The position numbers were made by a program, and so were the translations under genes. From assembly GCA_001778985.1 (NCBI GenBank), contig MFIU01000001.1:190934-254933 (forward strand): 64,000 nt of DNA, in the 5' to 3' direction. The notes under the pieces are model-generated. The model made no database searches and was not told the origin of the DNA. It saw only the letters and a program-made list of their open reading frames with translations. The stretch comes from Candidatus Giovannonibacteria bacterium RIFOXYD1_FULL_48_21 (lineage in GTDB: Bacteria > Patescibacteriota > Minisyncoccia > JACPKW01 > UBA11713). Below are positions 1-64,000 of the stretch, one piece after another (the first letter of the stretch is position 1; each line of letters starts with the position of its first letter).

Positions 1-553
1 CCATATCCGCCTGGGCGTTCGCTCTTATGATATGTTTGACGAGCGAAGGTACGCCCTCACGGTTTTGCAAACGATTTTGGGCGGGAATTGGTCCTCGCGC
101 TTGTTCATGGAACTGCGGGAGAAGCTCGGACTCACTTATTACGTCAGGGCTTTTCAGGAGCAGTACACCGATACGGGCTATCTTATGGCCGCGGCTGGCG
201 TTCCCCACGAAAAACTGCCGGAAACGGCCCGAAAAATTGTGGAGATTTTGCGTTTGTTTCGGACGAAAGGCGTTTCGGAAAAGGAGATTAAATTTGCAAA
301 AGAGTACATCCGCGGCTCCATGGCGCTCGCCTTCGAATCCACGGATGAGGTGGCGACTTTCCTCGCTTCCCAGGAGCTTTTCTATAAAAAAATTCTCACC
401 CCTCCGGAGGTCTTGGCCAAGATTGAGCGGGTTCAAAGAGATGATATCATGAAGATAGCTCGCGACATTTTCCGGCCGGAGAAAGTCAATCTCGCGGCCA
501 TCGGTCCGCATGACAATATCCAGGCATATGAGAAAATTTTAGCTAAATTATAA
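1..553 (+). CDS. M16 family zinc peptidase, C-terminal part (5'-truncated by window edge)
   Basis: Frame is open from the window start; ILGGNWSSRLFMELREKLGLTYYV matches the M16 C-terminal SRLF..REK.GL.Y motif. Confidence 0.85.
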   Translation, partial: HIRLGVRSYDMFDERRYALTVLQTILGGNWSSRLFMELREKLGLTYYVRAFQEQYTDTGYLMAAAGVPHEKLPETARKIVEILRLFRTKGVSEKEIKFAKEYIRGSMALAFESTDEVATFLASQELFYKKILTPPEVLAKIERVQRDDIMKIARDIFRPEKVNLAAIGPHDNIQAYEKILAKL

Positions 554-558
554 GCATA

Positions 559-1596
559 ATGGACCAGCAAAAAATAACCATTGACATTTCGACCTCGACG
601 CTCCTACGCTTTTTACTGCTGGCCGTCTTGTTTTGGCTGTTTTATCAGCTGCGGGAAGTGATCGCCATTCTATTAGCCTCGGTGGTGATCGCTTCGGCGG
701 TAGAGCCAGCGGCCCATTGGTTTTCGAGCTATAAAATTCCACGCTTGTTGGGAGTGTTATTTGTATATTTGGTGGCTTTTGCCGTTCTGGGTTTGGTTTT
801 TTACCTGGTACTGCCGCCCCTGGTTTCGGATTTGGCCGGATTTCTTTCAGATTTGCCCAGCTACCTTGAAAAAAGTTTTGAGCCCACCAATATTTTGTTT
901 TTTCTGCCCCAGCTTCCGACCGGTTTTTCCGCGGTCTTGCGCGAGGCTGTCTTGAATCTGGAGCTTATTTCGCCGGGCACGGCCGCCGACTTATTCAGCA
1001 CCGCCGCCGCGATTTTCGGAGGCGCCCTTTCTTTTTTCTTGATTATCGTCATCTCCTTTTATCTTTCTGTGCAGGAGCATGGCATCGAGAATTTTTTGAG
1101 AATCGTGACGCCGCGCGAGTACGAAGGCTACATTTTGGATCTCTGGACGAGAAGCCGCCGGAAGATAGGCTGGTGGCTCCAGGGGCAATTTCTTTTGGGA
1201 ATTTTGGTCGGGGTCTTGGTGTTTTTGGGCCTCACGATTCTGGGAGTCAACTACGCGCTTCTGCTCGCGATTCTGACCGCGATTTTCGAGGTTATTCCGG
1301 TCTTCGGGCCGGTGATCGCCGCGATTCCCGCGGTCGGGATCGCTCTTTTGCAAAAGCCGATTTTAGGCTTGGCGGTTTTAATTCTTTACGTAATCGTCCA
1401 GCAGTTTGAAAACCATCTGATTTATCCTTTGGTGGTCAGCAAGACTATCGGCATCCCGCCGCTTCTGGTGATTTTGTCGCTCGTCATCGGCGGAACCCTC
1501 GCTGGTTTTTTCGGTCTCTTATTGGCGGTTCCAGTGGCCACGGTTTTGATGGAATTTATAAACGACCTCGCCCGCAAAAAAGAGATTCAGCTTTGA
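559..1596 (+). CDS. AI-2E/PerM family transporter
   Basis: Multi-TM protein with IPVFGPVI, QQFENHLIYPLV and GLLLAVP motifs. Confidence 0.85.
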   Translation: MDQQKITIDISTSTLLRFLLLAVLFWLFYQLREVIAILLASVVIASAVEPAAHWFSSYKIPRLLGVLFVYLVAFAVLGLVFYLVLPPLVSDLAGFLSDLPSYLEKSFEPTNILFFLPQLPTGFSAVLREAVLNLELISPGTAADLFSTAAAIFGGALSFFLIIVISFYLSVQEHGIENFLRIVTPREYEGYILDLWTRSRRKIGWWLQGQFLLGILVGVLVFLGLTILGVNYALLLAILTAIFEVIPVFGPVIAAIPAVGIALLQKPILGLAVLILYVIVQQFENHLIYPLVVSKTIGIPPLLVILSLVIGGTLAGFFGLLLAVPVATVLMEFINDLARKKEIQL

Positions 1597-1599
1597 GGG

Positions 1600-3132
1600 A
1601 TGTCAAAATTCTATATAACCACTCCCATCTATTATGTGAATGCCCCACCTCACCTGGGGCATGCTATTACGAGCGTTCTGGCTGACATCGTCGCCCGCTA
1701 CCATCGTCTTTCAGGAAAAGAGGTTTTTTTTCTGACCGGAACCGATGAGCACGGTGCTAAAATTTTACGCGCTTCCGAAAAGGCCGGGCGCGAAGTTTCA
1801 TCGTTCGTTGTCGAGATAAGAGAAAGTTTTAGAAATTTATCTCCAGCGCTCAATCTTTCCAACGATGATTTTATTTATACCCCCGACAAGAAACGCCACT
1901 GGCCCGGAGCCCAGAAGCTTTGGCAAAAACTTAAAGAAGCAGGTGATATCTATAAAGGAAAATATAAAGGACTTTACTGCGTAGGGCACGAAGCTTTTGT
2001 TACCGAGAAAGATTTGGTGGGCGGAAAATGCGCCGACCATGATGAAAAACCGCAATTGATTGAAGAGGAGAACTATTTTTTTAGACTTTCTAAATATACA
2101 GCCGAGATTAAGAGGCGAATCGAATCCAAGGAACTTTTAATCTTGCCAGAAAGCCGCCGAAACGAAGTTTTGGCTTTAATGGGAGAGGGGCTGAAAGATG
2201 TAAGTTTTTCCAGGCCTAGCCAGGATATTTCGTGGGGCATTCCGGTTCCGGGAGACGAAAGTCAGACCATGTATGTCTGGTGCGACGCGCTTTCTAACTA
2301 TATTTCAGCTCTTGGTTATGGAAGCGAAGACGAAACTAAATTTTTGAAATTCTGGCCGGCAGATATTCATTTCATTGGTAAAGATATCTTGCGTTTTCAT
2401 GCCGCCATCTGGCCCGGAATGCTGTTATCTGCCGGGCTTCTTTTACCGAGAGAACTGGTGGTCACGGGAATGATTCAGGTTGGCGGCCGCAAGATGTCCA
2501 AGACCTTGGGGAATGTGGCTGACCCTTTCGAGCTGGTGGAGCATTTCGGCGCCGACGCGGTTCGTTACTATTTATCGCGCGAGGTGCCGGTTTTCGACGA
2601 CGGCGATTTTACCCAAGAAAAATTTTCTCAAGCCTACGAAGGAAATCTCGTGAACGGACTCGGCAATTATGTGCAGAGAATTTCGACCATGGTTCGGAAT
2701 TATTTCGATTCGCGCTTAGAGAAGCCGGCCGAGGAAGAAATTTTGAAAGCGCCTCTGAAGAAGGGCGAAGTTGAGTATGTTTCCGTTCCGTATTTCATCG
2801 AGAAGATAGTTTTTCCTGAATACAAAAAAACTATGGATAATCTGGAGTTGAATCGGGCGAGCGACGCCGTCTTCGGACTTTTGAAAGAACTAGACGGCTA
2901 TGTCCAACATTACGAGCCCTTCCATCTGATCGAAACCGACAAAGAAAAAACCAGAGTAGTTCTATGGAACCTGGCTTATGGCGCGGTTTCGCTGGCCTGG
3001 TTTCTGGCTCCGTTTCTTCCCCAAACCTCCGATAAAATTTTTGATATTTTCGGGGTCGTCGGAAAGCCGCAGAGCGAGTGGAACACTTTTGTCGTGAAAG
3101 AGCATAAGGCGCTCTTTCCTCGCAAATTGTGA
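1600..3132 (+). CDS. metG: Methionine--tRNA ligase (short form)
   Basis: YITTPIYYVNAPPHLGH (HIGH), TGTDEHG, YVWCDAL, KMSKT. Confidence 0.97.
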   Translation: MSKFYITTPIYYVNAPPHLGHAITSVLADIVARYHRLSGKEVFFLTGTDEHGAKILRASEKAGREVSSFVVEIRESFRNLSPALNLSNDDFIYTPDKKRHWPGAQKLWQKLKEAGDIYKGKYKGLYCVGHEAFVTEKDLVGGKCADHDEKPQLIEEENYFFRLSKYTAEIKRRIESKELLILPESRRNEVLALMGEGLKDVSFSRPSQDISWGIPVPGDESQTMYVWCDALSNYISALGYGSEDETKFLKFWPADIHFIGKDILRFHAAIWPGMLLSAGLLLPRELVVTGMIQVGGRKMSKTLGNVADPFELVEHFGADAVRYYLSREVPVFDDGDFTQEKFSQAYEGNLVNGLGNYVQRISTMVRNYFDSRLEKPAEEEILKAPLKKGEVEYVSVPYFIEKIVFPEYKKTMDNLELNRASDAVFGLLKELDGYVQHYEPFHLIETDKEKTRVVLWNLAYGAVSLAWFLAPFLPQTSDKIFDIFGVVGKPQSEWNTFVVKEHKALFPRKL

Positions 3133-3953
3133 AATTGTTCGATGTTCATACCCATGTCCAGTTCGCGGCTTTTAAGGATGATTGGCACGAGGTTATAAAG
3201 CGCGCGCTCGACGATAAGGTCTGGCTGATTAACGTCGGAACGCAGAAAAACACGTCGGCCGAGGCAATCGAAATTTCGAAACATTACTCCGAGGGAATAT
3301 ATGCCACGGTAGGGCTCCACCCCATTCATACCGAAAAATCATATCATGACAAACAAGAGCTCGGCGGCACTGGAGGTTTCGAAAGCCGCCGAGAGGATTT
3401 CGATTATGAATACTATAAAAAACTCGCTCAACATCCTAACGTTGTTGCCGTCGGCGAGTGCGGGTTGGATTATTATCGCTTCGGCGAAGAAACGAAAAAG
3501 AAACAGAGAGGAGCTTTTGAAAAACAAATTCAGCTTGCCGAAGAGATTGGAAAGCCGCTCATGATTCACTGCCGCAACGCATTTGATGACTTGGTTTCAA
3601 TTCTTGAATCCAAAATCTTGAATCTTGAATCTCCTGGCGTGGTCCATTTTTTCTCCGGCACGAAAGAAGACGCCAAAAAATTGATGGACTTGGGATTTTC
3701 TTTCTCTTTCGGCGGGGTTTTGACTTTTACGCATGACTACGACGAAGTGGTTCGATATACGGCACTCGATAGAATTTTGCTTGAAACTGACGCGCCTTAC
3801 GTCGCGCCGGTGCCGTATCGCGGCAAACGCAACGAGCCGAGCTATATCGTTGAAGTCGCCAAAAAAATCGCCGAGCTGAAAAAGATAAATTTAGAAGAAG
3901 TTGCCCGAATTACTTTTCAAAACGCCGAAAGGATTTTCTTGAAAAAAAGCTAG
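3129..3953 (+). CDS. tatD: TatD family hydrolase
   Basis: DVHTH, GLHP, GECGLDY, IHCR, ETDAPY; follows metG. Confidence 0.93.
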   Translation: MKLFDVHTHVQFAAFKDDWHEVIKRALDDKVWLINVGTQKNTSAEAIEISKHYSEGIYATVGLHPIHTEKSYHDKQELGGTGGFESRREDFDYEYYKKLAQHPNVVAVGECGLDYYRFGEETKKKQRGAFEKQIQLAEEIGKPLMIHCRNAFDDLVSILESKILNLESPGVVHFFSGTKEDAKKLMDLGFSFSFGGVLTFTHDYDEVVRYTALDRILLETDAPYVAPVPYRGKRNEPSYIVEVAKKIAELKKINLEEVARITFQNAERIFLKKS

Positions 3954-3973
3954 GAAAATCGTAAAATTTTGGA

Positions 3974-6715
3974 ATGGCGGGTTTTTCGAGAATTGAGAAA
4001 AAATGGAACGCTCTCTGGAGAAAGACCGGGGTTTTTGAGCCAGAGTTAGGGCGTGCGAAAAAGCCCTTTTATAACTTGATGATGTTTCCGTACCCTTCGG
4101 CCGAGGGGCTCCATGTCGGGAATATGTACGCTTTTGTGGGCTCGGATATTTATGGGCGCTTTCAGCGGATGCGTGGCAATGACGTTTTTGAGCCGATTGG
4201 CTTGGACGGCTTTGGGATTCATTCTGAAAACTATGCTTTGAAAGTAAAAAGGCATCCCGCCAAGCAGGCGAAAATTTCCGAGAAAAATTTTTACCGCCAA
4301 CTCGGGATGATTGGTAACGGCTTTGCCTGGAAGGAGAAACTCGAAACCTATGACCCCGAATACTACAAATGGACCCAGTGGATTTTTGTCCAGATGTTTA
4401 AAAAGGGATTAGCGTATCGCAAGAAACAGGCGGTCAACTGGTGTCCTGACTGCAAAACCGTTTTGGCGGATGAACAAGTCGTTTCGGGAGAGTGCGAACG
4501 TTGCGAATCGAAGGTAATTAAAAAAGAACTCGAGCAGTGGTTTTTCAGAATCACGAATTACGCCGAGCGGCTTTTGAAGGATTTGGAAAAAATCGACTGG
4601 TCGGAAAAGGTGAAAATCGCCCAGAGAAATTGGATTGGACGCTCGGAAGGAGTGGAAATAGAATTCAAAATTCAAAATTCAAATCTCAAAATTAAGGTAT
4701 TTACTACTCGACCGGATACGCTTTTTGGTGCGACTTATATGGTTCTGTCGCCGGAGCACGAGCTGATAGGAAAGCTGGAATCAAGAATTAAAAATTACCA
4801 AGAAGTCAAAAAATATATTCAAAAAGCGAGAACACCTGCGGAGGACAAAGAAAAAACTGGAGTGGAGTTGAAAGGAATTAAAGCTGTAAATCCGGCAAAC
4901 AAAGAGGAAATCCCAATCTGGGTCGCTGATTATGTTTTGGGCGGCGTGGGCACCGGCGCCATTATGGCCGTTCCGGCGCACGATGAGCGCGATTTTGAGT
5001 TCGCGAAGAAGTTCAAACTACCGATTAAACCAGTGATTCGGCGGGCAGATATACCCATACGCAGCGTTCTTATGGGATTTGATAATATTCACAGCGAAGA
5101 GTTGGTCTCTTTGGGGATTAAGGAAGTTTGGCCGGCGGACAAAAATCATAAGTATATTGAGATTCCAGAAAATTCTTTGCCTGCCTTTGAGAAATTAATT
5201 CGAGAGAAAATGACGCCAGGATTTTGGAATGAATATATTACCCATCAACGTGTAATTTTTATTTTCAAGGATAAAAACGGCCTGGTGGAACGTTTGGAAC
5301 TAACACCAGGAACTGACAATAAAATTAATCGCCTCTCCGCTATTTATAATAATGAGCCGGAGCCCAAAGGGAGCGTTTGGAATTGGCTACCAGATGTACC
5401 TTTTTATAAAGAGCTTTTTATTCACACTGAACGAGGTATATTAATTAACTCTGCTAAATTTAGCGGCATGGATTCCGAGGAAGCGAAATGGGAAATCACG
5501 AAATTTGTAGGCGGCGAGAGAAAAGTTCAATATCGCCTGCGGGACTGGCTGATTTCGAGGCAGAGATATTGGGGCCCGCCGATTCCGATGATTTTTTGCG
5601 AAAAATGTAATTGGCAGCCGGTGCCGGAGCAAGATTTGCCGGTGAAGCTTCCTTATTTAAAGGACTGGCGGCCGAAGGGGACAGGTGTTTCGCCTTTGGC
5701 GTCAGAGTCCAAGTTTTACAAGGTTAAGTGCCCAAAATGTAATGGCGAAGCTCGGAGGGAAACCGATGTTTCCGATACTTTTTTGGACTCGGCGTGGTAT
5801 TTTTTCAGATATCTTGACGTGAAAAATAAAAAAGAGATTTTTTCAAAAGCGCTTGCAAGGAAGTGGCTTCCGGTGGATATGTACATCGGCGGGGCAGAGC
5901 ACGCGGTTTTGCATCTTTTGTATGTGCGGTTTATCACCAAAGTTTTTGCGGATTTGGGTTTAGTTGGTTTTCGCGAGCCTTCCAAGAAATTCCGCGCGCA
6001 CGGGCTTTTGATCAAAGATGGGGCGAAGATGTCAAAGTCCCGCGGCAATGTGGTGAGTCCCGATACTTACATTAAAAAATTCGGCGCGGATGCTTTACGG
6101 ATGTATTTGATGTTTTTGGGGCCCTTTGACCAGGGTGGGGATTTTCGCGATTCCGGTATACTCGGGATAACTCGATTTTTGGCGCGCGTGCAAAAATTTG
6201 AGAAAAAACTTGCGAGTACTTCCAAAGAAGGGCTGGCCGAGAATTCCGAACGGATAGTGCACCAAAGCATTAAAAAAATAACCGAAGATATCGAAAGTCT
6301 TCGCTATAATACCGCGGTTTCACAGCTGATGATTCTTTCGAATAAGCTGGAAGAACTTCCCAAAGTGCCTTGGGCGGCTTGGGAAGTTTTTCTGAAACTT
6401 CTCGCGCCCTTCGCGCCTTATATTTCAGAAGAGCTTTATCAGAAATTCGGCAAGAATAAGAGTTTTCGCAAACAAAATTCGGTTCATCTTCAATCTTGGC
6501 CGAAATATAACGCGAAGAAAATAAAGGAAGATGTATTTTTACTAGTGGTGCAGGTTAACGGCAAGGTCCGCGCGACGATTCAGGCGCCGGTCGGAATTTC
6601 GGAGAAGGACGCGGAACGGATTGCGCTTGCGAACGAAAACGTGAAAAAATATTTGTTGCCCGGTCTGCGTAAAACCATTTTTGTTCCGGATAAATTGATA
6701 AATTTTGTAGTATGA
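3974..6715 (+). CDS. leuS: Leucine--tRNA ligase with an internal insertion of about 125 aa
   Basis: MFPYPSAEGLHVGN, FTTRPDTLFG, GTGAIMAVPAHDERD, DWLISRQRYWG, KMSKS. Confidence 0.97.
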   Translation: MAGFSRIEKKWNALWRKTGVFEPELGRAKKPFYNLMMFPYPSAEGLHVGNMYAFVGSDIYGRFQRMRGNDVFEPIGLDGFGIHSENYALKVKRHPAKQAKISEKNFYRQLGMIGNGFAWKEKLETYDPEYYKWTQWIFVQMFKKGLAYRKKQAVNWCPDCKTVLADEQVVSGECERCESKVIKKELEQWFFRITNYAERLLKDLEKIDWSEKVKIAQRNWIGRSEGVEIEFKIQNSNLKIKVFTTRPDTLFGATYMVLSPEHELIGKLESRIKNYQEVKKYIQKARTPAEDKEKTGVELKGIKAVNPANKEEIPIWVADYVLGGVGTGAIMAVPAHDERDFEFAKKFKLPIKPVIRRADIPIRSVLMGFDNIHSEELVSLGIKEVWPADKNHKYIEIPENSLPAFEKLIREKMTPGFWNEYITHQRVIFIFKDKNGLVERLELTPGTDNKINRLSAIYNNEPEPKGSVWNWLPDVPFYKELFIHTERGILINSAKFSGMDSEEAKWEITKFVGGERKVQYRLRDWLISRQRYWGPPIPMIFCEKCNWQPVPEQDLPVKLPYLKDWRPKGTGVSPLASESKFYKVKCPKCNGEARRETDVSDTFLDSAWYFFRYLDVKNKKEIFSKALARKWLPVDMYIGGAEHAVLHLLYVRFITKVFADLGLVGFREPSKKFRAHGLLIKDGAKMSKSRGNVVSPDTYIKKFGADALRMYLMFLGPFDQGGDFRDSGILGITRFLARVQKFEKKLASTSKEGLAENSERIVHQSIKKITEDIESLRYNTAVSQLMILSNKLEELPKVPWAAWEVFLKLLAPFAPYISEELYQKFGKNKSFRKQNSVHLQSWPKYNAKKIKEDVFLLVVQVNGKVRATIQAPVGISEKDAERIALANENVKKYLLPGLRKTIFVPDKLINFVV

Positions 6716-6784
6716 ATCCCGTTAGAAATTCAGCGGGGATCATTAGTCGCGGTGAATGTTTATTGGTTAAATTTCTAACGGGAT
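6716..6784. repeat. Short element bounded by perfect 15-bp inverted repeats (CCCGTTAGA family), copy 1
   Basis: ATCCCGTTAGAAATT (6716-6730) and AATTTCTAACGGGAT (6770-6784); begins right after the leuS TGA and ends in the next ATG. Confidence 0.85.
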
Positions 6785-7475
6785 GAAAGCCATAATTCCC
6801 TGTGCCGGGGAGGGGGTACGGATGCGCCCGCTTACTTTGGAAAAGCCCAAACAGCTTTTGGAAATCGCCGGCAGGCCGATTTTAGTTCGTATTTTTGAAA
6901 ATCTTCCCGATGAAATTGGCGAGGTGGTTTTAGTCGTTGGATATATGGGCGATAAAATCCGGGATTATTTTGGAGACAAATTCCTAGGAAGAAAAATTCG
7001 CTACGTGGAGCAAAAAGAAAAACTCGGAACGGCTGACGCGCTTTGGAGCTGCCGCGATATTTTGGGCGAGGAGCGCTTTTTGATGCTCTACGGCGACGAT
7101 ATTTTGGATAAAGAAAGCATTGAGAGATGTTTGACTCACGACTTGGCGCTCTTGGTTAAAGAAGTTGGTGACCCTCGGAGGTTCGGCGTGGTGGTGGCGG
7201 ATGAAAGAGGCAGAGTGATTGATATTGTAGAAAAGCCGGAAGTCCCTCTTTCCAGTTTGGCTTCCACGGGAGTTAAAGTACTGGACGGCAGGATTTTTGA
7301 CTATCCCGCGCGCCAGCACCCGAATGGCGAGTATTATATAACTGATTCCTTGGCACAACTCATAAAAAACCATGATATTTTTGTGGAGCATGCCAAGTTT
7401 TGGTTTTCCATCGCCACCCCGGAGGATTTAAAAAAAGTTAATGAAAGTTTTAAAATTTTCAGCGAAAAATATTGA
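6783..7475 (+). CDS. Sugar-phosphate nucleotidyltransferase
   Basis: AIIPCAGEGVRMRPLTLEKPKQL, LGTADA, YGDD, VEKP. Confidence 0.9.
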   Translation: MKAIIPCAGEGVRMRPLTLEKPKQLLEIAGRPILVRIFENLPDEIGEVVLVVGYMGDKIRDYFGDKFLGRKIRYVEQKEKLGTADALWSCRDILGEERFLMLYGDDILDKESIERCLTHDLALLVKEVGDPRRFGVVVADERGRVIDIVEKPEVPLSSLASTGVKVLDGRIFDYPARQHPNGEYYITDSLAQLIKNHDIFVEHAKFWFSIATPEDLKKVNESFKIFSEKY

Positions 7476-7941
7476 AGAGGCTGTCCGAGTTTTGAAAAAA
7501 GGCGGCGTGGTTGAGATTCCGACAGACACGGTAGATGGTTTGGTTTGCGATTACTACAACAAAGCCGCCGAGGAAGAGATATTCCGGCTTAAGAAGCGCC
7601 CGAGAGAAAAAATTCTTTCGATTTTTGTGAGTTCGATTGATGAGGTTAAAAAAATTGTTCCGGTGAGCGAGAATCAGGAAAAATTTTTAAGAAAGATCTG
7701 GCCAGGTAAGGTTACGGCAGTTCTTAAAAAAGATGTCGGCGGGTTTAGGATTCCAAATGATGAATTTGTCCTCGAGGTTTTGAAAAAATTCGGCGGGCCT
7801 TTATTGCAGACCTCGGCCAATATTTCAGGCGAACCGCCTGCCGGAGGAACGCCGTCAACCGTCGTGGATTTGACTAAGTGGCCATTCAAAATCCTCCGCC
7901 AAGGCGCAGTTTCAGAAAAGGAATTAAATGAGCTATATTGA
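7441..7941 (+). CDS. tsaC: Threonylcarbamoyl-AMP synthase (Sua5/TsaC), compact
   Basis: PTDTVDGL, KKRP, WPG, RIP, TSANISG, PSTVVD. Confidence 0.85.
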   Translation: MKVLKFSAKNIEEAVRVLKKGGVVEIPTDTVDGLVCDYYNKAAEEEIFRLKKRPREKILSIFVSSIDEVKKIVPVSENQEKFLRKIWPGKVTAVLKKDVGGFRIPNDEFVLEVLKKFGGPLLQTSANISGEPPAGGTPSTVVDLTKWPFKILRQGAVSEKELNELY

Positions 7942-7946
7942 GTGAT

Positions 7947-9119
7947 ATGAAAGACCGGGAAATAGAAAAATTAATTAAAGCGGAAGAGAAACGCCAGAAG
8001 CGGGTGATTAATTTAATTCCCTCGGAAAATTATGTTTCTCAAGACGTGCTTCGGGCGCTGGGCTCGGTGCTGAATAATAAATATTCCGAAGGGTATCCCG
8101 GGAAGCGTTATTACGGCGGAAATGTCATTATCGACAAAGTAGAAAACCTTTGCCGCAAGCGAGCTCTTAAACTTTTCAAATTAAAACCGGAGGAATGGCA
8201 CGTAAACGTGCAGCCGCTTTCGGGGAGCCCGGCGAATCTCGCGGTCTACGCGGCCTTGGTGCCGCTGGGCGGAAAAATCATGGGCTTGACGCTCTCCTCG
8301 GGCGGGCATCTTACCCACGGACAGAAAGGTTCTGTAACCGGAAAAATTTGGACGCAGGTGCCCTACGCGGTTGACCCCAAAACAGAGACGCTTGATTACG
8401 ATGCTCTCCAGAAACTCGCGATACAAGAAAAACCAAATATAGTCGTGGCTGGCTATACGGCTTACCCGCGATTTGTTGATTGGAAAAAATTCAAAGAGAT
8501 AGCAAATGCTTCCGGCGCCATACTTATGGTCGACATGTCTCATATGGCGGGGCTCATTGCCGGCGGAGTATATCCGAGTCCGTTTCCGTACGCGGATGTG
8601 GTGACTACCACAACGCATAAAACTCTCCGCGGCCCGCGCGCCGCGATTATTTTTGCGAAAAAGGACGCGCGAGAATTTGATAAAAAAATCGACAAAGCGA
8701 TTATCCCCGGGCTCCAGGGTGGGCCGCATGAAAACCAAATCGCGGCGGTCGCGGTTTGTCTCAAGGAAGCCATGAATCCCGCGTTTAAAAAGTATGTTAA
8801 GCAAATTATAAAAAACGCGAAAGTATTGGCACTGAGCTTGTCGAAGTGTGGCTGGCGGGTTATTTCGGGGGGCACGGATTCGCATCTGCTTCTGGTAGAC
8901 ACCTGGATGGACGGCAAGGGAATTTCAGGCAAGGATGCCGAAGCCGCTCTTGAAAAAGCCGATATTATCGTAAATAAAAATACGATTCCCGGAGACCAGC
9001 GAAGCCCGCTTGACCCATCCGGCATTCGCCTCGGCACCCCGGCCGTGACCACGCAAGGAATGAAAGAACGCGACATGAAAAAAATCGCCGAAAGAATTCA
9101 TAAGATTTTGTCGCGATGA
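7947..9119 (+). CDS. glyA: Serine hydroxymethyltransferase
   Basis: LIPSEN, YSEGYPGKRYYGG, TTTTHKTLRGPR; ATG 7947 preferred over TTG 7938. Confidence 0.97.
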   Translation: MKDREIEKLIKAEEKRQKRVINLIPSENYVSQDVLRALGSVLNNKYSEGYPGKRYYGGNVIIDKVENLCRKRALKLFKLKPEEWHVNVQPLSGSPANLAVYAALVPLGGKIMGLTLSSGGHLTHGQKGSVTGKIWTQVPYAVDPKTETLDYDALQKLAIQEKPNIVVAGYTAYPRFVDWKKFKEIANASGAILMVDMSHMAGLIAGGVYPSPFPYADVVTTTTHKTLRGPRAAIIFAKKDAREFDKKIDKAIIPGLQGGPHENQIAAVAVCLKEAMNPAFKKYVKQIIKNAKVLALSLSKCGWRVISGGTDSHLLLVDTWMDGKGISGKDAEAALEKADIIVNKNTIPGDQRSPLDPSGIRLGTPAVTTQGMKERDMKKIAERIHKILSR

Positions 9120-9964
9120 TTGTTGACGGCAAAGCGCTTGCGGAGAAAATAAAAGCCGAATTGAAAGCGGATGTTTCGAAGCTAAACAAAAAAATTCGAC
9201 TGGCGGTGGTTAAAATCAGCTCGGATGCCGCGACTGAAAAATTTTTGGAGCAGAAAAGGAAATTCGCAGAGGCGATTGGAGTGGATGTCAGAATTTATGA
9301 AATACATCCGGATATCTCCACGAATAAACTCCGCGAGAAAGTTTCAGAGATTGTGCATATCAAAGAAAACAACGGGGTCATAGTTCAGCTTCCTTTGCCG
9401 CCGCAGATAAACACGCAATATATTCTGGACGCGATAGTTCCGGAAAAAGACCCGGACATGCTTTCTTCTAAAAGCTGGGGAGCGTTTGCGGCCGGATCCG
9501 CCCGCCGGCGGACAAAGATTCTGCCGCCGGTTGCGGGAGCGGTTAAAGCCGTATTTGATGAGCATAAAGTCGAGATTCGCGATAGAAACGCAGTAGTGAT
9601 AGGCGCCGGCCGCCTGGTGGGCAAGCCCCTCGCGACCTGGCTTTTGAACGCCGGGGCCACGGTTTCCGTGATTCACAGGGGCACCAAGAATCCGGAAGAA
9701 TATACTCGAAAAGCCGATATTATTATTTCCGGAGTTGGAAAACCGAAATTGATAACTCCTGTGATGGTGAAAGACGGGGTGGTGGCGATTGATTGCGGCA
9801 CTTCGGAGTCCCCGCCTGGGGCGGGGCAGGCCTCCAGGCAGGTGGTCGGAGATATTGACCCTGGAGTTTCAGAGAAAGCTTCTCTTTTCGCGCCGGTTCC
9901 GGGCGGGGTCGGCCCGGTTACGGTCGCGATGCTGTTTAAAAATCTAGTTGAGCTGTCAAAATGA
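9116..9964 (+). CDS. folD: Methylenetetrahydrofolate dehydrogenase/cyclohydrolase
   Basis: VQLPLP, EKDPD, VGKPLA, PVPGGVGPVTVAML. Confidence 0.95.
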   Translation: MIVDGKALAEKIKAELKADVSKLNKKIRLAVVKISSDAATEKFLEQKRKFAEAIGVDVRIYEIHPDISTNKLREKVSEIVHIKENNGVIVQLPLPPQINTQYILDAIVPEKDPDMLSSKSWGAFAAGSARRRTKILPPVAGAVKAVFDEHKVEIRDRNAVVIGAGRLVGKPLATWLLNAGATVSVIHRGTKNPEEYTRKADIIISGVGKPKLITPVMVKDGVVAIDCGTSESPPGAGQASRQVVGDIDPGVSEKASLFAPVPGGVGPVTVAMLFKNLVELSK

Positions 9965-10428
9965 ATTATCTGGATTTGTTGATTATTTTTCTCGCGAAAT
10001 ATCTCGGCTGGGCGCTTGGAATTCTGGCGGTTTTTATTTTTTTAAAAAATAGGCGTCTTCTTTTGGAATCCTTCCTCTCGGCCGCGGTTGCGCGTTTCGG
10101 GATTACGGACCTTATCCGCTATTTTTACAATAGGCCGCGGCCATTTGAAGTTGGAGATTTCACTCCTTTGATTTCGCATGAATACGGCTATTCTTTTCCA
10201 TCTGGGCACGCCGCTTTTTTCTTCGCGCTCGCGACTGCGATATTTTTATACAACCGCCGCTGGGGCGCGGTGTTTTTCATCGGCGCTATTTTAATCAGCC
10301 TCGGCCGCGTTTGGGCTGGCGTTCATTGGTACTCGGACATTTTAGGAGGCGCGATTGTCGGTATTTTGACGAGTATTTTAGTTAATTTTCTTGTCAGAAA
10401 ATTTCAAAGGCCCGGGTCAAGTGTCTGA
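9961..10428 (+). CDS. PAP2 family phosphatase (undecaprenyl-diphosphatase-like)
   Basis: RPRP, SFPSGH, RVWAGVHWYSD motifs with TM segments. Confidence 0.9.
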   Translation: MNYLDLLIIFLAKYLGWALGILAVFIFLKNRRLLLESFLSAAVARFGITDLIRYFYNRPRPFEVGDFTPLISHEYGYSFPSGHAAFFFALATAIFLYNRRWGAVFFIGAILISLGRVWAGVHWYSDILGGAIVGILTSILVNFLVRKFQRPGSSV

Positions 10429-10704
10429 CCGCGGGCCTTGAGGTTGGTAAGGAACATCCGGTATAGATTTTATAAATTCATTATATTTTATTTCTTCAAG
10501 TTCCCTCCTAAGTAGTGCCTCAATGTGTCCAATGGCTTCTCCGGAGAGCCGCACCAGATATGACTTTCTGTCATTTCCACCTTGACGCGCTTTATTGAAT
10601 TCCGCGAGAATTTCTTCGAGCATGGCCCGCACGTCAACCGACTTTTTTCTGCGGCCGCCGAGATGCAGGTATAGCGCAAAACGTCTCCACCATAAAAAAG
10701 TCAT
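10417..10704 (-). CDS. Hypothetical protein
   Basis: 95-aa ORF with a strong SD (AAAGGAGG) upstream; no recognisable motif. Confidence 0.55.
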   Translation of the reverse strand: MTFLWWRRFALYLHLGGRRKKSVDVRAMLEEILAEFNKARQGGNDRKSYLVRLSGEAIGHIEALLRRELEEIKYNEFIKSIPDVPYQPQGPRSDT

Positions 10705-10743
10705 TTTATCCTCCTTTAATCTTTAAATTTTTTAAATTGCTGT

Positions 10744-10830
10744 TGGTGCCGCGGGAGGGGGTCGAACCCTCATGAGCTTTCGCTCGCAGGATTTTGAGTC
10801 CTGTGCGTCTGCCAGTTCCGCCACCGCGGC
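10744..10830 (-). tRNA. tRNA-Leu(CAA)
   Basis: GCCGCGG acceptor, anticodon arm CAGGA-CTCAAAA-TCCTG, long variable arm, GGTTCGACCC, encoded CCA. Confidence 0.96.
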
Positions 10831-10837
10831 ATATTAT

Positions 10838-11074
10838 TTATTTTAATTGATCTAGAAATTTTCTTCCTTGCCCACTTTTAAGAAATTTTTCTCTTTTGCG
10901 TGCTTCCTCGTATGAAGCACAATTTTCAACAAGTACAGTTTCAAATGTTGCGTACGGTTTCGTAGTCAAATTATATCCTTCGTTGTGCTGTTTTAATCTT
11001 CTCGCGAAATTATTGGTAATTCCTACATATCTGTAGTTGTGTTTCATACTTTTAATTACATATACATGCACCAT
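10838..11074 (-). CDS. Small GIY-YIG nuclease
   Basis: VYVI...YVGITNN..RRLKQHN.G...EARKREKFLKSGQGR. Confidence 0.92.
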   Translation of the reverse strand: MVHVYVIKSMKHNYRYVGITNNFARRLKQHNEGYNLTTKPYATFETVLVENCASYEEARKREKFLKSGQGRKFLDQLK

Positions 11075-11174
11075 AGGATTTTGAGCTTGCCCGCCTTAGG
11101 CGGGTCGTGCGCGGTCGCCAGAGGCGACTAAATCTGCCAGTTCCGCTTTACCCGCCAGAGGCGGGCACCGCGGC
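11075..11174 (-). pseudogene. Displaced 5' half of tRNA-Leu interrupted by three 19-nt hairpin insertions
   Basis: Removing 11086-11104, 11114-11132 and 11147-11165 leaves GCCGCGGTGGCGGAACTGGCAGACGCGCACGACTCAAAATCCT, 41/43 identical to the 5' half of the intact tRNA-Leu. Confidence 0.93.
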
Positions 11175-11212
11175 CCGTCTCGTCTCGCCTCGTCGAGACA
11201 AGCAATACCTCG

Positions 11213-11241
11213 AATTTAAAAGTTTTTTAGCTTATTGTCAA
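11213..11241 (-). promoter_or_regulatory. Putative sigma70 promoter for the tRNA-Leu/GIY-YIG unit
   Basis: TTGACA - 17 nt - TAAATT on the minus strand. Confidence 0.55.
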
Positions 11242-11270
11242 TTTGATTAATTTTTTATACGATTTTATAT

Positions 11271-12170
11271 ATGGCGGAATTTGGAGAACCCAGAAGAAGT
11301 TCAAGTATTTTCTTTATCGAACTTGACCGCATCAAGCCCAATTCCATGCAGCCCCGCACCGAATTCGATGAGGGGCGGCTTTCTGAACTCGCGGAATCAA
11401 TCCGGCAGTATGGGGTGCTGCAGCCGCTGGTGGTTCTCCGCCAGGAGAAGGCCACACCCACCGGCGTTGTCGCTGAATATGAGCTTATTGCCGGCGAGCG
11501 CCGTTTGCGCGCGGCCCGCTTAGCGGGCCTTCGCGAGGTGCCGGTTATCATCCGGCAGGAGTCCGCGGACAAAATTAAACTTGAGCTCGCCTTGGTGGAA
11601 AACGTCCAGCGGGAGGATTTAAACGTGGTTGACCGCGCCCAGGCCTTCCGCCGGTTGAATGAAGAATTCGGTCTTGGTCACAGGGATATCGGCGCGAGAA
11701 TCGGAAAATCGCGCGAATACGTTTCAAACTCGCTGCGTCTTTTGTCCCTTCCTTCCGAACTCCAGGCCTCGTTGCGGGACGGACGCATAACCGAAAGCCA
11801 CGCCCGGCTGTTGCTGACTTTGCAGTCTCAACCCCAGGAACAAAAAGCGCTCATGGACGATATTATTTTCAGAGGGCTTAACGTTCGCGAAACCGAACGC
11901 CTCACCAAAGAGCTTACCGCCGGAGTTAAAAAAGAAATCAAAAATCTTGACCCGGAAACAAAGACTTTGGAAGAAAAGCTCGCCGCGGCCCTGGGGGCTC
12001 GCGTCTATATTTCAAAAAATGAATCAGGCGGCCGGGTTTCGATTGAATTTTTTTCGCCGGAAGAATTAAGGGCTTTTGTGGAACGCTTCGAGCCCGAACC
12101 TATGAGCCCAGAAGGACAAGTGGTTTTGGCCGAGGTTCGGCCGGAAGACTTGGAAGAGTTTACGATCTGA
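11271..12170 (+). CDS. parB: ParB/Spo0J partition protein
   Basis: QPRTEFD, GVLQPL, LIAGERRLRAA, ENVQREDL, HTH region. Confidence 0.95.
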   Translation: MAEFGEPRRSSSIFFIELDRIKPNSMQPRTEFDEGRLSELAESIRQYGVLQPLVVLRQEKATPTGVVAEYELIAGERRLRAARLAGLREVPVIIRQESADKIKLELALVENVQREDLNVVDRAQAFRRLNEEFGLGHRDIGARIGKSREYVSNSLRLLSLPSELQASLRDGRITESHARLLLTLQSQPQEQKALMDDIIFRGLNVRETERLTKELTAGVKKEIKNLDPETKTLEEKLAAALGARVYISKNESGGRVSIEFFSPEELRAFVERFEPEPMSPEGQVVLAEVRPEDLEEFTI

Positions 12171-13884
12171 CCTCGGTGGTAACTTTTTTAACCCCCGCTA
12201 TTTTTTCGAGCTTCGGCTTGATTTTTTCAATCTCAGCCTTGTTTTTAGGGATGAACCTTACACGGATGGGCGCTTCTTCGTTGCCGGAGCGGGCCGATAT
12301 TAAAGTCTGAATGTTGATGCGGTTCTTGGCGAAGATTGAAGTGATGTCTTTGATAAAGCCCACCCGACTTTTTCCGTAAATTTTTACTTCCACCAGTTTT
12401 TCTTCAGGTTCCAGAAAAGTTCTCTTTGGCGAAATCCGGAGCGCCCTTCGAATTCTGTTTTTAGCCAGATTGGTTTTAACCAACGAGAGCCATTCCGGCG
12501 AAGGCCTTTTGTTTTTTTGGGTGATTATTTCTACCACTTCTCCCGACTGGAGTTCCCGCTCGAAAGCGACCATCCGTCCGTCTACTTTGGCGCCAGACGC
12601 GCGGTTGCCGATCTCCGAATGGATATGATAAGCGAAGTCCAGAGGAGTGGCGCCCTTGGGCAGGTCGATTACGTCGCCCTTCGGCGTTAAGACGAAAATT
12701 CGGTCTTGGAAAAAATCTATCTTGAACGCTTCGAGAAGTTCTTCGGAAGAAGAGCGCTCTTTTTTGAATTCCTTGTGCCAGTCGTGAAGTTGGCGAATCC
12801 AATTAAATTTCTGGCCCAGGATTTTTAAACCTTCTTTCGGTTTTCCGGCCTCGCTCCAGGCCCAATGGGCCGCAATGCCCGCTTCGGCCTCGCGGTGCAT
12901 CTGGGGAGTCCGAATCTGGAATTCCACCATGGTCCTGGCTTTGGTAAAAACGCTGGTGTGGAGCGATTGGTAGCCGTTCGGCTTGGGGAGAGCGATGTAA
13001 TCCTTGAATTTTCCAGGGACCGGTTTCCATAGTTTGTGGATTATGCCCACCGCGGCGTAGCAGTCCTTAATGTCGGGTACGATGATTCTTAAAGCTATCA
13101 AGTCTGCCAGATGCGTCCAGTCGCCGTCGTATCGCTTCAATTTTTGCCAGATGGAATAAAGGTGCTTGGCGCGGTAAGAGAGTTCGAGCGGTCTGATATT
13201 TTCTTTTAAAAGTTCTGCTTCGACCTGCGGCGCGATTTTCTTGAGGTAGCGTTCCCGCTCCGGCGCGATTTTTTTAACTTCGGAGGAAATCCTTTCGTAC
13301 TCCTGGGGGTAGAGGTATTTCATCGATAAATCTTCCAGCTGGGCTTTGACATTCCACATCCCCAAGCGTTCGGCCAGCGGGGCGTAGAGCGAGAGCGTTT
13401 CTCCGGCAATCCGTTCCCGCTTTTCCGGAGCAAGCCAGTCGGCAGTTTCCATATTATGGAGGCGGTCCGCGAGCTTGATGATTACCACCCGGATATCTTC
13501 GGCTACCGCCATGAACATTTTTCTGACCGACTCCAAGGCGCGGTCGGTGCCGGAGGCTTTAACTTTCTCCACCTTGGTGACCGCGTCCACCAAAAAGGCG
13601 ATTTCTTCTCCGAATTTTTTTCTAATCTCTGCGAGGGAGGTCGGGGTAGTTTCGGCCACGTCGTGCAGAAGCCCGGCCGCGATTGTGGCCCGATCCATTT
13701 TTAACTTAGCCAGTTTTAGCGAGACGGCGGCGGAATGAGTGAGGTAATCCTCGCCGGAGAGTCTTTTTTCGCCCGCGTGGATTTGGGCGGCGAAATCAAA
13801 AACCTTTTTCAAAAATTCTCTGTCTTTGACGGCGAGATTTAGGGAACTTAGTTCGCGTTCGTAATTCTCCCAACCCATAGTCAT
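12160..13884 (-). CDS. RelA/SpoT family (p)ppGpp synthetase/hydrolase (HD-SYNTH-TGS-ACT)
   Basis: LLHDVAE, IKLADRLHNM, KDYIALPKPNGYQSLH, EFQIRT, TPLDFAYHIH; ATG 13884 overlaps the topA stop (ATGA). Confidence 0.92.
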   Translation of the reverse strand: MTMGWENYERELSSLNLAVKDREFLKKVFDFAAQIHAGEKRLSGEDYLTHSAAVSLKLAKLKMDRATIAAGLLHDVAETTPTSLAEIRKKFGEEIAFLVDAVTKVEKVKASGTDRALESVRKMFMAVAEDIRVVIIKLADRLHNMETADWLAPEKRERIAGETLSLYAPLAERLGMWNVKAQLEDLSMKYLYPQEYERISSEVKKIAPERERYLKKIAPQVEAELLKENIRPLELSYRAKHLYSIWQKLKRYDGDWTHLADLIALRIIVPDIKDCYAAVGIIHKLWKPVPGKFKDYIALPKPNGYQSLHTSVFTKARTMVEFQIRTPQMHREAEAGIAAHWAWSEAGKPKEGLKILGQKFNWIRQLHDWHKEFKKERSSSEELLEAFKIDFFQDRIFVLTPKGDVIDLPKGATPLDFAYHIHSEIGNRASGAKVDGRMVAFERELQSGEVVEIITQKNKRPSPEWLSLVKTNLAKNRIRRALRISPKRTFLEPEEKLVEVKIYGKSRVGFIKDITSIFAKNRINIQTLISARSGNEEAPIRVRFIPKNKAEIEKIKPKLEKIAGVKKVTTEVRS

Positions 13885-15983
13885 GGTGCGGGCTTGGGGG
13901 GTAATTCTTTGGCTTGAAAGTCGCAGGATTTGGAGGAACATTTTATTCCGTTCTTAACCTCAACGAGGGGTGAGGAGCATTGGGGGCAGGTCTGACCGTT
14001 TGGTTTGGGCCAAGAGGCAAAGTCGCACTTGGGCCAGCGGGAACAGCCGTAGAAAATTTTTCCGCGCCGGGTAGAGCGCTCCACGATTTCGCCCTCATGG
14101 CATTTTAGGCAAGTTAAGTTTAACGACACCGGCGGCAGGGGCTTGGTGTTTTTGCATTCCGGAAATCCGGAGCAGGCTAAAAATCGTCCGAAACGCCCCC
14201 GCTTTATCACCATCGGTTTTCCGCATTTCTCGCAGAGCTCATCGGTGGCTTCTTGGAAATCCCGCTTCTCGACGCTTTCATATTTTTCCGCGAGATGCCG
14301 GGAGAAGGGGCCGTAGAATTCTCTGATGATTTTCTGCCAGGAAATTTCGCCGGAAGCCACTTCGTCCAGCTCCTCCTCCATTTTGGCCGTAAACTGGATG
14401 TCCACGATTTCCGGAAAATGTTCGACCAGCATGTCGTTGACGATGAAGCCGATTTCCGTCGGAACCAGGCGCTTTTTATCGTTGCGCTGGACGTAGCCCC
14501 GTTCCTGAATCGTGGCGATAATCGGAGCATAAGTGGAAGGCCGGCCGATTCCGTATTTCTCAAGTATTTTTACCAGGCTCGCTTCGGTCCAGCGGGGCGG
14601 CGGCTCGGTAAAATGCTCGAGGGGCGTTATTTCCCGCAGATTCAATTTTGTCCCGGGTTCGAGCTTGGGCAGCTGGACTTCCAAAAATTTTGATGGATAG
14701 ATTTTAAGAAAACCGTCGAATTTCATCGCCTGCCCGGTAGCCCGAAAGGTATAATTGCCGGCTTTAATGTCCGCCGTGGTGGTGTCGAAAAGCGATGGCG
14801 GCATCTGGGAAGCTGAAAATCTCCGCCAAATCAGCTCGTAGAGTTTCAGCTGCCGCCGGTTCAAGAAATTTTTTATTGATTCCGGGGTTCTCGCTGGATC
14901 GGTGGGACGGATTGCTTCGTGGGCCTCTTGGGCGCCTTTAGTTTTGGTTTTGAAAATGCGGGGCGTTTTTAAGGCGTATTTTTCTCCTTGTTCTTTAATC
15001 AGAAATTCTCTGGCGGCCGCGAGAGCATCCTGGGAAAGATTCAAAGAGTCCGTACGCATGTAGGTGATGAGTCCCACCGGACCTTCGCCAAGTTCAATTC
15101 CCTCATAGAGCTGTTGGGCTAAGAGCATGGTTTGTTTAGCGGTGAAGCCAAGGCGCCGGAAAGCTTCTTGCTGCAGGGTGGAGGTGGTGAAAGGCGCCGG
15201 GGGGTTTTTGACCATTTCTTTTTTTTCAGAGTTTTCCACCAGCCAGTCTTTTCCCGCGAGTCGGGCCAGAATTTCTTCCGCCGCCTGCTTATTTTTGATG
15301 GCAAATTTGTCTAGCGTTTCGCCGTCTTTTTTTATCAAGACAGCTTCAAATTCTTTTCCGGTCTTTTTTTCAGTTTCGAGTTTAGCCAAGATGGTCCAAT
15401 ACTCTTGGGGCTGGAAGCTCTGAATTTCCCGCTCGCGCTCGACAATCAGCCGAACCGCCACGGATTGGACTCGGCCGGCCGAGAGGCCGCGGTAGATTTT
15501 TTTCCACAAAAAAGGAGAAAGCTTGTAGCCGACCAGGCGGTCAAGGATTCTTCGTGCCTGCTGGGCATCCACCAATTTCATGTCCATCTCTCGCGGATTC
15601 TTAAGCGCTTCCTCAATGGCCCGCTTGGTGATTTCGTGAAAAACAATTCTCTCCGTTTTTGGAATTTGGTTTTTGGAATTTGGTTTCTCCAGGTCCAGGG
15701 CCTCGGTCAGGTGCCAGGCGATGGCCTCGCCTTCCCGGTCTTCATCCGTGGCGAGAATGATTTTGTCCGCCTTCTGGACTTCTTTCTTTAGGGTGTTTAC
15801 GTTTTTTCGGGCCCGGGTGGGAATGACGTACTTCGGCTTAAAATCTTTATTTTCGTCGATGCCCAGCGAAGATTTGGGAAGATCGCGGATGTGTCCGTAG
15901 GAAGAAAGAACCTTAAAATCTCCAGGAACAAAACTGGAGATGGTGCGCGCTTTGGTGGGCGACTCTACGATTATTAATTTCAC
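13881..15983 (-). CDS. topA: DNA topoisomerase I
   Basis: IVESPTKA, ATDEDREGEAI, SAGRVQS, ITYMRTDS, C-terminal zinc ribbons; GTG 15983 is the likely start (alternative ATG 16001). Confidence 0.97.
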   Translation of the reverse strand: MKLIIVESPTKARTISSFVPGDFKVLSSYGHIRDLPKSSLGIDENKDFKPKYVIPTRARKNVNTLKKEVQKADKIILATDEDREGEAIAWHLTEALDLEKPNSKNQIPKTERIVFHEITKRAIEEALKNPREMDMKLVDAQQARRILDRLVGYKLSPFLWKKIYRGLSAGRVQSVAVRLIVEREREIQSFQPQEYWTILAKLETEKKTGKEFEAVLIKKDGETLDKFAIKNKQAAEEILARLAGKDWLVENSEKKEMVKNPPAPFTTSTLQQEAFRRLGFTAKQTMLLAQQLYEGIELGEGPVGLITYMRTDSLNLSQDALAAAREFLIKEQGEKYALKTPRIFKTKTKGAQEAHEAIRPTDPARTPESIKNFLNRRQLKLYELIWRRFSASQMPPSLFDTTTADIKAGNYTFRATGQAMKFDGFLKIYPSKFLEVQLPKLEPGTKLNLREITPLEHFTEPPPRWTEASLVKILEKYGIGRPSTYAPIIATIQERGYVQRNDKKRLVPTEIGFIVNDMLVEHFPEIVDIQFTAKMEEELDEVASGEISWQKIIREFYGPFSRHLAEKYESVEKRDFQEATDELCEKCGKPMVIKRGRFGRFLACSGFPECKNTKPLPPVSLNLTCLKCHEGEIVERSTRRGKIFYGCSRWPKCDFASWPKPNGQTCPQCSSPLVEVKNGIKCSSKSCDFQAKELPPKPAP

Positions 15984-16095
15984 CCCGTTAGAATTTTTCA
16001 TAAATTTTCCCCTTGATCATAGCCGAAAGCCGCGAGGCGAGTTCGCTTCTTAAAAAATATAATGGACACAATCTCGGTTGAAATTCTAACGGGGT
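15982..16095. repeat. Short element bounded by perfect 15-bp inverted repeats (CCCGTTAGA family), copy 2
   Basis: ACCCCGTTAGAATTT (15982-15996) and AAATTCTAACGGGGT (16081-16095); fills the dprA-topA junction. Confidence 0.85.
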
Positions 16096-16956
16096 TCATA
16101 TAGATTTGTGCCAAAGTCCGCCCTTTTGTTTTACTAAATTTTTTAGTTCGAGTTCCATCAATTTTTGACTCAAAAGCGAAGGTTTTAATTTGAGCTCGAG
16201 AATAATTTCATCCGCGCTTTTAGGTTCCTCGAGATATTGAAGCAAAGTTTGGGCGAATTCGTCCAGCTTGTCAAGCCCGGCGTTTTTTTCTTTGGGTACT
16301 TTCCCTATAAGATAGAGCGCGTCCTCGGGGCTTAAAATCGGGTGCGCTCCTTCTCTCAAGAGGCGGTTTGAGCCTATGAAATTCGAACGCGAGATGTCCG
16401 CCGGCACAACCGCCACTTCGCGTCCGGCCTCGAGGGCCAATCGCGCCGTAATCAAGGCGCCTGATTTCTCCGGAGCTTCTATTACAATAATTAGCTGCGA
16501 GAGCCCGGCGATTATCCGATTTCTTTCCGGAAAAGTGAAATATTGCCCCTTGGTTTCCGGAGGATATTCCGTTATCAAAGCGCCGCCCTTTTGGACAATG
16601 GAATTCGCGAGAGGTAAGTTTATTTTAGGCCAAACATTATCCAAGCCCGAACCCAAAACCGCCCAGGTTACGCCTTCGCCCGCCAGCGCTCCTTCGTGCG
16701 CGCTCGAATCTATTCCGAGCGCGAGACCCGACACCACCAAAACTCCTTCCCGAGCCAGAGTTTCGGCTATTTTGAAAGCCGTTTCTTTGCCGTAGGAAGT
16801 CGCGCGCCTCGTTCCCACGATCGCCACTTTGGGAGCACTCGACTGAAGATTTCCTCTTATATAAAGACCCTTGGGCGGCCAAGGAGTTTCGAGAAGCTCT
16901 TTCGGAAAATTCTCTGTGTCTTTCTTCACAAAATAAATTTCTTCCCTCGCTTCCAT
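16096..16956 (-). CDS. dprA: DNA-processing protein DprA
   Basis: AIVGTR, VSGLALGID, FPERNRIIAGLS, SGALITA; upstream of topA. Confidence 0.95.
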   Translation of the reverse strand: MEAREEIYFVKKDTENFPKELLETPWPPKGLYIRGNLQSSAPKVAIVGTRRATSYGKETAFKIAETLAREGVLVVSGLALGIDSSAHEGALAGEGVTWAVLGSGLDNVWPKINLPLANSIVQKGGALITEYPPETKGQYFTFPERNRIIAGLSQLIIVIEAPEKSGALITARLALEAGREVAVVPADISRSNFIGSNRLLREGAHPILSPEDALYLIGKVPKEKNAGLDKLDEFAQTLLQYLEEPKSADEIILELKLKPSLLSQKLMELELKNLVKQKGGLWHKSI

Positions 16957-17062
16957 ATTTTTTAACTATACTTCAATTAAAATTTAAGGTAAAATTTTGG
17001 GCATGAAATGGATTGGAATAAGCGGAGTTGATTTTGTGAAAGAATTTTGCTAAACTTAAAAA

Positions 17063-17257
17063 ATGGCAAAGGACTGGACAAAGATTTGGGAAAAATACAA
17101 AGGGCTTTGGGTGGCTTTGGATGAGGATGAGGAAACGGTATTGGGGGCAGGGAAGACCGTGCGTGAGGCCTTGGAGGAAGCAAAGAAAAAGACTGACAAA
17201 ACGCCTTATTTAACTCGGATGCCAGAAAAGCTCGTCGCTTATGTCGGCGTTCTATGA
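17063..17257 (+). CDS. Small DUF5678-like protein
   Basis: KYKGLWVAL...V.GAGKTVREALEEA; coupled by ATGA to the next gene. Confidence 0.7.
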   Translation: MAKDWTKIWEKYKGLWVALDEDEETVLGAGKTVREALEEAKKKTDKTPYLTRMPEKLVAYVGVL

Positions 17258-17655
17258 AGTTCAGATATGCCCGATATGGTTCGATACTTCGACCGGTCAT
17301 ACCGATAAAAGTTAAGAATGGCGGTAATGAAATTGGTTATCACGTTCTCGTAGATTCAGGAGCGGATCTATGTTTGTTTGACGAGGAGATCGGGCAAACT
17401 TTGGGCATCGATGTGCGAAGCGGAAGGGCGCAAGAAGTTTTTGGCGTTGGAGGTAAAACCTCGGCGTATTATCTTCACAGGGTACAAGTAGAAATCGGTG
17501 GTCATGAATATGATATTGAAGCCGGATTTATGCAGAATGTGGCCGGTCATATTATGACTTATGGCATAGTTGGCCAGAAGGGATTCTTTGATATCTTTGT
17601 TGTAAAATTTGATCTTACTAAGGAGGAAATAGAGCTGAAAGAACGGAGAAGATAA
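17254..17655 (+). CDS. Retropepsin-like aspartyl protease
   Basis: RPVIPI, LVDSGAD, GVGG flap, GIVGQKGFF. Confidence 0.8.
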   Translation: MKFRYARYGSILRPVIPIKVKNGGNEIGYHVLVDSGADLCLFDEEIGQTLGIDVRSGRAQEVFGVGGKTSAYYLHRVQVEIGGHEYDIEAGFMQNVAGHIMTYGIVGQKGFFDIFVVKFDLTKEEIELKERRR

Positions 17656-17708
17656 TTTTTAGAGTGAACCCCTTTTCTTTTTTTGGGAAATATATATAAT
17701 GTAGAAAC

Positions 17709-19568
17709 ATGAAGCTTATTTCAAAGAATATCATTGTAGCTTTTCTTATTTTGATGCTCCTGGCCGGGGCGTATTCGGTTTTGCAGGAAAACCTCCGCTC
17801 CCAGGACGAATTATCCCTTTCCGAACTCGTCAAAAAGATTAACGCCGGCGAGGTTGGGAGCATTGTCGTCAGGGGAGACGAGCTTGAGGTAACCTTGAAA
17901 AACGACGCGGTTTTCCTTGCTAAAAAGGAAGCCGAGAGTTCGCTTTCTGAAACCTTGGCCAACTACAGCGTTTCCAAAGAAGCGCTGGGCCAGGTTTCAG
18001 TTGAAGTAAAAAATCCCTCGGGCTTTTTATTCTGGCTCGCGGCCCTCCTGCCGTTTCTGCTTCCGTTTCTGCTGATCGCGCTTTTTTTCTGGCTAGCGGC
18101 CCGGCAGGTACAGAGGGCGAATATTCAAGCTTTCACCTTCGGGCAATCCAGAGCCCGCGTGGTTCAGCCTGATTCCAAAAAAGAAAGGGTTACTTTTCGG
18201 GACGTGGCCGGAGTTAAAGAAGCCAAAGAAGAGCTCGTTGAGATTGTGGAATTTCTGCGCGCCCCAAAGAAATTTTTAGATATCGGCGCCAGGATTCCCA
18301 AAGGGGTTTTATTGATGGGAGCTCCGGGCACGGGAAAAACGCTTTTAGCGCGAGCGGTGGCGGGGGAGGCCAACGTTCCGTTCTTTCATATCTCGGGTTC
18401 TGAATTCGTGGAGATGTTCGTGGGAGTCGGGGCTTCGCGAGTCCGCGATTTGTTCAAAATGGCTAAGCGCTCCGCGCCGGCGATTGTATTCATCGATGAG
18501 ATTGACGCGGTCGGGCGTCATCGCGGCGCGGGACTTGGCGGCGGACATGACGAGCGGGAGCAGACCTTGAACCAAATTCTGGTTGAGATGGACGGCTTTG
18601 AGCCGCACGAGTCCGTGATTGTGATGGCTGGCACCAATCGTCCGGATGTTCTGGACCCCGCGCTTCTGCGTCCCGGAAGATTTGACCGCAGGGTGATTCT
18701 CGACCTTCCGGATATTAACGACCGCGAAGAGATTTTAAAACTTCACGCTTTGAAAAAACCTTTAGGCAAGGAAATAAGCCTTAGGCTCATTGCCGAGCGC
18801 ACCCCGGGTTTTTCCGGAGCGGATTTGGCGAACTTGATGAATGAGGCCGCGATTCTGGCGGCGAGAGAAAACCGGAAAACAGTAAGCCAGCTGGATTTAA
18901 CCCGCTCTATCGAGAAAGTCCTCCTGGGTCCTGAGCGGAAAAGCCACATCCTTTCGCAGAAAGAAAAAGAAATTTCAGCTTATCACGAGGCCGGGCACGC
19001 CCTGGTGGCCGCAGTTTTACCTAATGCTGACCCCGTCCACAAAATTACAATTGTGGCCCGCGGCCGGGCGGCCGGCTACACTCTGAAACTTCCCTCTGAA
19101 GACCGCCATCTCTACTCTCGGCCGAATTTTTTGGATGAGCTGGCCGCCGCGCTCGGCGGTTACGCTTCGGAGAAACTGGTTTTCGGAGAACTTACCACCG
19201 GCTCGGCCGATGATATTCGCAAGGCCACAATGATTGTGCGGGATTTGGTAACAAGATACGGCATGTCTGAGAAAATCGGGCCCATAACCCTCGGCGAGAG
19301 AGATGAACTTGTGTTTCTGGGTAAGGAGCTCGGAATCGAGAAAAATTATTCCGAAGAAACGGGCCGGCTGATTGATTCTGAAATGAAGCGCTTCATGAAA
19401 AACGCGTTTTCGCGCGCCCTGGGAATCTTGAGAAAATACCGAAAGGTGCTCAACGCTCTCGCCGGACGTTTGATTGAAAACGAGACCATCGAGCGCGAGG
19501 AGTTCGAAGCGATTTTGAGCTCTTTCGGTCTGAAGCAAATCCTGCTCGCGCCTGTAGCTCAACGGTAG
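17709..19568 (+). CDS. ftsH: ATP-dependent zinc metalloprotease FtsH
   Basis: Two TM segments, [29 protein letters not shown]. Confidence 0.97.
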
Positions 19569-19622
19569 AGCACGGAGCTTATACCTCCGCGGTTCTAGGT
19601 TCAAATCCTAGCAGGCGCACCA
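19548..19622 (+). tRNA. tRNA-Ile(UAU)
   Basis: GCGCCTG/CAGGCGC acceptor, anticodon arm CGGAG-CTTATAC-CTCCG, GGTTCAAATCC, A-CCA end; overlaps the ftsH 3' end. Confidence 0.92.
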
Positions 19623-19623
19623 A

Positions 19624-19694
19624 AACTTGACTTTAGACACGCTCAAAAAATTGCGAAAGCCCTCGAGATAAGTGTTGATGATTTAATCAAATAA
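19624..19694 (+). pseudogene. C-terminal remnant of an XRE-family HTH gene
   Basis: Reads NLTLDTLKK then (after a 1-nt shift) IAKALEISVDDLIK*; no N-terminus. Confidence 0.65.
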
Positions 19695-19698
19695 TTTT

Positions 19699-20355
19699 AT
19701 GGGATTTTTCAATTTTTCGAAATATAACGATATGGAAAAGGCCATGCTCGATATGTATTCCCAAATGTTGAGTATGCGGGGCATTCCATCTTCTGAGGCG
19801 AAAAAGCTAACAGAGGATATGCTCGATCAGGCAATCGAGGAATCTAAAAAAGATGGGACTTACAATCTCCCTCAAAATTTGGGCGATATCATTTTTGGAG
19901 ACGTGGGTACAGATAATCTAACTATCAAAAAAATTGCAGAGAGTATTCGACAGAAATTACCTTACAAAAAAGAAGAGGGTGTTCGAGATCAAGATGTTCG
20001 GTGGTGGTGGAATTTGAATGATATTGAGCGTCGAATGATGCTGAAACAAGATGACGCCGCTCGCATGACACTAATTCTCCACGAACTCGAAAATAGTACC
20101 GAGCCATCTAAAGAAAAGGCATTCGACACCGCAACTATAAAGGTGCGGAAATTTCATCCTATCTACGGCGACCCCAAAGATACCGCCCATACTAAAGGCG
20201 AAGATCGACCATTGCCTTATGAACTAAAAGACAGGATCAATATCTATATTGAAAAGAGGGCAAAAGAGAGTTCTGGAAATTATAAAGCAGAAATTGAGAA
20301 AGCAACTACTTTCAACGCGCTCGTTAGAAAAGAAATTCGAGCGGGGAAACTTTAA
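19699..20355 (+). CDS. Hypothetical protein (AT-rich islet)
   Basis: 218-aa ORF, no motif recognised. Confidence 0.75.
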   Translation: MGFFNFSKYNDMEKAMLDMYSQMLSMRGIPSSEAKKLTEDMLDQAIEESKKDGTYNLPQNLGDIIFGDVGTDNLTIKKIAESIRQKLPYKKEEGVRDQDVRWWWNLNDIERRMMLKQDDAARMTLILHELENSTEPSKEKAFDTATIKVRKFHPIYGDPKDTAHTKGEDRPLPYELKDRINIYIEKRAKESSGNYKAEIEKATTFNALVRKEIRAGKL

Positions 20356-20370
20356 TAATTAGTAAAATTT

Positions 20371-20772
20371 ATGCAACAAGGTCTTATAGTAAAACCAGAT
20401 ATAGAAGAGGAGGATTTGAATAGATTGGTTCAGGTGGTGTATAAAAATGGGTGCACTTATATATCAGTTGTTACCCCGCATAATGAATCGACCCGTCTGA
20501 CAGCTAGAGTGGAGAGGGCAGAGGGGTTTAATCGTGTGGAAATTGATATGCGTAGTTGTAATTGGAATATCAGTGAGGCGGGACAAGGGGTTTTTATTAA
20601 ATTAGCAGAAGATTGGCCGGAGGATATAAAAAACGCGTATTGTGGTAAAAGTATCATGCGGGTTTATATAAAACATGATGACGAAAAAATGTGGGGAGTA
20701 GGATTATGGTTGATGTACATGTTAAAAGTTTTAGCAAAAGGCGAGAATCTGGAGGAAGTAAAATTATCCTAA
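20371..20772 (+). CDS. Hypothetical protein (AT-rich islet)
   Basis: 133-aa ORF, no motif recognised. Confidence 0.65.
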   Translation: MQQGLIVKPDIEEEDLNRLVQVVYKNGCTYISVVTPHNESTRLTARVERAEGFNRVEIDMRSCNWNISEAGQGVFIKLAEDWPEDIKNAYCGKSIMRVYIKHDDEKMWGVGLWLMYMLKVLAKGENLEEVKLS

Positions 20773-20859
20773 AAGTTTTGAAAGGAATAATGATTGGTTT
20801 TAAATTTGATGGCGAAAAAATTTTGGCCTCCCGCGAGGGCGCGGTTGTATAATTACACT

Positions 20860-22422
20860 ATGGCCTACCCCTATCTCCACTTGGCGCATGCGCCGGAATT
20901 GAAAGGAAAAGACTGGATAATTTTTAGGTTTCTAGAAATTTTTCCCGGAGGAATCGCGTGGCTGACGCTTGTGGGGATGGTTTTAGTTTCGTGGCTCGCT
21001 CCGGTCGCGGGGGCGATTTTTATAATTCTTTTTGATTTATATTGGCTTATAAAAACCATCTATCTTTCAATTCATCTTCGCGGAAATTGGAAGAGATTGC
21101 GGCATAATTTAAAGATTGATTGGAAAGAGCGCGTCCAAAAATTATGCTGGGAGCACGTCTGGCAGGTGGTCATTCTGCCCTTTTATAAAGAGTCTTATGA
21201 AGTGATAGAAAGTTCATTCCAAGCTCTCGTTAAATCAGATTGGCCCAAAGAGCGGATGATTTTAGTTCTGGCCAGGGAAGAGAAAGGAGGCGAGGGAACG
21301 CGCGAGACAATTTGGAAAATCCGCGAAAAATACAAAAATCAGTTTCCGCATTTTCTGGAAACCAAACATCCCGTAAACCTCGAAGGCGAGATTCCCGGCA
21401 AAGGCTCCAATGCCGCTTGGGCCGGACGCGAAGTAAAAAAATATATTGATAAACTCAATGTTCCTTACGGCGATATTCTTGTTTCGTCCCTGGATATCGA
21501 CACCCAGGTTCCTGAGCAATATTTTTTGGTCTTGGCCTATCATTTTCTGACGGTGGAAAATCCGCATCGGACCGCTTACCAGCCGGTTCCGGTCTACAAC
21601 AATAATATTTGGGAAGCGCCATCTTTCTCGCGCGTGGTCGCGAACTCCGGAACTTTCTGGCAAATGATGCAGCAGGAGCGTCCGGAAAGGCTGGCAACTT
21701 TCTCTTCGCACTCCATGAGTTTTAAGGCGCTCGTCGAGCTCGATTTTTGGCAGAGAAACATGGTTTCCGAAGATTCAAGAATTTTCTGGCAGGGATTTCT
21801 CTATTATAAAGGCGATTACAAATCTCAACCTATCGCTTATCCGGTCTGGATGGACGCGCCCATTGGCAGAAATCTCTGGGAAACCGCGCAAAGTGTCTAT
21901 AAACAGCAGAGGCGCTGGGCCTGGGGCGTGGAGAATTTTCCGTACACTCTTTTCGGATTTTTGAAAATTCCTGAAATTCCCTTGCGAAAAAAACTTTATT
22001 TCACCCTGATTATGTTTGAGGGGCTTTGGTCTTGGTCCACGAACGCGATTTTGATGTTTTTCTTGGGCTGGCTTCCTTTGATTCTTGGGGGCGAAGCTTT
22101 TAACTCAACTATTCTCTCCTACAATCTGCCGCGCGCGACGAGACTGATTATGACCTTAGCCATGGTCGGGATTATAACTTCCATCGTAATTTCGACTTCG
22201 CTTCTGCCGCCCCGTCCGGAGAAGACGCCTCGCCGAAAATATCTTTACATGATTTTGCAGTGGCTTTTGATGCCCGTGACTCTAATTTTCTTCGGCGCGA
22301 TTCCGGCGCTCGACGCCCAAACCCGCTTAATGCTCGGCAAGTACATGGGTTTCTGGGTGACGCCTAAATATAGAAAGACTCCGGAGTTTATTCGAAATGA
22401 AGCGATGCGGACTGCGCGCTGA
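20860..22422 (+). CDS. Membrane-bound family 2 glycosyltransferase (processive-type)
   Basis: ILPFYKE, GKGSNA, DID, SED, QQRRWAWG motifs with flanking TMs; ATG 20860 lies just after a TATAAT. Confidence 0.85.
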   Translation: MAYPYLHLAHAPELKGKDWIIFRFLEIFPGGIAWLTLVGMVLVSWLAPVAGAIFIILFDLYWLIKTIYLSIHLRGNWKRLRHNLKIDWKERVQKLCWEHVWQVVILPFYKESYEVIESSFQALVKSDWPKERMILVLAREEKGGEGTRETIWKIREKYKNQFPHFLETKHPVNLEGEIPGKGSNAAWAGREVKKYIDKLNVPYGDILVSSLDIDTQVPEQYFLVLAYHFLTVENPHRTAYQPVPVYNNNIWEAPSFSRVVANSGTFWQMMQQERPERLATFSSHSMSFKALVELDFWQRNMVSEDSRIFWQGFLYYKGDYKSQPIAYPVWMDAPIGRNLWETAQSVYKQQRRWAWGVENFPYTLFGFLKIPEIPLRKKLYFTLIMFEGLWSWSTNAILMFFLGWLPLILGGEAFNSTILSYNLPRATRLIMTLAMVGIITSIVISTSLLPPRPEKTPRRKYLYMILQWLLMPVTLIFFGAIPALDAQTRLMLGKYMGFWVTPKYRKTPEFIRNEAMRTAR

Positions 22423-24535
22423 CGCGCCGTGCCAACTCGGGATATTTTTGAATCGAATTCGCTTCAATTATTTTCCTGGCTTCTTCTCTGGCGGCTTCCA
22501 CCATTTTGATATTTTTTAAAGCTTCCATGCCGACGTCAGAGATGCCCCATTGTTTTTGGCCGGTTAGTTCGCCTGGGCCGCGAAGCTCTAGGTCATATTC
22601 CGCAAGCTCGAATCCGGACTTGGCTTCCAAAAGCGCTTGAAGCCGCGCCTTTGTTTTTTGCGAATTTGATTCCGTGAACAAGAAGCAATAGGGCTGATGT
22701 TCCGAGCGCATCACGCGTCCCCGAAGCTGGTGCAGTTGCGCGAGACCGAAGCGTTCGGCGCCTTCAATCAAAATAATTGTTGCGTTCGGGACATCCACGC
22801 CGACCTCGATGACGGAAGTCGCCACCAAAAGCTGGATTTTTCCCTCCCGAAATTCTTTCATTATTTTTTCTTTTTCTTTGGGTTTGAGCTTTCCGTGGAG
22901 CATCGCGACCTTAAACTCCGGGAAAATATTTTCCGAAAGAGTTTTATATTCTTTTTTTACGGCGCGCATCTCTGGAAGTCCGACTTCCCGGAGAAGTCGG
23001 ACTTCCTCGGATTCAATCCGCGGGCAGAGAACGTAGGCCTGGCGCCCGAATGAAATTTTTTTCCGGACGTGCTCGTAGGCATGTTTTCGTTTCTCGGGGG
23101 CGATAATCTCGGTAATTATTTTTTTTCTTCCAGCTGGCATCTCGTCCAAAAGCGTTAAATCCAAATCTCCGTAAATTGTAAGCGCCAAAGTTCGAGGGAT
23201 TGGGGTCGCAGTCATGGACAAAAGATGGGGAATCTGCCCGCCGGCAGGCAGGTTTTCTTCGTGACCTTTTTGCGTCAATTTCAAGCGCTGATTTATGCCA
23301 AAGCGATGCTGTTCGTCCACGATCACCAGCGCCAGTTTTTTGAATTTTATTTTTTCCTGAATCAAAGAATGGGTGCCGATTAAAATTTGAATCTCACCCG
23401 ATGCTAACCATTTCAAGAGGGGAGCGCGCGCAATGTGAGTCGGTTTCCCGGCGAAAGCTTTGGAGGGATATTTTAAAAATTCTGAAGAGGTAGCCAAGCC
23501 TATTTTTATATTCAACTGCTTAAAACGGCGGATGAATTCTTCAAAATGCTGGCGCGCCAAAACCTCGGTCGGCGCCATGTAGGCCACCTGAAAATTGTTC
23601 TGGACGGCGGCAAAACTCGCCACGGCCGCGACCGCGGTTTTTCCGGAACCGACATCTCCTTCCAAGAGTCTGGACATCGGCTTCGCTCGGCCCAGATCTT
23701 CGAGAATATGTTCGCTGGCTCGTTTTTGGGCGCCGGTCAGTTCGAAAGGGAAGGCTTTTACGAAATCTTTAATTTTTTCCGGCTCAATGGCTATCTGATA
23801 CGAAGGATGTTCATCGCGTTTTTTGCGCCAGGCTTGCCGGATTAGCTGGATTATGAAAATTTCTTCAAAGGCGAAGCGCTTTCTGGCGGCCTCGGCCCAT
23901 TTCAAATTCCGCGGGAAGTGAATTTCTTTTATGGCCGATTTTAAGGAGGGGAGATTGTATTTTTTTAAAATTTCTTCCGGAATGGAGTCTTTTAGGGAAG
24001 TCGGACTTCCACTTGGAAGTCCGACTTCCAAGTGGTCCAAAATTCGTTTTATTGCAAAGCGGAGCCAGCGCGAAGTGAGGCCCCGCGTCTCCGGGTAAAT
24101 TGGTACAAGTATTCCAGACTCATTCGCGGTTATCTCTCCTGCTTCAAACACGGGATTCATCATGGAAAGCCCGTTTTTATCTCGTTTTATGGTTCCAGTG
24201 AAAGTGTAGTCGGTATTGGGTTTTAAGATATTAACCATATATGGCTGGTTGAACCAGACAATTTTTAAAGAGCCGGTGCCGTCAGAAATCAAAGTCTGGG
24301 CAAGGCTGATTTTTTTGCGAAAGGTTTTTTTGGCTTCGGTTTTAATCACACGGCCGTGCACCGAGGCCCGTTCGCCCGCGACTAAATCCGCGACAGCTTT
24401 TCTGCCGGCAAACCCTTCGTATCTTACGGGAAAATGCCACAATAAATCACGGACTATTTGGAGTCCGAACTTTTTTAAAATTAGAATTTGTCTCTCGGTC
24501 AGGCGAAAATAATTCGAGAGCGGGGAGTCGAGCAT
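22388..24535 (-). CDS. recG: ATP-dependent DNA helicase RecG
   Basis: GDVGSGKT, DEQHRFG, TATPIPRTL, QLHQLRGRV, DLELRGPGE. Confidence 0.97.
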   Translation of the reverse strand: MLDSPLSNYFRLTERQILILKKFGLQIVRDLLWHFPVRYEGFAGRKAVADLVAGERASVHGRVIKTEAKKTFRKKISLAQTLISDGTGSLKIVWFNQPYMVNILKPNTDYTFTGTIKRDKNGLSMMNPVFEAGEITANESGILVPIYPETRGLTSRWLRFAIKRILDHLEVGLPSGSPTSLKDSIPEEILKKYNLPSLKSAIKEIHFPRNLKWAEAARKRFAFEEIFIIQLIRQAWRKKRDEHPSYQIAIEPEKIKDFVKAFPFELTGAQKRASEHILEDLGRAKPMSRLLEGDVGSGKTAVAAVASFAAVQNNFQVAYMAPTEVLARQHFEEFIRRFKQLNIKIGLATSSEFLKYPSKAFAGKPTHIARAPLLKWLASGEIQILIGTHSLIQEKIKFKKLALVIVDEQHRFGINQRLKLTQKGHEENLPAGGQIPHLLSMTATPIPRTLALTIYGDLDLTLLDEMPAGRKKIITEIIAPEKRKHAYEHVRKKISFGRQAYVLCPRIESEEVRLLREVGLPEMRAVKKEYKTLSENIFPEFKVAMLHGKLKPKEKEKIMKEFREGKIQLLVATSVIEVGVDVPNATIILIEGAERFGLAQLHQLRGRVMRSEHQPYCFLFTESNSQKTKARLQALLEAKSGFELAEYDLELRGPGELTGQKQWGISDVGMEALKNIKMVEAAREEARKIIEANSIQKYPELARRVSAQSASLHFE
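22974..23006. repeat. REP-like doublet inside recG
   Basis: GGAAGTCCGACTTCC-CGG-AGAAGTCGGACTTCC; translated in frame as EVRLLREVGLP. Confidence 0.88.
23996..24035. repeat. REP-like doublet inside recG
   Basis: GGAAGTCGGACTTCC-ACTT-GGAAGTCCGACTTCC; translated in frame as EVGLPSGSPTS. Confidence 0.88.
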
Positions 24536-24555
24536 GAGATTATTTTACACTTTTG

Positions 24556-24627
24556 CGCCCTCGAGAGGAATTGAACCTCTATCACAAGCTCCGCAAGCTT
24601 GCATTCTGTCCGTTGAACTACGAGGGC
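24556..24627 (-). tRNA. tRNA-Arg(GCG)
   Basis: GCCCTCG/CGAGGGC acceptor, anticodon arm CAAGC-TTGCGGA-GCTTG, GGTTCAATTCC. Confidence 0.93.
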
Positions 24628-24887
24628 AAATTAATAAGTTTTGGAAGTGCGCGTTTGATGTAATTTATATCAATAATTTTTCGATTTTCATCCATTTCAT
24701 AGAAAATTCGATAAGCTCCTACCCGACGGCGCCACTCGTTTTCTTTATCTTTCATCTTGGCGATATCTCCAGAATAAGGATTTACGGCCAGTTCTTGAAA
24801 AGCAAGGAAAACCCGTTCCGCGTCTTTTTTCGGAATCTTTCTGAGGAATTTTCTGGAAGACTTACTTATTATTAATTTCCAACTCAC
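24618..24887 (-). CDS. RelE/ParE family toxin, probably frameshifted near the C-terminus
   Basis: NPYSGDIAKMK..WRRRVGAYRIFY; GTG start; current frame runs into the tRNA. Confidence 0.8.
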   Translation of the reverse strand: MSWKLIISKSSRKFLRKIPKKDAERVFLAFQELAVNPYSGDIAKMKDKENEWRRRVGAYRIFYEMDENRKIIDINYIKRALPKLINLPS

Positions 24888-25095
24888 GCTGCAGTTCCTC
24901 AAGAGTTACATATTCGCCTCGTGCAATTTCACGGCGTCCTCTTTCAACGGCTTTTTTTTCTGCCGTGGTCGACTTGAAGGTTCTGGCAGATTTTATCTTT
25001 CTCTGCCATTCCAAAAACTCCTCGTAGGTCTTTCTGGAAATAGCTATGAGTTTTTCGTTCTGATTAACTCCTCTAGGAATGGTAATTATTGGCAT
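24862..25095 (-). CDS. Putative antitoxin
   Basis: 77 aa, overlaps the toxin; ERGRREIARGEYVTLEEL C-terminus typical of RelE partners. Confidence 0.75.
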   Translation of the reverse strand: MPIITIPRGVNQNEKLIAISRKTYEEFLEWQRKIKSARTFKSTTAEKKAVERGRREIARGEYVTLEELQRELEINNK

Positions 25096-25107
25096 AGATA
25101 TACTCTA

Positions 25108-25578
25108 TCAAAACCTGAAAAATCGCGCAATCGTGTCGAAGAGCGATTCTTCAATTTCCTTCTCCTCCAGGAATTTTATCAAATGCTCGCGGACTTCGTT
25201 GGGGTCGGCTTGGCCGAGCGGAATCGAAATCTGCGGCTGAAAAGTTTTTTTTGAAATCAGATATAATTCGCGAACGTGCGGCGGGTCGTAGTTAATCCAG
25301 AAAAATTGCAAATTATCGTAAGGGTAAAGTTTGTCTTCGACTTTAATCCCGCGCGAGGTTATGGCGAAGTTTACGATTTTCGGCTGTTTCACCCCGTACA
25401 TCGCGACCGTGAAACCGCCCAAGAGAACCAGAATCGCGAAAAGAAAATTTTTAAGCAAAATCGCCAGGATTAGAAAGCCGAAAGCGATAATTCCCACGGC
25501 CCAGTACCAGTCCGGCGTTTTTTCCCGCAATTCGTGCTCCGGCGCCTCCCAGGACATTAAAACCAAAAATTCAGCCAT
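25108..25578 (-). CDS. Conserved hypothetical membrane protein (two TMs plus PH-like region)
   Basis: WEAPEH..EK..DWYW N-terminus, two TMs. Confidence 0.75.
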   Translation of the reverse strand: MAEFLVLMSWEAPEHELREKTPDWYWAVGIIAFGFLILAILLKNFLFAILVLLGGFTVAMYGVKQPKIVNFAITSRGIKVEDKLYPYDNLQFFWINYDPPHVRELYLISKKTFQPQISIPLGQADPNEVREHLIKFLEEKEIEESLFDTIARFFRF

Positions 25579-26018
25579 TACTTAAAGTATATCAGATTGC
25601 CGACTTGAATTCCTTTTTCCCGGGCCCTGCCGCCGCTGATTTCGAGAACATAGCGGACTGGGCCGGGCGGAGAGAAAGTTTTCGGAAAAGATTGGGGGGA
25701 AAGTTCCGGCTCGACCCCGATGACTTTCAGGTTTTCGTCAATCCAGACGATGTCAATCGCGAATTTCATGTCCTTCATCCAGAAAGAATAAAAATCCGGC
25801 TTTTCAAAAACAAAAAGCATCCCTTCATTTTCTCCGAGCGAGTTTCTGCCGGAAAGACCTCTGGTATATTCATGAGGTTCGTCCGCGACCTCGACCAAAA
25901 ACTCGGCTTCGTTGATTTTTATGAATTTCGTTTCAGACCCTTTCGGATAATTATAAAGAAATCCCGCGACCAGAAGAAAGAGCAGGAGAGCAAAAATTAA
26001 AATTATGGCGGGTTTCAT
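25578..26018 (-). CDS. DUF192 family protein
   Basis: VEVAD..RGLSGR..GMLFVF..FWMKDMKFAIDIVW..YVLEI. Confidence 0.9.
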   Translation of the reverse strand: MKPAIILIFALLLFLLVAGFLYNYPKGSETKFIKINEAEFLVEVADEPHEYTRGLSGRNSLGENEGMLFVFEKPDFYSFWMKDMKFAIDIVWIDENLKVIGVEPELSPQSFPKTFSPPGPVRYVLEISGGRAREKGIQVGNLIYFK

Positions 26019-26021
26019 TTT

Positions 26022-26208
26022 TGCGGGCCGCCCGAGTTAAATGCTCGGACAATACAAGCATTGTAAGGCTTCTCTGGCGGTTTTGTCACGTTTCAATTTG
26101 AGGCTCTATCGACCCAGAACGGTGTAGGTCGGTCTAGAACCAACTTTGAGCAAACCGTTACAGCGTTTTTTGAAAATTAACCTTTTGAGGTGGGGATCGG
26201 GGCTTGCT
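26022..26208. ncRNA. Putative structured RNA (6S-like rod), unconfirmed
   Basis: About 187-nt intergenic stretch with nested pairings (GCGGGCC/GGCTTGC ends; CGGTTT/AAACCG; GGCTCTA/TAGAACC; CGACC/GGTCG). Strand not resolved. Confidence 0.35.
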
Positions 26209-26209
26209 T

Positions 26210-26833
26210 CTATCCTAATCGTTGTTGATCGTTTAATGTAATAAGCTTCCAAGCATCCATTTCTTTTTCGCATAATGTCAGCGAGGTATTGTTGAGAAGG
26301 GTGAAATAAAAAAAGTTTCTAAAAATCTCATAGGATAGCTGATCGTCGAGCATCATGGTCGCAATAACCATTTTTATAAGATATTCATGAGATACCGCCA
26401 AAATATTTTTGGCAGGAAGCTCGGAAACGTATTTTATAAAAAGTTTGGCACGTTTTTTTATATCAAGAAAGTTTTCTTCATCGCTGTAATGCCAATTCGG
26501 ATCGGTATTATTTCTCTCTTTTAGTAGATCGAAAACTTTTTCAACTTCCGGATCTTTTAATAATTTGCCCTCGATTTCACTCGGCCACTTCTTTTCTCCC
26601 AGAAGAGTGGTTTCTTGAACGTCTTTATTAATTTTCCTAGCAATTATTTCTGCGGTTTCTTTTGTTCGCTTATGCGGACTGGCGATCATTACGTCAATTG
26701 AAACATGGGCGATTCGCTCGGCTAGTTCCTGGGCTTGCTTGCGTCCCAGTTCGGTTAGTTGGTCATTAAAACTTACTACGCTTTTTTGTAGATTGCTATT
26801 TGTTTCTCCGTGGCGCACAAAATATAGTTTCAT
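26210..26833 (-). CDS. Histidine phosphatase family protein
   Basis: YFVRHGET, SPHKRTKETA, VSH. Confidence 0.9.
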   Translation of the reverse strand: MKLYFVRHGETNSNLQKSVVSFNDQLTELGRKQAQELAERIAHVSIDVMIASPHKRTKETAEIIARKINKDVQETTLLGEKKWPSEIEGKLLKDPEVEKVFDLLKERNNTDPNWHYSDEENFLDIKKRAKLFIKYVSELPAKNILAVSHEYLIKMVIATMMLDDQLSYEIFRNFFYFTLLNNTSLTLCEKEMDAWKLITLNDQQRLG

Positions 26834-26889
26834 AAGATTTATTATTCGATTTTAACAGTTTTCGGTCCCTCGATAAAAAATGCTGTCTG

Positions 26890-26976
26890 CGGTAGGGGTG
26901 AGATTCGAACTCACGGTGCCATTTCTGACACAGCAGTTTTCAAGACTGCCGCCTTAAACCACTCGGCCACCCTACC
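26890..26976 (-). tRNA. tRNA-Ser(UGA)
   Basis: GGTAGGG/CCCTACC acceptor, GCAGT-CTTGAAA-ACTGC, long variable arm, GTTCGAATC. Confidence 0.96.
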
Positions 26977-26977
26977 G

Positions 26978-27235
26978 TTACTCTTTTAACGAGTCTGTTA
27001 ATCTCGATAATAAATGTCTTTTTTCGGTATATTTTTCTTTCAATTCTTTTTCTCTTTTGAAAGCATCATATTTACTTGTAAATGCTTCGTAATATATAAG
27101 CTTCCAAGGCCTCCCCCTTTTAGTTGAACTTACGCCTCCACTGTTATGTTCTACTAATCTTTTTTTGAGATCACCGGTACAACCTATATATTTTGTACCT
27201 GTGATACTGCTTTTAAGGAGATAGACGTAATGCAT
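26978..27235 (-). CDS. Small GIY-YIG nuclease
   Basis: YVYLLKS..KYIGCTGDLKKRLVEHNSG..WKLIYYEAF..AFKREKELK; stop is 1 nt before the tRNA. Confidence 0.92.
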   Translation of the reverse strand: MHYVYLLKSSITGTKYIGCTGDLKKRLVEHNSGGVSSTKRGRPWKLIYYEAFTSKYDAFKREKELKEKYTEKRHLLSRLTDSLKE

Positions 27236-27238
27236 TTT

Positions 27239-27293
27239 ATTCAACCACTCCCTCGGCCGTAGCCCGGCCTACGGGCGAGGCTGCCACCCCACC
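27239..27293 (-). pseudogene. Displaced 5' end of a tRNA-Ser interrupted by a 31-nt hairpin
   Basis: Removing 27251-27281 leaves GGTGGGGTGGCAGAGTGGTTGAAT, versus GGTAGGGTGGCCGAGTGGTTTAAG in the intact tRNA. Confidence 0.82.
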
Positions 27294-27294
27294 T

Positions 27295-27531
27295 TCATCG
27301 GCCGTATTTTTTTAGGCGGTAAGCGTCCGAGTGGTCTATCAGGTTTTCTTTATCGGCTCTGTCTATTATTTTGTTTAGCTCTTTTTTTGACAAACCAGAT
27401 GGTCGCAAAGTTTCTGGCTTGGCCATCTTAAAAAGCTCTTTCTTTTCTTTTGGGCCTAACTTCAATCCCTTGACTAAACCCTTAAGTTCTTTACTTGATT
27501 TGATATGACTTTTTTCGTCAAACAGTCCCAT
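27295..27531 (-). CDS. Small basic hypothetical protein
   Basis: 78-aa Lys-rich ORF. Confidence 0.65.
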   Translation of the reverse strand: MGLFDEKSHIKSSKELKGLVKGLKLGPKEKKELFKMAKPETLRPSGLSKKELNKIIDRADKENLIDHSDAYRLKKYGR

Positions 27532-27544
27532 GTTGTTATTTTAG

Positions 27545-27802
27545 TTATTTCTTAATAAAAGGCAATCGGATTAATTTCTTAAAGGCCTCTCCAGATTTAT
27601 AAGATTTGATCTCGATCTCTCTTTTTCTGGCAGACGTTTTGTCGGTCATGAATTCTTTATAAATTAGTTGCCACTGGCGGTAAGCTTTTGTGGAACGAAC
27701 CTTCCCAGCATTGTGAGACCTTAGTCTTTTATCCAGGTTTCCCGTGTATCCAATGTAGTGGCGCTGGAAATTTATACTTTTTAGGATATAGACCTCATAC
27801 AT
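27545..27802 (-). CDS. Small GIY-YIG nuclease
   Basis: VYILKS..HYIGYTGNLDKRLRSHNAG.VRSTKAYR.W...ARKREIEIKSYKSG. Confidence 0.92.
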   Translation of the reverse strand: MYEVYILKSINFQRHYIGYTGNLDKRLRSHNAGKVRSTKAYRQWQLIYKEFMTDKTSARKREIEIKSYKSGEAFKKLIRLPFIKK

Positions 27803-27874
27803 TTTTTAAGTATTTTCCCCGCTTGCTACTTTAAATATTTTAATCAAGGTAAGCGGGGTCACGCCTTCCGTGAA

Positions 27875-28351
27875 TTATTTTTTATTATTGTTCAGGCGTG
27901 AATCCACCATTTTAATTTCTTCGTCAATGCCGTCTATCAATTCGTAATTTTGAACTTCGTCGGAGCCTATCCAGGCATGGTCAATACTTTCGGGGTTTAA
28001 CGTAACCTCTCCGGATTTGAACGGCGCGTAAAAGCTCAAAGTCACAACGGGAGTTTTGTCGGGACGAATGAAAGTCATATCCAAGAGATAATCTATCTTT
28101 CCGACTTCTAATCCGACTTCCTCTTTAAGCTCTCTGCGAAGCGTCTTCTCCAGAGCGTTATACCAAACGCCGTGCTCATTGGCCTTTTCGCCTGCGTAAT
28201 CGTCCACCGTCATCCCGCCTCCGGGCACGGTCCAGAAACCCGGCCAGGCTTTTTTGTTTAAGGCGCGGCGCGTGATTAAAAACTTGCTATCTTTATGTAT
28301 GATGCAAGTCGCGACGATGCGATGCAGTTCTTTGTTGTTCGGAAGTTCCAT
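27875..28351 (-). CDS. NUDIX hydrolase
   Basis: WTVPGG...LRRELKEEVGL Nudix box. Confidence 0.88.
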   Translation of the reverse strand: MELPNNKELHRIVATCIIHKDSKFLITRRALNKKAWPGFWTVPGGGMTVDDYAGEKANEHGVWYNALEKTLRRELKEEVGLEVGKIDYLLDMTFIRPDKTPVVTLSFYAPFKSGEVTLNPESIDHAWIGSDEVQNYELIDGIDEEIKMVDSRLNNNKK

Positions 28352-28352
28352 A

Positions 28353-28589
28353 CTACGGGGCAAGAAGTTTTTTGATTTCTGAAATATTTTCCAGGGTCAC
28401 GAAAAGAGAATTCAGATAAGGCTGGAGCTGGAGAAAGCCGATTACCAGAATGGCGACCACGAGAAGTATTTTTGAAATTGAATAAATTCTCCGCCAGGTT
28501 AAATCGCGGCGCAGTTTTTGCAAAATCTCAAGCGATTTTTGCGAAGCCTCTAAATTTTTCTCCAAAAGCTCTTTAATTTTTTCGTCCAT
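28353..28589 (-). CDS. Small membrane protein
   Basis: Coiled N-terminus and one TM segment. Confidence 0.7.
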   Translation of the reverse strand: MDEKIKELLEKNLEASQKSLEILQKLRRDLTWRRIYSISKILLVVAILVIGFLQLQPYLNSLFVTLENISEIKKLLAP

Positions 28590-28592
28590 ACC

Positions 28593-28621
28593 TTGAGTTT
28601 AACATATTTATTGTTTATACT
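28593..28621 (+). promoter_or_regulatory. Putative sigma70 promoter for tRNA-Ser(GCU)
   Basis: TTGAGT - 17 nt - TATACT. Confidence 0.55.
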
Positions 28622-28660
28622 TTATTTGATTAATTTGGAGGAGTGGCTCGTCGGAATGAC

Positions 28661-28749
28661 GGTGGGTTGGCCGAGCGGCTTAAGGCAACGGATTGCTAAT
28701 CCGTGGGGGCGAAAGCCCCACAGAGGTTCGAATCCTCTACCCACCGCCA
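28661..28749 (+). tRNA. tRNA-Ser(GCU)
   Basis: GGTGGGT/ACCCACC acceptor, ACGGA-TTGCTAA-TCCGT, long variable arm, G-CCA. Confidence 0.96.
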
Positions 28750-28767
28750 GTTAGGAAATAAAGTCAT

Positions 28768-28886
28768 TGGCTCGCCCGCTACCTGCCCGTCCGGCAGGCG
28801 GGCGCGGGCTCGCCAGCCCTGCCTGCGGCAGGCAGGCGTTTTTCGGGGAAATTTTCCGCCATAGGCGGATCTGCCTATGGCATGAC
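28768..28886. repeat. Cluster of nested GC-rich mini-hairpins
   Basis: CCTGCCCGTCCGGCAGGCGGG nested in TGGCTCGCCCGC..GCGGGCTCGCCA; CCTGCCTGCGGCAGGCAGG; TCCGCCATAGGCGGA; TCTGCCTATGGCATGA. Confidence 0.85.
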
Positions 28887-29034
28887 AAGCCGTTTTGAAT
28901 TCAGTAAAGCCAGAGTTCAATAGTAGATTTGATAAGACAAACTTATTGTTTATAAATATATTTAAAAACGGTTTTTTGTTAAGATGAAGCAAGGAGATAC
29001 GAAATAATTTATTAATAGCACAAGAAGAATTGAA

Positions 29035-29220
29035 TTGATGAAAGAAAACATTATTAACAACATTAAATTTATTGTTTTTGGAACATTGGTAGTTGTAGAG
29101 ATTCTTATTTTTTTGGTCATAGCGCTTTCTTTAGAGGGGGAATTACTTATTTTGTTTACTATTGGGATAATTTTAATACCTATTTTAATCTGGTTAGGAA
29201 ATATCAAAACAAAACTATGA
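29035..29220 (+). CDS. Small two-TM hypothetical protein
   Basis: Hydrophobic 61-aa ORF in AT-rich DNA. Confidence 0.45.
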   Translation: MMKENIINNIKFIVFGTLVVVEILIFLVIALSLEGELLILFTIGIILIPILIWLGNIKTKL

Positions 29221-29331
29221 AAGAAGAAATTAAGTAAATAAAAGGATTGGAAGAATTAGCCGCCAGAGAAAAAAGATGTAATACTCGCAAGGTTGATAGT
29301 AATTAAGTCTAAAGGGAGATGAAAAATACTT

Positions 29332-29517
29332 ATGAAAACTCTTAAATGTGACCTGTGCGAAGTAACGGCGAAGGGCGAAACATTCGAAGAATGGATGGAG
29401 GCACTGAAGCCACATTATATGCAAGCGCACGCAGATGTGATGAACAATCCAAAAAACGGAAAGAAAGAAATGGAGAAATGGATGGCTGAAAACAAGGCGC
29501 GGTTTGATGCTGCCTAA
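29332..29517 (+). CDS. Small metal-binding protein (DUF1059-like)
   Basis: MKTLKCDLC..GETFEEW...H...H. Confidence 0.7.
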   Translation: MKTLKCDLCEVTAKGETFEEWMEALKPHYMQAHADVMNNPKNGKKEMEKWMAENKARFDAA

Positions 29518-29616
29518 AAATACACAAAAAATCAGTTCTAAAATTATCGTGTGTAGTATAGAATCTGCCGCCAAAGAGAAACTTAACATTATTACTAATA
29601 AAAGATGATTTAAAAT

Positions 29617-30009
29617 ATGAGAAACTTACTAACAACTGGAGAAGCATTCTTGAAGGCGCTGACCGCTCGTGATTTTAAACGAATGGGGACTTTCTTGGTC
29701 CCGGATGTAAAGTTCCGCGCCCTTCTCCCGCCAGGCTCATTTGAGTGGAACGGCCCCGCCGCTGTAATCGAGAATCTTTCCAGTTGGTTTGGATCCGCGG
29801 AGGATTTTGAAGTGCTTGACTCTCAAATTGAAGAAGTAAATGGCCGTCTGCGACTCGCATACAAGTTTCGGCTCCGTCCCCATCCGTTTAAACCCGGCTC
29901 GGGGTGGCATGTCATCGAGCAGCAACTGTTTTGTGACGGAGGAGCCGAGGCACTTATTGGCATTGATTTACTTTGTTCCGGTTTTCTTCCCGAAATCGAG
30001 AATAAGTAA
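29617..30009 (+). CDS. SnoaL/NTF2-like protein
   Basis: FLKALTARDF..PDVKFRALLP..IDLLCSGF. Confidence 0.75.
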   Translation: MRNLLTTGEAFLKALTARDFKRMGTFLVPDVKFRALLPPGSFEWNGPAAVIENLSSWFGSAEDFEVLDSQIEEVNGRLRLAYKFRLRPHPFKPGSGWHVIEQQLFCDGGAEALIGIDLLCSGFLPEIENK

Positions 30010-30069
30010 GGCCTCTCTCTTTTATAGATTTGAATCAAATTTAGCTTCCGCGGCGTTATACTGATATCC

Positions 30070-30258
30070 ATGACCAGAAACCCATTCATCAATGCTTTCG
30101 CGGCGCCCGTGATGGGCTATTTTTTTCTACCAGCCGTTCCAGCTTTATTTTGACGGAGAGAAGAAAAACGCCGCAAATCTTTTTCTAAAAACCCTCGGTA
30201 TTTTCGCTGGAATAACCATCCTATTGCTTATTTTCATATTCATGTTAAACTCGTTTTG
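30070..30258 (+). pseudogene. Deleted/frameshifted membrane-protein gene
   Basis: MTRNPFINAFAAPVMGY then, after a shift in a T-run, FFYQPFQLYFDGEKKNAANLFLKTLGIFAGIT...*. Confidence 0.55.
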
Positions 30259-30287
30259 AATAATTCATCAAAAGAAAGGAGCGGGAG

Positions 30288-30989
30288 ATGAAAAGCAATG
30301 ACGAGCTCTTTGGAGTTAAGCAGAAATTGAGGGTCGCCGCGGAATGCGCGTTTTTACAGCAGAGACATCGTCAGGCCTATCATAGTTTTTTAAAAACAGG
30401 ATTGCCCGACGAAGTTGAAAAGGCGATAAAGACTTGCCTCTTGGCCGACGTTTCGGAAGGGGTCGTGTATCATATCATAGACGCGGCTTGGAAGATGGCG
30501 CTCCAACGCCACGAGGCGCGGAAGGAAGTTTTTGTGGCCGCAAGCCTCACTCGCGCGCGGAGCACTCTTCCTTACGTCAAGTTCGCCATCAAGTTTGTCC
30601 GCGGACAGGGATACCGCGTGCTCTCGGAGCACAACGGGGCCGACCATCCGCTTAAAACTTTTCTCGAACAAGTCGGCAATCCGGAAACATACAATCATAA
30701 CCTCTTCCGCGACACCGACAACACGTGGATTAAAAAGTGCGGGTTATTTATAGCAGACCTCACCGACCCGAGCCACGGCGTGGGAGGAGAGTGGGAAAAC
30801 TGCCGCTTGAAGCCGGAGCTGGGCTCGTTTTTGACCCCCATGCTCGGCATTTCCCTGGCAGACACCAAGGTTTCCGCCTATGTCGATGGAATTAGAGAGG
30901 AAGAAAAGTCGTTCATCTGGTTTCGTTCTTACCGCGATGAGGATGATTTAGCCGGAATTCTTTCGGAATTTTTGGAAAAGTTCGGCTAG
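30288..30989 (+). CDS. Nucleoside 2-deoxyribosyltransferase/DNPH1-like protein with N-terminal extension
   Basis: VFVAASL..GYRVLSEH..DNTWIKKCGLFIADLTDPSHGVGGE resembles the NDT/Rcl motif. Confidence 0.65.
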   Translation: MKSNDELFGVKQKLRVAAECAFLQQRHRQAYHSFLKTGLPDEVEKAIKTCLLADVSEGVVYHIIDAAWKMALQRHEARKEVFVAASLTRARSTLPYVKFAIKFVRGQGYRVLSEHNGADHPLKTFLEQVGNPETYNHNLFRDTDNTWIKKCGLFIADLTDPSHGVGGEWENCRLKPELGSFLTPMLGISLADTKVSAYVDGIREEEKSFIWFRSYRDEDDLAGILSEFLEKFG

Positions 30990-31023
30990 ATTTCGGCAAG
31001 TGCTTACTCACTGTTTTGAAGGG

Positions 31024-31056
31024 GCCGGTTCGTTTTACGAACCGGCTTTCTTTTTT
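31024..31056 (+). terminator. Rho-independent terminator
   Basis: GCCGGTTCGT-TTT-ACGAACCGGC followed by a T-tract, between convergent genes. Confidence 0.8.
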
Positions 31057-31711
31057 ATCCTCTCGCTACCACCAGACCGATGACCGCTTTGGCTCCGGAG
31101 GATTTTAGAACGCGCGCCGCTTCGGAAAGCGTGGCGCCGGTGGTAGAGATGTCGTCCACCAAAAGCACGGTTTTGTTTTTGACGCGTTCCGGAAACTTTA
31201 CCCCGAAGGAATCGTAAACGTTCAAGACTCTTTCCCGGCCGGAGAGCGCGGTCTGCGAGGGCGTGGCTTTTATTTTTTTCAGAAGGCCGGCGTCAAAGGG
31301 GATTTTCGTTTCGGCGGACAATTTTTCCGCGAGAAGCGCGGCTTGGTTGTAGCCGCGGTCCAATTCTTTTCTGAGATGGAGGGGAATGGGCAGTATTACG
31401 GTTTTTTCAGAAAAAGAAGAAAGATAGGGCTTTATCAAATCATGAAGAATCTTGGTAAGGGGACTCGCGAGCCCGTAAGTGCCGTGGTATTTGAAGCGGC
31501 GAAGTGCCTCTCTTAAAATTTTATCCTCGTATGAACCCCAGCTGAAAAGCCGGTCCAAAAAGGGCAGGGAAGATTTTTCTCTGAAATTTTTTCTAGATTT
31601 CGCCAGGCAGTTTTTGCACAAGAGTTCGCCTTCCTGGCGGCAGCCCAAGCAGCGTTGGGGGAATAAAACCTCGAGGAATCTATTTAAAACCGTGTGGATA
31701 AGCCGCCGCAT
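31055..31711 (-). CDS. comF: ComF family phosphoribosyltransferase-like competence protein
   Basis: CxxC zinc finger, FKY.G, RGYNQA, LLVDDISTTGATL. Confidence 0.93.
   Translation of the reverse strand: MRRLIHTVLNRFLEVLFPQRCLGCRQEGELLCKNCLAKSRKNFREKSSLPFLDRLFSWGSYEDKILREALRRFKYHGTYGLASPLTKILHDLIKPYLSSFSEKTVILPIPLHLRKELDRGYNQAALLAEKLSAETKIPFDAGLLKKIKATPSQTALSGRERVLNVYDSFGVKFPERVKNKTVLLVDDISTTGATLSEAARVLKSSGAKAVIGLVVARG
31693..31701 (-). promoter_or_regulatory. Consensus DnaA box
   Basis: TTATCCACA on the minus strand, about 50 nt before pilM. Confidence 0.5.
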
Positions 31712-31751
31712 ATGTTATTATTATGATATAATATAAAGGAAGCTCTAGGGC

Positions 31752-32873
31752 ATGGATTTACCTTTGTTTAAAAAGTACAGCGAAAAGGGATTAGCTCTTT
31801 TCAAAAGACAGACGAGCGTCGTCGGCATTGATTTGGGTTCGTCGAGCCTGAAGATTGTTCAGCTTCGCAAGGAGAAAGAGCGAGCAGTACTCGAAACCTA
31901 CGGCGAGATTTCCACCGGACCTTACGCTGGTTCGCCCGTGGGAAAAAGCGTGCGTCTCTTGGACAAGAAAGTTGTGGAGATGCTGACGGACTTGCTCCGC
32001 GAGGCCAATGCCAAGGCCGTCCAAGCCGTGGTTTCCATTCCGCTCCGTTCGAGTTTCATCCGAATGATTTCGATGCCTCTGATGTCCGAGAAAGAGCTGG
32101 CGGAAGCCATCCCCTTCGAGGCCAGAAAATATATTCCGGTTCCGGCCAGCGAAGTGGTCATCGACTGGTGGCTTTTGCCGGAAGGGATAAGCTCCGAAGG
32201 AAAAGACAGCGAAGGCTTTATCAAAGAGCGGAAGTTTGCGGAAGTCTTGCTGGTGGCGATTCACCGCGAAGCCATCGAGAAATATAAGCGCATTTTTCAG
32301 GAAGCTAAGCTCGAAGTGAATTCTTTTGAAATCGAAGTTTTCAGCCAAGTGCGCTCGATTCTTGGCCGCGAGATTCAGCCGGTTTTGATGGTGGATTTCG
32401 GCGCGCAGGCTACCCGGTTCGTGGTGGTGGATTACGGCATCGTGCGCTTGGCGCACACCGTGGAGCGCGGTTCTCTGGAGCTGACCGACGCCCTCTCGCG
32501 TTCTCTGGGGGTGGATTTCGAAAGAGCCGAGCGCTTAAAACAGGACATCGGTTTCTCGCCGCGGCCGGAGCATAAAGAGACCGCGAACGTGATTGAGCCG
32601 CTCTTGGACCATATTTTTTCGGAAGGGCTGAGAGTGGTGACAGAATATCACCGCCGTTCCGAGCGGCCGATTAAAAAAGTTTGGCTCACTGGAGGCGGCT
32701 CGCTCTTGAAGGGACTGGTTGATTTTTCCATAAACAAGTTTGGACTCGAGGCCAGGCTCGCCGAACCGTTTTCAAAAACCGAATATCCGGCCTTTTTGGA
32801 AGAAAATTTGAAAGAGATCGGACCGATTTTCGCCACGGCCCTGGGAAGTGCGCTTAGAGCTTTGCAAGAATAG
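31752..32873 (+). CDS. pilM: Type IV pilus assembly protein PilM
   Basis: GIDLGSSSLKIVQL, EARKYIP, VDFGA, LTGGGS (actin-like fold). Confidence 0.92.
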   Translation: MDLPLFKKYSEKGLALFKRQTSVVGIDLGSSSLKIVQLRKEKERAVLETYGEISTGPYAGSPVGKSVRLLDKKVVEMLTDLLREANAKAVQAVVSIPLRSSFIRMISMPLMSEKELAEAIPFEARKYIPVPASEVVIDWWLLPEGISSEGKDSEGFIKERKFAEVLLVAIHREAIEKYKRIFQEAKLEVNSFEIEVFSQVRSILGREIQPVLMVDFGAQATRFVVVDYGIVRLAHTVERGSLELTDALSRSLGVDFERAERLKQDIGFSPRPEHKETANVIEPLLDHIFSEGLRVVTEYHRRSERPIKKVWLTGGGSLLKGLVDFSINKFGLEARLAEPFSKTEYPAFLEENLKEIGPIFATALGSALRALQE

Positions 32874-32890
32874 ATTAAAATTTAATTATC

Positions 32891-33439
32891 ATGGCAGAAC
32901 CATCCTTTATACCAAAAAGTCTTCCCCAACGCCTCGCCCAAGCGCGGGAACCCTTGGGAACTTTTCTGTTTTTGGGAGTTTTGGTTTTCGTGATTTCGCT
33001 TTTGGCGCTCGGCGGCTTATTTTTCTACGAGCGCTTGCTTTCCAGCCAGATTACGGACCTCGTAAAATCGCTGGAGCGTCTGAAGGCCGACTTTGACGCG
33101 GACTCCATAAACGAACTCGCCCGCGTTTCAGAGTCAATCCAGACCGCCCAAGAGGTCCTGTTCAGTCACCGCCGCGTTTCCAACGTGTTCATGCTTCTGG
33201 AGTCAAGCACCCTGCCGGAGGTCAGGTTTTCAAAGTTTTCTTTCGACGCGGCTTCCAACCAGCTTACCCTCGCGGCCGAAGCCAAAAGTTACACGGCCCT
33301 CGCCCACCAGACCGAAATTTTTAAGAAATCCTCCGGCGTATCAAAAACATCTTTGTCGAGTTTTTCCCTGACTCCTGCCGGAGGCGTTGATTATGAGGTC
33401 GACCTTACTTTTAATCCCGCTTTGGTTCTCGCACGCTGA
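32891..33439 (+). CDS. PilN-like protein
   Basis: SFIPK N-terminus, TM, coiled coil; position after pilM. Confidence 0.75.
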   Translation: MAEPSFIPKSLPQRLAQAREPLGTFLFLGVLVFVISLLALGGLFFYERLLSSQITDLVKSLERLKADFDADSINELARVSESIQTAQEVLFSHRRVSNVFMLLESSTLPEVRFSKFSFDAASNQLTLAAEAKSYTALAHQTEIFKKSSGVSKTSLSSFSLTPAGGVDYEVDLTFNPALVLAR

Positions 33440-33987
33440 TGGGACGGAATTTTTTAGGCCTGGTTCTGATTGTGGCGGCGGCCGGGGTGAGCGCTTTCTG
33501 GGCTTATCCCTTATGGCTGGAGGTAGGCGAATTGGGCGGGACGAAAGAGGAGCTGACTCGAACCGTGAACCAAGTTAAAGACTTGGCGCGTCGGCGGGAC
33601 GATCTTTTGGCCAGTTACAATTCCATTCCCCGCCAGGATTTGGAAAGTTTGGAAGAATTTTTTCCGAGCAGTCCGGAGGCCGGACTGCTCTTGGTTAACC
33701 TCGAGAGTCTCGCCCGGGGCTCGGGGCTTTTGCTCAAAACCATCGCCGTGAGCGAAGGCGGAGAGCTTCAAGTTCAGCCGGCGGACCAGCCCCAGGAGAA
33801 AGTTTCGAGCTTGCCTTTTCAGATTTCAGTTTCCGGTTCGTACGCCGCTTTTCGTTCTTTTCTGGCCGCCTTGGAGTCTTCGCGCCGCCTTATTGAGCTC
33901 GACCAAATTTCCTTCGACTCCGGCAAGGCCGGAACAAAAGAGTCTTACGAGTTTACGATTCAGGCTCACACTTATTGGAGAAAATAA
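33439..33987 (+). CDS. pilO: PilO-like protein
   Basis: TM, coiled coil, SGSYAAFRSFLAALESSRRLI. Confidence 0.82.
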   Translation: MGRNFLGLVLIVAAAGVSAFWAYPLWLEVGELGGTKEELTRTVNQVKDLARRRDDLLASYNSIPRQDLESLEEFFPSSPEAGLLLVNLESLARGSGLLLKTIAVSEGGELQVQPADQPQEKVSSLPFQISVSGSYAAFRSFLAALESSRRLIELDQISFDSGKAGTKESYEFTIQAHTYWRK

Positions 33988-33992
33988 ATGGC

Positions 33993-34292
33993 ATGGGTAT
34001 TTCCAAACAAAACATTCTTACCGTAATCCTGTTTTTGGCTTTGTTCGGCATCGCCTATATTTGGTACACTTCTTTCTTTTCCAAGCCTCAGGAGGAAGAG
34101 GAAAGTCAGTCCACTCCAGCCGCAACACTTTCAACCCCCGATGAATTTCTCGCACTTTTGTTTCTTTTGGAACAGACAAAAATCGACCTGGAATTTTTTC
34201 AGAGCGAGAGTTTTAAAGAACTTAAGGGCGGGATTAAGCTGCCGCCTCTGCCAGCCGAGCGGGGACGGGTAAATCCTTTCGCACCTTTTTAA
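33993..34292 (+). CDS. Small pilus-associated protein (PilP-like N-terminal motif)
   Basis: TM plus C-terminal GRVNPFAPF. Confidence 0.65.
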   Translation: MGISKQNILTVILFLALFGIAYIWYTSFFSKPQEEEESQSTPAATLSTPDEFLALLFLLEQTKIDLEFFQSESFKELKGGIKLPPLPAERGRVNPFAPF

Positions 34293-34299
34293 AACTGGC

Positions 34300-36009
34300 A
34301 TGTCCGACACGCGTTTTGCGGATTTGCTTTTGCAAAAAGGTCTTATCACCAGGGATAAGTTTGAGAGCGCCCGAGGGGAAGCCGAACGCACCGGCCTTCT
34401 CCTTGAAGAAATTTTAGAAAACCAGGGGCTAAGTTCGGCCCAGATTCTCGAAGCCAAAACCAAGGCGACCGGCATCCCGGCCAAAAGTCTCGAGGGCGGC
34501 CGGGTGCCTTTCGATATCCTGCGCTACGTTCCGGAGGATTCCGCCCGCAACTACAGATTTGTGCCGCTTGGCATGAAAGAAGGGGTTTTGGAAATCGGCA
34601 TGCTTGACCCTTCGGACTTGGACGCCCGCGAAGCTCTCCAATTCATCGCCTCGCGCTTGAACCTGCCTTTCCGGGTTTATCTTATTTCCGCGGCGGATTT
34701 TAAACGTGTTTTGGAAGAATACAAAGGTTTGGGCGGAGAGGTTACCCGGGTTCTGGGCGAGCTGGAAATGGCGCTAAGCGAGGGAGGTCCTGTTCCGGAA
34801 GAATTGGCCGTTGAATCAAAGCTCGTCGAGGAAGCTCCCATTACCAAGATGGTCGCGGTTATTTTGAAACACGCCACCGAAGGCAAGGCTTCGGACGTCC
34901 ATATCGAGCCTTCCCGCGACAAACTCCGGGTGAGGTTTAGGGTGGATGGAATTTTACACACGAGTTTGATTTTGCCTCTGAAAGTGCACGAGGCCATAAT
35001 TTCCCGCATCAAGATTTTGACAAACATGCAGTTAGACGAAAAGAGAAAGCCGCAGGACGGCAGATTTTCCGCCCGGATTGAAAGCCGGGAAATAGACTTT
35101 CGCGTTTCCAGCTTCCCGACCACTTTCGGCGAGAAGATGGCGATTAGGATTTTGGATCCGGAAACCGGAGTGAAAAGCCTGGAAGCGCTGGGGCTCGATG
35201 GCCGGAATCTCGAGGCCATCCAAGCGGGCCTGAAGCGTCCCTACGGCATGATTTTGCTCACTGGTCCGACCGGCTCCGGAAAAACCACCACCCTTTACGC
35301 CATGCTCCAGACTTTGAATAAAGAGCGCTACAATATCGTCAGCTTGGAGGACCCCATTGAATACAATATAGAAGGCGTCAACCAATCGCAGGTCCGGCCA
35401 GAGATAAATTACGATTTTGCTTCAGGGCTCCGTTCCATCCTAAGGCAGGACCCTGATATAATTATGGTAGGCGAGATTCGCGACCGCGAAACCGCCGGCC
35501 TCGCGATTCACGCGGCCTTGACCGGCCATATTGTTCTTTCCACCCTGCACACCAATTCCGCCATCGGGGTCATTCCGAGGCTTATCGATATGGGAGTTGA
35601 CCCCTTCCTGATTGCTCCTACCCTTACCCTTGCCATCGGTCAGCGTCTGGTGCGAACCCTCTGCCCGGATTCCAAGAAAAAAGTGTCCCTGGTCGGTAGT
35701 GTTAGGGAAAAAATAGACGAGGAGTTTAAAGACATGTCGGAATCGGAAAAAAGACAGGTTAAATTTCCGAAAGAAATTTATCAAGCCTTGCCCTCGGCCT
35801 CTTGTCCCAAGGGCACCTCCGGCCGCATCGGCGTTTTCGAAGTTTTATCCATGACGCCCCAGCTTGAGAAGATTATTTTGAAAGTTCCGACCGAGACGGA
35901 AATTAGCGCGGAGGCCCGGCGCCAGGGTATGATAACCATGAGGGAGGACGGGATTTTAAAAGTGCTCTCCGGCCGGGTCGGCCTGGAGGAGCTCTCTGAA
36001 GTAACTTGA
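34300..36009 (+). CDS. pilB: Type IV pilus assembly ATPase (PilB/GspE)
   Basis: ASDVHIEP, PQDGR, GPTGSGKTTT, LRQDPDIIMVGEIRD. Confidence 0.95.
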   Translation: MSDTRFADLLLQKGLITRDKFESARGEAERTGLLLEEILENQGLSSAQILEAKTKATGIPAKSLEGGRVPFDILRYVPEDSARNYRFVPLGMKEGVLEIGMLDPSDLDAREALQFIASRLNLPFRVYLISAADFKRVLEEYKGLGGEVTRVLGELEMALSEGGPVPEELAVESKLVEEAPITKMVAVILKHATEGKASDVHIEPSRDKLRVRFRVDGILHTSLILPLKVHEAIISRIKILTNMQLDEKRKPQDGRFSARIESREIDFRVSSFPTTFGEKMAIRILDPETGVKSLEALGLDGRNLEAIQAGLKRPYGMILLTGPTGSGKTTTLYAMLQTLNKERYNIVSLEDPIEYNIEGVNQSQVRPEINYDFASGLRSILRQDPDIIMVGEIRDRETAGLAIHAALTGHIVLSTLHTNSAIGVIPRLIDMGVDPFLIAPTLTLAIGQRLVRTLCPDSKKKVSLVGSVREKIDEEFKDMSESEKRQVKFPKEIYQALPSASCPKGTSGRIGVFEVLSMTPQLEKIILKVPTETEISAEARRQGMITMREDGILKVLSGRVGLEELSEVT

Positions 36010-36022
36010 TGCGAACGCGAAT

Positions 36023-36403
36023 ATGAACAAAAAGATTTTGATAATTGACGACGACGAATTTTTGCTGGATATGTACTCTTTGAAGTTTCGGGAAGCCGGT
36101 TTTCAAGTGGAAGTGGGCCGGAGCGGAGAAGAGGCGCTGAATCTGGTGCGCCAGGGCTTGAAGCCGGAAGTGGTTTTGCTGGACATCGTGATGCCCACGA
36201 TTGACGGCTTTGAATTTCTGCGGCTCGTGAAAAAAGAAAATCTCCTGCAAGGAGCGCTGGTGGTGATTTTGTCCAACTTGGGCCAGCGGGAAGATATCGA
36301 GAAAGGCTTGGCTTTGGGAGCTAACGACTATATCGTGAAAGCTCACTCCACCCCCTCCGAAGTGCTTCGAAAAATTGAAACCCTCTTAGAGAAGAAAGCA
36401 TGA
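36023..36403 (+). CDS. Stand-alone response regulator receiver
   Basis: IIDDD, LLDIVMP, DYIVK. Confidence 0.92.
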   Translation: MNKKILIIDDDEFLLDMYSLKFREAGFQVEVGRSGEEALNLVRQGLKPEVVLLDIVMPTIDGFEFLRLVKKENLLQGALVVILSNLGQREDIEKGLALGANDYIVKAHSTPSEVLRKIETLLEKKA

Positions 36404-37482
36404 GTCCTCTCAAGGATTACGAAGCGGAGCTGAAAGAGCTTATTGGAGCCGTGCTCCGCGAGCAGGCCTCCGACCTCCATATCTCGGCTGGACGCCACCC
36501 CACTTTACGGATTGCCGGCCGCTTGACGCCCTTGGTGAAAACGCAGGTTTTGACTCCCCAAGACACCGAGGGTTTCATCTTCGCCATGCTGGATGACCAA
36601 AAACGCTCTAAGCTCATCTCTGAACGGGAGCTGGATTTTTCTTACAATTTTGAAACGAAGGCCCGCTTTCGGGTGAACGCCTATTTTGAGCGCGGCTTTC
36701 TGGCCGTGGCGCTTCGGTTTGTGCCAGTGGAGATTAAGAGCTTAAAGGATTTGAACCTGCCGGATATTCTTTTGAACTTCGTAAGAAAAAAACAGGGATT
36801 TTTTCTGGTAGCGGGTCCGACCGGACACGGCAAATCCACCACCCTGGCCTCGCTTCTCAACGCCGTCAATCAGGAAAGATTTGAACACCTGCTTACGATT
36901 GAGGATCCGATCGAGTTTCTTTTCACTCCGGACAAATCTATTATCGACCAGCGCGAGGTCGGTTTTGACACCAAAGATTTTCACCGCTCTCTTCGCTCCA
37001 TGTTTCGGCAGGACGTCAACGTGGCCATGATCGGCGAGATGCGGGACCAGGAGACCATGTCCACGGCGGTGACCGCGGCCGAAACCGGGCATCTTATTCT
37101 TTCTTCCCTGCACACCAATAACGCCGCCCAAACCATTGACCGGATTATTGATTCTTTCCCGCCGGGTCAGCAAAATCAGATTCGCTCCCAGCTCGCCTCC
37201 ACTCTCTTGGGTATTTTCTCCCAAAGGCTTTTACCCCGTATTTCCGGGGGCTTGGTGCCGGCCTACGAGCTTTTAATCGCGACCACGGCCGTTCGGAATT
37301 TGATTCGGGAGGGGAAAAATCACGAACTTGATTTGGTGATTGAGACTTCGGCCGAGCTCGGCATGATAACTTTGAATCAATCCCTCCTCAACTTGGTCCA
37401 GCAGGACGAGATAACTTTTGAGACCGCGCTCGCTTACTCCATCGACCCTAAGAATTTAGAAACTTTATTGGGCCGAAGATGA
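36400..37482 (+). CDS. pilT: Type IV pilus retraction ATPase
   Basis: ASDLHI, GPTGHGKSTT, EDPIE, AVRNLIRE. Confidence 0.95.
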   Translation: MSPLKDYEAELKELIGAVLREQASDLHISAGRHPTLRIAGRLTPLVKTQVLTPQDTEGFIFAMLDDQKRSKLISERELDFSYNFETKARFRVNAYFERGFLAVALRFVPVEIKSLKDLNLPDILLNFVRKKQGFFLVAGPTGHGKSTTLASLLNAVNQERFEHLLTIEDPIEFLFTPDKSIIDQREVGFDTKDFHRSLRSMFRQDVNVAMIGEMRDQETMSTAVTAAETGHLILSSLHTNNAAQTIDRIIDSFPPGQQNQIRSQLASTLLGIFSQRLLPRISGGLVPAYELLIATTAVRNLIREGKNHELDLVIETSAELGMITLNQSLLNLVQQDEITFETALAYSIDPKNLETLLGRR

Positions 37483-37485
37483 AAA

Positions 37486-38697
37486 ATGTCTCTTTATAAC
37501 TATCAAGCCAGAACTCCTGAGGGCGAGGTGAGGGCCGGCACGATCGAATCCCCGAGTTTGGACCTGGCGGTCTCCGCGCTCCAGCGCCGTTCTTTAGTCA
37601 TTGTTTCTCTGACTCCGGCCGAGGAAAAAGTTCCGTGGTACCGCCGGGAGGTTTTACGTTTCGGCGGCATTAAGTTGCGGGACATCGTGATTCTTTCAAG
37701 ACAGCTTGCCATTCTCTTCGAAGCCAAAGTTCCTATCGTTGATTCTCTTAAAATTTTAGCCGCCGAGAGTTTGAAACCTAAACTTCGTCAGGCTCTGGGC
37801 GAGATTTCCACGGACATTCAAGGCGGTTTTTCCATCACCCAGGCCCTCGCGAAACGCCCCGATATTTTTTCAGAATTCTACGTCAATATGGTGCGCTCCG
37901 GCGAAGAGTCCGGCAAGCTGGAAGAAGTGTTTTTGTATCTCGCCGATTATCTGGAGCGAAGTTATGAACTTTTGTCCAAAGCTCGAAACGCCTTGATTTA
38001 CCCCGCTTTCGTGCTGGTTGTTTTTGTGGGAGTGATGGCCGGAATGCTGGTGGGTGTAATTCCGCAGATTTCCGTGATTCTCATCGAGGCCGGGGCCGAT
38101 GTGCCGATTTACACCCAAATTATCATCGCGCTTTCTGATTTTTTGCGGCGTTTTGGAGTTTTGATTTTGATCGCCGCGGGGCTTGGCGGCATTTTTCTCT
38201 GGCGTTACTCCCAGACCGAGGCCGGGCGCTTGTCTCTTTCGCGCTTGGTGCTGGATTTGCCCTGGGTTGGGAATTTGGTTAGAAAATTCTACGTCGCGCG
38301 TTTCGTGGACAACCTCGAAACTCTAATTGTGGGAGGGGTGAGCGTTTTGCGGGCGCTGGAGCTTTCGGCCGAAGTGGTCGGTAACGAAATTTTTTCAAAA
38401 ATCATCCGGGAGGCGGCCGAGGCGGTCAAAGGCGGCGCCCCCATCTCCGAGGCCCTCTCGCGCTGGGAAGACATCCCGCCTTTGGTGACGCAGATGATAA
38501 AGATAGGCGAGGAGACGGGCAAACTCGACTTTATGCTGAAAACTATGGCCCGTTTTTACCGCCGGGAGGTAGAGAACACGGTGGACAACTTGGTGGGCCT
38601 CATTGAACCTGTGATGATAATTATTTTGGGCCTGGGGGTCGGGATTTTGGTGGTATCCGTACTTTTGCCCATCTACAATATTTCCTCAACCTTTTAA
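37486..38697 (+). CDS. pilC: Type IV pilus platform protein (PilC/GspF)
   Basis: GEESGKL and GEETGKL repeats, IYPAFV, LIEP. Confidence 0.93.
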   Translation: MSLYNYQARTPEGEVRAGTIESPSLDLAVSALQRRSLVIVSLTPAEEKVPWYRREVLRFGGIKLRDIVILSRQLAILFEAKVPIVDSLKILAAESLKPKLRQALGEISTDIQGGFSITQALAKRPDIFSEFYVNMVRSGEESGKLEEVFLYLADYLERSYELLSKARNALIYPAFVLVVFVGVMAGMLVGVIPQISVILIEAGADVPIYTQIIIALSDFLRRFGVLILIAAGLGGIFLWRYSQTEAGRLSLSRLVLDLPWVGNLVRKFYVARFVDNLETLIVGGVSVLRALELSAEVVGNEIFSKIIREAAEAVKGGAPISEALSRWEDIPPLVTQMIKIGEETGKLDFMLKTMARFYRREVENTVDNLVGLIEPVMIIILGLGVGILVVSVLLPIYNISSTF

Positions 38698-38715
38698 TTG
38701 TTTTATAATTGAATT

Positions 38716-39168
38716 ATGAAAAAAGCCGGTTTTACTTTAATTGAACTTCTGGTGGTTATCGCGATTATAGGCATTCTGGCCTCCGTGGTTTTAGCTTCGC
38801 TGAATACGGCTAGGAAAAAAGGCAACGATGCCAAAGTCAAAGCCCAGCTCTCGGGCCTGCGGGTCGCGGCGGAGCTCTATTGGGATTCCGCAGGCAATTA
38901 CGGAATCACAACTAATGCCTGCAGTGGCGGTGTTGGAAATATGTTTGCCGATACTGCGTCGAACATGGCAACATATGTCGATGGCGCCAACTACCCTGCT
39001 GGGACCACGATAACTTGCCGCGCCATAGCTGCTCCAGCTTCCTACGCGGTTTCCGCTAATTTAAGCGATGCCAACGCGGCCGCGGTTGACAACTGGTGCG
39101 TGGACTCGACCGGCGTTTCCAAAGCTATCGCTAGTTACCTGGCAAGCGGAGACACCACCTGCAACTAA
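38716..39168 (+). CDS. Type IV pilin 1
   Basis: G|FTLIELLVVIAIIGILA prepilin motif. Confidence 0.93.
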   Translation: MKKAGFTLIELLVVIAIIGILASVVLASLNTARKKGNDAKVKAQLSGLRVAAELYWDSAGNYGITTNACSGGVGNMFADTASNMATYVDGANYPAGTTITCRAIAAPASYAVSANLSDANAAAVDNWCVDSTGVSKAIASYLASGDTTCN

Positions 39169-39172
39169 ACTC

Positions 39173-39181
39173 TTATCCACA
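39173..39181 (+). promoter_or_regulatory. Consensus DnaA box upstream of pilin 2
   Basis: TTATCCACA followed about 30 nt later by TATAAT (39211-39216). Confidence 0.5.
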
Positions 39182-39266
39182 CTGAAAAATTATTCCGTCC
39201 GGCAACGGGGTATAATAATAGTATTAGAAAAAGAAGGTCGTTTTACTCTTAGACATTAATGTTTTT

Positions 39267-39725
39267 ATGAATATTTTTAGGAAGAAAGCAGGTTTTACCC
39301 TTATTGAACTTCTGGTGGTTATCGCGATTATTGGCATTCTGGCCTCCGTGGTTTTAGCTTCGCTGAATACGGCCCGAAAGCGCGGGAACGACGCCAAAGT
39401 CAAGGCCCAGCTCTCTGGACTTCGCGTGGCCGCGGAATTGTATTTTGATTCCAACGGCGGCTATGGCGCCACCACCGATGTTTGCAGTGTTGGAATGTTC
39501 CCAGATACCGCGTCGAACATGGCCACCTATGTTGACACGGCGAACTATCCTGCTGGGACTACAATAGACTGCCACGCAGTCACTTCCCCGTCTGCCGCCT
39601 ACGCTGTTTCAGCTACTTTGAGTGATGCTAACCCGGCTACAGCCGACGTCTGGTGCGTGGATTCAACCGGCGCCTCCAAAGCTATCGGTGATCGTCTAAC
39701 CACCGCCGGAGACGTTACCTGCTAG
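39267..39725 (+). CDS. Type IV pilin 2 (paralog of pilin 1)
   Basis: Same prepilin motif, near-identical N-terminal half. Confidence 0.93.
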   Translation: MNIFRKKAGFTLIELLVVIAIIGILASVVLASLNTARKRGNDAKVKAQLSGLRVAAELYFDSNGGYGATTDVCSVGMFPDTASNMATYVDTANYPAGTTIDCHAVTSPSAAYAVSATLSDANPATADVWCVDSTGASKAIGDRLTTAGDVTC

Positions 39726-40195
39726 TGAGAAAGGGTTTTACTTTAATTGAACTCCTGGTGGTAATTGCCGTTATTGGAATTATTGCCGCCATTATAGTTG
39801 TCGCGCTTGGCGGCGCCAGAAATCGCTCTCAAGACGCCAAGGTCAAGGTTCAGGTGTCCGGAGCCAAAAACGCGGCTGAAATTTATTTCAATTCCTCGGG
39901 CGGCTACGGCGCCGCCAATGTTTCCGTCGTTTCGGGAGGAGCATCCTGCGCCGGCGCTATGTTCACGGACGCAAATTCCAGCATGGCCGCGTACGCTGAC
40001 TCTGATAATTATCCCGGAGGAGCCGGGTTGGTCTGCGTTCAGAATTCCAGCGCTTTTGCCTTCGCGGCCTCTCTTTCAATTTCCGGCGAGTACTGGTGCG
40101 CGGACTCCAGCGGCAACCCAGGCAAAATCACGATTTCTAACCCCGCGAGCGTAGTCACCTCTGATGACACCTGCTCCGAACTCGACGCCAGATGA
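39725..40195 (+). CDS. Type IV pilin 3
   Basis: G|FTLIELLVVIAVIG, WCADS. Confidence 0.9.
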   Translation: MRKGFTLIELLVVIAVIGIIAAIIVVALGGARNRSQDAKVKVQVSGAKNAAEIYFNSSGGYGAANVSVVSGGASCAGAMFTDANSSMAAYADSDNYPGGAGLVCVQNSSAFAFAASLSISGEYWCADSSGNPGKITISNPASVVTSDDTCSELDAR

Positions 40196-40197
40196 GT

Positions 40198-40944
40198 TAT
40201 CGAAGTCCGACTTCGATAGTTATTCTATTATCACCTCTTTGTCCATCTCCTTATAATTTTCTGAACGGAGCCATTCGGTAATATTGGCTTGATATTGTTT
40301 GGGGCCTCCAAAAGATTCATCAAGCAGACCCATATCCAATAATTCTGGGAAATTCATTTTTCCAAGGTAATCCTGGTGACTTGACCATCGGTATGATGCT
40401 AAAAAGTCTAAAGCTTTTTCTGGATTTTTAATGCCGTTTATTTTCCACTCTGGCTCAATCGCCTCGAGCGGGTTTAGATGAATATAGTAGGGGAGATAAA
40501 TAAAATGTCGCTCATTTTTTAATCTCGCGGCTTTATATTTTCCTTGAAAAAGCGGCCCCACCCTCTGATACTTTTTATTAAAATAATTTGTGTATCCGGC
40601 CCCAACCTTTCTCATAAACTCCGTGATTCCATTTCCTGCTATCTGTTCAAGCAGCAAGTGGTAGTGATTTGACATCAGCGCAAACGCCAACACCCTAACT
40701 AATTTCTTACGCGGATATTGAAGTCGGATTTCGATAGATTTTATATCGAAAAAATAGCCTATATTGGTGGCTGAGCTTGAATCATTGAAAAGAGTTAAGC
40801 TATAAACAAATCTTAAGCGGTCACGATCGTTAAGAAAAATGTTCCTTTTTTCCACACCACGATTATAAACGTGATAAATTTTACCGGTGGCAGGTTTTTC
40901 TCTTGGCATATCTTTAATTCTATTCTATCGAAGTCGGACTTCCA
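40198..40944 (-). mobile_element. REPtron-like locus: RAYT gene with flanking and internal palindromes
   Basis: TATCGAAGTCCGACTTCGATA (40198-40218), internal variant 40716-40737, CTATCGAAGTCGGACTTCCA (40925-40944). Confidence 0.85.
40220..40909 (-). CDS. REP-associated tyrosine transposase (HUH, Y1 family)
   Basis: YHVYNRG, LMSNHYHLL (HUH), GPLFQGKYK, YIHLNP, YRWSS. Confidence 0.92.
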   Translation of the reverse strand: MPREKPATGKIYHVYNRGVEKRNIFLNDRDRLRFVYSLTLFNDSSSATNIGYFFDIKSIEIRLQYPRKKLVRVLAFALMSNHYHLLLEQIAGNGITEFMRKVGAGYTNYFNKKYQRVGPLFQGKYKAARLKNERHFIYLPYYIHLNPLEAIEPEWKINGIKNPEKALDFLASYRWSSHQDYLGKMNFPELLDMGLLDESFGGPKQYQANITEWLRSENYKEMDKEVIIE

Positions 40945-40980
40945 AATGCTTGTTGGGACTTTTCTTTATAGAATAAATAA

Positions 40981-41751
40981 GTGGATTCTATCGAAATCGG
41001 ACTTCTAGTTTTCTTTTTTGGGCTTGCCGTCGGTAGTTTTCTTAACGTAATAATTTTTCGGCATAATACTGGCGAGAAAGTTATTGCCGGACGTTCTAGA
41101 TGTTTCGCCTGCGGGAAGACGCTTCGTTGGCATGAGCTTATTCCGGTTTTAAGTTTTTGCATCCAGAAGGGACGTTGCCGGGACTGCCGCAGTAAAATTT
41201 CCTGGCAGTACCCGGCCGTGGAAATTCTGACTGGACTTCTCTTTTTGTTTTTTTATCTTAAGTGGCGTATAGCGTATAGCCTGCCTGCCGGCGAGGCAGG
41301 CGCCGGGCAGGATTTGATAATTCTACTCTGGTGGTTTTCGATTGCGGCGCTTTTGGTCCTGCTCACCGTCTATGACCTCAAGCATAAAATTCTTCCGGAT
41401 AGATTCAATTACGCCTTTCTAGCTTTAAGCTTTTTTAATATCTTTAATGATTTCGCCGCCCTAACTTTCCTTTTAAGTCTTGGGCCGGCTTTTTTCCTGT
41501 TTTTGCTGTGGTTCATTTCAAGGGGCCGCTGGATGGGTTTGGGCGACGCCAAGCTTATGGCGGCGGGCGGCATTTTTTTGGGTCACATTCAAAGTTTGGT
41601 TGCTCTGGTCTTGAGTTTCTGGATTGGGGCGGCCGTTGGGATTTTCTTGCTTTTCCTGAACCCGAATATTAAACTTAAAAGTGAGATTCCTTTCGGGCCG
41701 TTTCTCGCGCTCGGAATAATCTTGGCTTTTTTCTTTTCTCCCTATGGCTAA
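40981..41751 (+). CDS. pilD: Prepilin peptidase
   Basis: GSFLNV, RSRC..C, GRCRDC, YDLKHKILPD, MGLGDAKL, IPFGPFL. Confidence 0.95.
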   Translation: MDSIEIGLLVFFFGLAVGSFLNVIIFRHNTGEKVIAGRSRCFACGKTLRWHELIPVLSFCIQKGRCRDCRSKISWQYPAVEILTGLLFLFFYLKWRIAYSLPAGEAGAGQDLIILLWWFSIAALLVLLTVYDLKHKILPDRFNYAFLALSFFNIFNDFAALTFLLSLGPAFFLFLLWFISRGRWMGLGDAKLMAAGGIFLGHIQSLVALVLSFWIGAAVGIFLLFLNPNIKLKSEIPFGPFLALGIILAFFFSPYG

Positions 41752-42133
41752 AAAAGTGAATTCCAGGCTGGGAAAAACGACTATTTTTTGGGCGGGAGTG
41801 GGTATTCTTCTAGCCGCCATATTTATTTTTTCTTTCTATCCTTCCAGGAAAGGGTTAACGCTGATTATTGATTACGGTGGAGGCGACATAAGAACTTTCA
41901 AGACGAGTTATCAGGACGGCCTCACGGCCTGGGATATGCTTCAGCAGGCGAATGCAAACTATCAGATTGTTCTTGAACCGGAGACAGATTTTCGTCCGAA
42001 GGCTATCGGCGAGTTTAAAAACGGCACCGGAGGCAAACATTGGGTTTTATATAAAAACGGCCGGCGACAGGAAGCCAGTCCTATCCAGACCGATCTTTCC
42101 AGCGGAGAGATAATTCGTTTTAGATTTGAATAG
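41744..42133 (+). CDS. Membrane-anchored DUF4430/transcobalamin-C-like protein
   Basis: TM, LIIDYGGG, TAWDML, IGEFKNG...HWVLYKNG...L.SGEIIRF. Confidence 0.65.
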   Translation: MAKKVNSRLGKTTIFWAGVGILLAAIFIFSFYPSRKGLTLIIDYGGGDIRTFKTSYQDGLTAWDMLQQANANYQIVLEPETDFRPKAIGEFKNGTGGKHWVLYKNGRRQEASPIQTDLSSGEIIRFRFE

Positions 42134-42693
42134 TGCGCGGGTTCACCTTACTCGAACTTATAATCACCCTCGCCATTTTCACGATTGTGGCCGGCATTTT
42201 ATTGGCCGATTATCCGCGTTTCGCCGCCCGGATCAACCTCCGCCGCTCCGCCCAGGAGATTGCGCTCTCGATCCGCGAGGCTCAATTCTCGGCTTTCGCG
42301 GTGAGGGGATTTCAGAGCGGCGGGCAGACGATTTTCAAATCCTGGGGGATTAATTTCAACAAAAGCGTTTCGGACAAAGAATATACTTTGTTCGTGGATG
42401 CCAATGGGGATTTTGAGTATGACCCGCCGCCGGCCGCGCCGAACGAACTTGTCAAAAAATTTCAAGTTGCCGGAACTTCCAAAATCGTAAGCCTTTGCGC
42501 CGGGCTTAAAACCGCGATCCCGGACACCTGCAGTCTCAACCGGCTCGATATAATTTATCAGCGCCCCAACCCGGATACCATCCTGAAAGGCAACGGCAGC
42601 GTGTATTCGGATTTGGAGATAATTATTCGGTCCCCGGACGGGCTCCAGAGGACCATCGTGGTTTGGTCAACCGGCCAGATATCCGTAGAGTGA
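42133..42693 (+). CDS. Minor pilin (FimT-like)
   Basis: G|FTLLELII; ends TGQISVE. Confidence 0.85.
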   Translation: MRGFTLLELIITLAIFTIVAGILLADYPRFAARINLRRSAQEIALSIREAQFSAFAVRGFQSGGQTIFKSWGINFNKSVSDKEYTLFVDANGDFEYDPPPAAPNELVKKFQVAGTSKIVSLCAGLKTAIPDTCSLNRLDIIYQRPNPDTILKGNGSVYSDLEIIIRSPDGLQRTIVVWSTGQISVE

Positions 42694-42695
42694 TT

Positions 42696-43187
42696 ATGAA
42701 GGGTTTTTCTCTTCTGGAAACAATTGTCGCCATCTCGATACTGACGCTCGCCCTTTTGGGGCCGCTGGCGCTGGCCGCTTTCGCGCTCCGCTCCGCCAGC
42801 TTGTCTGAAAATCAAGTCATCGCTTTTAATTTGGCGGAAGAGGGGATGGAGTTTGTCATAAATAAAAGGGATTCCAACATTTTCGCTGGCGCCGGAAACT
42901 GGCTCGAGGGCCTGACCAACTGCCAGTCTGCCAACGGCTGTTTTGTTGATGTTACCAATAATTCAGTGCAGAGATGTTCTGCGAATTGCCCTTTTCTGAA
43001 ACGCAATTCATCTTCCGGGTTGTACAACTATGCTTCCGGTCCTGATACTATTTTCCGGAGAAGAACGGTGCTTGAAAATGTGGGCTCAAACCAGGACGAA
43101 CGCAAAGTCAAGGTGAGCGTTTCTTGGGCGGAACGCTTCGGGAACCGCTCTTTTACCTTGGAACATAATATTTTTAAGAAGAGATGA
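42696..43187 (+). CDS. Minor pilin (PilV-like)
   Basis: G|FSLLETIVAI, AFNLAEEGME, VKVSVSW. Confidence 0.85.
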   Translation: MKGFSLLETIVAISILTLALLGPLALAAFALRSASLSENQVIAFNLAEEGMEFVINKRDSNIFAGAGNWLEGLTNCQSANGCFVDVTNNSVQRCSANCPFLKRNSSSGLYNYASGPDTIFRRRTVLENVGSNQDERKVKVSVSWAERFGNRSFTLEHNIFKKR

Positions 43188-43188
43188 T

Positions 43189-43769
43189 ATGAAACGCGAA
43201 GCAGGTTTTACGTTGTTGGAAATGCTGGTATCTTTGGCGGTTTTTTCAGTCGCGCTTTTAATAATTATGGTTACTCTTTTTTCCGTCTTTAACGCCCAGC
43301 GAAAAGCCATCGCGATTCAAAACGCCCAAGACAATCTGCGTTTCGCTTTTGAACATATGACCAAGGAGATTCGGGTCGGCCGCGTTTTTCACTGCGGCAT
43401 TTCCGGCACGCTGACCCAGCCTCAAGATTGCCCCAACGGTTCAACTCCTTCTTCTTTCAGTTTTAAAAATGACGTCGGCCAGACCGTGACTTATCAAGTT
43501 ATTTCCAATCAGCTGGTAAAATCCTCCACCGCCTCCCGGCCCTGCGACAATAGTCCGCCTACGCTCGCGGACTGCCAGAAAATCACGGCGCCGGAAGTGG
43601 TGATAGTGGATCGAGTTGCTTTTTACGTTGACGGTTCGGCCGCTTTTGATGGCAAGCAGGATAGGGTAACGATTGTGCTGGAAGGCCAGGTGCGGGATCC
43701 GCGGGGGATAGGCACCGCCGAGCTTAATCTTCAGACTACGGTTTCCAAAAGAAGTTTAGTCGACCAGCC

Positions 43770-43773
<4 letters not shown>
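43189..43773 (+). CDS. Minor pilin (PilW-like)
   Basis: G|FTLLEMLVS, LQTTVS.R. Confidence 0.85.
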
Positions 43774-46877
<3,104 letters not shown>

Positions 46878-46881
<4 letters not shown>

Positions 46882-47507
46882 AAATCTCAAAGCATATTCA
46901 TTCGTGTTTACTGGTAGAGGACGAGAGCAAAACGATTTTGATTGACCCGGGGAATTATACTTTTGAAGAGAAGGGGCTTGATATTGGGAAATTAGAAAAG
47001 CTGGACTTTCTTTTGATAACCCATGAGCATCCCGACCACATGCACATGCCTTTGATTAAAGAAATATTGGAGAAATTTCCACAAGCCCAAATTATAAGCA
47101 ACAATTCCGTCAAAAAAATTTTAGAAGAAAGAGGGATAAACGCAACCGAAAATGTTGAACATTCAATGTTCAACATTTTGAAAGCACCGCACGAGCTTTT
47201 GCTCGGAGGCCGCACGGCGGAAAATACCTTGTTTAATATCTCGCAAAAATTAACTCATCCCGGGGACTCTCTTAAATTTGATAAGACCTGCGAGATTTTG
47301 GCGCTTCCCATTCAGGCGCCGTGGGGAAGCTTTGTCGCCTCGGTGGAAAAAGCGGCTCTTTTAAAGCCGAAAATCGTCATTCCAATTCACGACTGGCATT
47401 GGAAGGACGCCGCCCGCCGGAGAATGTACGATATGGCGAGCCAATATCTGTCAGAAAAAGACATTGATTTTCGCGGCCTCGAAACTGGCGAAGAAATATC
47501 GCTATGA
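46878..47507 (+). CDS. MBL-fold metallo-hydrolase
   Basis: HSCLL, IDPG, ITHEHPDH, HPGDS, PIHD. Confidence 0.88.
47149..47179. repeat. Perfect 14-bp-arm palindrome (REP-like doublet) inside the MBL gene
   Basis: AAAATGTTGAACAT-TCA-ATGTTCAACATTTT. Confidence 0.75.
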
Positions 47508-47528
47508 TATATCATAGTGGTTGAGTTT

Positions 47529-49235
47529 ATGAATCAAGAGACTAAAATTTGTCAAAATTGTAAAAGCGAATTCGTAATAGAACCCGAGGATTTCAAGTTC
47601 TACGAAAAAATGCAGGTGCCTCCGCCGACATTTTGTCCGGAGTGCAGGTTTCAGCGGAGGTTGATGTTTAGAAACGAACGGAGTTTATACAAACGAAAAT
47701 GTGATTTGTGCGGGAAAGAAATTATAACCGCTTATTCTCCGGATAAACCCTACAAAGTTTATTGCAATCCCTGCTGGTGGTCTGATAATTGGGACGTTTT
47801 AGGATATGGGCAGGAGTATAACCCCTCTAGAACTTTTTTCGAACAATTTCGCGCCCTTCAGTTTAAGGTGCCCTATCCAAATCTTATAATGGATCATCCC
47901 ACCTTGATAAATAGCGAATATACCAATCATAGTGGCCATCTGAAGAATTGTTATTTAATCTATAACGCAGATATCTGTGAAAATGTTCATTATGCAGAGA
48001 TTTTAGCAAATGATAAAGATAGTATGGATTCGACCATGCTTGGCGAGTCCGAACTCTGCTATCAAAATATAAATTGCGGACATTGTTATAAAACTTTTTT
48101 CTCGGAAGACTGCAACGATTGTGTAGAAGTGTATTTTTCAAAGGCCTGCATTGGATGTAGTAAATGTTTTGGCTGCATCAACTTAAGGAACAAGCAATAC
48201 CATATTTTTAACAAGCCCTACACTAAAGAAGAATATGAACAAAAACTGAAAGAATTTCTGCTCGATTCTCATACGGGTATCGAGAATCTGAAAAAGGAAG
48301 CAATTAAGTTCTGGCAGTCCATCCCTCATAAATTTATGCATGAGCGTCACAACGTGAATGTTTCGGGAGATTATGTTTTTGTTTCCAAAAATGCGAAGGA
48401 TATGTATCAGGTCCGCGGCATAGAAGATGGCAAGTACTGCCAATGGATTACTACGCAACCAGTGAAAGATGTTTATGATTATACAGAATGGGGGAATAAT
48501 GCCCAAAGGATTTATGAATGCATAACGGTTGGGGAATTTGTTGATAATGTGAAGTTTTCCTACTTCGGCGCCTTTAAACATTCTATGAATGTGGAATATT
48601 CAAGCGGTTGTATTTCATCTTCTGATATATTTGGGTGTATTGGAGTTCGGAAAAAGCAGTACTGTATTTTAAATAAGCAGTATACGAAGGAGGGTTATAT
48701 AAAATTGCGTGAACGGATTATTAAAGATATGGACGAGAGACCTTATGTAGATTCAAAGGGGCGAGTATTCAAATACGGAGAATTTTTTCCGTATGATTTA
48801 AGTTTATTTGATTATAACGAGTCTAGCGCCGATCAATATTTCTATCCCTTGTCCAAAGAGAAGGTTTTGGAAAGAGGATGGCGGTGGTATGAGGGGAAGC
48901 CGGGGGAGTATAAAATTACGATGAAGAAAGAGGATATTCCGGACAGCATTAATGATGTTCAAGATAGCATTGTGGACGAAGTTATAGAATGCGCGGAGTG
49001 CCAGAGGCCATATCGCATTATTGATAGGGAACTAGCTTTGCTGAGGCGCTTTGGCCTGCCAATTCCCAGAAAATGCCCGAACTGCCGCCACAAGGAACGC
49101 TTAACTAGGATAAACCCGCCACGTTTATGGGACAGAAAATGCGACCGTTGCGGCGCTGATATTAAAACCAGTTATGCTCCCGAGCGTCCCGAAAAGATTT
49201 ATTGCGCGAAATGTTATCAAGAGGAATTTGTATGA
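47529..49235 (+). CDS. Large Cys-rich protein with multiple CxxC zinc-ribbon motifs, function unknown
   Basis: CQNC, CPEC, CDLC, CNPC, CAEC, CPNC, CDRC, CAKC plus a central short-period Cys/Ser/Asn region. Confidence 0.8.
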   Translation: MNQETKICQNCKSEFVIEPEDFKFYEKMQVPPPTFCPECRFQRRLMFRNERSLYKRKCDLCGKEIITAYSPDKPYKVYCNPCWWSDNWDVLGYGQEYNPSRTFFEQFRALQFKVPYPNLIMDHPTLINSEYTNHSGHLKNCYLIYNADICENVHYAEILANDKDSMDSTMLGESELCYQNINCGHCYKTFFSEDCNDCVEVYFSKACIGCSKCFGCINLRNKQYHIFNKPYTKEEYEQKLKEFLLDSHTGIENLKKEAIKFWQSIPHKFMHERHNVNVSGDYVFVSKNAKDMYQVRGIEDGKYCQWITTQPVKDVYDYTEWGNNAQRIYECITVGEFVDNVKFSYFGAFKHSMNVEYSSGCISSSDIFGCIGVRKKQYCILNKQYTKEGYIKLRERIIKDMDERPYVDSKGRVFKYGEFFPYDLSLFDYNESSADQYFYPLSKEKVLERGWRWYEGKPGEYKITMKKEDIPDSINDVQDSIVDEVIECAECQRPYRIIDRELALLRRFGLPIPRKCPNCRHKERLTRINPPRLWDRKCDRCGADIKTSYAPERPEKIYCAKCYQEEFV

Positions 49236-49522
49236 TTACCCCAGAAGACATAAAAAAATTAGCCGAATTGGCGAGGATTCATTTGACGGAAAAAGAAGAA
49301 AAAAGTTTGGAGAAAGACCTCAAGAGCATCTTGAGCTATGTGGAGAAGTTGAAGGAGGTGGATGTTTCCGGGGTTCACGAAATGACGCACGCGGTCGCGG
49401 CTAAAAATGTGTTTCGCGGGGACGAACCAGGGGAAGAGGACGATGGAACTTTGCTTACCGAACAATTTCCGGAAGAAGAGAGGGGTTATTTAAAAGTTAA
49501 AGGAGTTTTCGAACGTGATTAA
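49232..49522 (+). CDS. gatC: Asp/Glu-tRNA amidotransferase subunit C
   Basis: IKKLAELARI, ILSYVEKL.EVD, NVFRGD; ATGA overlap. Confidence 0.92.
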   Translation: MITPEDIKKLAELARIHLTEKEEKSLEKDLKSILSYVEKLKEVDVSGVHEMTHAVAAKNVFRGDEPGEEDDGTLLTEQFPEEERGYLKVKGVFERD

Positions 49523-50903
49523 AGAGACGATAGCAAAACTTGAGAAGGGAGAAATTTCCGCAAGAGAATTAGTTTCGGGATATTTAGACACAATCAAGAA
49601 AAAAGACCCGAGTTTGAACGCCTATCGGGAAGTATTTGACGACGCGATGGAAGAAGCTGAAAAAATTGATTTGAAGATAAAACACGGCGATACGCCTCGT
49701 CCGCTCGAGGGCATTCCTTTCGCGATTAAGGACAATATCTTAATCAAAGGTAAAATGGCTGGGGCGGCCTCGAAAATTCTGGAAGGATATACCGCGAGTT
49801 ACGACGCGGCTTGCATAAAGAAACTTCGCGAGGCTGGCGCGATTTTTCTCGGCAGAACAAACATGGATGAATTCGCGATGGGCTCTTCCACTGAAAACTC
49901 CGCCTACGGCGCGACCAAAAATCCTCACGATGAATCTCGCGTTCCGGGCGGCTCTTCGGGCGGCTCGGCTGTGGCTGTGGCGGCGGATATGGCCATGGCC
50001 GCTTTAGGTTCTGACACCGGCGGCTCTATCCGCCAGCCCGCGGCTTTTTGCGGCGTGGTCGGCTTAAAGCCGACTTACGGCGCGGTTTCGCGCTCCGGAC
50101 TGATTGCCATGGCTTCATCTTTGGACCAGATCGGACCGATTGCCAAGACCGTAGCTGATGCCGAGGTGGTTTTCGAAGCAATAAAAGGAAGTGACCTTCG
50201 CGACGCTACTTCTGTCCAAAATCCAAAATCCAAGTCCCAAGTTCCAAAAGTAATAGGAATACCCAAAGAGTATTTTTTGAAAGAAGGAATGGACGCCGAA
50301 GTTTTAAAGAAAGTTGAAGAAGCCATTGAATTTCTGAAAGAAAAAGGATTTGAAATCAAAGAAGTTTCTTTGCCCTATACCCAATACGCCCTCGCGGCCT
50401 ATTACATAGTGATGCCGGCCGAAGTTTCGGCGAACCTCGCTCGTTTTGACGGGATGCGCTACGGGCCTCGCGCGGAAGAAAAAAATCTTTTCGGGGTTTA
50501 CGCGAAAACACGCGAGAAGGGATTTGGTCCGGAAGTGAGGCGCCGGATTGTTCTGGGGACTTATGTTTTGTCCGCCGGATATTACGACGCTTATTACGGA
50601 CGCGCGCAGAAAGTGAGATATTTAATCCGCAAAGATTTTGAAAATGAATTTAAAAACGTGGATGTGATTTTAACGCCCACCGCTCCAACTTTACCTTTCA
50701 AAATCGGAGAAAAAACAAAAGACCCCCTTTCAATGTATCTTGAAGATATTTTCACCGTTCCCGCGAACCTTGCCGGAGTTCCGGCAATGTCCGTGCCGTT
50801 CGGTGAAGCAAGAGGCCTGCCCGTCGGCATTCAGCTCATTGCCCCGTGGTTTGAAGAGCGGCGGCTTTTTGAAGTTGGAAAAGTTTTGGAGAACGTGCTA
50901 TAG
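49515..50903 (+). CDS. gatA: Asp/Glu-tRNA amidotransferase subunit A
   Basis: IKDN, NMDEFAMGSSTE, PGGSSGGSA, GSDTGGSIRQPA. Confidence 0.96.
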   Translation: MIKETIAKLEKGEISARELVSGYLDTIKKKDPSLNAYREVFDDAMEEAEKIDLKIKHGDTPRPLEGIPFAIKDNILIKGKMAGAASKILEGYTASYDAACIKKLREAGAIFLGRTNMDEFAMGSSTENSAYGATKNPHDESRVPGGSSGGSAVAVAADMAMAALGSDTGGSIRQPAAFCGVVGLKPTYGAVSRSGLIAMASSLDQIGPIAKTVADAEVVFEAIKGSDLRDATSVQNPKSKSQVPKVIGIPKEYFLKEGMDAEVLKKVEEAIEFLKEKGFEIKEVSLPYTQYALAAYYIVMPAEVSANLARFDGMRYGPRAEEKNLFGVYAKTREKGFGPEVRRRIVLGTYVLSAGYYDAYYGRAQKVRYLIRKDFENEFKNVDVILTPTAPTLPFKIGEKTKDPLSMYLEDIFTVPANLAGVPAMSVPFGEARGLPVGIQLIAPWFEERRLFEVGKVLENVL

Positions 50904-50941
50904 TAATCCCGAATCAAAAACTCGGAAGGAGGTATTAAAAA

Positions 50942-51964
50942 ATGAGATATATGCCTGCGGAGTGGGAGGAACACAGGGCGACATGGCTCGCCTGGCCGCA
51001 CAACAAGGAGCACTGGCCAGGGATGGATTTGGAACGGATTTGGCTCACTTATGTCAGAATAATTCAGCTTTTAATCTCGTCGGGAGAGAAAGTGGGCGTT
51101 CTGGCGGATGACGCCTTGATGCAGGAACAGGCTAGGTCATTCCTCTGGAAGAGGGATGTGCCGATTGACAGCGAGATAATCCAGTTCGTCCACATTCCCA
51201 CGAACTCCTCGTGGGTCCGTGACTGGGGCCCGATTTTTGTTAGAACCATCCATGGAATTTGGGCCACAGATTGGAGGTTTAACGGGTGGGGCGGAGAATA
51301 CCCGCCGTGGGAAAAGGACGATGCAGCGCCGACAAAAATAGCCGAGGATTTAAAAATCCCCTGCCTTGATATTAGCGACATTTGCCTTGAAGGGGGCGCT
51401 ATTGAAGTCAATGGCGAGGGCACTCTTCTTACTGTGGAGGGTTGCCTAAATCATAAAAAGCGAAACCCCCGGTTAGAAAAAGAGAATCTGGAATATCTCT
51501 TTAGGGATGAGCTTGGTGTCACCAACGTTATCTGGCTTCCCCGTAAAATCGCGTCTGATCACACTGGGCACGTGGATAATATCGCCCGGTTCGTTTATAC
51601 AAACGTCATTCTTTGCGCTCTGGAGGATGACCGCCGCGATGAGAATTACGAAGCGCTTCGGGAGAATTTTCTGGCGCTTGAACGTGCTCGCGACGCGAAA
51701 GGGGAACGTTTAGTGGTTTTGCCGCTGCCCATGCCCGAGCCTGTGTATTACGAAAAGGAGCGTCTGCCCGCGAGCTACGCGAATTTTTACATCGCGAACC
51801 GCGCGGTGCTTGTTCCTACTTTTAACTGCAGTCGGGACGAGAAAGCGCTGAAGTTGATTGAGGAGTTTTTCCCTCGCCGCAGGGTTGTCGGCATTGACTG
51901 CCGCGACCTTCTCTGGGGTATGGGGACAATCCATTGCTCCGCGATGCAGCAGCCCGTAGCGTAG
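50942..51964 (+). CDS. aguA: Agmatine deiminase family protein
   Basis: MPAEWE, WVRDWGP, EGGAIEVNGEG, GHVDN, ASYANF, GTIHC..MQQP. Confidence 0.9.
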   Translation: MRYMPAEWEEHRATWLAWPHNKEHWPGMDLERIWLTYVRIIQLLISSGEKVGVLADDALMQEQARSFLWKRDVPIDSEIIQFVHIPTNSSWVRDWGPIFVRTIHGIWATDWRFNGWGGEYPPWEKDDAAPTKIAEDLKIPCLDISDICLEGGAIEVNGEGTLLTVEGCLNHKKRNPRLEKENLEYLFRDELGVTNVIWLPRKIASDHTGHVDNIARFVYTNVILCALEDDRRDENYEALRENFLALERARDAKGERLVVLPLPMPEPVYYEKERLPASYANFYIANRAVLVPTFNCSRDEKALKLIEEFFPRRRVVGIDCRDLLWGMGTIHCSAMQQPVA

Positions 51965-52000
51965 CGCCAGCTTGGATAGGCCGTTGCGCTTCTTGTTCTA

Positions 52001-52048
52001 AAAAAGGGAACCCCGATGGTCACACCTGACCGTCGGGGCCTTTTGTTT
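52001..52048. terminator. Bidirectional terminator
   Basis: A-tract, CCCCGATGGTCA-CACC-TGACCGTCGGGG, T-tract between convergent genes. Confidence 0.75.
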
Positions 52049-52059
52049 CTTGCCTCCTT

Positions 52060-53517
52060 TTATATTGTCTCCATTACATACTTCACCAGAAACGGCCAAG
52101 CTATGGTCGCGTCCGCCTTTATTTCAGCGGTTTTGGCATCCGGCTCGAATTTTCTCCAGGAGATGTTTTCTGAATATTTGCATCCCCCCAGGCTACCGAT
52201 ATGTTCAGGGTCCGGACATATCCGCACACCCATCGAGTACATCACCTCCGGCAGGCTTCTCCCTGTATGGATTTTCTCGATTTCTATCAGCGGCGCTATG
52301 TTTTGGACATTATTTCTGGGCCCGCCTCCGCCGATCGTGAAGATCGCCAGCTTCTTCCCGTTCCTTTTTGCCTCGAGAACGAAGTTTCGGAGAAAAAGCG
52401 TGGAGTGCTCCGCGTTCATAATCAGCCGCTCGAGTCCTTTTTCCTCTCTGTTTTGATTGTGAACGAAGAAATCATTGAACATCTCCGAGTTGGTCATGTC
52501 GGGGATATCTACTGGGATACCCTTTTCATAGGCGGATTTAAGAATGGCGCGCTGTTCCTTAAAATGCTCCGTTAAATATTCTCCGATCATGCGATTGAGC
52601 TCAATCCAGCCGATGTGTTTTAAACCATCGAGGTTTATTATAACTTCCCGGAAAATTTTCTCGACGTGGTCGAGATTGGTTTCCGGTTCGATGAGATCAG
52701 TAATGCGGTTGAGCTTAAGCGCGGCCAGAAGTTTGTCGGACATTTTTGGGTCGTGCTTAAAATGCTTAAGCCCCATACCTTCAACTAAGCCGTGCGCCTG
52801 GATGGCCCCGGTCGATGAGATAAAATCGACCATGCCAAAATCAATCATGTCGCAGATTACTAACCCCATTTTGGCCGGAGTCATCGCTCCCGATAGAGTA
52901 AGGATTGTTTTATATTCCGGATCGCGGAACATAATTCCGGCAAGCCGCGCGCCTTCTTTCATCGAGGCGCCGATTTCTCCGAAACTTCCTAAAAATTTTA
53001 TCAGAGAGGCGACGCCCGAAGTTTCCCCATCTAGGTATTCTTTCAAAGTCAGGTAAAGAATGGGAATGACCAAATATGGGTCTGCGAAAATCACGTCAGG
53101 GTAGTATCCGGTCTGCGTTTGCTTCGGCTTTGCTTTTTCAAACTGGTTGATGAAGATTGCCCGGTCCGGTTTCTTGAAGATGGCGTCTTCGTACCGCTCC
53201 GAGAAATATCCCACCACTACCGCGGTCCCGCCTTGATAGGGGGCCACGGCGTATCTTTCCGGAGTAATTAGGTCGCAAAACCATTTTTTATCAACCATTT
53301 CCTGTAAAAGTCTGCCCAGGGGACTTTCCGGCTTGCCGTCATAGATCAAAAACGGTTTAAGCGATTTTCGGCATTCTCCCGTGAGCGTATGCGCCACCTC
53401 GCCGAGCATTCTTGCGCCGAAGGAGCAAAAACGCATGCCTTCCACGACGATTTCGCCGACGGTTTGATGCTTTCGCAAATCCAGAGGTATCAGTTCTTCC
53501 AGCTTCAAGTTTTTCAT
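52060..53517 (-). CDS. Deoxyhypusine synthase-like protein with long N-terminal extension
   Basis: LTLSGAMTPA, STGA..AHG, IGGGGPRN, GSLGGC.YSENISWRK, ADATIAWP. Confidence 0.85.
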   Translation of the reverse strand: MKNLKLEELIPLDLRKHQTVGEIVVEGMRFCSFGARMLGEVAHTLTGECRKSLKPFLIYDGKPESPLGRLLQEMVDKKWFCDLITPERYAVAPYQGGTAVVVGYFSERYEDAIFKKPDRAIFINQFEKAKPKQTQTGYYPDVIFADPYLVIPILYLTLKEYLDGETSGVASLIKFLGSFGEIGASMKEGARLAGIMFRDPEYKTILTLSGAMTPAKMGLVICDMIDFGMVDFISSTGAIQAHGLVEGMGLKHFKHDPKMSDKLLAALKLNRITDLIEPETNLDHVEKIFREVIINLDGLKHIGWIELNRMIGEYLTEHFKEQRAILKSAYEKGIPVDIPDMTNSEMFNDFFVHNQNREEKGLERLIMNAEHSTLFLRNFVLEAKRNGKKLAIFTIGGGGPRNNVQNIAPLIEIEKIHTGRSLPEVMYSMGVRICPDPEHIGSLGGCKYSENISWRKFEPDAKTAEIKADATIAWPFLVKYVMETI

Positions 53518-53692
53518 CGCTCTCTCCTTCCAAGTTAAAGAATTTTTTCTATAGTAGCATATTTTATAAAAGATAAAGACCCCTAATAAAAAGTATAATT
53601 ATTTTTCTTCCTCGAGGACTTGTTTCAGAAGCTCCGCAGTTGTAGCACATACAACTTGATTTTATTTATTTTGAGTTTACAATGCAATATAT

Positions 53693-53763
53693 CGCGGGGT
53701 GGAGGAGTAGTACCTCGGGGGGCTCATAACCCCCAGGCGCCGGTGCAATTCCGGCCCCCGCAA
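53693..53763 (+). tRNA. Initiator tRNA-fMet(CAU)
   Basis: C1:A72 mismatch, GGGGG-CTCATAA-CCCCC anticodon arm; variant T-loop TGCAATT. Confidence 0.9.
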
Positions 53764-53771
53764 CAAAATTG

Positions 53772-53843
53772 GCCGGCGTAGCTCAGTGGCAGAGCGAGGG
53801 ACTCATAAGCCCTAGGCCGCAGGTTCAATCCCTGCCGCCGGCA
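53772..53843 (+). tRNA. tRNA-Met(CAU), probably elongator
   Basis: GCCGGCG/CGCCGGC acceptor, CTCATAA loop, GGTTCAATCC. Confidence 0.88.
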
Positions 53844-53919
53844 CACTTCGACTCACTGTGTTCGCTCAGTGTAAACTTTTAAATAAGAGAGTCGAAGTGC
53901 CCTGAGCCTGTCGAAGGGC
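53844..53919. repeat. REP-like palindromic spacer between tRNAs
   Basis: CACTTCGACTC (53844-53854) / GAGTCGAAGTG (53889-53899), then GCCCTGAGCCTGTCGAAGGGC. Confidence 0.75.
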
Positions 53920-53933
53920 AACAAGTTTTATTT

Positions 53934-54011
53934 GCGGGCGTGGTGTAGCCTGGTTAACACGCCTCCCTGTCACGGAGGAGATCGTGGGTTCAAATCCCAT
54001 CGCCCGCGCCA
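53934..54011 (+). tRNA. tRNA-Asp(GUC)
   Basis: GCGGGCG/CGCCCGC acceptor, CCTCC-CTGTCAC-GGAGG, G-CCA. Confidence 0.96.
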
Positions 54012-54022
54012 AGATTCAAACC

Positions 54023-55339
54023 CTATTCCATGTATAAACTTACAAAGGATGATTCGCTGGAAGTAGCGGTGTTTCCGGCGGCGTCAGCAGAGGTCACGAG
54101 GAAGTAATAAGTAGTGCTCGCGGTCAATCCCGATAGCGCGACGCTGTGGCTCGTCACTAGACTTGTTGAACCGGTATGCGGCGTTGTGCTTGCGATCGCG
54201 AGAGGAGTCGCGGTTGAGTACCATACTTGAGAGTCTGCGGCCTCGTTAGTGCTCCATGTGACCACAGCCGAGGTTGAAGAAGCGTTCACGCTGAGATTGG
54301 AGATAATGGGCGCGTCATCATCATCGTCATCGTCACGGTTAAAGATTCTATCGAAGCGTTCCCGCAGACGTTCGCGAAGAGATTCTTCTCTTTCGCGAAT
54401 CCTCTCTTTCTGTTCTTCAAGCCGTTCCTCGAGTCGGTCAAAACGTTCTTTCAGCTCTTCCTCTTTGCGCTCAAATTTTTCTTCAAAACGCTTTTCCAAA
54501 TCTTCCTCGTGGTCGTCATCTCTGTCTGGGGGAGTCGTGGTCGCATTATTCTCGTGCTTGATTTCAAATTTAAATTTGCCCTTTAGCTCTTTGCCCGAAG
54601 CTTCGATTGCGATTTTCAAGCCATTATCGTTTTGTTTGATGTTCGCCCTGAACTTGTCGAGCCGGGCAATATGATTTTCCGCAAGTTCGGTGAGCTCTGC
54701 GATAAGGGAGTCAATCGCGCGAACGGCCGAAGCGTTTCCTTTCGCTTCGAGCTCGGCTCTGGTCGCGCGAAGTTTTTCCAGCGCAACTTCCAGAGCTTGT
54801 CGTGCCTGTTCGATGCCCCTTGCGCTTATTTTGCCGTTCACTGCGCTGGGAGTGGAAGTTGAGGTTGGATGTGTTGAAGTGGCTCCGTTTGTCGGCGGGC
54901 TTGATGTCGCACTGACGCCAGCATTCGCGCTTACAAAAATACTCACCGCAACCCTGGCTTCATCGACGCGCTCCTGGGCGAACCTCAAACGGAGTTCGTC
55001 CTTTTTGGTATCGCTGGCGAGAACAATCCGAATTCGCTCGGAGGCGAGGTCGAGCGGAAAGAGAAAATCGCCGGGTTTCGCGCTGTCAGCCGCCGCCGCC
55101 GCCGCCGTGGCCAGAGAACTTCCCAGAAGAATAACCACGGCGGCAAGCGCCATGGCCCTTCGCTTCGCGAAAATATCGAAGAGGGGAAAGCTATAGCCGC
55201 TAAACTCTTTTTGCTTTTCGAGAGCGATTCTTTGCCGGATGAACGACCACGCCTTCGTTTTTTCTTCTGGGGTTAGCGGTTTCGGGCTCATATTTTTAAG
55301 CTTGGTCTCAATATCGAATTGATTAAATTGCTTCTCCAT
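54023..55339 (-). CDS. Putative anti-sigma factor: TM, DUF5667-like region, charged coiled coil, C-terminal FN3-like domain
   Basis: AKPGDFLFPLDLASERI..AQERVDEA; VTWSTNEAADSQVWY..HSVALSGLTASTTYYF; overlaps the sigma gene. Confidence 0.75.
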   Translation of the reverse strand: MEKQFNQFDIETKLKNMSPKPLTPEEKTKAWSFIRQRIALEKQKEFSGYSFPLFDIFAKRRAMALAAVVILLGSSLATAAAAAADSAKPGDFLFPLDLASERIRIVLASDTKKDELRLRFAQERVDEARVAVSIFVSANAGVSATSSPPTNGATSTHPTSTSTPSAVNGKISARGIEQARQALEVALEKLRATRAELEAKGNASAVRAIDSLIAELTELAENHIARLDKFRANIKQNDNGLKIAIEASGKELKGKFKFEIKHENNATTTPPDRDDDHEEDLEKRFEEKFERKEEELKERFDRLEERLEEQKERIREREESLRERLRERFDRIFNRDDDDDDDAPIISNLSVNASSTSAVVTWSTNEAADSQVWYSTATPLAIASTTPHTGSTSLVTSHSVALSGLTASTTYYFLVTSADAAGNTATSSESSFVSLYME

Positions 55340-55841
55340 GTTGTTCCATTAACGTTTGTAATTTTTTTATGGCGCGGTGGTGCCAGACCTTGGCTCGGCC
55401 TTCCCGGATGTTGAGCACCGAGGCGATTTCGGCGAAAGTGAGTCCGGACCAGTAGCGCAATTTTAGAAGTTCTTGATACTTTTCCGCCAGCATATTTATG
55501 TGTTTTGTCAGATAACGGTAGTCGTTTGTCTCCATTTCATAGCTCGCGCCGGGGAGATTTTCGTCCAAGGGGATGGTTTCGCGTTTGGATTGATAATAAT
55601 GGTAGAGCTTCCGCTTCGCGATGGAAAAGATAAATCCGGAAAAGGCCTCGTCGGAGCGGAACTCGAACGTTCCGAGTTCCTTCCAGAGGTCGATGAAGAT
55701 TTCCTGCGCGAGGTCGAGGGCGTCTTCGCGGGCGGACGTTCTGGAAAGAAGGTATAAAAAGAGCTTCGACGAAAAACTCTCAAAGATTTCCCGAAAAGCT
55801 TGGACGTCTCCGGTTTTCGCTTTTTGAACTAACGTTTCCAA
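55323..55841 (-). CDS. ECF RNA polymerase sigma factor
   Basis: GDVQAF, DALDLAQEIF, LRYWSGLTFAEIASVL..HRAIKKL. Confidence 0.9.
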   Translation of the reverse strand: METLVQKAKTGDVQAFREIFESFSSKLFLYLLSRTSAREDALDLAQEIFIDLWKELGTFEFRSDEAFSGFIFSIAKRKLYHYYQSKRETIPLDENLPGASYEMETNDYRYLTKHINMLAEKYQELLKLRYWSGLTFAEIASVLNIREGRAKVWHHRAIKKLQTLMEQHGEAI

Positions 55842-55894
55842 GTTAATGCCGGCTACTCCAATAATATGTAACTTTATATCAAAAAGGTTACAGT

Positions 55895-57037
55895 TTACCT
55901 TAATTCAGCCGCGAATTGTTCGGCGGTTTCGCGATAAAGTTTGGCTTGGATTTTGTCTACTTCTTCGCTGGTCAAAGTTCTTGAATTCGAGCGATAGACA
56001 ATTCTATAGGTATAGCTCGTTTTCTCCGGCCCGAATTTTTCCACGTTTTCGTATTTATCCAGCAATTGAACTTCTTCAACCAAATCTCCGCCCAAGTCCC
56101 TGATTAAATCAAAATAATTGTTCGAGATAAAATCATTTTTTACGATGAAGGAAATATCGCGCGTTATGGGCGGGTATTTCGACACCTCTTTAAATTTATT
56201 TCCGAGCTTGAGCTGCTTTTTTACGCGCGGGTCTTCGGACCAGAATAACCGGATATCCGGCAAGTCCATGCTCAAAATCGCTAACCTTTCGAGGCCGAAG
56301 CCAAAGGCCCAGCCGGTGTAGTTGTCCGAGTCCACCCCTAATTTTTTCAAAACATTGCCGCTCACGACGCCCGACCCAAGAACTTCTATCCATTTTTCTC
56401 CGCCAGGGAGTTGTATCTCCATTTCTATCGAAGGGTCGGTGTAGGGGAATTTGTCTTCGTTAAAGCGGTATTTGATTTTTTTGCCGAAAATCGCCTGGGC
56501 GATTTTAATTAAAATATCTTCGAGGTCCTTGATGGTGATGATTTTTTTGCTCTTTGGCGCCAGATACCAGCCGTCCATCTGATGAAAAACGTTCATGTGA
56601 TTGCGGTCGATTTCGTCTTTGCGGTAAACCTTGCCGTAGGAAAGCGAGCCGACGGCTTCGCTGTTTTTAATTTTTTCTTTTATGCGCTCGTCCCGCAAAT
56701 AGTAATACCACATTACGGTCGTGTGCGTTCGCAGAACATTATTTTCATCTGTATAGTAAGTGTCCGATTTTGAACGGACCGGATGGTCTTTCGGAAAATC
56801 AAAGAGGTCGAAACTTATATCGGCCGGGACAACTTCAGGCACTTCAATGATGTCAAAATCTTTGAAATCTTGGAGATTAATAATGCGCTCGGCAAGCTCG
56901 CGGAGGGGACTCCCGGGCGTTCGCGACAAGTCGGGCATCTTCAAAAAACGCGCCATTCTCTTCGATTCCGGGTCCTGTTTTTTCGCCAAAACTTTCAGGA
57001 TGTCTTTTTCTTCTTCGGATTCAATTTTAATTTGCAT
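55895..57037 (-). CDS. pheS: Single-chain phenylalanine--tRNA ligase (catalytic domain + FDX-ACB)
   Basis: DHPVRSKSDTYY, LRTHTT, FHQMDG, FPYTDPS.E, GWAFGFGLERLA, DIRLFWS, then SKYPPITRDISF..YRIVYRS. Confidence 0.92.
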   Translation of the reverse strand: MQIKIESEEEKDILKVLAKKQDPESKRMARFLKMPDLSRTPGSPLRELAERIINLQDFKDFDIIEVPEVVPADISFDLFDFPKDHPVRSKSDTYYTDENNVLRTHTTVMWYYYLRDERIKEKIKNSEAVGSLSYGKVYRKDEIDRNHMNVFHQMDGWYLAPKSKKIITIKDLEDILIKIAQAIFGKKIKYRFNEDKFPYTDPSIEMEIQLPGGEKWIEVLGSGVVSGNVLKKLGVDSDNYTGWAFGFGLERLAILSMDLPDIRLFWSEDPRVKKQLKLGNKFKEVSKYPPITRDISFIVKNDFISNNYFDLIRDLGGDLVEEVQLLDKYENVEKFGPEKTSYTYRIVYRSNSRTLTSEEVDKIQAKLYRETAEQFAAELR

Positions 57038-57088
57038 TTCTTAAAATTAGCAAAAATCAGCGCTGTTTACCAGCGATGACTGGAATCG

Positions 57089-57115
57089 GATTTTCTGTCA
57101 AGTTTTGGGGTTAGG
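57089..57115 (+). repeat. 27-bp direct repeat, left copy
   Basis: GATTTTCTGTCAAGTTTTGGGGTTAGG; one mismatch to 57673-57699. Confidence 0.85.
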
Positions 57116-57148
57116 ACTTGAACAGATTTTGTGGTATGATTTTTATAG

Positions 57149-57376
57149 GTGAGCGAGATTATATTCACTAAACACGCTCTGAGAAAACTTAAACAGAGAG
57201 GCATAAGTCGTTCAACGGTTATTAGAGCTGTTTTCAGTCCAGAGAAGTTGATTCTTGATGGAGGCAAGTATCTCTCTTATCGAAGATTTGGTCGATTATA
57301 CTTGAAGGTAATTTTTAAAAGGATGGGGAGATCAATAATTATAATTACGCAACATTTCGTGGAGAAAATAAAATGA
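57149..57376 (+). CDS. DUF4258/RelE-like putative toxin
   Basis: IIFTKHALRKLKQRGI..LKVIF..IIIIT. Confidence 0.75.
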   Translation: MSEIIFTKHALRKLKQRGISRSTVIRAVFSPEKLILDGGKYLSYRRFGRLYLKVIFKRMGRSIIIITQHFVEKIK

Positions 57377-57609
57377 AAGCAACTTATGATCCATTAGCAG
57401 ACGCAGTTAGTATAATTTTCAAGAGAGGAAAAGTTGCGAGAACGAAAGAAGTGAGCAGGGGAGTACTTTTGGACGTGGATAAAAATGATACGCCGCTTTA
57501 CTTAGAGATTTTAGATGCGAGCAAACGCTTTAAGAGGAGCAAAAAAGATTTAGGGAGCTTTTCCCTAGTCCCGTTTACTTATTCCAGGAGCGAGTTAGCG
57601 AGTCTCTAA
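57373..57609 (+). CDS. DUF2283 family putative antitoxin
   Basis: YDPLADAVSI..VLLDVD....LEILDASK. Confidence 0.85.
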   Translation: MKATYDPLADAVSIIFKRGKVARTKEVSRGVLLDVDKNDTPLYLEILDASKRFKRSKKDLGSFSLVPFTYSRSELASL

Positions 57610-57610
57610 T

Positions 57611-57657
57611 AAAAAAGGCGTGGGGAGCGATGTTCTCGCCCACCCACGCGCTTTTTT
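57611..57657. terminator. Putative terminator after the TA pair
   Basis: A-tract GCGTGGG...CCCACGC T-tract. Confidence 0.6.
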
Positions 57658-57672
57658 CGAGGAGTTAAATTA

Positions 57673-57699
57673 GATTTTTTGTCAAGTTTTGGGGTTAGG
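57673..57699 (+). repeat. 27-bp direct repeat, right copy
   Basis: GATTTTTTGTCAAGTTTTGGGGTTAGG. Confidence 0.85.
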
Positions 57700-57759
57700 T
57701 TTCGGCGAGGTTTTGTGCTAAAATTTGAGCATAGCTGTGGATTACTTTTGGCATAAATA

Positions 57760-59727
57760 ATGGCAAAAAAAGCGAAGAAAAATAAGGCCGCCCGGGCAGG
57801 GGGGCAAGGGGGGAACAATTCCAATAATTACACCGCCAAAGACATCTATGTTTTGGAGGGACTTGAGCCTGTCCGCAAGCGGCCCGGGATGTACATCGGG
57901 ACGACAGGAATTGACGGCCTGCATCATTTGATTTGGGAAGTCGTAGACAACTCGCTCGACGAGGCCATGTCCGGGTACGCGAAAAGTATTCTCGTAACCC
58001 TTTTGCCAAAAAATCGAGTGCGGGTCGTGGATGACGGCCGCGGGATTCCGGTTGAGACCCACAAGCAGACAAAAAAATCCGCGCTCGAAACCGTGATGAC
58101 GACTCTCCACGCCGGAGGGAAATTCGGCGGTGAGAGTTACAAAGTTTCCGGAGGTCTTCACGGCGTGGGGGTTTCGGTGGTCAACGCCCTTTCGAAATAT
58201 TTGGTCGCAGAGGTCTGCCGCGACGGAGAGAGATGGCAACAGGAATATGAACGGGGCGAACCCTTGGCCAAAGTCAAGAAAATCGGAAGCTGTAAAGGTT
58301 CAGGTACGGCGATTACTTTTGAGCCTGATTCTGAAATTTTTCGAGAAATCCGCTTTGATTTGGATACTATTCTGGAGCATCTGCGACAGCAAGCCTATTT
58401 GACTCCGGGAGTAAAAATCCAAATCAAAGATGAGCGCGAAAAAGAAGAACATTTGCACCAATTCTATACTTTTTATTTCGAATCCGGCATTCGCTCCTAT
58501 GTTACGTATTTGAACCGCGACCATAAAGCCAAGCACGATGATATTTTCTATGTTGGGAAAGAGTACGAGAAGATTCAGGTGGAGGTTGCACTTCAATATA
58601 TTGATGACCTTTCAACGCGGGAGCTCGCGTTCGCGAACAACATCTACAATCCCGAGGGCGGAACGCATCTTACCGGTTTTCGTTCAGCTCTGACGCGCGT
58701 TCTTAACGACTACGCCCGCAAAAACAGCTATCTTAAAGAAAAAGACAGCTTGACCGGAGAAGATGTCCGCGAAGGCCTGACCGCCGTGATTTCAGTGAAA
58801 ATCGTTACCGCCCAGCTTCAGTTTGAAGGCCAAACCAAGGCCAAGCTCGGAAATCCGGAAGCGCGGACCGCGGTGGAAAGCGTTTTCGGCGAAGCTTTCG
58901 CGGATTTTCTTGAACAAAATCCTTCTCAAGCCCGCGCGATTTTGGAGAAAGTCATTTTAGCTCTGGAGGCGCGAAAAGCCGCTAAGGCCGCGAAGGACAC
59001 GGTTTTGAGAAAAGGGATTTTAGAAGGATTGACTCTGCCGGGCAAACTCGCGGACTGCCAGTCGCGAAAACCCGAGGAGTCGGAGATTTTCGTGGTGGAG
59101 GGGGACAGCGCGGGTGGCTCGGCCAAGCAGGCGCGCGACCGGAGGTTCCAGGCCATTTTGCCTTTGCGCGGAAAAATTTTGAACGTGGAGCGGGCGCGTT
59201 TGGACAAAATGCTTGCTTCCAAGGAAATCAAAGCGCTTATCATCGCGCTCGGGGCGGCGATCGCGGATGAGCTCGACATCTCCAAAATCCGCTACCACAA
59301 AGTGGTGATTATGACGGACGCGGACGTGGACGGAGCGCACATCCGGACGCTTTTGCTGACTTTGTTTTACCGTTATTATCTTCCGGTCATCGAGGCGGGA
59401 TATTTATACATAGCCCAGCCGCCTTTATACCGAATTGCCAAAGGCAAAGAGGTTCGCTATGCCTATTCCGATGAAGAGAAAGCGCGGGTGGTGAAAGAAA
59501 TGAAAGAGAACGTTTCCATCCAGCGCTACAAGGGGCTCGGCGAGATGAATCCTTCCCAGCTTTGGGAAACCACTATGGATCCGGCCGTTCGGATTTTAAA
59601 ACAGGTTACGATCGGCGATGCGGCCGAAGCTTCCAAAACGTTCGAGATTTTAATGGGCGACGAAGTCGCCCCGAGAAAGTTGTTTATCCAGACCCACGCC
59701 AGAGCCGTTCAGAATTTGGATGTGTAA
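57760..59727 (+). CDS. gyrB: DNA gyrase subunit B
   Basis: RKRPGMYIG, EVVDNSLDE, GGLHGVG, VEGDSAGGSA, PLRGK, MTDADVDG, QRYKGLGEM. Confidence 0.96.
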   Translation: MAKKAKKNKAARAGGQGGNNSNNYTAKDIYVLEGLEPVRKRPGMYIGTTGIDGLHHLIWEVVDNSLDEAMSGYAKSILVTLLPKNRVRVVDDGRGIPVETHKQTKKSALETVMTTLHAGGKFGGESYKVSGGLHGVGVSVVNALSKYLVAEVCRDGERWQQEYERGEPLAKVKKIGSCKGSGTAITFEPDSEIFREIRFDLDTILEHLRQQAYLTPGVKIQIKDEREKEEHLHQFYTFYFESGIRSYVTYLNRDHKAKHDDIFYVGKEYEKIQVEVALQYIDDLSTRELAFANNIYNPEGGTHLTGFRSALTRVLNDYARKNSYLKEKDSLTGEDVREGLTAVISVKIVTAQLQFEGQTKAKLGNPEARTAVESVFGEAFADFLEQNPSQARAILEKVILALEARKAAKAAKDTVLRKGILEGLTLPGKLADCQSRKPEESEIFVVEGDSAGGSAKQARDRRFQAILPLRGKILNVERARLDKMLASKEIKALIIALGAAIADELDISKIRYHKVVIMTDADVDGAHIRTLLLTLFYRYYLPVIEAGYLYIAQPPLYRIAKGKEVRYAYSDEEKARVVKEMKENVSIQRYKGLGEMNPSQLWETTMDPAVRILKQVTIGDAAEASKTFEILMGDEVAPRKLFIQTHARAVQNLDV

Positions 59728-59785
59728 ACTTGACTTTTTTGTTTTTATAGATTAATCTTTAATTTAAAGAAAGGAGGGTTCAAAG

Positions 59786-60076
59786 ATGTTTGACATTTTT
59801 AACCTGCAGAGCCTCGCGGTGGGGCTTTTCCTGGGCATCGCCTTCATGTTTTTCTTGGGATGGTTGCGAAACCGGAATGAACTCGGTGATATTCACATCG
59901 AGGTTTCTCCTAATCTGAAAGAGGTCAACATACGCCTCCCCGATTTAAAGGGTTTCAAGGGGATATCGGAAGAGGACCGACGCCGCGCCCGCCTTATTCT
60001 GGCCTCGGCAATTAACAAGCTGTCAAGGGCTATACAGAATCTGGAGAACGGATTTCGGTACGAATACACTATGTAA
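59786..60076 (+). CDS. Hypothetical membrane-anchored protein
   Basis: N-terminal TM; strong SD AAAGGAGG. Confidence 0.65.
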   Translation: MFDIFNLQSLAVGLFLGIAFMFFLGWLRNRNELGDIHIEVSPNLKEVNIRLPDLKGFKGISEEDRRRARLILASAINKLSRAIQNLENGFRYEYTM

Positions 60077-60103
60077 AATCAGAGCGGAGAAAGGAGAGGA
60101 AAG

Positions 60104-60391
60104 ATGGCCGAGATGAAGATCGTGGGCGACGGCGAGGTGCTTATAAGATTGGAGAGGCGCCTCGCGCCGGCAGTTCAGTTCCAGCTTGGAAGGATAATCC
60201 CCACTCCTCCCAAGGACTGCAAGGTCACGCCATGTCGGGACGAAGGATATTGCGCCTATCGCATAACCTTCAAAAAGTTCAGCGAAGGCGTGAGGCGGTA
60301 TTTAGTGTCAGTGGCTCTGGATATTGGGGACTGGACGGGGGAGACCATCCATGGCATGGGGCCAACAATTGATGCCCTAAAGGCTGCCTAG
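60104..60391 (+). CDS. Hypothetical protein
   Basis: 95-aa ORF with SD AAAGGAG. Confidence 0.6.
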   Translation: MAEMKIVGDGEVLIRLERRLAPAVQFQLGRIIPTPPKDCKVTPCRDEGYCAYRITFKKFSEGVRRYLVSVALDIGDWTGETIHGMGPTIDALKAA

Positions 60392-60408
60392 GGCTCTGCA
60401 GGTCCAAG

Positions 60409-60444
60409 AAAAAAGGGAGTGGTACTTGATATCACCCCTTTTTT
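60409..60444. terminator. Putative terminator
   Basis: AAAAAAGGGAGTGGTAC-TT-GATATCACCCCTTTTTTT, imperfect stem with A and T tracts. Confidence 0.6.
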
Positions 60445-60532
60445 TATTTGACTTTTCTTTTTACTTTGCTACCCTTAATTTAAGCCCTCTGGGGCTTTTA
60501 AAAATCCCCGCCAAAGGCGGGCAAGCCCAAAA

Positions 60533-60724
60533 ATGAATCTATTTCAAAAACTTATCAATTATTTCAAGGAAACCCGGCAGGAGATGCGCCACGTCAATTG
60601 GCCCACGCGCCAAAACACGATTCGCTTCACGCTTTTGGTCGTAGGCGTTTCGGTCGCGGTGGCGGCCCTTCTGGGCCTTCTGGACATTCTTTTCCAATTT
60701 TTATTGAATAGGTTTGTTTTGTAA
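60533..60724 (+). CDS. secE: Preprotein translocase subunit SecE
   Basis: EMRHVNWPTR plus one TM; before nusG. Confidence 0.93.
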   Translation: MNLFQKLINYFKETRQEMRHVNWPTRQNTIRFTLLVVGVSVAVAALLGLLDILFQFLLNRFVL

Positions 60725-60726
60725 TT

Positions 60727-61272
60727 ATGGCGAAGCAGACTGCGGAATTCGGAAAAAACTGGTACGCGGTGCATACTTATTCAGGATACGAGGACGCCGT
60801 AGCCAGAAATTTGAGGCAAAGAATTGAATCTTTGGGCATGGAAGATAAAATTTTTAACGTTCTGGTCCCGATTGAGAAGAAAATAAAAATCAAGGGCGGC
60901 AAGCGCCGGACCGTGGAGGAAAAAATTTATCCCGGCTATGTTTTGGTGGAGATGACGGTTACTGACGATTCCTGGTACGTGGTTCGAAACACTCCGCGGG
61001 TGACGGGCTTTGTCGGCTCCGGAACCACGCCCACTCCTCTATCCCGGGAAGAAGTGGATAATCTTTTCCGGCGGATGGGCGAGGCCGAGCCGAAATTCAG
61101 AGTGGATGTTTCGGTGGGAGACGTGGTCAGGATTACCGACGGCCCTTTCAAAGAATTTGAGGGCAAAGTGAGCGAAGTGGATGAAGAGCGTGGCAAGATT
61201 AAAGTTTTGGTTTCGATGTTCGGCCGGGAAACCCCGGTGGAGCTCGATTTCCTCCAGGTGAAAAAGCTCTAA
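60727..61272 (+). CDS. nusG: Transcription factor NusG
   Basis: [36 protein letters not shown]. Confidence 0.97.
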
Positions 61273-61274
61273 TC

Positions 61275-61700
61275 ATGGCAAAAGCAATAAAAACAATTTT
61301 GAAGCTGCAGCTTCCGGCTGGAAAAGCTACGCCGGCCCCTCCGGTGGGGACGGCCCTCGGTCCGCACGGGATTAATATCGGTGAGTTTGTCAAAAAATTC
61401 AACGACGCGACCGCCGACAAGGGCGGCGAGATTATTCCGGCTGAAATTACGATTTATGAAGACCGGACCTTCACTTTTGTCCTGAAAACTCCGCCGGCTT
61501 CGGATTTGCTCCGAAGGGCGGCCGGAGTCGAGAAAGGTTCCGGCTCGCCGCTCAAGGAAAAGGTAGGCAAAGTTACGCGTTCTCAAATTCGCGAGATTGC
61601 CGAGAAAAAAATGGAAGACCTGAACGCGAACGACATTGAAGCCGCCATAAAGATAGTGGAGGGCTCTGCCCGTTCCATGGGAATTGAGGTAGTTGATTAA
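61275..61700 (+). CDS. rplK: 50S ribosomal protein L11
   Basis: [28 protein letters not shown]. Confidence 0.97.
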
Positions 61701-61726
61701 GCTAAATCTTTAGATAAGATTAGGAT

Positions 61727-62836
61727 ATGGCGAAACTTGGCACCCTTCCGTGCCAGATGATAAATGAAATGGTCAAAGCCGGCCATATCCAGAATGTCTT
61801 AGAACAAAACATACGTCCGGCTTCGGTGGATTTACGTCTTTCCGAGGAATTTTATCGCGTGGACGGAGTTTTTCTGCCCCGGCCCGGAGAATCCGTACGG
61901 GAAATTATCTCTAAAATGGGCGCTTCTCTTCATGATTTAAATTATCCCCTAGAAAGAGGCACGACCTACTTGGCTCGCCTGGAAGAGAGTTTAAAACTTC
62001 CTCCGGATATCTATGCTTACTGCAATCCAAAATCCAGCACAGGGAGAAACGATATTCACGTGCGGGTGATTGCCGACCGCATTTCGCGCTATGATACGGT
62101 AGCACCGGCGGGATATGCGGGTGAACTTTGGATGGCCGTTGAACCGCGTTCTTTTCCCATCAAACTTAAACCTGGAGTGTCTTTGAGCCAAATCCGTTTT
62201 TTCAACCACGATACTCGTTTTGATGAAAAAGAATTGGAATTCTTTTGTGAAAGGGATAAACTGCTCTGGTATAAAGGCAGTCCTCTTTCCTATGAGGAAA
62301 TAAAAATCAAGGATTACGACGGCTCTCTGATTCTCACGATAGATTTAAGCGGGGAGATGGCTGGCTATGAATGCCGCGGCTCAAGCAAAGTTTTAGATTT
62401 TACGGCCAAGGATAGATACCTGCCGGAAGAGTTTTTCGAACCTTTAAGAATTTCTGGCAAAACCGCCCTTCTGAAAAAGGACAGTTTCTATATTCTCCGC
62501 ACGCGGGAAGCCGTGAGGGTTCCTCTGCATTTTTCTTCGGAAATTGTTCCGATGGACGAGCGTTCCGGGGAATTTCGCACCCACTACGCGGGATTTTTCG
62601 ATCCGGGCTGGGGCTGGGGTGCGTCCGGAGAGGGCAAGGGCCGGGTAGCGGTTTTGGAAATTCGCCCCTTTTCAGACGTCATTCTTCGCGATAACCAGCC
62701 GGTGGCGAAATTTAGATTTGAGAAAATGATCGAAGCTCCCACCGCAAGTTACGACTCCCTTCCCGATTCTTCCTATAATTCTCAACGCGAAGAGATTCTG
62801 CCGCGTCTTTCCAAGCATTTCAAAGTCGCGGTATGA
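61727..62836 (+). CDS. dcd: dCTP deaminase, long two-domain form
   Basis: PASVDLRL, NPKSSTGR, GEFRTHYAGFFDPGWG. Confidence 0.85.
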   Translation: MAKLGTLPCQMINEMVKAGHIQNVLEQNIRPASVDLRLSEEFYRVDGVFLPRPGESVREIISKMGASLHDLNYPLERGTTYLARLEESLKLPPDIYAYCNPKSSTGRNDIHVRVIADRISRYDTVAPAGYAGELWMAVEPRSFPIKLKPGVSLSQIRFFNHDTRFDEKELEFFCERDKLLWYKGSPLSYEEIKIKDYDGSLILTIDLSGEMAGYECRGSSKVLDFTAKDRYLPEEFFEPLRISGKTALLKKDSFYILRTREAVRVPLHFSSEIVPMDERSGEFRTHYAGFFDPGWGWGASGEGKGRVAVLEIRPFSDVILRDNQPVAKFRFEKMIEAPTASYDSLPDSSYNSQREEILPRLSKHFKVAV

Positions 62837-63435
62837 ACCGAAAGCCGCCGTTCATTGTTTTTGAGGGCTTGGACGGGTCGGGTCATTCCACCCAGGCGGA
62901 CTTGCTTAAAAATTTTTTGGAAAAGAGAGGTCGAAAAATTCTTTTGACCAAAGAGCCGACTTTGGATAGCGCGGCCGGAAGAAAAATCAGAAAAACCCTA
63001 GAGCATAAAATAAAATTAAATCCAAAAGAGCTGCAGGATCTCTTCACCAAAGACCGGGCTCAGCACCTCAAAAAAACAATTCTTCCGGCGCTGAAACGCG
63101 GTCAATTTGTTATCTCCGACCGATATTTCTTCTCTACTTTCGCCTTTGGAGCCGCGAGCGGCGTGAATCTCCCTTATCTTATTCGGCAGAATAAAAAATT
63201 TCTGCACCCTGACATAACTTTTATTTTGGATGTAAAGCCCCAAACATCTATTTTCAGAATCGAGAAAAGGGGCAAACCCAAGGAACTTTTTGAGAAAATA
63301 GAAAAACTTTCCAAGGTGCGCGAAGTTTACCGGAGCTTTCCAAAAAAATTCAAAAATGTTTATATGATAAATGGAGAAAAGAGCATTGGCGAGGTCTTTA
63401 AACAAATTAAGAGGAGGATAATGGATTATGGATAA
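62833..63435 (+). CDS. tmk: Thymidylate kinase
   Basis: FIVFEGLDGSGHSTQ, KEP, DRAQH, ISDRY; P-loop Lys reads His. Confidence 0.9.
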   Translation: MNRKPPFIVFEGLDGSGHSTQADLLKNFLEKRGRKILLTKEPTLDSAAGRKIRKTLEHKIKLNPKELQDLFTKDRAQHLKKTILPALKRGQFVISDRYFFSTFAFGAASGVNLPYLIRQNKKFLHPDITFILDVKPQTSIFRIEKRGKPKELFEKIEKLSKVREVYRSFPKKFKNVYMINGEKSIGEVFKQIKRRIMDYG

Positions 63436-64000
63436 CTTACGCTACGCGCCGAATTTTTCAAGTCCGGAAGAATGGTCAGAGCGGGACCGCTACTATTTGG
63501 CGCCCTTTGTCACCAGTATGGACGGTTTGGTTTCGGTCTTGAGAAATCTGCCGCCGGAGTTGGCAGGCGCGCTTTGTTCGCGCGCGAGCCGCGCCTCAGA
63601 TTCGCTTCTGCGGGTATTGCTGAAAGAGTACATCTATCCGGTGCTGGAAGGGGAAGACAAAGAGCTCGCGGCCGAATTGGAGGAGGTGGTTGCCTTTTTT
63701 CACGCCCATGGCCTAAAATCCGTCCTTAACAACAAAAAAGCCCAGCAATTCTACGCGAAGTGGCTCGCGGCCTACGGCGATGATTCCATCGCGCAGATGG
63801 CCGGAAGTTATTTGGTCATGTGGGGTATCTCGCAGGTGAGCATGAAGTTCATCGAGGATTTTCGGATTGGCCTTGCCCCAATCGAAAAATCCACGCGCTA
63901 CGTCGATTTTTCAAAAAAAACGGGAAGCAAATATCTCTACTACACCGACCCCGATATCAAAGAAGCGGGTCTCGAGAAAGAATATACGTCGGTGATGGAT
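63428..64000 (+). CDS. thyX: FAD-dependent thymidylate synthase-like protein (3'-truncated by window edge)
   Basis: Manual translation from ATG 63428: NLPPELAGALCSRASR, YGDDSIAQ, EKSTRYVDF; lies in the dcd-tmk cluster. Confidence 0.75.
   Translation, partial: MDNLRYAPNFSSPEEWSERDRYYLAPFVTSMDGLVSVLRNLPPELAGALCSRASRASDSLLRVLLKEYIYPVLEGEDKELAAELEEVVAFFHAHGLKSVLNNKKAQQFYAKWLAAYGDDSIAQMAGSYLVMWGISQVSMKFIEDFRIGLAPIEKSTRYVDFSKKTGSKYLYYTDPDIKEAGLEKEYTSVMD

Follow-up and report, generated by a model that had tools for sequence, protein, structure and literature searches.

SegB of phages T4 and T6 is described as a free-standing GIY-YIG homing endonuclease of tRNA clusters that is cotranscribed with tRNAs, spreads itself together with tRNA genes, and can amplify tRNA segments (PMC2330249, PMC13096335). 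The Ssn proteins (cd10448) are described as single-domain GIY-YIG nucleases that act on single-stranded DNA (ssDNA) and occur with NTS/SRM hairpin repeats, and the authors saw in the NTS-ssnA-NTS arrangement a resemblance to insertion sequences and REP/Y1 systems (PMC11893778); the main text of that paper does not contain the words tRNA, CPR, or Patescibacteria. Tyrosine-integrase islands in tRNA genes are collected in Islander, where 159 of 3919 have a 5' fragment (PMC4383910). In a survey of GIY-YIG proteins, repair roles and mainly vertical descent were predicted for the Slx1-like/UPF0213 group, and the question of molecular parasitism was left open for other members (PMC1564403). A report on insertions in CPR rRNA genes does not use the word tRNA in its main text (PMC11270868).

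Here, we analyzed a tRNA-Leu(CAA) locus in which a small GIY-YIG gene stands between part of a tRNA gene and a complete one. The locus lies in a 64-kb stretch of DNA (the window), which belongs to a 714-kb genome that was rated complete (G000), as is consistent with Patescibacteria. A preliminary description had proposed that the locus was a minimal mobile unit, that is, a nuclease gene with a replacement tRNA 5' half that captures the promoter of a tRNA gene and restores the tRNA.

RESULTS

Layout of the tRNA-Leu(CAA) locus

All of the features of the locus are on the minus strand. A sigma-70-type promoter-like site (11213..11241; TTGACA-17 nt-TAAATT, 10/12 consensus matches) was the sole minus-strand match within 10400-11400 and is oriented divergently from parB. 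It is followed by a 100-nt leader (11174-11075), and an additional GC hairpin in the interval between the two (11182..11199) was not seen in G004, a genome of the same family. The leader adjoins the ATG (11074) of a 78-amino-acid (aa), single-domain GIY-YIG nuclease gene (10838..11074; PF01541). A 7-nt AT-rich spacer (10831..10837) separates the stop codon from a complete tRNA-Leu(CAA) with an encoded CCA (10744..10830); no other Leu-CAA gene was called in the genome. The whole unit of leader, nuclease gene, and tRNA measures about 0.35 kb. The promoter, start codon, ORF, 7-nt gap, and complete tRNA were all found where the preliminary description had placed them. The 43-nt tRNA-Leu 5' half that it reported was confirmed in length but is not contiguous, because three 19-nt hairpin inserts split it into four pieces (9+14+9+11 nt).

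Each insert consists of a GC hairpin (15 nt) and a tail (4 nt), and the middle one is reversed. The first tRNA piece (gene nt 1-9; 11166..11174) does not differ from the intact tRNA. Insert 1 (11147..11165) follows gene nt 9, a position common to G004, G014, and G352. The second piece (gene nt 10-23, the D arm; 11133..11146; repeat family D7) is an exact 14-nt repeat of 10808-10821 and is followed, after gene nt 23, by insert 2 in reverse orientation (11114..11132). The third piece (gene nt 24-32; 11105..11113) contains the two differences from the intact tRNA that had been noted earlier; both are real and lie in the 5' strand of the anticodon stem, and the letters of this piece are those of the cassette leaders in G233, G014, and G085. 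Insert 3 (11086..11104) is located at the start of the anticodon loop, as in G233, G352, and G085, and the fourth piece (anticodon loop plus 4 nt of stem; 11075..11085) runs up to the ATG. When the first 43 nt of the tRNA were aligned with gaps to the 200 nt before the ATG, the score was 52.3. This match is far above chance, since 5000 random, tRNA-free 200-nt pieces of the genome yielded a maximum of 25.9 and a mean of 14.0.

The preliminary description had named an assembly artifact as a danger to its reading. Contigs of runs X9 and X14, which were not flagged as source, cover approximately 10806-11700 with no differing letters and no gaps, so the duplication is not an artifact of assembly. 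Joints that skip the nuclease in this comparison have short sides, probably represent tRNA genes of other organisms, and were left out. As had been stated, the unit contains no integrase or transposase. The genome has one tyrosine recombinase far from the locus (C1:77816, the sole PF00589 match) and four Y1 transposases (PF01797), none of which is at the tRNA-Leu(CAA) locus.

Directly downstream of the tRNA, a 95-aa ORF (10417-10704) had no Pfam or NCBIfam match. The window also contains a tRNA-Ile with a TAT anticodon (19548-19622) and a tRNA-Arg with a GCG anticodon (24555-24627), and ARAGORN called no tRNA-Asn in the whole genome.

The nuclease

A profile search identified the 78-aa ORF as a GIY-YIG domain (PF01541; 55.5 bits, E 7e-15), which spans residues 2-67 and is followed in the structural model by one helix. 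The catalytic residues Y5, Y16, G18, R26, H30, and E62 are all present and were kept in 96-100% of 85 tRNA-linked homologues; judged by these residues, the nuclease is catalytically intact. The dN/dS ratio was 0.13-0.17 in three close nuclease pairs, and by this measure the gene was shown to be under purifying selection. The GC content of the gene is 32%, compared to 46-54% in the flanking genes.

The predicted structure had a pLDDT of 94.9. In a Foldseek search in which the best E value was 2.5e-3 and no match fell below 0.001, ranks 1-13 were occupied by UPF0213, HIGLE, Slx1, and EF2693 structures (top folds 1zg2, HIGLE, and Slx1), I-TevI was ranked 14th, and UvrC appeared from rank 21. A phmmer search yielded weak matches, which were to two members of the Slx1/UPF0213-like group only, and NCBIfam contained no family for the protein. 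Based on the model, the window nuclease is a minimal, stand-alone GIY-YIG protein of the Slx1/UPF0213-like type. The likeness to SegB suggested in the preliminary description thus did not extend to the protein, which at 78 aa has no C-terminal DNA-binding region behind its nuclease domain.

Empty sites and tRNA alleles

The orthologous site was compared in nine genomes of the same family. Six of them (G002, G005, G006, G007, G008, and G009) have a plain, single tRNA-Leu(CAA), which is the empty site that the proposal of a mobile unit had predicted. In G004 the site holds the same cassette as the window, and in G001 a fragment-plus-hairpin remnant without a nuclease precedes a different Leu-CAA allele within inverted repeats; the locus is unassembled in G003. 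A TTGACA box is located at a comparable place before the empty tRNA-Leu of G006 and G008 and before the G004 cassette. The position of the promoter is therefore equal in empty and filled sites, in agreement with the suggested capture of a tRNA promoter.

In five of the six empty sites, departures from the window's intact tRNA are confined to the variable arm and to a few loop positions, and the tRNA downstream of the nuclease gene thus looks native. The two divergent bases belong to the leader segment that is common to cassettes of other families. In G233, the leader matches the allele of its relatives G124 and G307, behind identical upstream sequence, and both acceptor strands mark the intact tRNA as a different allele. 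This comparison makes allele replacement in G233 clear, with a foreign whole tRNA substituting for the host allele. Because other alleles of group f18 are 92-93% identical, tRNA identity alone is no proof of a transfer between the lineages of G233 and the window. At eight split loci, including the tRNA-Glu locus of G000, the 3' half of the old gene persists downstream of a new, whole tRNA, and in most cases a hairpin-bearing direct repeat is present on either side; these eight were read by eye and were the only ones counted from a screen in which 13 of 82 loci had downstream T-loop matches, approximately 3 of them spurious. Hence, the idea of an old allele upstream and a new one downstream was not supported at the window locus, where the downstream copy is the family's empty-site allele, and held for G233 and the split loci. 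The proposed replacement of a tRNA 5' half was too narrow, since the cassettes of G233 and the split loci carry a whole foreign tRNA.

Tandem stacking was observed in G035 and at Leu-CAG of G004. Together with the remnants, these arrays point to repeated gain and decay of cassettes.

Small GIY-YIG genes upstream of tRNAs

We surveyed 130 small GIY-YIG genes, of which 10 were from G000 and 120 were from a set of 25 genomes. Pfam searches of the 25 genomes, which were picked partly for multiple matches but regardless of gene context, yielded 179 matches; 143 loci were retrieved, and 120 genes were kept after long UvrC-type frames, pieces shorter than 60 aa, and duplicates were dropped. Fifty-eight of the 130 genes end within 100 nt of the start of a same-strand tRNA (chance, about 0.6%), and the other 72 are located elsewhere than just upstream of a tRNA. 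A 5' fragment of the same isotype was found upstream of 40/58 nuclease-linked tRNAs versus 7/85 other tRNAs, which is the enrichment that a mobile unit of the proposed kind would produce. In G000, 6 of the 10 genes end at a same-strand tRNA start; there, the fragment counts (3/6 versus 5/39, p 0.06) were not significant when taken alone. The preliminary description had also regarded a 5' fragment as unlike integrase islands, and this holds for most islands but not for the minority noted above (159/3919; PMC4383910).

The cassette layout recurred at approximately 30 anticodon types and was also present in records titled Bdellovibrionales, Chitinophagaceae, and Omnitrophota. Genomes had 3-17 Pfam matches each, and broken copies occurred. 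A plasmid collection yielded no match. Viral contigs contained 11 loci, and the 5 that were inspected had tRNA-linked or inverted-repeat layouts and identified no vector.

In many of the tRNA-linked nuclease genes, the ORF extends into the tRNA by exactly 10 or about 15 nt and ends at a TAG located in the 5' part of the tRNA. Related nucleases in L213 (an Opitutaceae record) and L246 lie in duplications that reach, or are centered on, the T loop (tRNA-Pro; 3'-type fragments); the nuclease family is thus not confined to 5' halves.

Further loci resembling the cassette were found in G000. In the window itself, a second cassette (26889-27802, minus strand) has a hairpin-split 5' fragment and an 85-aa GIY-YIG gene before tRNA-Ser(TGA). 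About 310 nt farther upstream lies one more GIY-YIG gene, which has a hairpin leader of its own. Outside the window are cassettes at tRNA-Glu(CTC) (C2:59398-59960), where the old gene is split around the nuclease and a new whole tRNA; at tRNA-Trp (C3:4132-4520), where the leader is a different allele and the ORF runs into the tRNA; and at tRNA-Tyr (C3:6518-6918). Nuclease-free cassettes, in which a whole tRNA of the same specificity stands between short inverted repeats inside an older tRNA gene, were observed in G000 for Val-TAC, Pro-CGG, and two Thr genes (C1:38287-38359, C1:72208-72281, C3:20971-21043, and C4:106349-106422) and for Leu-CAA in G001 and G307 (L236; L241). About 30 other small GIY-YIG genes, two of them in rRNA, are located between short inverted repeats away from tRNAs. 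A separate GIY-YIG clade with the same kinds of inverted repeats is found off tRNAs in G000 (C2:210488-210745 and C2:123971-124228) and inside 16S and 23S rRNA genes (L053 and L043).

Conservation of the hairpin leader

The alignment of leaders indicated that the hairpin leader is more conserved than the ORF. Across 7 genomes from 6 families, the stem of insert 2 is invariant; its loop is variable, and both this loop and the silent sites of the ORF vary freely. Because the stem is kept while these positions vary, the leader is likely to be a functional part and not a dead scar. The upstream half had earlier been taken for a dead old gene, and that view was too simple: the hairpins are an integral, conserved component of the unit.

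A search of 400 genomes for the D-loop hairpin-junction pattern matched 7, which belong to 6 families, and a reversed control gave no match. All seven have the nuclease and a Leu-CAA gene. Six were known cassettes; the seventh, G352 (ParB 43%), was found by the pattern alone and has the three hairpin positions of the window, the nuclease, and the tRNA. Folding as a DNA hairpin was obtained for 44 of the 47 inserts in the 44 leaders that aligned well. The genome contains 66 leader-like hairpins compared to 4-9 in simulations, and 12 are near tRNAs compared to 3.4 expected. One leader-like hairpin unit is inserted in frame in folD (window positions ~9497-9516). When the precursor was folded at equilibrium, the first 7 nt of the leader paired with the 3' acceptor strand of the tRNA and the cloverleaf was missed.

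Spread of the nuclease

Among 300 genomes of the class, the best 10 non-self homologue loci were all at tRNA-Leu(CAA), as were 16 of the 29 homologue loci overall, plus one cut by a contig end. On a tree of the 58 tRNA-linked nucleases, amino-acid labels changed 34 times compared to 44.9+-1.5 times after shuffling (p 0.002), whereas host-family labels changed 30 times compared to 30.8 (p 0.35) and genome labels had no signal. On this tree, nuclease lineages were shown to be tied to tRNA isotype and not to host family, although ancient vertical paralogy would likewise yield an isotype signal. Isotype-bound nuclease lineages cross families and phyla, and nuclease clade is coupled to both hairpin type and tRNA isotype.

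Two comparisons speak against paralogy as the explanation. In two cases, the nucleases that two genomes of one family have at a shared locus fall in separate clades (AU p 4e-7 for f18 and 2.5e-4 for f45); these p values are overstated, since the groups were named after the tree had been seen and the genomes are related. The closest homologue of the window nuclease, at 70.5% identity, is that of G233, a member of another family (ParB 52%), ahead of that of G004 (61.5%; ParB 72%). Monophyly of the window and G004 nucleases was only weakly rejected (p 0.065 with and 0.023 without one long-branch row), and the window copy may therefore have been partly inherited within the family. With the empty orthologous sites, the common promoter position, and the fragment enrichment, this nonvertical spread upheld the core of the earlier proposal, namely, a minimal mobile unit.

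DISCUSSION

A model for the cassette

We propose that the unit is a selfish cassette, composed of a plugged tRNA front, a GIY-YIG gene, and a tRNA of the same specificity, that spreads through putative nicking and host recombination. We consider this reading probable, with reservations set out below. The unit is likely to be a very small selfish DNA element that would spare its host by leaving a working tRNA.

The cassette would arrive as DNA. Natural transformation is a candidate route because the genome has ComEC and DprA; RNase P RNA is also present. By analogy with Ssn and Slx1, the nuclease may recognize hairpin-bearing or branched ssDNA and introduce a nick close to its leader or to the tRNA gene. 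The leader would then recombine with the 5' part of the host tRNA, and the carried tRNA with the host 3' part, which would place the unit behind the tRNA promoter and often replace the host allele. Sequence upstream of an intact tRNA is a 5' leader that RNase P removes. For this reason, insertion into the front portion of a tRNA gene would be neutral: the leader and ORF would be tolerated as one long 5' leader, and the nuclease would be translated from the same transcript as the tRNA. Loss of the nuclease would leave fragment-plus-hairpin scars.

Several observations run contrary to the selfish cassette. Classical homing should destroy its target, and here the intact tRNA beside the gene leaves the putative target in place. 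Loci that have no nuclease in cis show hairpins and replacement of a whole tRNA as well (Val-TAC, Pro-CGG, and Thr in G000, and G001 and G307). In addition, the four Y1 transposases and the tyrosine recombinase could act in trans. The weak rejection of monophyly with G004, the nonsignificant fragment counts in G000 alone, and the 72 small GIY-YIG genes located elsewhere than just upstream of a tRNA weigh in the same direction.

A bolder version of the selfish cassette is possible but, in our estimation, doubtful. It would make the unit a new class of autonomous element of about 350 bp whose sole enzyme is a hydrolytic, Slx1-type nuclease. Lineage-specific ssDNA cutting at hairpin-tagged tRNA fronts would be followed by host recombination that inserts the element and its substitute tRNA. 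The nucleases would also mobilize hairpin repeats and nuclease-free cassettes, which would give these bacteria a continually swapped, horizontally inherited tRNA set.

Alternative explanations

The alternative that survives best, although we regard it as unlikely, is that the nuclease is a passenger or helper. REP/MITE-like hairpins would be moved by Y1 (RAYT-like) transposases or by host recombination, with tRNA genes as hot spots. The genome does have four Y1 transposases, the inserts lack target duplications, and their oriented hairpin-plus-tetranucleotide build resembles REPs. The same hairpins are found away from tRNAs, including the in-frame copy in folD, and inverted-repeat cassettes replace tRNAs with no nuclease in cis. 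However, inspection by eye of 150 nt on each side of the four Y1 genes did not reveal the 19-nt unit, and a passenger role leaves unexplained both the joint travel of nuclease clade, hairpin type, and tRNA isotype and the purifying selection on catalytic residues.

Classical double-strand homing of the SegB type is improbable. Here, the nuclease would cut the empty allele, gap repair would copy the unit, and the hairpins would protect the duplicated half. A free-standing GIY-YIG gene in a tRNA context, the existence of empty and filled sites, and allele co-conversion in G233 would fit this mechanism, and SegB is reported to tolerate some sites in its own genome (PMC2330249). The protein, however, has 78 residues without a C-terminal DNA-binding region, and UPF0213, HIGLE, and Slx1 outrank I-TevI among its structural matches. 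At the window locus, the intact tRNA agrees with the allele found in the empty sites of relatives, which indicates that the target was not destroyed, and the hairpin stems are conserved across families beyond what mere disruption needs.

Slightly less probable again is a host-domesticated module, in which the structured leader, together with RNase P processing, would adjust the expression of a repair, restriction, or defense nuclease that benefits the host. Purifying selection and the Slx1-like fold are compatible with such a module, and SsnA is reported to modulate transformation in Neisseria (PMC11893778). Pairing of the first 7 nt of the leader with the 3' acceptor strand might serve as a switch; this is weak evidence because the folding program misses the cloverleaf. 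Presence at any one tRNA is patchy, genomes carry 3-17 Pfam matches along with broken copies, and isotype-bound lineages cross families and phyla, all of which speak against domestication.

An intron-like insertion spliced from RNA or an assembly artifact is very improbable, since the in silico pairing of the leader with the 3' acceptor strand is outweighed by a tRNA that is whole without splicing, a C-C mismatch in the anticodon stem when the upstream half is joined to the 3' half, and the lack of any group I/II or other intron family match in Rfam, and since the X9 and X14 contigs and the orthologous filled sites reject an artifact.

Implications

If the selfish cassette is real, the tiny "hypothetical GIY-YIG" genes that are numerous in ultra-small bacteria would be selfish elements. 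Whether Slx1-type members can be parasites, a question open since the GIY-YIG survey (PMC1564403), would be answered. The cassette would be a transposase-free mobile element below the typical size of an insertion sequence, and it would account for the strong divergence of tRNA alleles between close relatives in ultra-small bacteria. Much like the Ssn tool family, it would also offer a naturally occurring set of 80-residue nucleases whose DNA targets are lineage specific and can be predicted.

Comparison with known systems

A literature search, mostly of the main texts of open papers, did not find a description of the cassette, although the supplementary tables on Ssn may list some of the proteins; the cassette is apparently undescribed in print. 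The literature compared, in the parts covered, was PMC11893778, PMC2330249, PMC13096335, PMC1564403, PMC11270868, PMC4383910, and PMC10293859. Its nearest known counterparts are Ssn, SegB, and islands with a 5' fragment, and it fits none of them completely. In a defining feature, it departs from each of four kinds of system: the SegB type, Ssn, integrase islands, and IS200/REP elements.

The Ssn unit, in its published description, is likewise a stand-alone GIY-YIG gene of ~80-100 aa between short oriented hairpin repeats, but that description includes no target duplication or carried tRNA (PMC11893778). The published degenerate form of the SRM motif was found within 200 nt of 0/130 genes, which sets the cassette apart from Ssn, and of its two matches in G000 none is at a cassette leader. 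SegB shares the intron-free GIY-YIG gene in a tRNA context, and a further feature in common with the window cassette is that an orthologous site exists in both empty and filled forms. As described, SegB has its own C-terminal NUMOD3 region, cuts double-stranded DNA at a T-psi-C motif, and is located between intact phage tRNAs with no isotype preference (PMC2330249, PMC13096335). In contrast, the window unit is chromosomal, single-domain, inside a duplicated, hairpin-plugged 5' half, and isotype-bound.

Like integrase islands, the cassette is an element flanked by a tRNA and a displaced fragment, with the gene restored, and its 5' fragment lies upstream of the tRNA on the same strand and in the correct order. 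Islander, however, requires an integrase and a length of 2-200 kb (PMC4383910), whereas the window unit is ~0.35 kb, has no integrase, and carries hairpins in its fragment. IS200/IS605 and REP-RAYT elements have an HUH Y1 transposase in the unit; the window unit does not, and the four PF01797 genes are elsewhere. Prokaryotic Slx1-like/UPF0213 proteins share the minimal domain that ends without a C-terminal extension, but the account of them in the survey reports no association with tRNA genes (PMC1564403). The CPR rRNA insertions are small GIY-YIG genes in structural-RNA genes of similar bacteria; they differ in being non-intron, inverted-repeat-flanked insertions in rRNA that their authors considered to lie outside homing (PMC11270868). 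The rRNA loci L053 and L043 found in our survey are two insertions of this kind.

By analogy, the mode of action of the cassette would be that of a free-standing homing endonuclease with repair of the target, and in appearance the cassette resembles the Ssn unit. Endonuclease genes with partial target duplication have reportedly been found in fungal mitochondria as well.

Follow-up and report, generated by a model that had tools for sequence, protein, structure and literature searches.

Three 19-nt hairpins interrupt a dead tRNA-Leu fragment in front of a small GIY-YIG nuclease gene in Candidatus Giovannonibacteria bacterium RIFOXYD1_FULL_48_21. We give a slightly better than even chance to the explanation that they are copies of a REP-like micro-element that inserts on its own and is probably bound and nicked as single-stranded DNA (ssDNA) by small GIY-YIG nucleases. 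For binding and cutting, this joint explanation has a precedent in the nuclease SsnA and its NTS repeat (PMC11893778). Positions below refer to the window (the whole stretch of 64,000 nt that was analysed), unless they are given with a genome and contig handle, G000 being the host genome.

A tRNA-Leu fragment split by three 19-nt units

On the minus strand the locus reads, in order, a promoter-like site, a hairpin of another type, the split tRNA fragment, the GIY-YIG gene and an intact tRNA. The fragment (11075..11174, minus strand) is a dead 5' part (nt 1-43) of tRNA-Leu(CAA) that ends at the ATG of the nuclease gene; this stand-alone gene (10838..11074, minus strand; PF01541, E 7e-15) encodes 78 a.a., and the intact tRNA-Leu(CAA) (10744..10830, minus strand) is the sole tRNA with that anticodon in the assembly. 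The promoter-like site, upstream of all three, is a sigma-70-like match (TTGACA-17-TAAATT, 11213..11241, minus strand), a consensus match only, and three promoter-type matches were found where 1.4 are expected. Between it and the fragment lies the fourth hairpin (11182..11202, plus strand; 6-bp stem, 6-nt loop, then AAG), whose boundaries are not fixed; it is preceded by a 5-nt repeat (11177-11202 for the whole) and is missing at the same place in locus L002. In an Rfam search of the locus the tRNA alone was significant. The host genome has 714 kb and 48% GC, against 32.5% GC for the nuclease gene. Among named organisms, the closest relatives of the locus belong to Patescibacteria (e.g. Ca. 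Giovannonibacteria), and the cassette of tRNA fragment, 78-a.a. GIY-YIG gene and intact tRNA is present in several lineages of that phylum. In two genomes of the same family (G006 and G002) the tRNA adjoins parB without a cassette, so the cassette comes and goes.

A sequence-only reading of this DNA had claimed three 19-nt insertions, all of which we recover with the same positions, sequences and strands. Unit 1 (11086..11104, minus strand, CAAG tail) sits after tRNA nt 32, at the junction of anticodon stem and loop (site E); unit 2 (11114..11132, plus strand, GTCGCC stem and TAAA tail) after nt 23, at the junction of D-loop and D-stem (site D); and unit 3 (11147..11165, minus strand, TAAA tail) after nt 9, at the foot of the D-stem (site B). 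Unit 2 is thus oriented opposite to the other two, and the TCT loop of unit 3 is the reverse complement of the usual AGA. Each has a 6-bp stem, a 3-nt loop and a 4-nt unpaired tail (-6.3 to -6.7 kcal/mol, folded as DNA). The boundary of unit 1 can slide by 1 nt and those of units 2 and 3 by 0 nt, with no flanking bases doubled, as the earlier claim of insertion without target duplication had it. The stems had also been said to covary, and they do so across 65 units, which have 15 loop types (60 units have a loop ending in A) and tails that are TAAA or CAAG in 61 cases (43 and 18, respectively); the tail pattern, first written as YARR, is corrected to YAAR.

Removal of the units leaves 43 nt, which align with nt 1-43 of the intact tRNA-Leu(CAA) except for two mismatches, both within the 9 nt between units 1 and 2. 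Since this 9-nt stretch recurs in related cassettes, the neighbouring tRNA is not strictly the pre-insertion sequence that it had been taken for: it restores the 43 nt, but the middle stretch is that of another allele, and the boundary of unit 1 keeps its 1-nt slide.

The 714-kb genome contains 33 perfect GCC-N3-GGC hairpins with a stem of at least 6 bp, where order-3 Markov simulations give ∼7.5; with loops of 3-5 nt allowed around the GCC/GGC core, it contains 82 where the simulations give ∼21.5 (a roughly fourfold excess). On the strength of this excess a chance origin of the units is dismissed. A YAAR tail follows 6 of 66 hairpin ends in the host genome (1.4 expected), three of the six being units 1-3 themselves. 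An assembly artefact is likewise dismissed, because two runs that are not flagged as potential sources (X7 and X14) have contigs identical to the assembly over 10806-11700 (0 differences, 0 gaps). No 19-nt deletion is listed in the contigs of four runs, which drop rare variants.

Occupancy of the insertion sites

We compared 31 distinct loci of the nuclease clade, counting identical duplicates once and stripping units automatically (left out were L027, where the frame is broken at the match and there is no upstream tRNA fragment, and the partial matches L043-L045, L083, L085 and L086). Site D is filled upstream in 29 of the 31 loci, in 25 of them by the exact reversed 19-mer with a GTCGCC or ATCGCC stem and in four by units with altered loops; of the two exceptions, L067 has the unit in a downstream remnant only and L032, a Bacteroidota locus, has none. 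The site after nt 9, home of unit 3, is filled in 8/31 loci, and that after nt 32, home of unit 1, in 7/31 (many fragments end before this site). Elsewhere, the site after nt 15 is filled in 16/31 loci and that after nt 6 in 5/31. The nuclease gene tree, a short one with weak resolution, requires 7 changes for site C and 4 for site E. The nearest relative of the nuclease, L021 (support 95/93), has sites D and E filled in common with our locus; its site-E unit differs from unit 1 in loop and tail. Judged by occupancy, unit 2 is a conserved part of the nuclease cassette, a fixed motif, and units 1 and 3 fill optional sites. A reading of the three units as equivalent recent insertions is accordingly not supported, with unit 2 fixed in 29/31 loci and a site-E unit also present in L021.

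Likely insertion of single units

Boundaries were also determined without guidance, by removing 0-5 extra bases on each side of a hairpin and matching the junction to 134 intact tRNAs. Among 52 sites resolved in this way, mostly from one clade and hence non-independent, 34 hairpins are exactly 19 nt, nine are 19 or 20 nt, five are 20-22 nt and four are 30-nt doublets of tail-less 15-nt hairpins. Units occur in tandem (L025, L059), and in L070 one unit has, precisely where its loop meets its 3' arm, a second unit nested in reverse orientation. Both orientations and different stems occur at the sites after nt 6 and nt 15 (L032, L067). In one pair of loci, the remnant behind the new intact tRNA of L056 equals the intact allele of L048 at 69/69 nt once the units at sites D and E are removed; the two share 294/294 upstream bases and differ in their downstream flanks (L056 is a 2.6-kb metagenome contig). 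A search for further copies, as the sequence-only reading had suggested, did find them: the strict unit pattern has 175 matches in 78 of the 201 genomes of the class, with up to 13 copies per genome, and its reversed control has one match. From the tandem and nested copies, the sites filled both ways round and the two units in an otherwise identical tRNA allele, we conclude that single 19-nt units likely insert independently. The proposal that such a unit is itself mobile therefore stands to the extent that the unit behaves as an insertion module.

The insertion sites in tRNAs lie outside helix interiors in 11 of 12 cases (p 0.006), a post hoc rule, with six of these 12 assigned by eye; restricted to the six Leu sites, the figure is 5/6 (p 0.15). 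A narrower rule, of landing at the junction of 5' arm and loop in the unit's own orientation, fits sites D and E, the nested unit and a tRNA-Gly site, and was rejected as sites A and C are filled both ways. The idea that the real unit is a 15-nt hairpin and YAAR its target site is set aside as a lead: the T-loop remnants in L088, L108, L115, L129 and L130 fit it, but these cases of target-derived YAAR are biased by the search pattern, which demanded the YAAR that the T-loop has in its consensus. Not all hairpin doublets in the host genome abut YAAR.

The 78-a.a. nuclease and its linked hairpin

Residues Y5, Y16, R26, H30 and E62 of the nuclease, which we take to be of catalytic type, are invariant in its 41 relatives. 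By analogy with SsnA mutants (PMC11893778), the two tyrosines and the glutamate are predicted to have catalytic-type roles. The predicted structure (pLDDT 95.5) comprises just the GIY-YIG domain and comes closest to BH0048, HIGLE and Slx1. The best sequence-profile match is 1ZG2 (E 2e-9); fold matches have TM-scores of 0.58-0.70 by query and E above 0.001, so that Foldseek with the predicted model gave none at E 0.001 or better, and in an NCBIfam search all families scored below their own cut-off. In the L048/L056 pair the nuclease genes are identical up to a conserved FLKSG motif and then diverge (gene nt 203-234); read from these alignments, a crossover inside the nuclease gene is what brought in a new C-terminus and a new tRNA.

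Among 64 GIY-YIG proteins, the 30 that have the unit-2 motif form one clade, with one change on the tree against a shuffled mean of 21.5 (none of 500 shuffles reached so low a number). Another 16 proteins, found at Leu, Gln and Glu tRNAs, form a second clade, which is marked by a different hairpin, in the T-loop; the hairpin-type labels were chosen after the data had been seen, and plain linkage can yield the same pattern. The unit-2 junction pattern, searched in 201 genomes, matched in eight, of which four are chance matches without a hairpin and four are true hairpins, each of these followed by this nuclease and tRNA-Leu(CAA).

The earlier reading had named the nuclease as a candidate mobiliser or binder of the units and proposed to compare their proximity to GIY-YIG and to RAYT genes. 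The local linkage is strong: in the host genome, a GIY-YIG gene is no more than 300 nt away from 5 of the 82 hairpins (0.9 expected; three of the five are units 1-3), and a Y1 gene from none of them (0.39 expected), with one hairpin within 1000 nt of a Y1 gene (1.03 expected). Dispersed copies do not repeat this picture. We sampled 60 YCCGCC-type sites among the 150 matches listed, and within ∼500 nt of them found a GIY-YIG gene at one, a Y1 gene at one and an intact tRNA at 11; of the 49 sites without an intact tRNA nearby, some hold tRNA remnants. Nor do unit counts per genome favor the nuclease, correlating with GIY-YIG counts (which include UvrC and unrelated subfamilies) at rho 0.23 and with Y1 counts at rho 0.25 (partial 0.21); as a test between the two enzymes this correlation was rejected as non-discriminating, related genomes being non-independent and assemblies incomplete. 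Among 77 unit-bearing genomes, 5 have no GIY-YIG match and 23 have no Y1 match.

As far as such linkage can tell, unit 2 is tied to this nuclease clade, and for the dispersed YCCGCC-type units no such tie to an enzyme has emerged so far. The small nuclease probably recognizes unit 2, and the role of binder of the middle unit is better supported for it than that of mobiliser of all units.

Comparison with known systems

The 19-nt unit resembles REP repeats and their RAYT transposases in being a short hairpin with a tetranucleotide at one foot, in having dispersed copies (at low copy number) and in forming doublets; a tetranucleotide 5' of the hairpin foot is the layout of IS200/IS605 and REP elements (PMC6006769). 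It differs in its tag, which is YAAR (YTTR on the other strand) and not GTAG/GTGG or CGTC; in lacking a flanked Y1/HUH transposase gene, the linked gene being a GIY-YIG nuclease; and in its length, which is below the 20-40 or 21-65 nt given in the literature (PMC3733652, PMC6006769). Repeats of the CGTC type are stated to have no dedicated transposase (PMC3733652). As with IS200/IS605 elements, there is no target-site duplication at the units. IS200/IS605 elements insert 3' of a conserved tetra- or pentanucleotide of the target, which stays outside the element, but in tRNA-Leu the tetranucleotide belongs to the unit itself and no motif is common to the flanks. MITEs have terminal inverted repeats and target-site duplications, whereas the unit has an asymmetric tail and duplicates nothing.

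SsnA binds a hairpin repeat (NTS) in ssDNA and cuts beside it (PMC11893778, Chenal et al. 2025). That paper shows cleavage, not insertion, and its authors remark on an IS-like layout; its main text has no mention of 'tRNA'. Our cassette shares with the Ssn family (cd10448) a small GIY-YIG gene with a single domain, a short hairpin repeat beside it that has further copies across the genome, an orientation given to this repeat by non-palindromic bases at the stem, and a gene flanked by its own hairpin (the unit-2 motif is found beside 30/30 clade members). In contrast to the NTS/SRM consensus, the unit has neither the CGTC tag nor the ATTCCC/GGGAAT stem, with 19 nt and a YAAR tail instead, and the cassette here sits in tRNA genes. 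In our tree Ssn is represented by two NTS-flanked stand-ins, which share 31-33% identity with the 78-a.a. nuclease and fall outside the tRNA-Leu clade. A search with the NTS motif for Ssn reference proteins met a GIY-YIG gene at 2 of 80 sites among the matches listed. The cassette works most like the Ssn nuclease/hairpin pairs, with a nuclease that appears to belong to a different clade.

The best profile and fold matches of the protein are Slx1-type GIY-YIG nucleases and UPF0213 proteins (PDB 1ZG2, 7WME and 6SEH), from which it differs in having 78 a.a., predicted to be the catalytic domain alone, and in being encoded in a mobile cassette and not as a repair gene. Free-standing GIY-YIG homing endonucleases such as SegB of phage T4 occur in phage tRNA clusters. 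With these our locus has in common a GIY-YIG gene among tRNA genes and a patchy distribution; the differences are the bacterial chromosome, the lack of a separate DNA-binding domain and the partial tRNA duplication with hairpin inserts. Among the mainly open-access literature searched (main texts), no description of the 19-nt unit or of the cassette was found. By these comparisons the unit is one that acts like a REP or SRM repeat, yet fails the REP tag, the RAYT linkage and the NTS consensus.

Other GIY-YIG/tRNA cassettes and hairpins

The host genome has 10 small GIY-YIG genes and one further match in a long frame; for eight of these a tRNA is found no more than ∼630 nt away, and the genes at tRNA-Glu, -Ser, -Tyr and -Trp also have a hairpin-split 5' fragment of their own tRNA upstream. 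Two of the small genes are found elsewhere in the window (27022-27300 and 27600-27800; G000:C1:217956 and 218535), the former between a hairpin-split 5' tRNA-Ser fragment and an intact tRNA-Ser(TGA). At G000:C2:59400-59960 a GIY-YIG gene and a new intact tRNA-Glu(CTC) separate the two parts of an older tRNA-Glu, and long hairpins are inserted at each junction. A tRNA-Tyr fragment at G000:C3:6520-6920, before a GIY-YIG gene and an intact tRNA, is broken by two 15-nt hairpins without tails, which form a 30-nt doublet; at G000:C3:4130-4520 a hairpin terminates a tRNA-Trp fragment upstream of another such gene and intact tRNA. A separate GIY-YIG clade (G000:C2:210480-210770, C2:123970-124290 and L031) lies inside inverted repeats CCCCGTTAGA...TCTAACGGG, distant from tRNAs; the same ends enclose tRNA-Pro(CGG) at G000:C1:72208-72281.

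Hairpins were also seen in other settings. A folD-like ORF of the window (9116-9964) contains two in-frame GCC-core hairpins (∼9495-9515 and 9810-9830), with boundaries not fixed against an orthologue. A 19-nt unit lies within the loop of a different palindrome near tRNA-Gly(CCC) (G000:C4:108250-108300), and two related loci of G046 (L100 and L101) have arrays of two or three head-to-tail hairpins with TAAG spacers. A Bacteroidota clade (L033-L041 and L074-L081) has the mirror order of intact tRNA, GIY-YIG gene and 3' tRNA fragment, with a longer hairpin in the T-loop of the fragment; the cassette is tandemly repeated in L036, L040 and L076.

Proposed mechanism and alternative explanations

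In the mechanism that we propose, the nuclease would bind hairpin and tail in ssDNA, at a replication fork or in incoming transforming DNA, as SsnA does on NTS, and would cut beside the hairpin. Host ligation or template switching could then install the 19-mer where other folded ssDNA is nicked, mostly in loops and stem junctions of tRNA genes and other hairpins. A cut beside unit 2 would expose ends homologous to the host tRNA-Leu gene; the cassette could thus recombine into that gene, kill the upstream copy and keep or supply an intact tRNA downstream. Homing through tRNA homology is in line with the 3' part of an old tRNA behind the new intact one in L024, L056, L058 and L067. Since GIY-YIG nucleases hydrolyse DNA and no strand-joining activity is known for them, host enzymes are needed for insertion. 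A supply of ssDNA would come from DNA uptake, for which Patescibacteria are described as competent (PMC12455944). We hold a more far-reaching version tentatively, as a possibility well short of even: the 19-nt hairpin-plus-tail might be a self-contained mobile element, among the smallest possible, with the 78-a.a. GIY-YIG nuclease, not a transposase, excising or copying it and host repair fitting it blunt and either way round into loops of folded ssDNA. The same enzyme would use a fixed copy to home its own gene into tRNA genes, and each nuclease clade would have its own hairpin, so that the clades together would form a natural collection of ssDNA-specific nuclease/site pairs beyond the Ssn family.

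Plain linkage may account for the match between nuclease clade and hairpin type, which counts against our best explanation, and another enzyme could do the moving. HUH chemistry can join strands, and the host genome has four Y1_Tnp genes, which are RAYT-like (∼217-231 a.a.; G000:C2:104091, C2:98478, C1:231411, at ∼40480 of the window, and C2:154242). The units might then be REP-type elements moved in trans by a Y1 (HUH, RAYT-like) transposase, with the cassette simply collecting copies and the tRNA fragment serving as neutral foldable DNA. On the other strand the unit reads YTTR and then hairpin, the layout of IS200/IS605 and REP (PMC6006769), and unit counts correlate slightly with Y1 counts, as given above. 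We regard this reading as unlikely, though to be taken seriously: each of the four Y1 genes lies between its own short imperfect palindromes or inverted repeats, different for each gene and unrelated to the units, none of the 82 hairpins lies within 300 nt of a Y1 gene, nearly a third of the unit-bearing genomes have no Y1 match, the tag is neither GTAG nor CGTC, and unit 2 follows a GIY-YIG clade.

It is also conceivable, at a clearly low probability, that units never move singly and are inherited parts of the cassette, spread by homologous recombination or short gene conversion. With one stem type at one site in 29/31 loci, inheritance or gene conversion surely explains unit 2, and perhaps unit 1; the sites shared with L021, the downstream D units of L056 and L058, identical to their upstream D units, and the crossover within the nuclease gene point the same way. 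What this process cannot give is a nested unit, the same site filled both ways round, or copies in unrelated intergenic DNA (the 49 of 60 sampled sites without an intact tRNA nearby), and unit 1 and the same-site unit of L021 differ in loop and tail. Perfect short hairpins at breaks are a typical product of snap-back synthesis, and the units could in principle be repair scars: instead of being copied from an element, each would have arisen afresh through fold-back synthesis where a nuclease had cut. The loops do vary, as do the outer bases of the stems, and tail-less doublets exist at 4/52 sites; but length, GCC/GGC core and YAAR tail are constant at sites with unrelated flanks, neither arm of units 1-3 copies flanking DNA, and a genome with the same unit at unrelated sites speaks for copying. 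This origin is already disfavored and very improbable.

Implications

The locus bears on how REP-like micro-repeats arise and spread in genomes without a linked RAYT gene. From dead tRNA copies the empty sites can be read to the exact base, and nuclease and candidate site are very small, which opens the way to a direct bench test. If the micro-element explanation is true, GIY-YIG nucleases would be mobilisers of short DNA, and the broken tRNA copies common in genomes of Patescibacteria would have a single cause. There would then be a second group of ssDNA-specific nucleases beside Ssn, usable as tools.

Follow-up and report, generated by a model that had tools for sequence, protein, structure and literature searches.

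Among the described systems that come closest to the locus studied here is Ssn (Chenal et al. 2025), a single-domain GIY-YIG nuclease of about 90 aa flanked by a 20-50-nt hairpin (NTS) that is also found free in many copies (PMC11893778). SsnA is a hairpin-binding enzyme that introduces nicks into single-stranded DNA immediately 5′ of its own hairpin. The NTS-ssnA-NTS arrangement is compared by the authors with a mobile element and with REP/RAYT (PMC11893778). The words 'tRNA', 'Patescibacteria' and 'CPR' do not occur in the main text of that paper, which, as far as it goes, reports no target gene and no passenger tRNA and does not show mobility. Short palindromes that lie free or in frame and are tied to a small enzyme gene are also known from REPtrons (RAYT and REP) and in-frame RPEs; according to the main text, in which 'GIY-YIG' does not occur, the REPtron enzyme is an HUH tyrosine transposase without tRNA cargo (PMC3733652). 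The free-standing GIY-YIG enzyme SegB of T4 is encoded between tRNA genes, spreads its own gene together with neighbouring tRNA genes and makes double-strand cuts at a 27-bp site with a T-loop motif; the abstract mentions neither a split fragment left behind nor a cognate hairpin (PMC2330249). When a mORF of fungal mitochondria inserts, its endonuclease gene lands in an essential gene together with a foreign substitute for the displaced part, and the native piece is left stranded. The source describes protein genes as targets, replacement of the C-terminal part and long LAGLIDADG or GIY-YIG homing enzymes, and its passages on these elements mention no hairpin (PMC3630166). Finally, GIY-YIG ORFs that lie outside introns have been found in the rRNA genes of CPR bacteria, where they do not look homing-spread according to the authors. 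The main text deals with rRNA only, gives no mechanism and does not contain 'tRNA' or 'hairpin' (PMC11270868). We found no description of GIY-YIG/hairpin elements in bacterial tRNA genes in a literature search with incomplete coverage of subscription journals and supplements.

The window analysed here is a stretch of 64,000 nucleotides from the 714-kb genome of a Candidatus Giovannonibacteria bacterium. A first-pass annotation of its letters had described, on the minus strand, a tRNA-like fragment, a 31-nt hairpin, a second piece of the fragment, AAA-ATG of a GIY-YIG gene and an intact tRNA-Ser. All of these parts were present in this order, as listed below from 5′ to 3′ on the minus strand.

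27295..27531, minus strand: 78-aa host gene, family unassigned, synteny anchor (tblastn to relatives)
27282..27293, minus strand: look-alike of tRNA-Ser nt 1-12 (10/12 to the resident tRNA, 12/12 to the allele of syntenic relatives)
27251..27281, minus strand: 31-nt imperfect palindrome with a hairpin fold, between tRNA nt 12 and 13
27239..27250, minus strand: look-alike of tRNA-Ser nt 13-24 (D loop), 3′ of the hairpin and 5′ of the AAA-ATG
26978..27235, minus strand: single-domain GIY-YIG nuclease gene, 85 aa, ATG at 27235 and TAA ending at 26978 (Pfam PF01541)
26889..26976, minus strand: intact tRNA-Ser(UGA) (ARAGORN and Rfam)
26868..26888, minus strand: short T-rich tRNA 3′ flank, decayed in the window (by eye in L002, L013 and L294)

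The first tRNA piece begins 1 nt past the stop codon of the 78-aa gene (end 27295), for which a Pfam search gave no match. The hairpin insert measures 31 nt, that is, the 30 letters given in the first-pass annotation plus one leading G. The second tRNA piece is followed by AAA and then by the ATG of the 85-aa ORF, and, as had been stated, a single nucleotide separates the TAA of this ORF (26978) from the start of the tRNA (26976). Altogether the extra sequence ahead of tRNA-Ser(UGA) amounts to 317 nt with the GIY-YIG gene as its sole ORF, and the tRNA at 26976-26889 is the sole Ser(UGA) among 45 tRNA calls in the genome. An intron or a split tRNA was ruled out: only tRNA was found above the Rfam threshold in 26500-28000, and the downstream gene is complete. 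The locus is thus also unlike a self-splicing tRNA intron (group I/II). Integrase-made tRNA islands (attL/attR) usually displace the tRNA 3′ end, and unlike such islands the 317-nt insert has no integrase ORF. In a promoter scan, a candidate match to the consensus was obtained within the upstream 78-aa gene, with its end at 27365. Between this gene and a NUDIX gene lies a second small GIY-YIG gene (27545-27802, minus strand; PF01541, E 3e-14) with a long-loop inverted repeat upstream and no adjoining tRNA; it was not found at the syntenic site in the relatives G004, G007 and G008. We also observed a GC-rich palindrome cluster at 28770-28880 (plus strand), immediately past tRNA-Ser(GCU), and a tRNA-Ile with anticodon UAU at 19548-19622 (plus strand), a tRNA that is rare among bacteria and was called in G004, G005 and G007 as well.

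Over their 24 positions, the two fragment pieces together share 20 letters with the resident tRNA and 21 with the allele of the syntenic relatives. When the whole genome was searched with the 24-mer (one gap, at most four mismatches), the only matches were the fragment, the resident tRNA and tRNA-Ser(GCU). With twelve shuffled versions of the query the yield was 0.5 hits per genome, or about 1.4e-4 per 400 nt. The fragment is therefore far more tRNA-like than random sequence, and its likeness to the tRNA-Ser 5′ end is far beyond chance. The tRNA, the ORF and the hairpin were reproduced in contigs of four out of four runs, one of them possibly the source sample and all possibly from one campaign. 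As these contigs agree letter for letter, the locus is not an assembly artefact. The listed joints of the four runs, whose contigs drop rare forms, included no empty allele and no circle junction. A joint of 26976 and 28005 in one contig has a side of only 26 nt and is probably from another organism. Neither a second hairpin nor an old tRNA 3′ half was found at the tRNA-Ser(UGA) locus of the window.

The 85-aa protein matches Pfam GIY-YIG (E 1e-16) over residues 1-71. Residues Y5, Y16, R26, H30 and E62 are present and are invariant in its three closest homologues (alignment A1). The structure model (pLDDT 85.6) consists of one domain, a bare GIY-YIG core, with UPF0213 BH0048, HIGLE and Slx1 as the nearest solved folds, and a DNA-binding region behind this domain is absent. 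The homing-endonuclease model TIGR01453 reached 19.3 bits compared to a cut-off of 56, and aligned to residues 3-32 only. The sequence looks nearer to the SLX1-like bacterial subfamily cd10449 than to cd10448, and membership in cd10448 is doubtful. As had been proposed, the nuclease differs from the one at tRNA-Leu of the same genome (36% identity over 66 aa) and the hairpin belongs to another family than those at tRNA-Leu, with which its longest common word is 5 nt. At 85 aa the nuclease is, like Ssn, a single-domain GIY-YIG protein below 150 aa, and by position its Y5, Y16 and E62 would be equivalent to the catalytic Y6, Y17 and E64 of SsnA. The NTS pattern had no match in the window at up to three mismatches, and an unrelated hairpin occupies the analogous place.

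This 31-nt insert (27281-27251) folds at -9.8 kcal/mol with DNA parameters. Hairpins of the same family are found at the same tRNA position beside the two closest nucleases, and the hairpin of L068, a locus from another assembly, is letter-identical to that of the window. Exact two-arm matches occurred in 4 of the 301 genomes of the class, and the own genome contains one further, diverged copy (C2). Metagenomes yielded 101 matches across 96 loci, preceded by a G in 99/101 and followed by one in 97/100. For 88 of the 101, no GIY-YIG gene was present in the locus (up to 700 nt on each side). The cognate palindrome is thus dispersed without its enzyme, as in REPtrons, but GTAG, the tetranucleotide that marks the repeat end in REPtrons, lies in the loop-proximal part of the stem and not at either end of the 27-31-nt unit. 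In a set of 74 distinct free copies, a long stop-free frame was seen in 35 of the 47 with a unit length that is a multiple of three and in 1 of the 27 with other lengths, which sets the unit at 27 nt plus one flanking G and demonstrates that copies reside in frame in genes. In this respect the hairpin is an RPE-like repeat. Judged from its copies, the hairpin is a mobile mini-palindrome in its own right, with a usual free form of 27 nt. In the window (27251..27281) it likely represents the left end of the element and, by analogy with Ssn, the putative recognition site of the nuclease. A search of viral contigs with the hairpin as the only query gave no exact match, and a viral vehicle for the element was dropped as a candidate. 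At L057, around position 701, a hairpin of the window type is nested within an NTS-like palindrome (Ssn-type family), and nested hairpins were also seen at L017. An ORF at 22388-24535 of the window (minus strand), presumably RecG-like, has short insert-like peptides in its translation that may come from in-frame palindromes.

For comparison with the same family, tRNA-Ser(UGA) was located in six of nine genomes (G001, G004, G005, G006, G007 and G008), and none of the six has a fragment or a nuclease ahead of it. In G004, G006, G007 and G008, which represent two genera, a homologue of the 78-aa gene (49-61% identity, tblastn) is directly followed by tRNA-Ser(UGA), without fragment, hairpin or nuclease. 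Aligning the orthologous tRNA-Ser loci, as the first-pass annotation had advised, thus revealed an empty site in four syntenic relatives. Both observations that would have spoken against the first-pass annotation failed to appear: the fragment exceeds random sequence in its likeness to the tRNA, and relatives without the nuclease lack it. The alleles at this empty site differ mutually at 2 of 88 positions, and nt 1-12 of the fragment match them at 12/12. The intact tRNA of the window, on the other hand, is 77-80% identical to the alleles of the syntenic relatives (68/88 for G007) and at best 80% within the family, compared to 90-93% for alleles of other families. Its best matches among the 301 class genomes, in four other families, equal it at 82, 80, 79 and 79 of 88 positions, and G140 reached 91% by BLAST. 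The differences from the relatives are spread over the whole length and include the compensated pairs 4:83 and 12:24. Fragment and intact tRNA differ at four positions, at three of which (nt 4, 12 and 24) the fragment has the state of the relatives.

Because the fragment fits the relatives' allele and the intact copy fits other families, 27282..27293 is likely a leftover of the old host allele at its original place, and the intact tRNA-Ser(UGA) is likely an imported replacement that was delivered with the element. The first-pass annotation had seen in the fragment a diverged allele of the 5′ end of the tRNA; its tRNA origin was confirmed, and the comparison refines the roles, in that the fragment more probably stems from the old host allele, with the intact gene as the later arrival. 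The assignment of the fragment to the old host rests on few letters, because the nearest foreign alleles differ from its first 12 nt at nt 12 only (11/12 equal). The piece after the hairpin (nt 13-24) equals the resident tRNA at 10/12 and the relatives' allele at 9/12, and could be of either host or element origin. In the fetched loci of the five best matches to the intact allele no nuclease was present, and the sixth has one of another kind. The T-rich 3′ flank (26868..26888) is shared with tRNA-Ser genes from G007 and from two further families. This occurrence outside the family ruled it out as an indicator of orthology or of a native 3′ end.

The genome of the window (G000) contains ten small GIY-YIG genes, six of which end at or inside a same-strand tRNA and one more of which starts just past tRNA-Phe. 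The pool of homologues was assembled from the best 30 of 49 loci in the 301 class genomes, 96 hairpin-selected metagenome loci, the best 80 of 271 genome loci and eight own loci. It comprised 130 distinct proteins, of which 51 have a same-strand tRNA right downstream, and its hairpin-selected part is biased towards the fragment-hairpin-nuclease pattern. Compared with shuffles, an upstream tRNA fragment was significant in 30 of these 51 at p ≤0.01 (36/51 at 0.05). The first-pass annotation had argued for a general mechanism rather than an accident, and the recurrence both in the own genome (6/10) and among the homologues (30/51) supports this. The full order of fragment, hairpin, fragment and ATG could be parsed in 35 of 62 tRNA-abutting loci, a set that was extended by loci of three relatives. 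The distance from hairpin to ATG had a median of 17 nt, with 23/35 within 9-20 nt (searched to 40 nt; some splits wrong), and it was short regardless of whether the hairpin was at tRNA nt 5, 12 or around 35. Several automatic fragment splits were wrong (L023, L039 and the Leu locus), and a test on mismatch counts before and after the hairpin was dropped, as the piece after the hairpin had been extended greedily. The allele of the intact copy differs from the fragment in the window and is identical to it in 13 of the 35 parsed loci, so that often nothing foreign was delivered. At one locus of G006 the tRNA duplicate is exact (24/24).

It had also been suggested to compare a tree of the nucleases with tRNA identity and hairpin family. 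In a quick, weakly resolved tree (128 of 130 rows, 86 columns), the window nuclease and three others formed a clade of four (SH-aLRT 94). All four lie directly ahead of a tRNA-Ser, twice UGA and twice GCU, one of the latter cut by the contig end. The window hairpin family is found at nt 12/13 in three of them, and the fourth, L148, lacks both a hairpin and a fragment. The tRNA partners of other clades are Glu/Asp, Cys, Trp, Gln or Ser/Tyr, and their hairpins are mostly their own. The hairpin family is not one-to-one with clade or tRNA and mostly stands alone. One hairpin family per nuclease clade was ruled out: the window family also occurs beside the tRNA-Gln clade and another Ser nuclease (L068) and spans at least three nuclease lineages, and the pairing of hairpin and nuclease is therefore not exclusive. 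Many homologues lie away from tRNAs and are bounded by inverted repeats. Two close paralogues in the own genome (G000 C2:123.9-124.3 kb and C2:210.4-210.9 kb) have 14-nt inverted repeats at their bounds, with an ATGAA on the upstream side and the start of the following gene downstream; they represent a tRNA-free, IS-like sub-type. When flanks were inspected by eye, homologues with inverted repeats were apparently located inside rRNA-like genes (L022, L033, L159, L194 and L199) and within RNase P RNA-like genes (L156 and L157). The element is widespread and is related to the known hairpin-associated small GIY-YIG nucleases.

Complete forms with two hairpins were found at other loci. L037 consists of an old tRNA-Trp 5′ half, a hairpin, a nuclease gene, a different complete tRNA-Trp, the same hairpin and the old 3′ half. 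At tRNA-Glu(CUC) of the own genome (G000 C2:59.4-60.0 kb), old halves that pair with each other enclose a nuclease gene and a different whole tRNA. An orphan T arm was present downstream in 10 of the 51 tRNA-abutting loci, and a 12-mer common to both flanks in 8/51. In G007, tRNA-Ser(CGA) shows the order hairpin, nuclease, foreign allele, hairpin, and G000, G004 and G005 have another, common allele. The fragment at tRNA-Leu(CAG) of G004 equals the allele that is still used by its congener G007, while the intact gene is of another type. A Trp element and its allele (93%) are common to G000 and G007, and G004 has neither. As minor observations in the own genome, the nuclease ORF at tRNA-Trp (C3:4.1-4.5 kb) runs into the tRNA and the fragment comes from another allele, and tRNA-Tyr (C3:6.5-6.9 kb) has a double hairpin after nt 13.

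Turnover of tRNA alleles was seen throughout the family, with or without a nuclease. Between the congeners G004 and G007, 17 of 39 common isoacceptors are less than 85% identical and 12 are at least 95% identical. Where both flanks are syntenic, 5 of 10 tRNAs fall below 85%, one of them Met-CAU, for which three tRNA kinds are confusable. In a genome-wide test of G000 against three relatives, nuclease-adjacent tRNAs (mean identity 0.80, n=6) showed no greater divergence than the remaining ones (0.78, n=39; p 0.68), the baseline of this test itself being bimodal. The tRNA-Arg(CCG) genes of G004 and G007 are 66% identical between flanks of 82-86%, with no scar visible.

A foreign intact allele as a replacement for the displaced part of the target, as with SegB and mORFs, was found at L037, G007 Ser(CGA), G004 Leu(CAG) and in the window, where delivery with the element is deduced. 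Compared to the mORFs, the target in the window is a bacterial tRNA gene, the 5′ piece is stranded, the whole gene is replaced, and an 85-aa enzyme is accompanied by a hairpin. Unlike the SegB loci as described in the abstract, a split fragment and a cognate hairpin are present. The rRNA insertions of CPR bacteria (PMC11270868) occur in the same lineage and probably encode the same protein family; we saw homologues apparently in 16S/23S genes at L022, L033 and L159. By analogy, the element would resemble Ssn/NTS or RAYT/REP pairs in its action, mORFs in its handling of cargo and SegB in the class of its target. We did not file it as Ssn, REPtron or modular homing endonuclease, because it has no NTS, no HUH enzyme (the insert encodes a GIY-YIG protein only) and no modular DNA-binding region.

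That this stretch is the footprint of a mobile element of some kind is close to certain. The reading we favour, and consider probable, is that of a minimal, Ssn-like mobile element that combines a hairpin and a single-domain GIY-YIG nuclease with tRNA-Ser as a passenger, and that swaps tRNA alleles. It builds on the anatomy, the empty syntenic site, the allele relations, the recurring layout, the two-hairpin forms and the free hairpins. The element would have entered the host's own tRNA-Ser(UGA) at nt 12/13, leaving the first 12 nt in place and replacing the remainder by its own copy. Cleavage and mobility are putative and modelled on SsnA: the nuclease may recognise the cognate hairpin when the DNA is single-stranded and place a nick a few nt to its 5′ side, and this nick would join the left end of the element into the tRNA gene. 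The right end would be resolved at a second hairpin at other loci and here by homologous recombination through the tRNA 3′ end or its flank, which would delete the 3′ part of the old tRNA. Insertion into a single-copy essential gene would be survivable because the element carries a working copy of the tRNA, and it would place the nuclease gene within a tRNA transcript. As non-autonomous passengers, the free hairpins could then depend on these enzymes, as REPs do on RAYTs. More tentatively, and with odds slightly below even, the locus may represent an undescribed class without transposase or integrase, in which an 85-aa GIY-YIG putative nickase and its cognate hairpin capture a whole tRNA gene, enter a host tRNA gene of matching amino-acid identity and thereby swap alleles between distant lineages.

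Other explanations were weighed against this. A free-standing homing endonuclease could have made a double-strand cut in an uninterrupted tRNA-Ser, with donor repair copying in the nuclease and a cut-resistant allele and the hairpin arriving later in the dead fragment. The GIY-YIG fold, the foreign whole-gene tRNA copy and the precedents of SegB (PMC2330249) and mORFs (PMC3630166), as far as these sources describe them, speak for such a course, and hairpins do insert independently, several of them gathering in dead fragments at tRNA-Leu. However, the enzyme of 85 aa has no separate DNA-binding domain and scores far below the homing-endonuclease cut-off (19 vs 56 bits), and the kept copy equals the fragment in 13/35 loci and so is not resistant within that stretch. 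Since the hairpin occupies one position per clade at a near-fixed distance to the ATG, its later random arrival is disfavoured as well, and we regard homing of this kind as unlikely. A local duplication without cargo, in which a hairpin-nuclease unit entered a tRNA whose allele was already the present one and made a second copy of the initial 12-24 nt, would leave a fragment that drifted afterwards, and the foreign look would stem from an earlier, unrelated replacement. Exact duplicates are indeed common (13/35, and 24/24 in G006), tRNA alleles turn over family-wide regardless of a nuclease, and over the first 12 nt of the fragment the nearest foreign alleles share 11 letters with it. Three of the four differing positions (nt 4, 12 and 24) nevertheless show the relatives' state, and little drift is expected, because the hairpin is letter-identical in another assembly and the ORF is intact. 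Moreover, delivery of cargo is directly visible at L037, G007 Ser(CGA) and G004 Leu(CAG). We regard a cargo-free duplication as unlikely here.

A chance resemblance or a misassembly beside a house-keeping repair nuclease of the YhbQ/UPF0213 type, for which the nearest solved structure (UPF0213 BH0048) could be quoted, is extremely improbable. The shuffle expectation is 1.4e-4 per 400 nt, the 714-kb genome has ten paralogues of which six abut tRNAs, syntenic relatives lack the nuclease, and contigs of four runs reproduce the locus. Empty sites, shuffle null and contigs have already refuted this reading.

tRNA genes are usually taken as a slow-evolving, vertically inherited core, but at this locus they seem to be overwritten in situ by an element of 300-400 bases. 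If the more tentative reading of an undescribed class is true, its action over evolutionary time would explain why orthologous tRNAs of two congeneric Patescibacteria are identical or only 55-80% alike at one locus, and its enzymes would supply the mobilisers so far missing for the in-frame palindromes in Patescibacteria proteins. The element would also suggest what the small GIY-YIG genes, which are very abundant in this group, are for, and it would offer a candidate mobiliser for hairpin repeats without a known transposase. It would further provide a large set of natural nuclease-hairpin pairs, each clade having its own hairpin and site, that can be tested together with oligonucleotides and may widen the toolbox of Ssn single-strand-specific nucleases. 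In the window, ORFs whose translations resemble ComF and PilM/N/O were observed at 31055-34292 (plus strand); if these are competence genes, they would provide single-stranded DNA as an entry route for the element.
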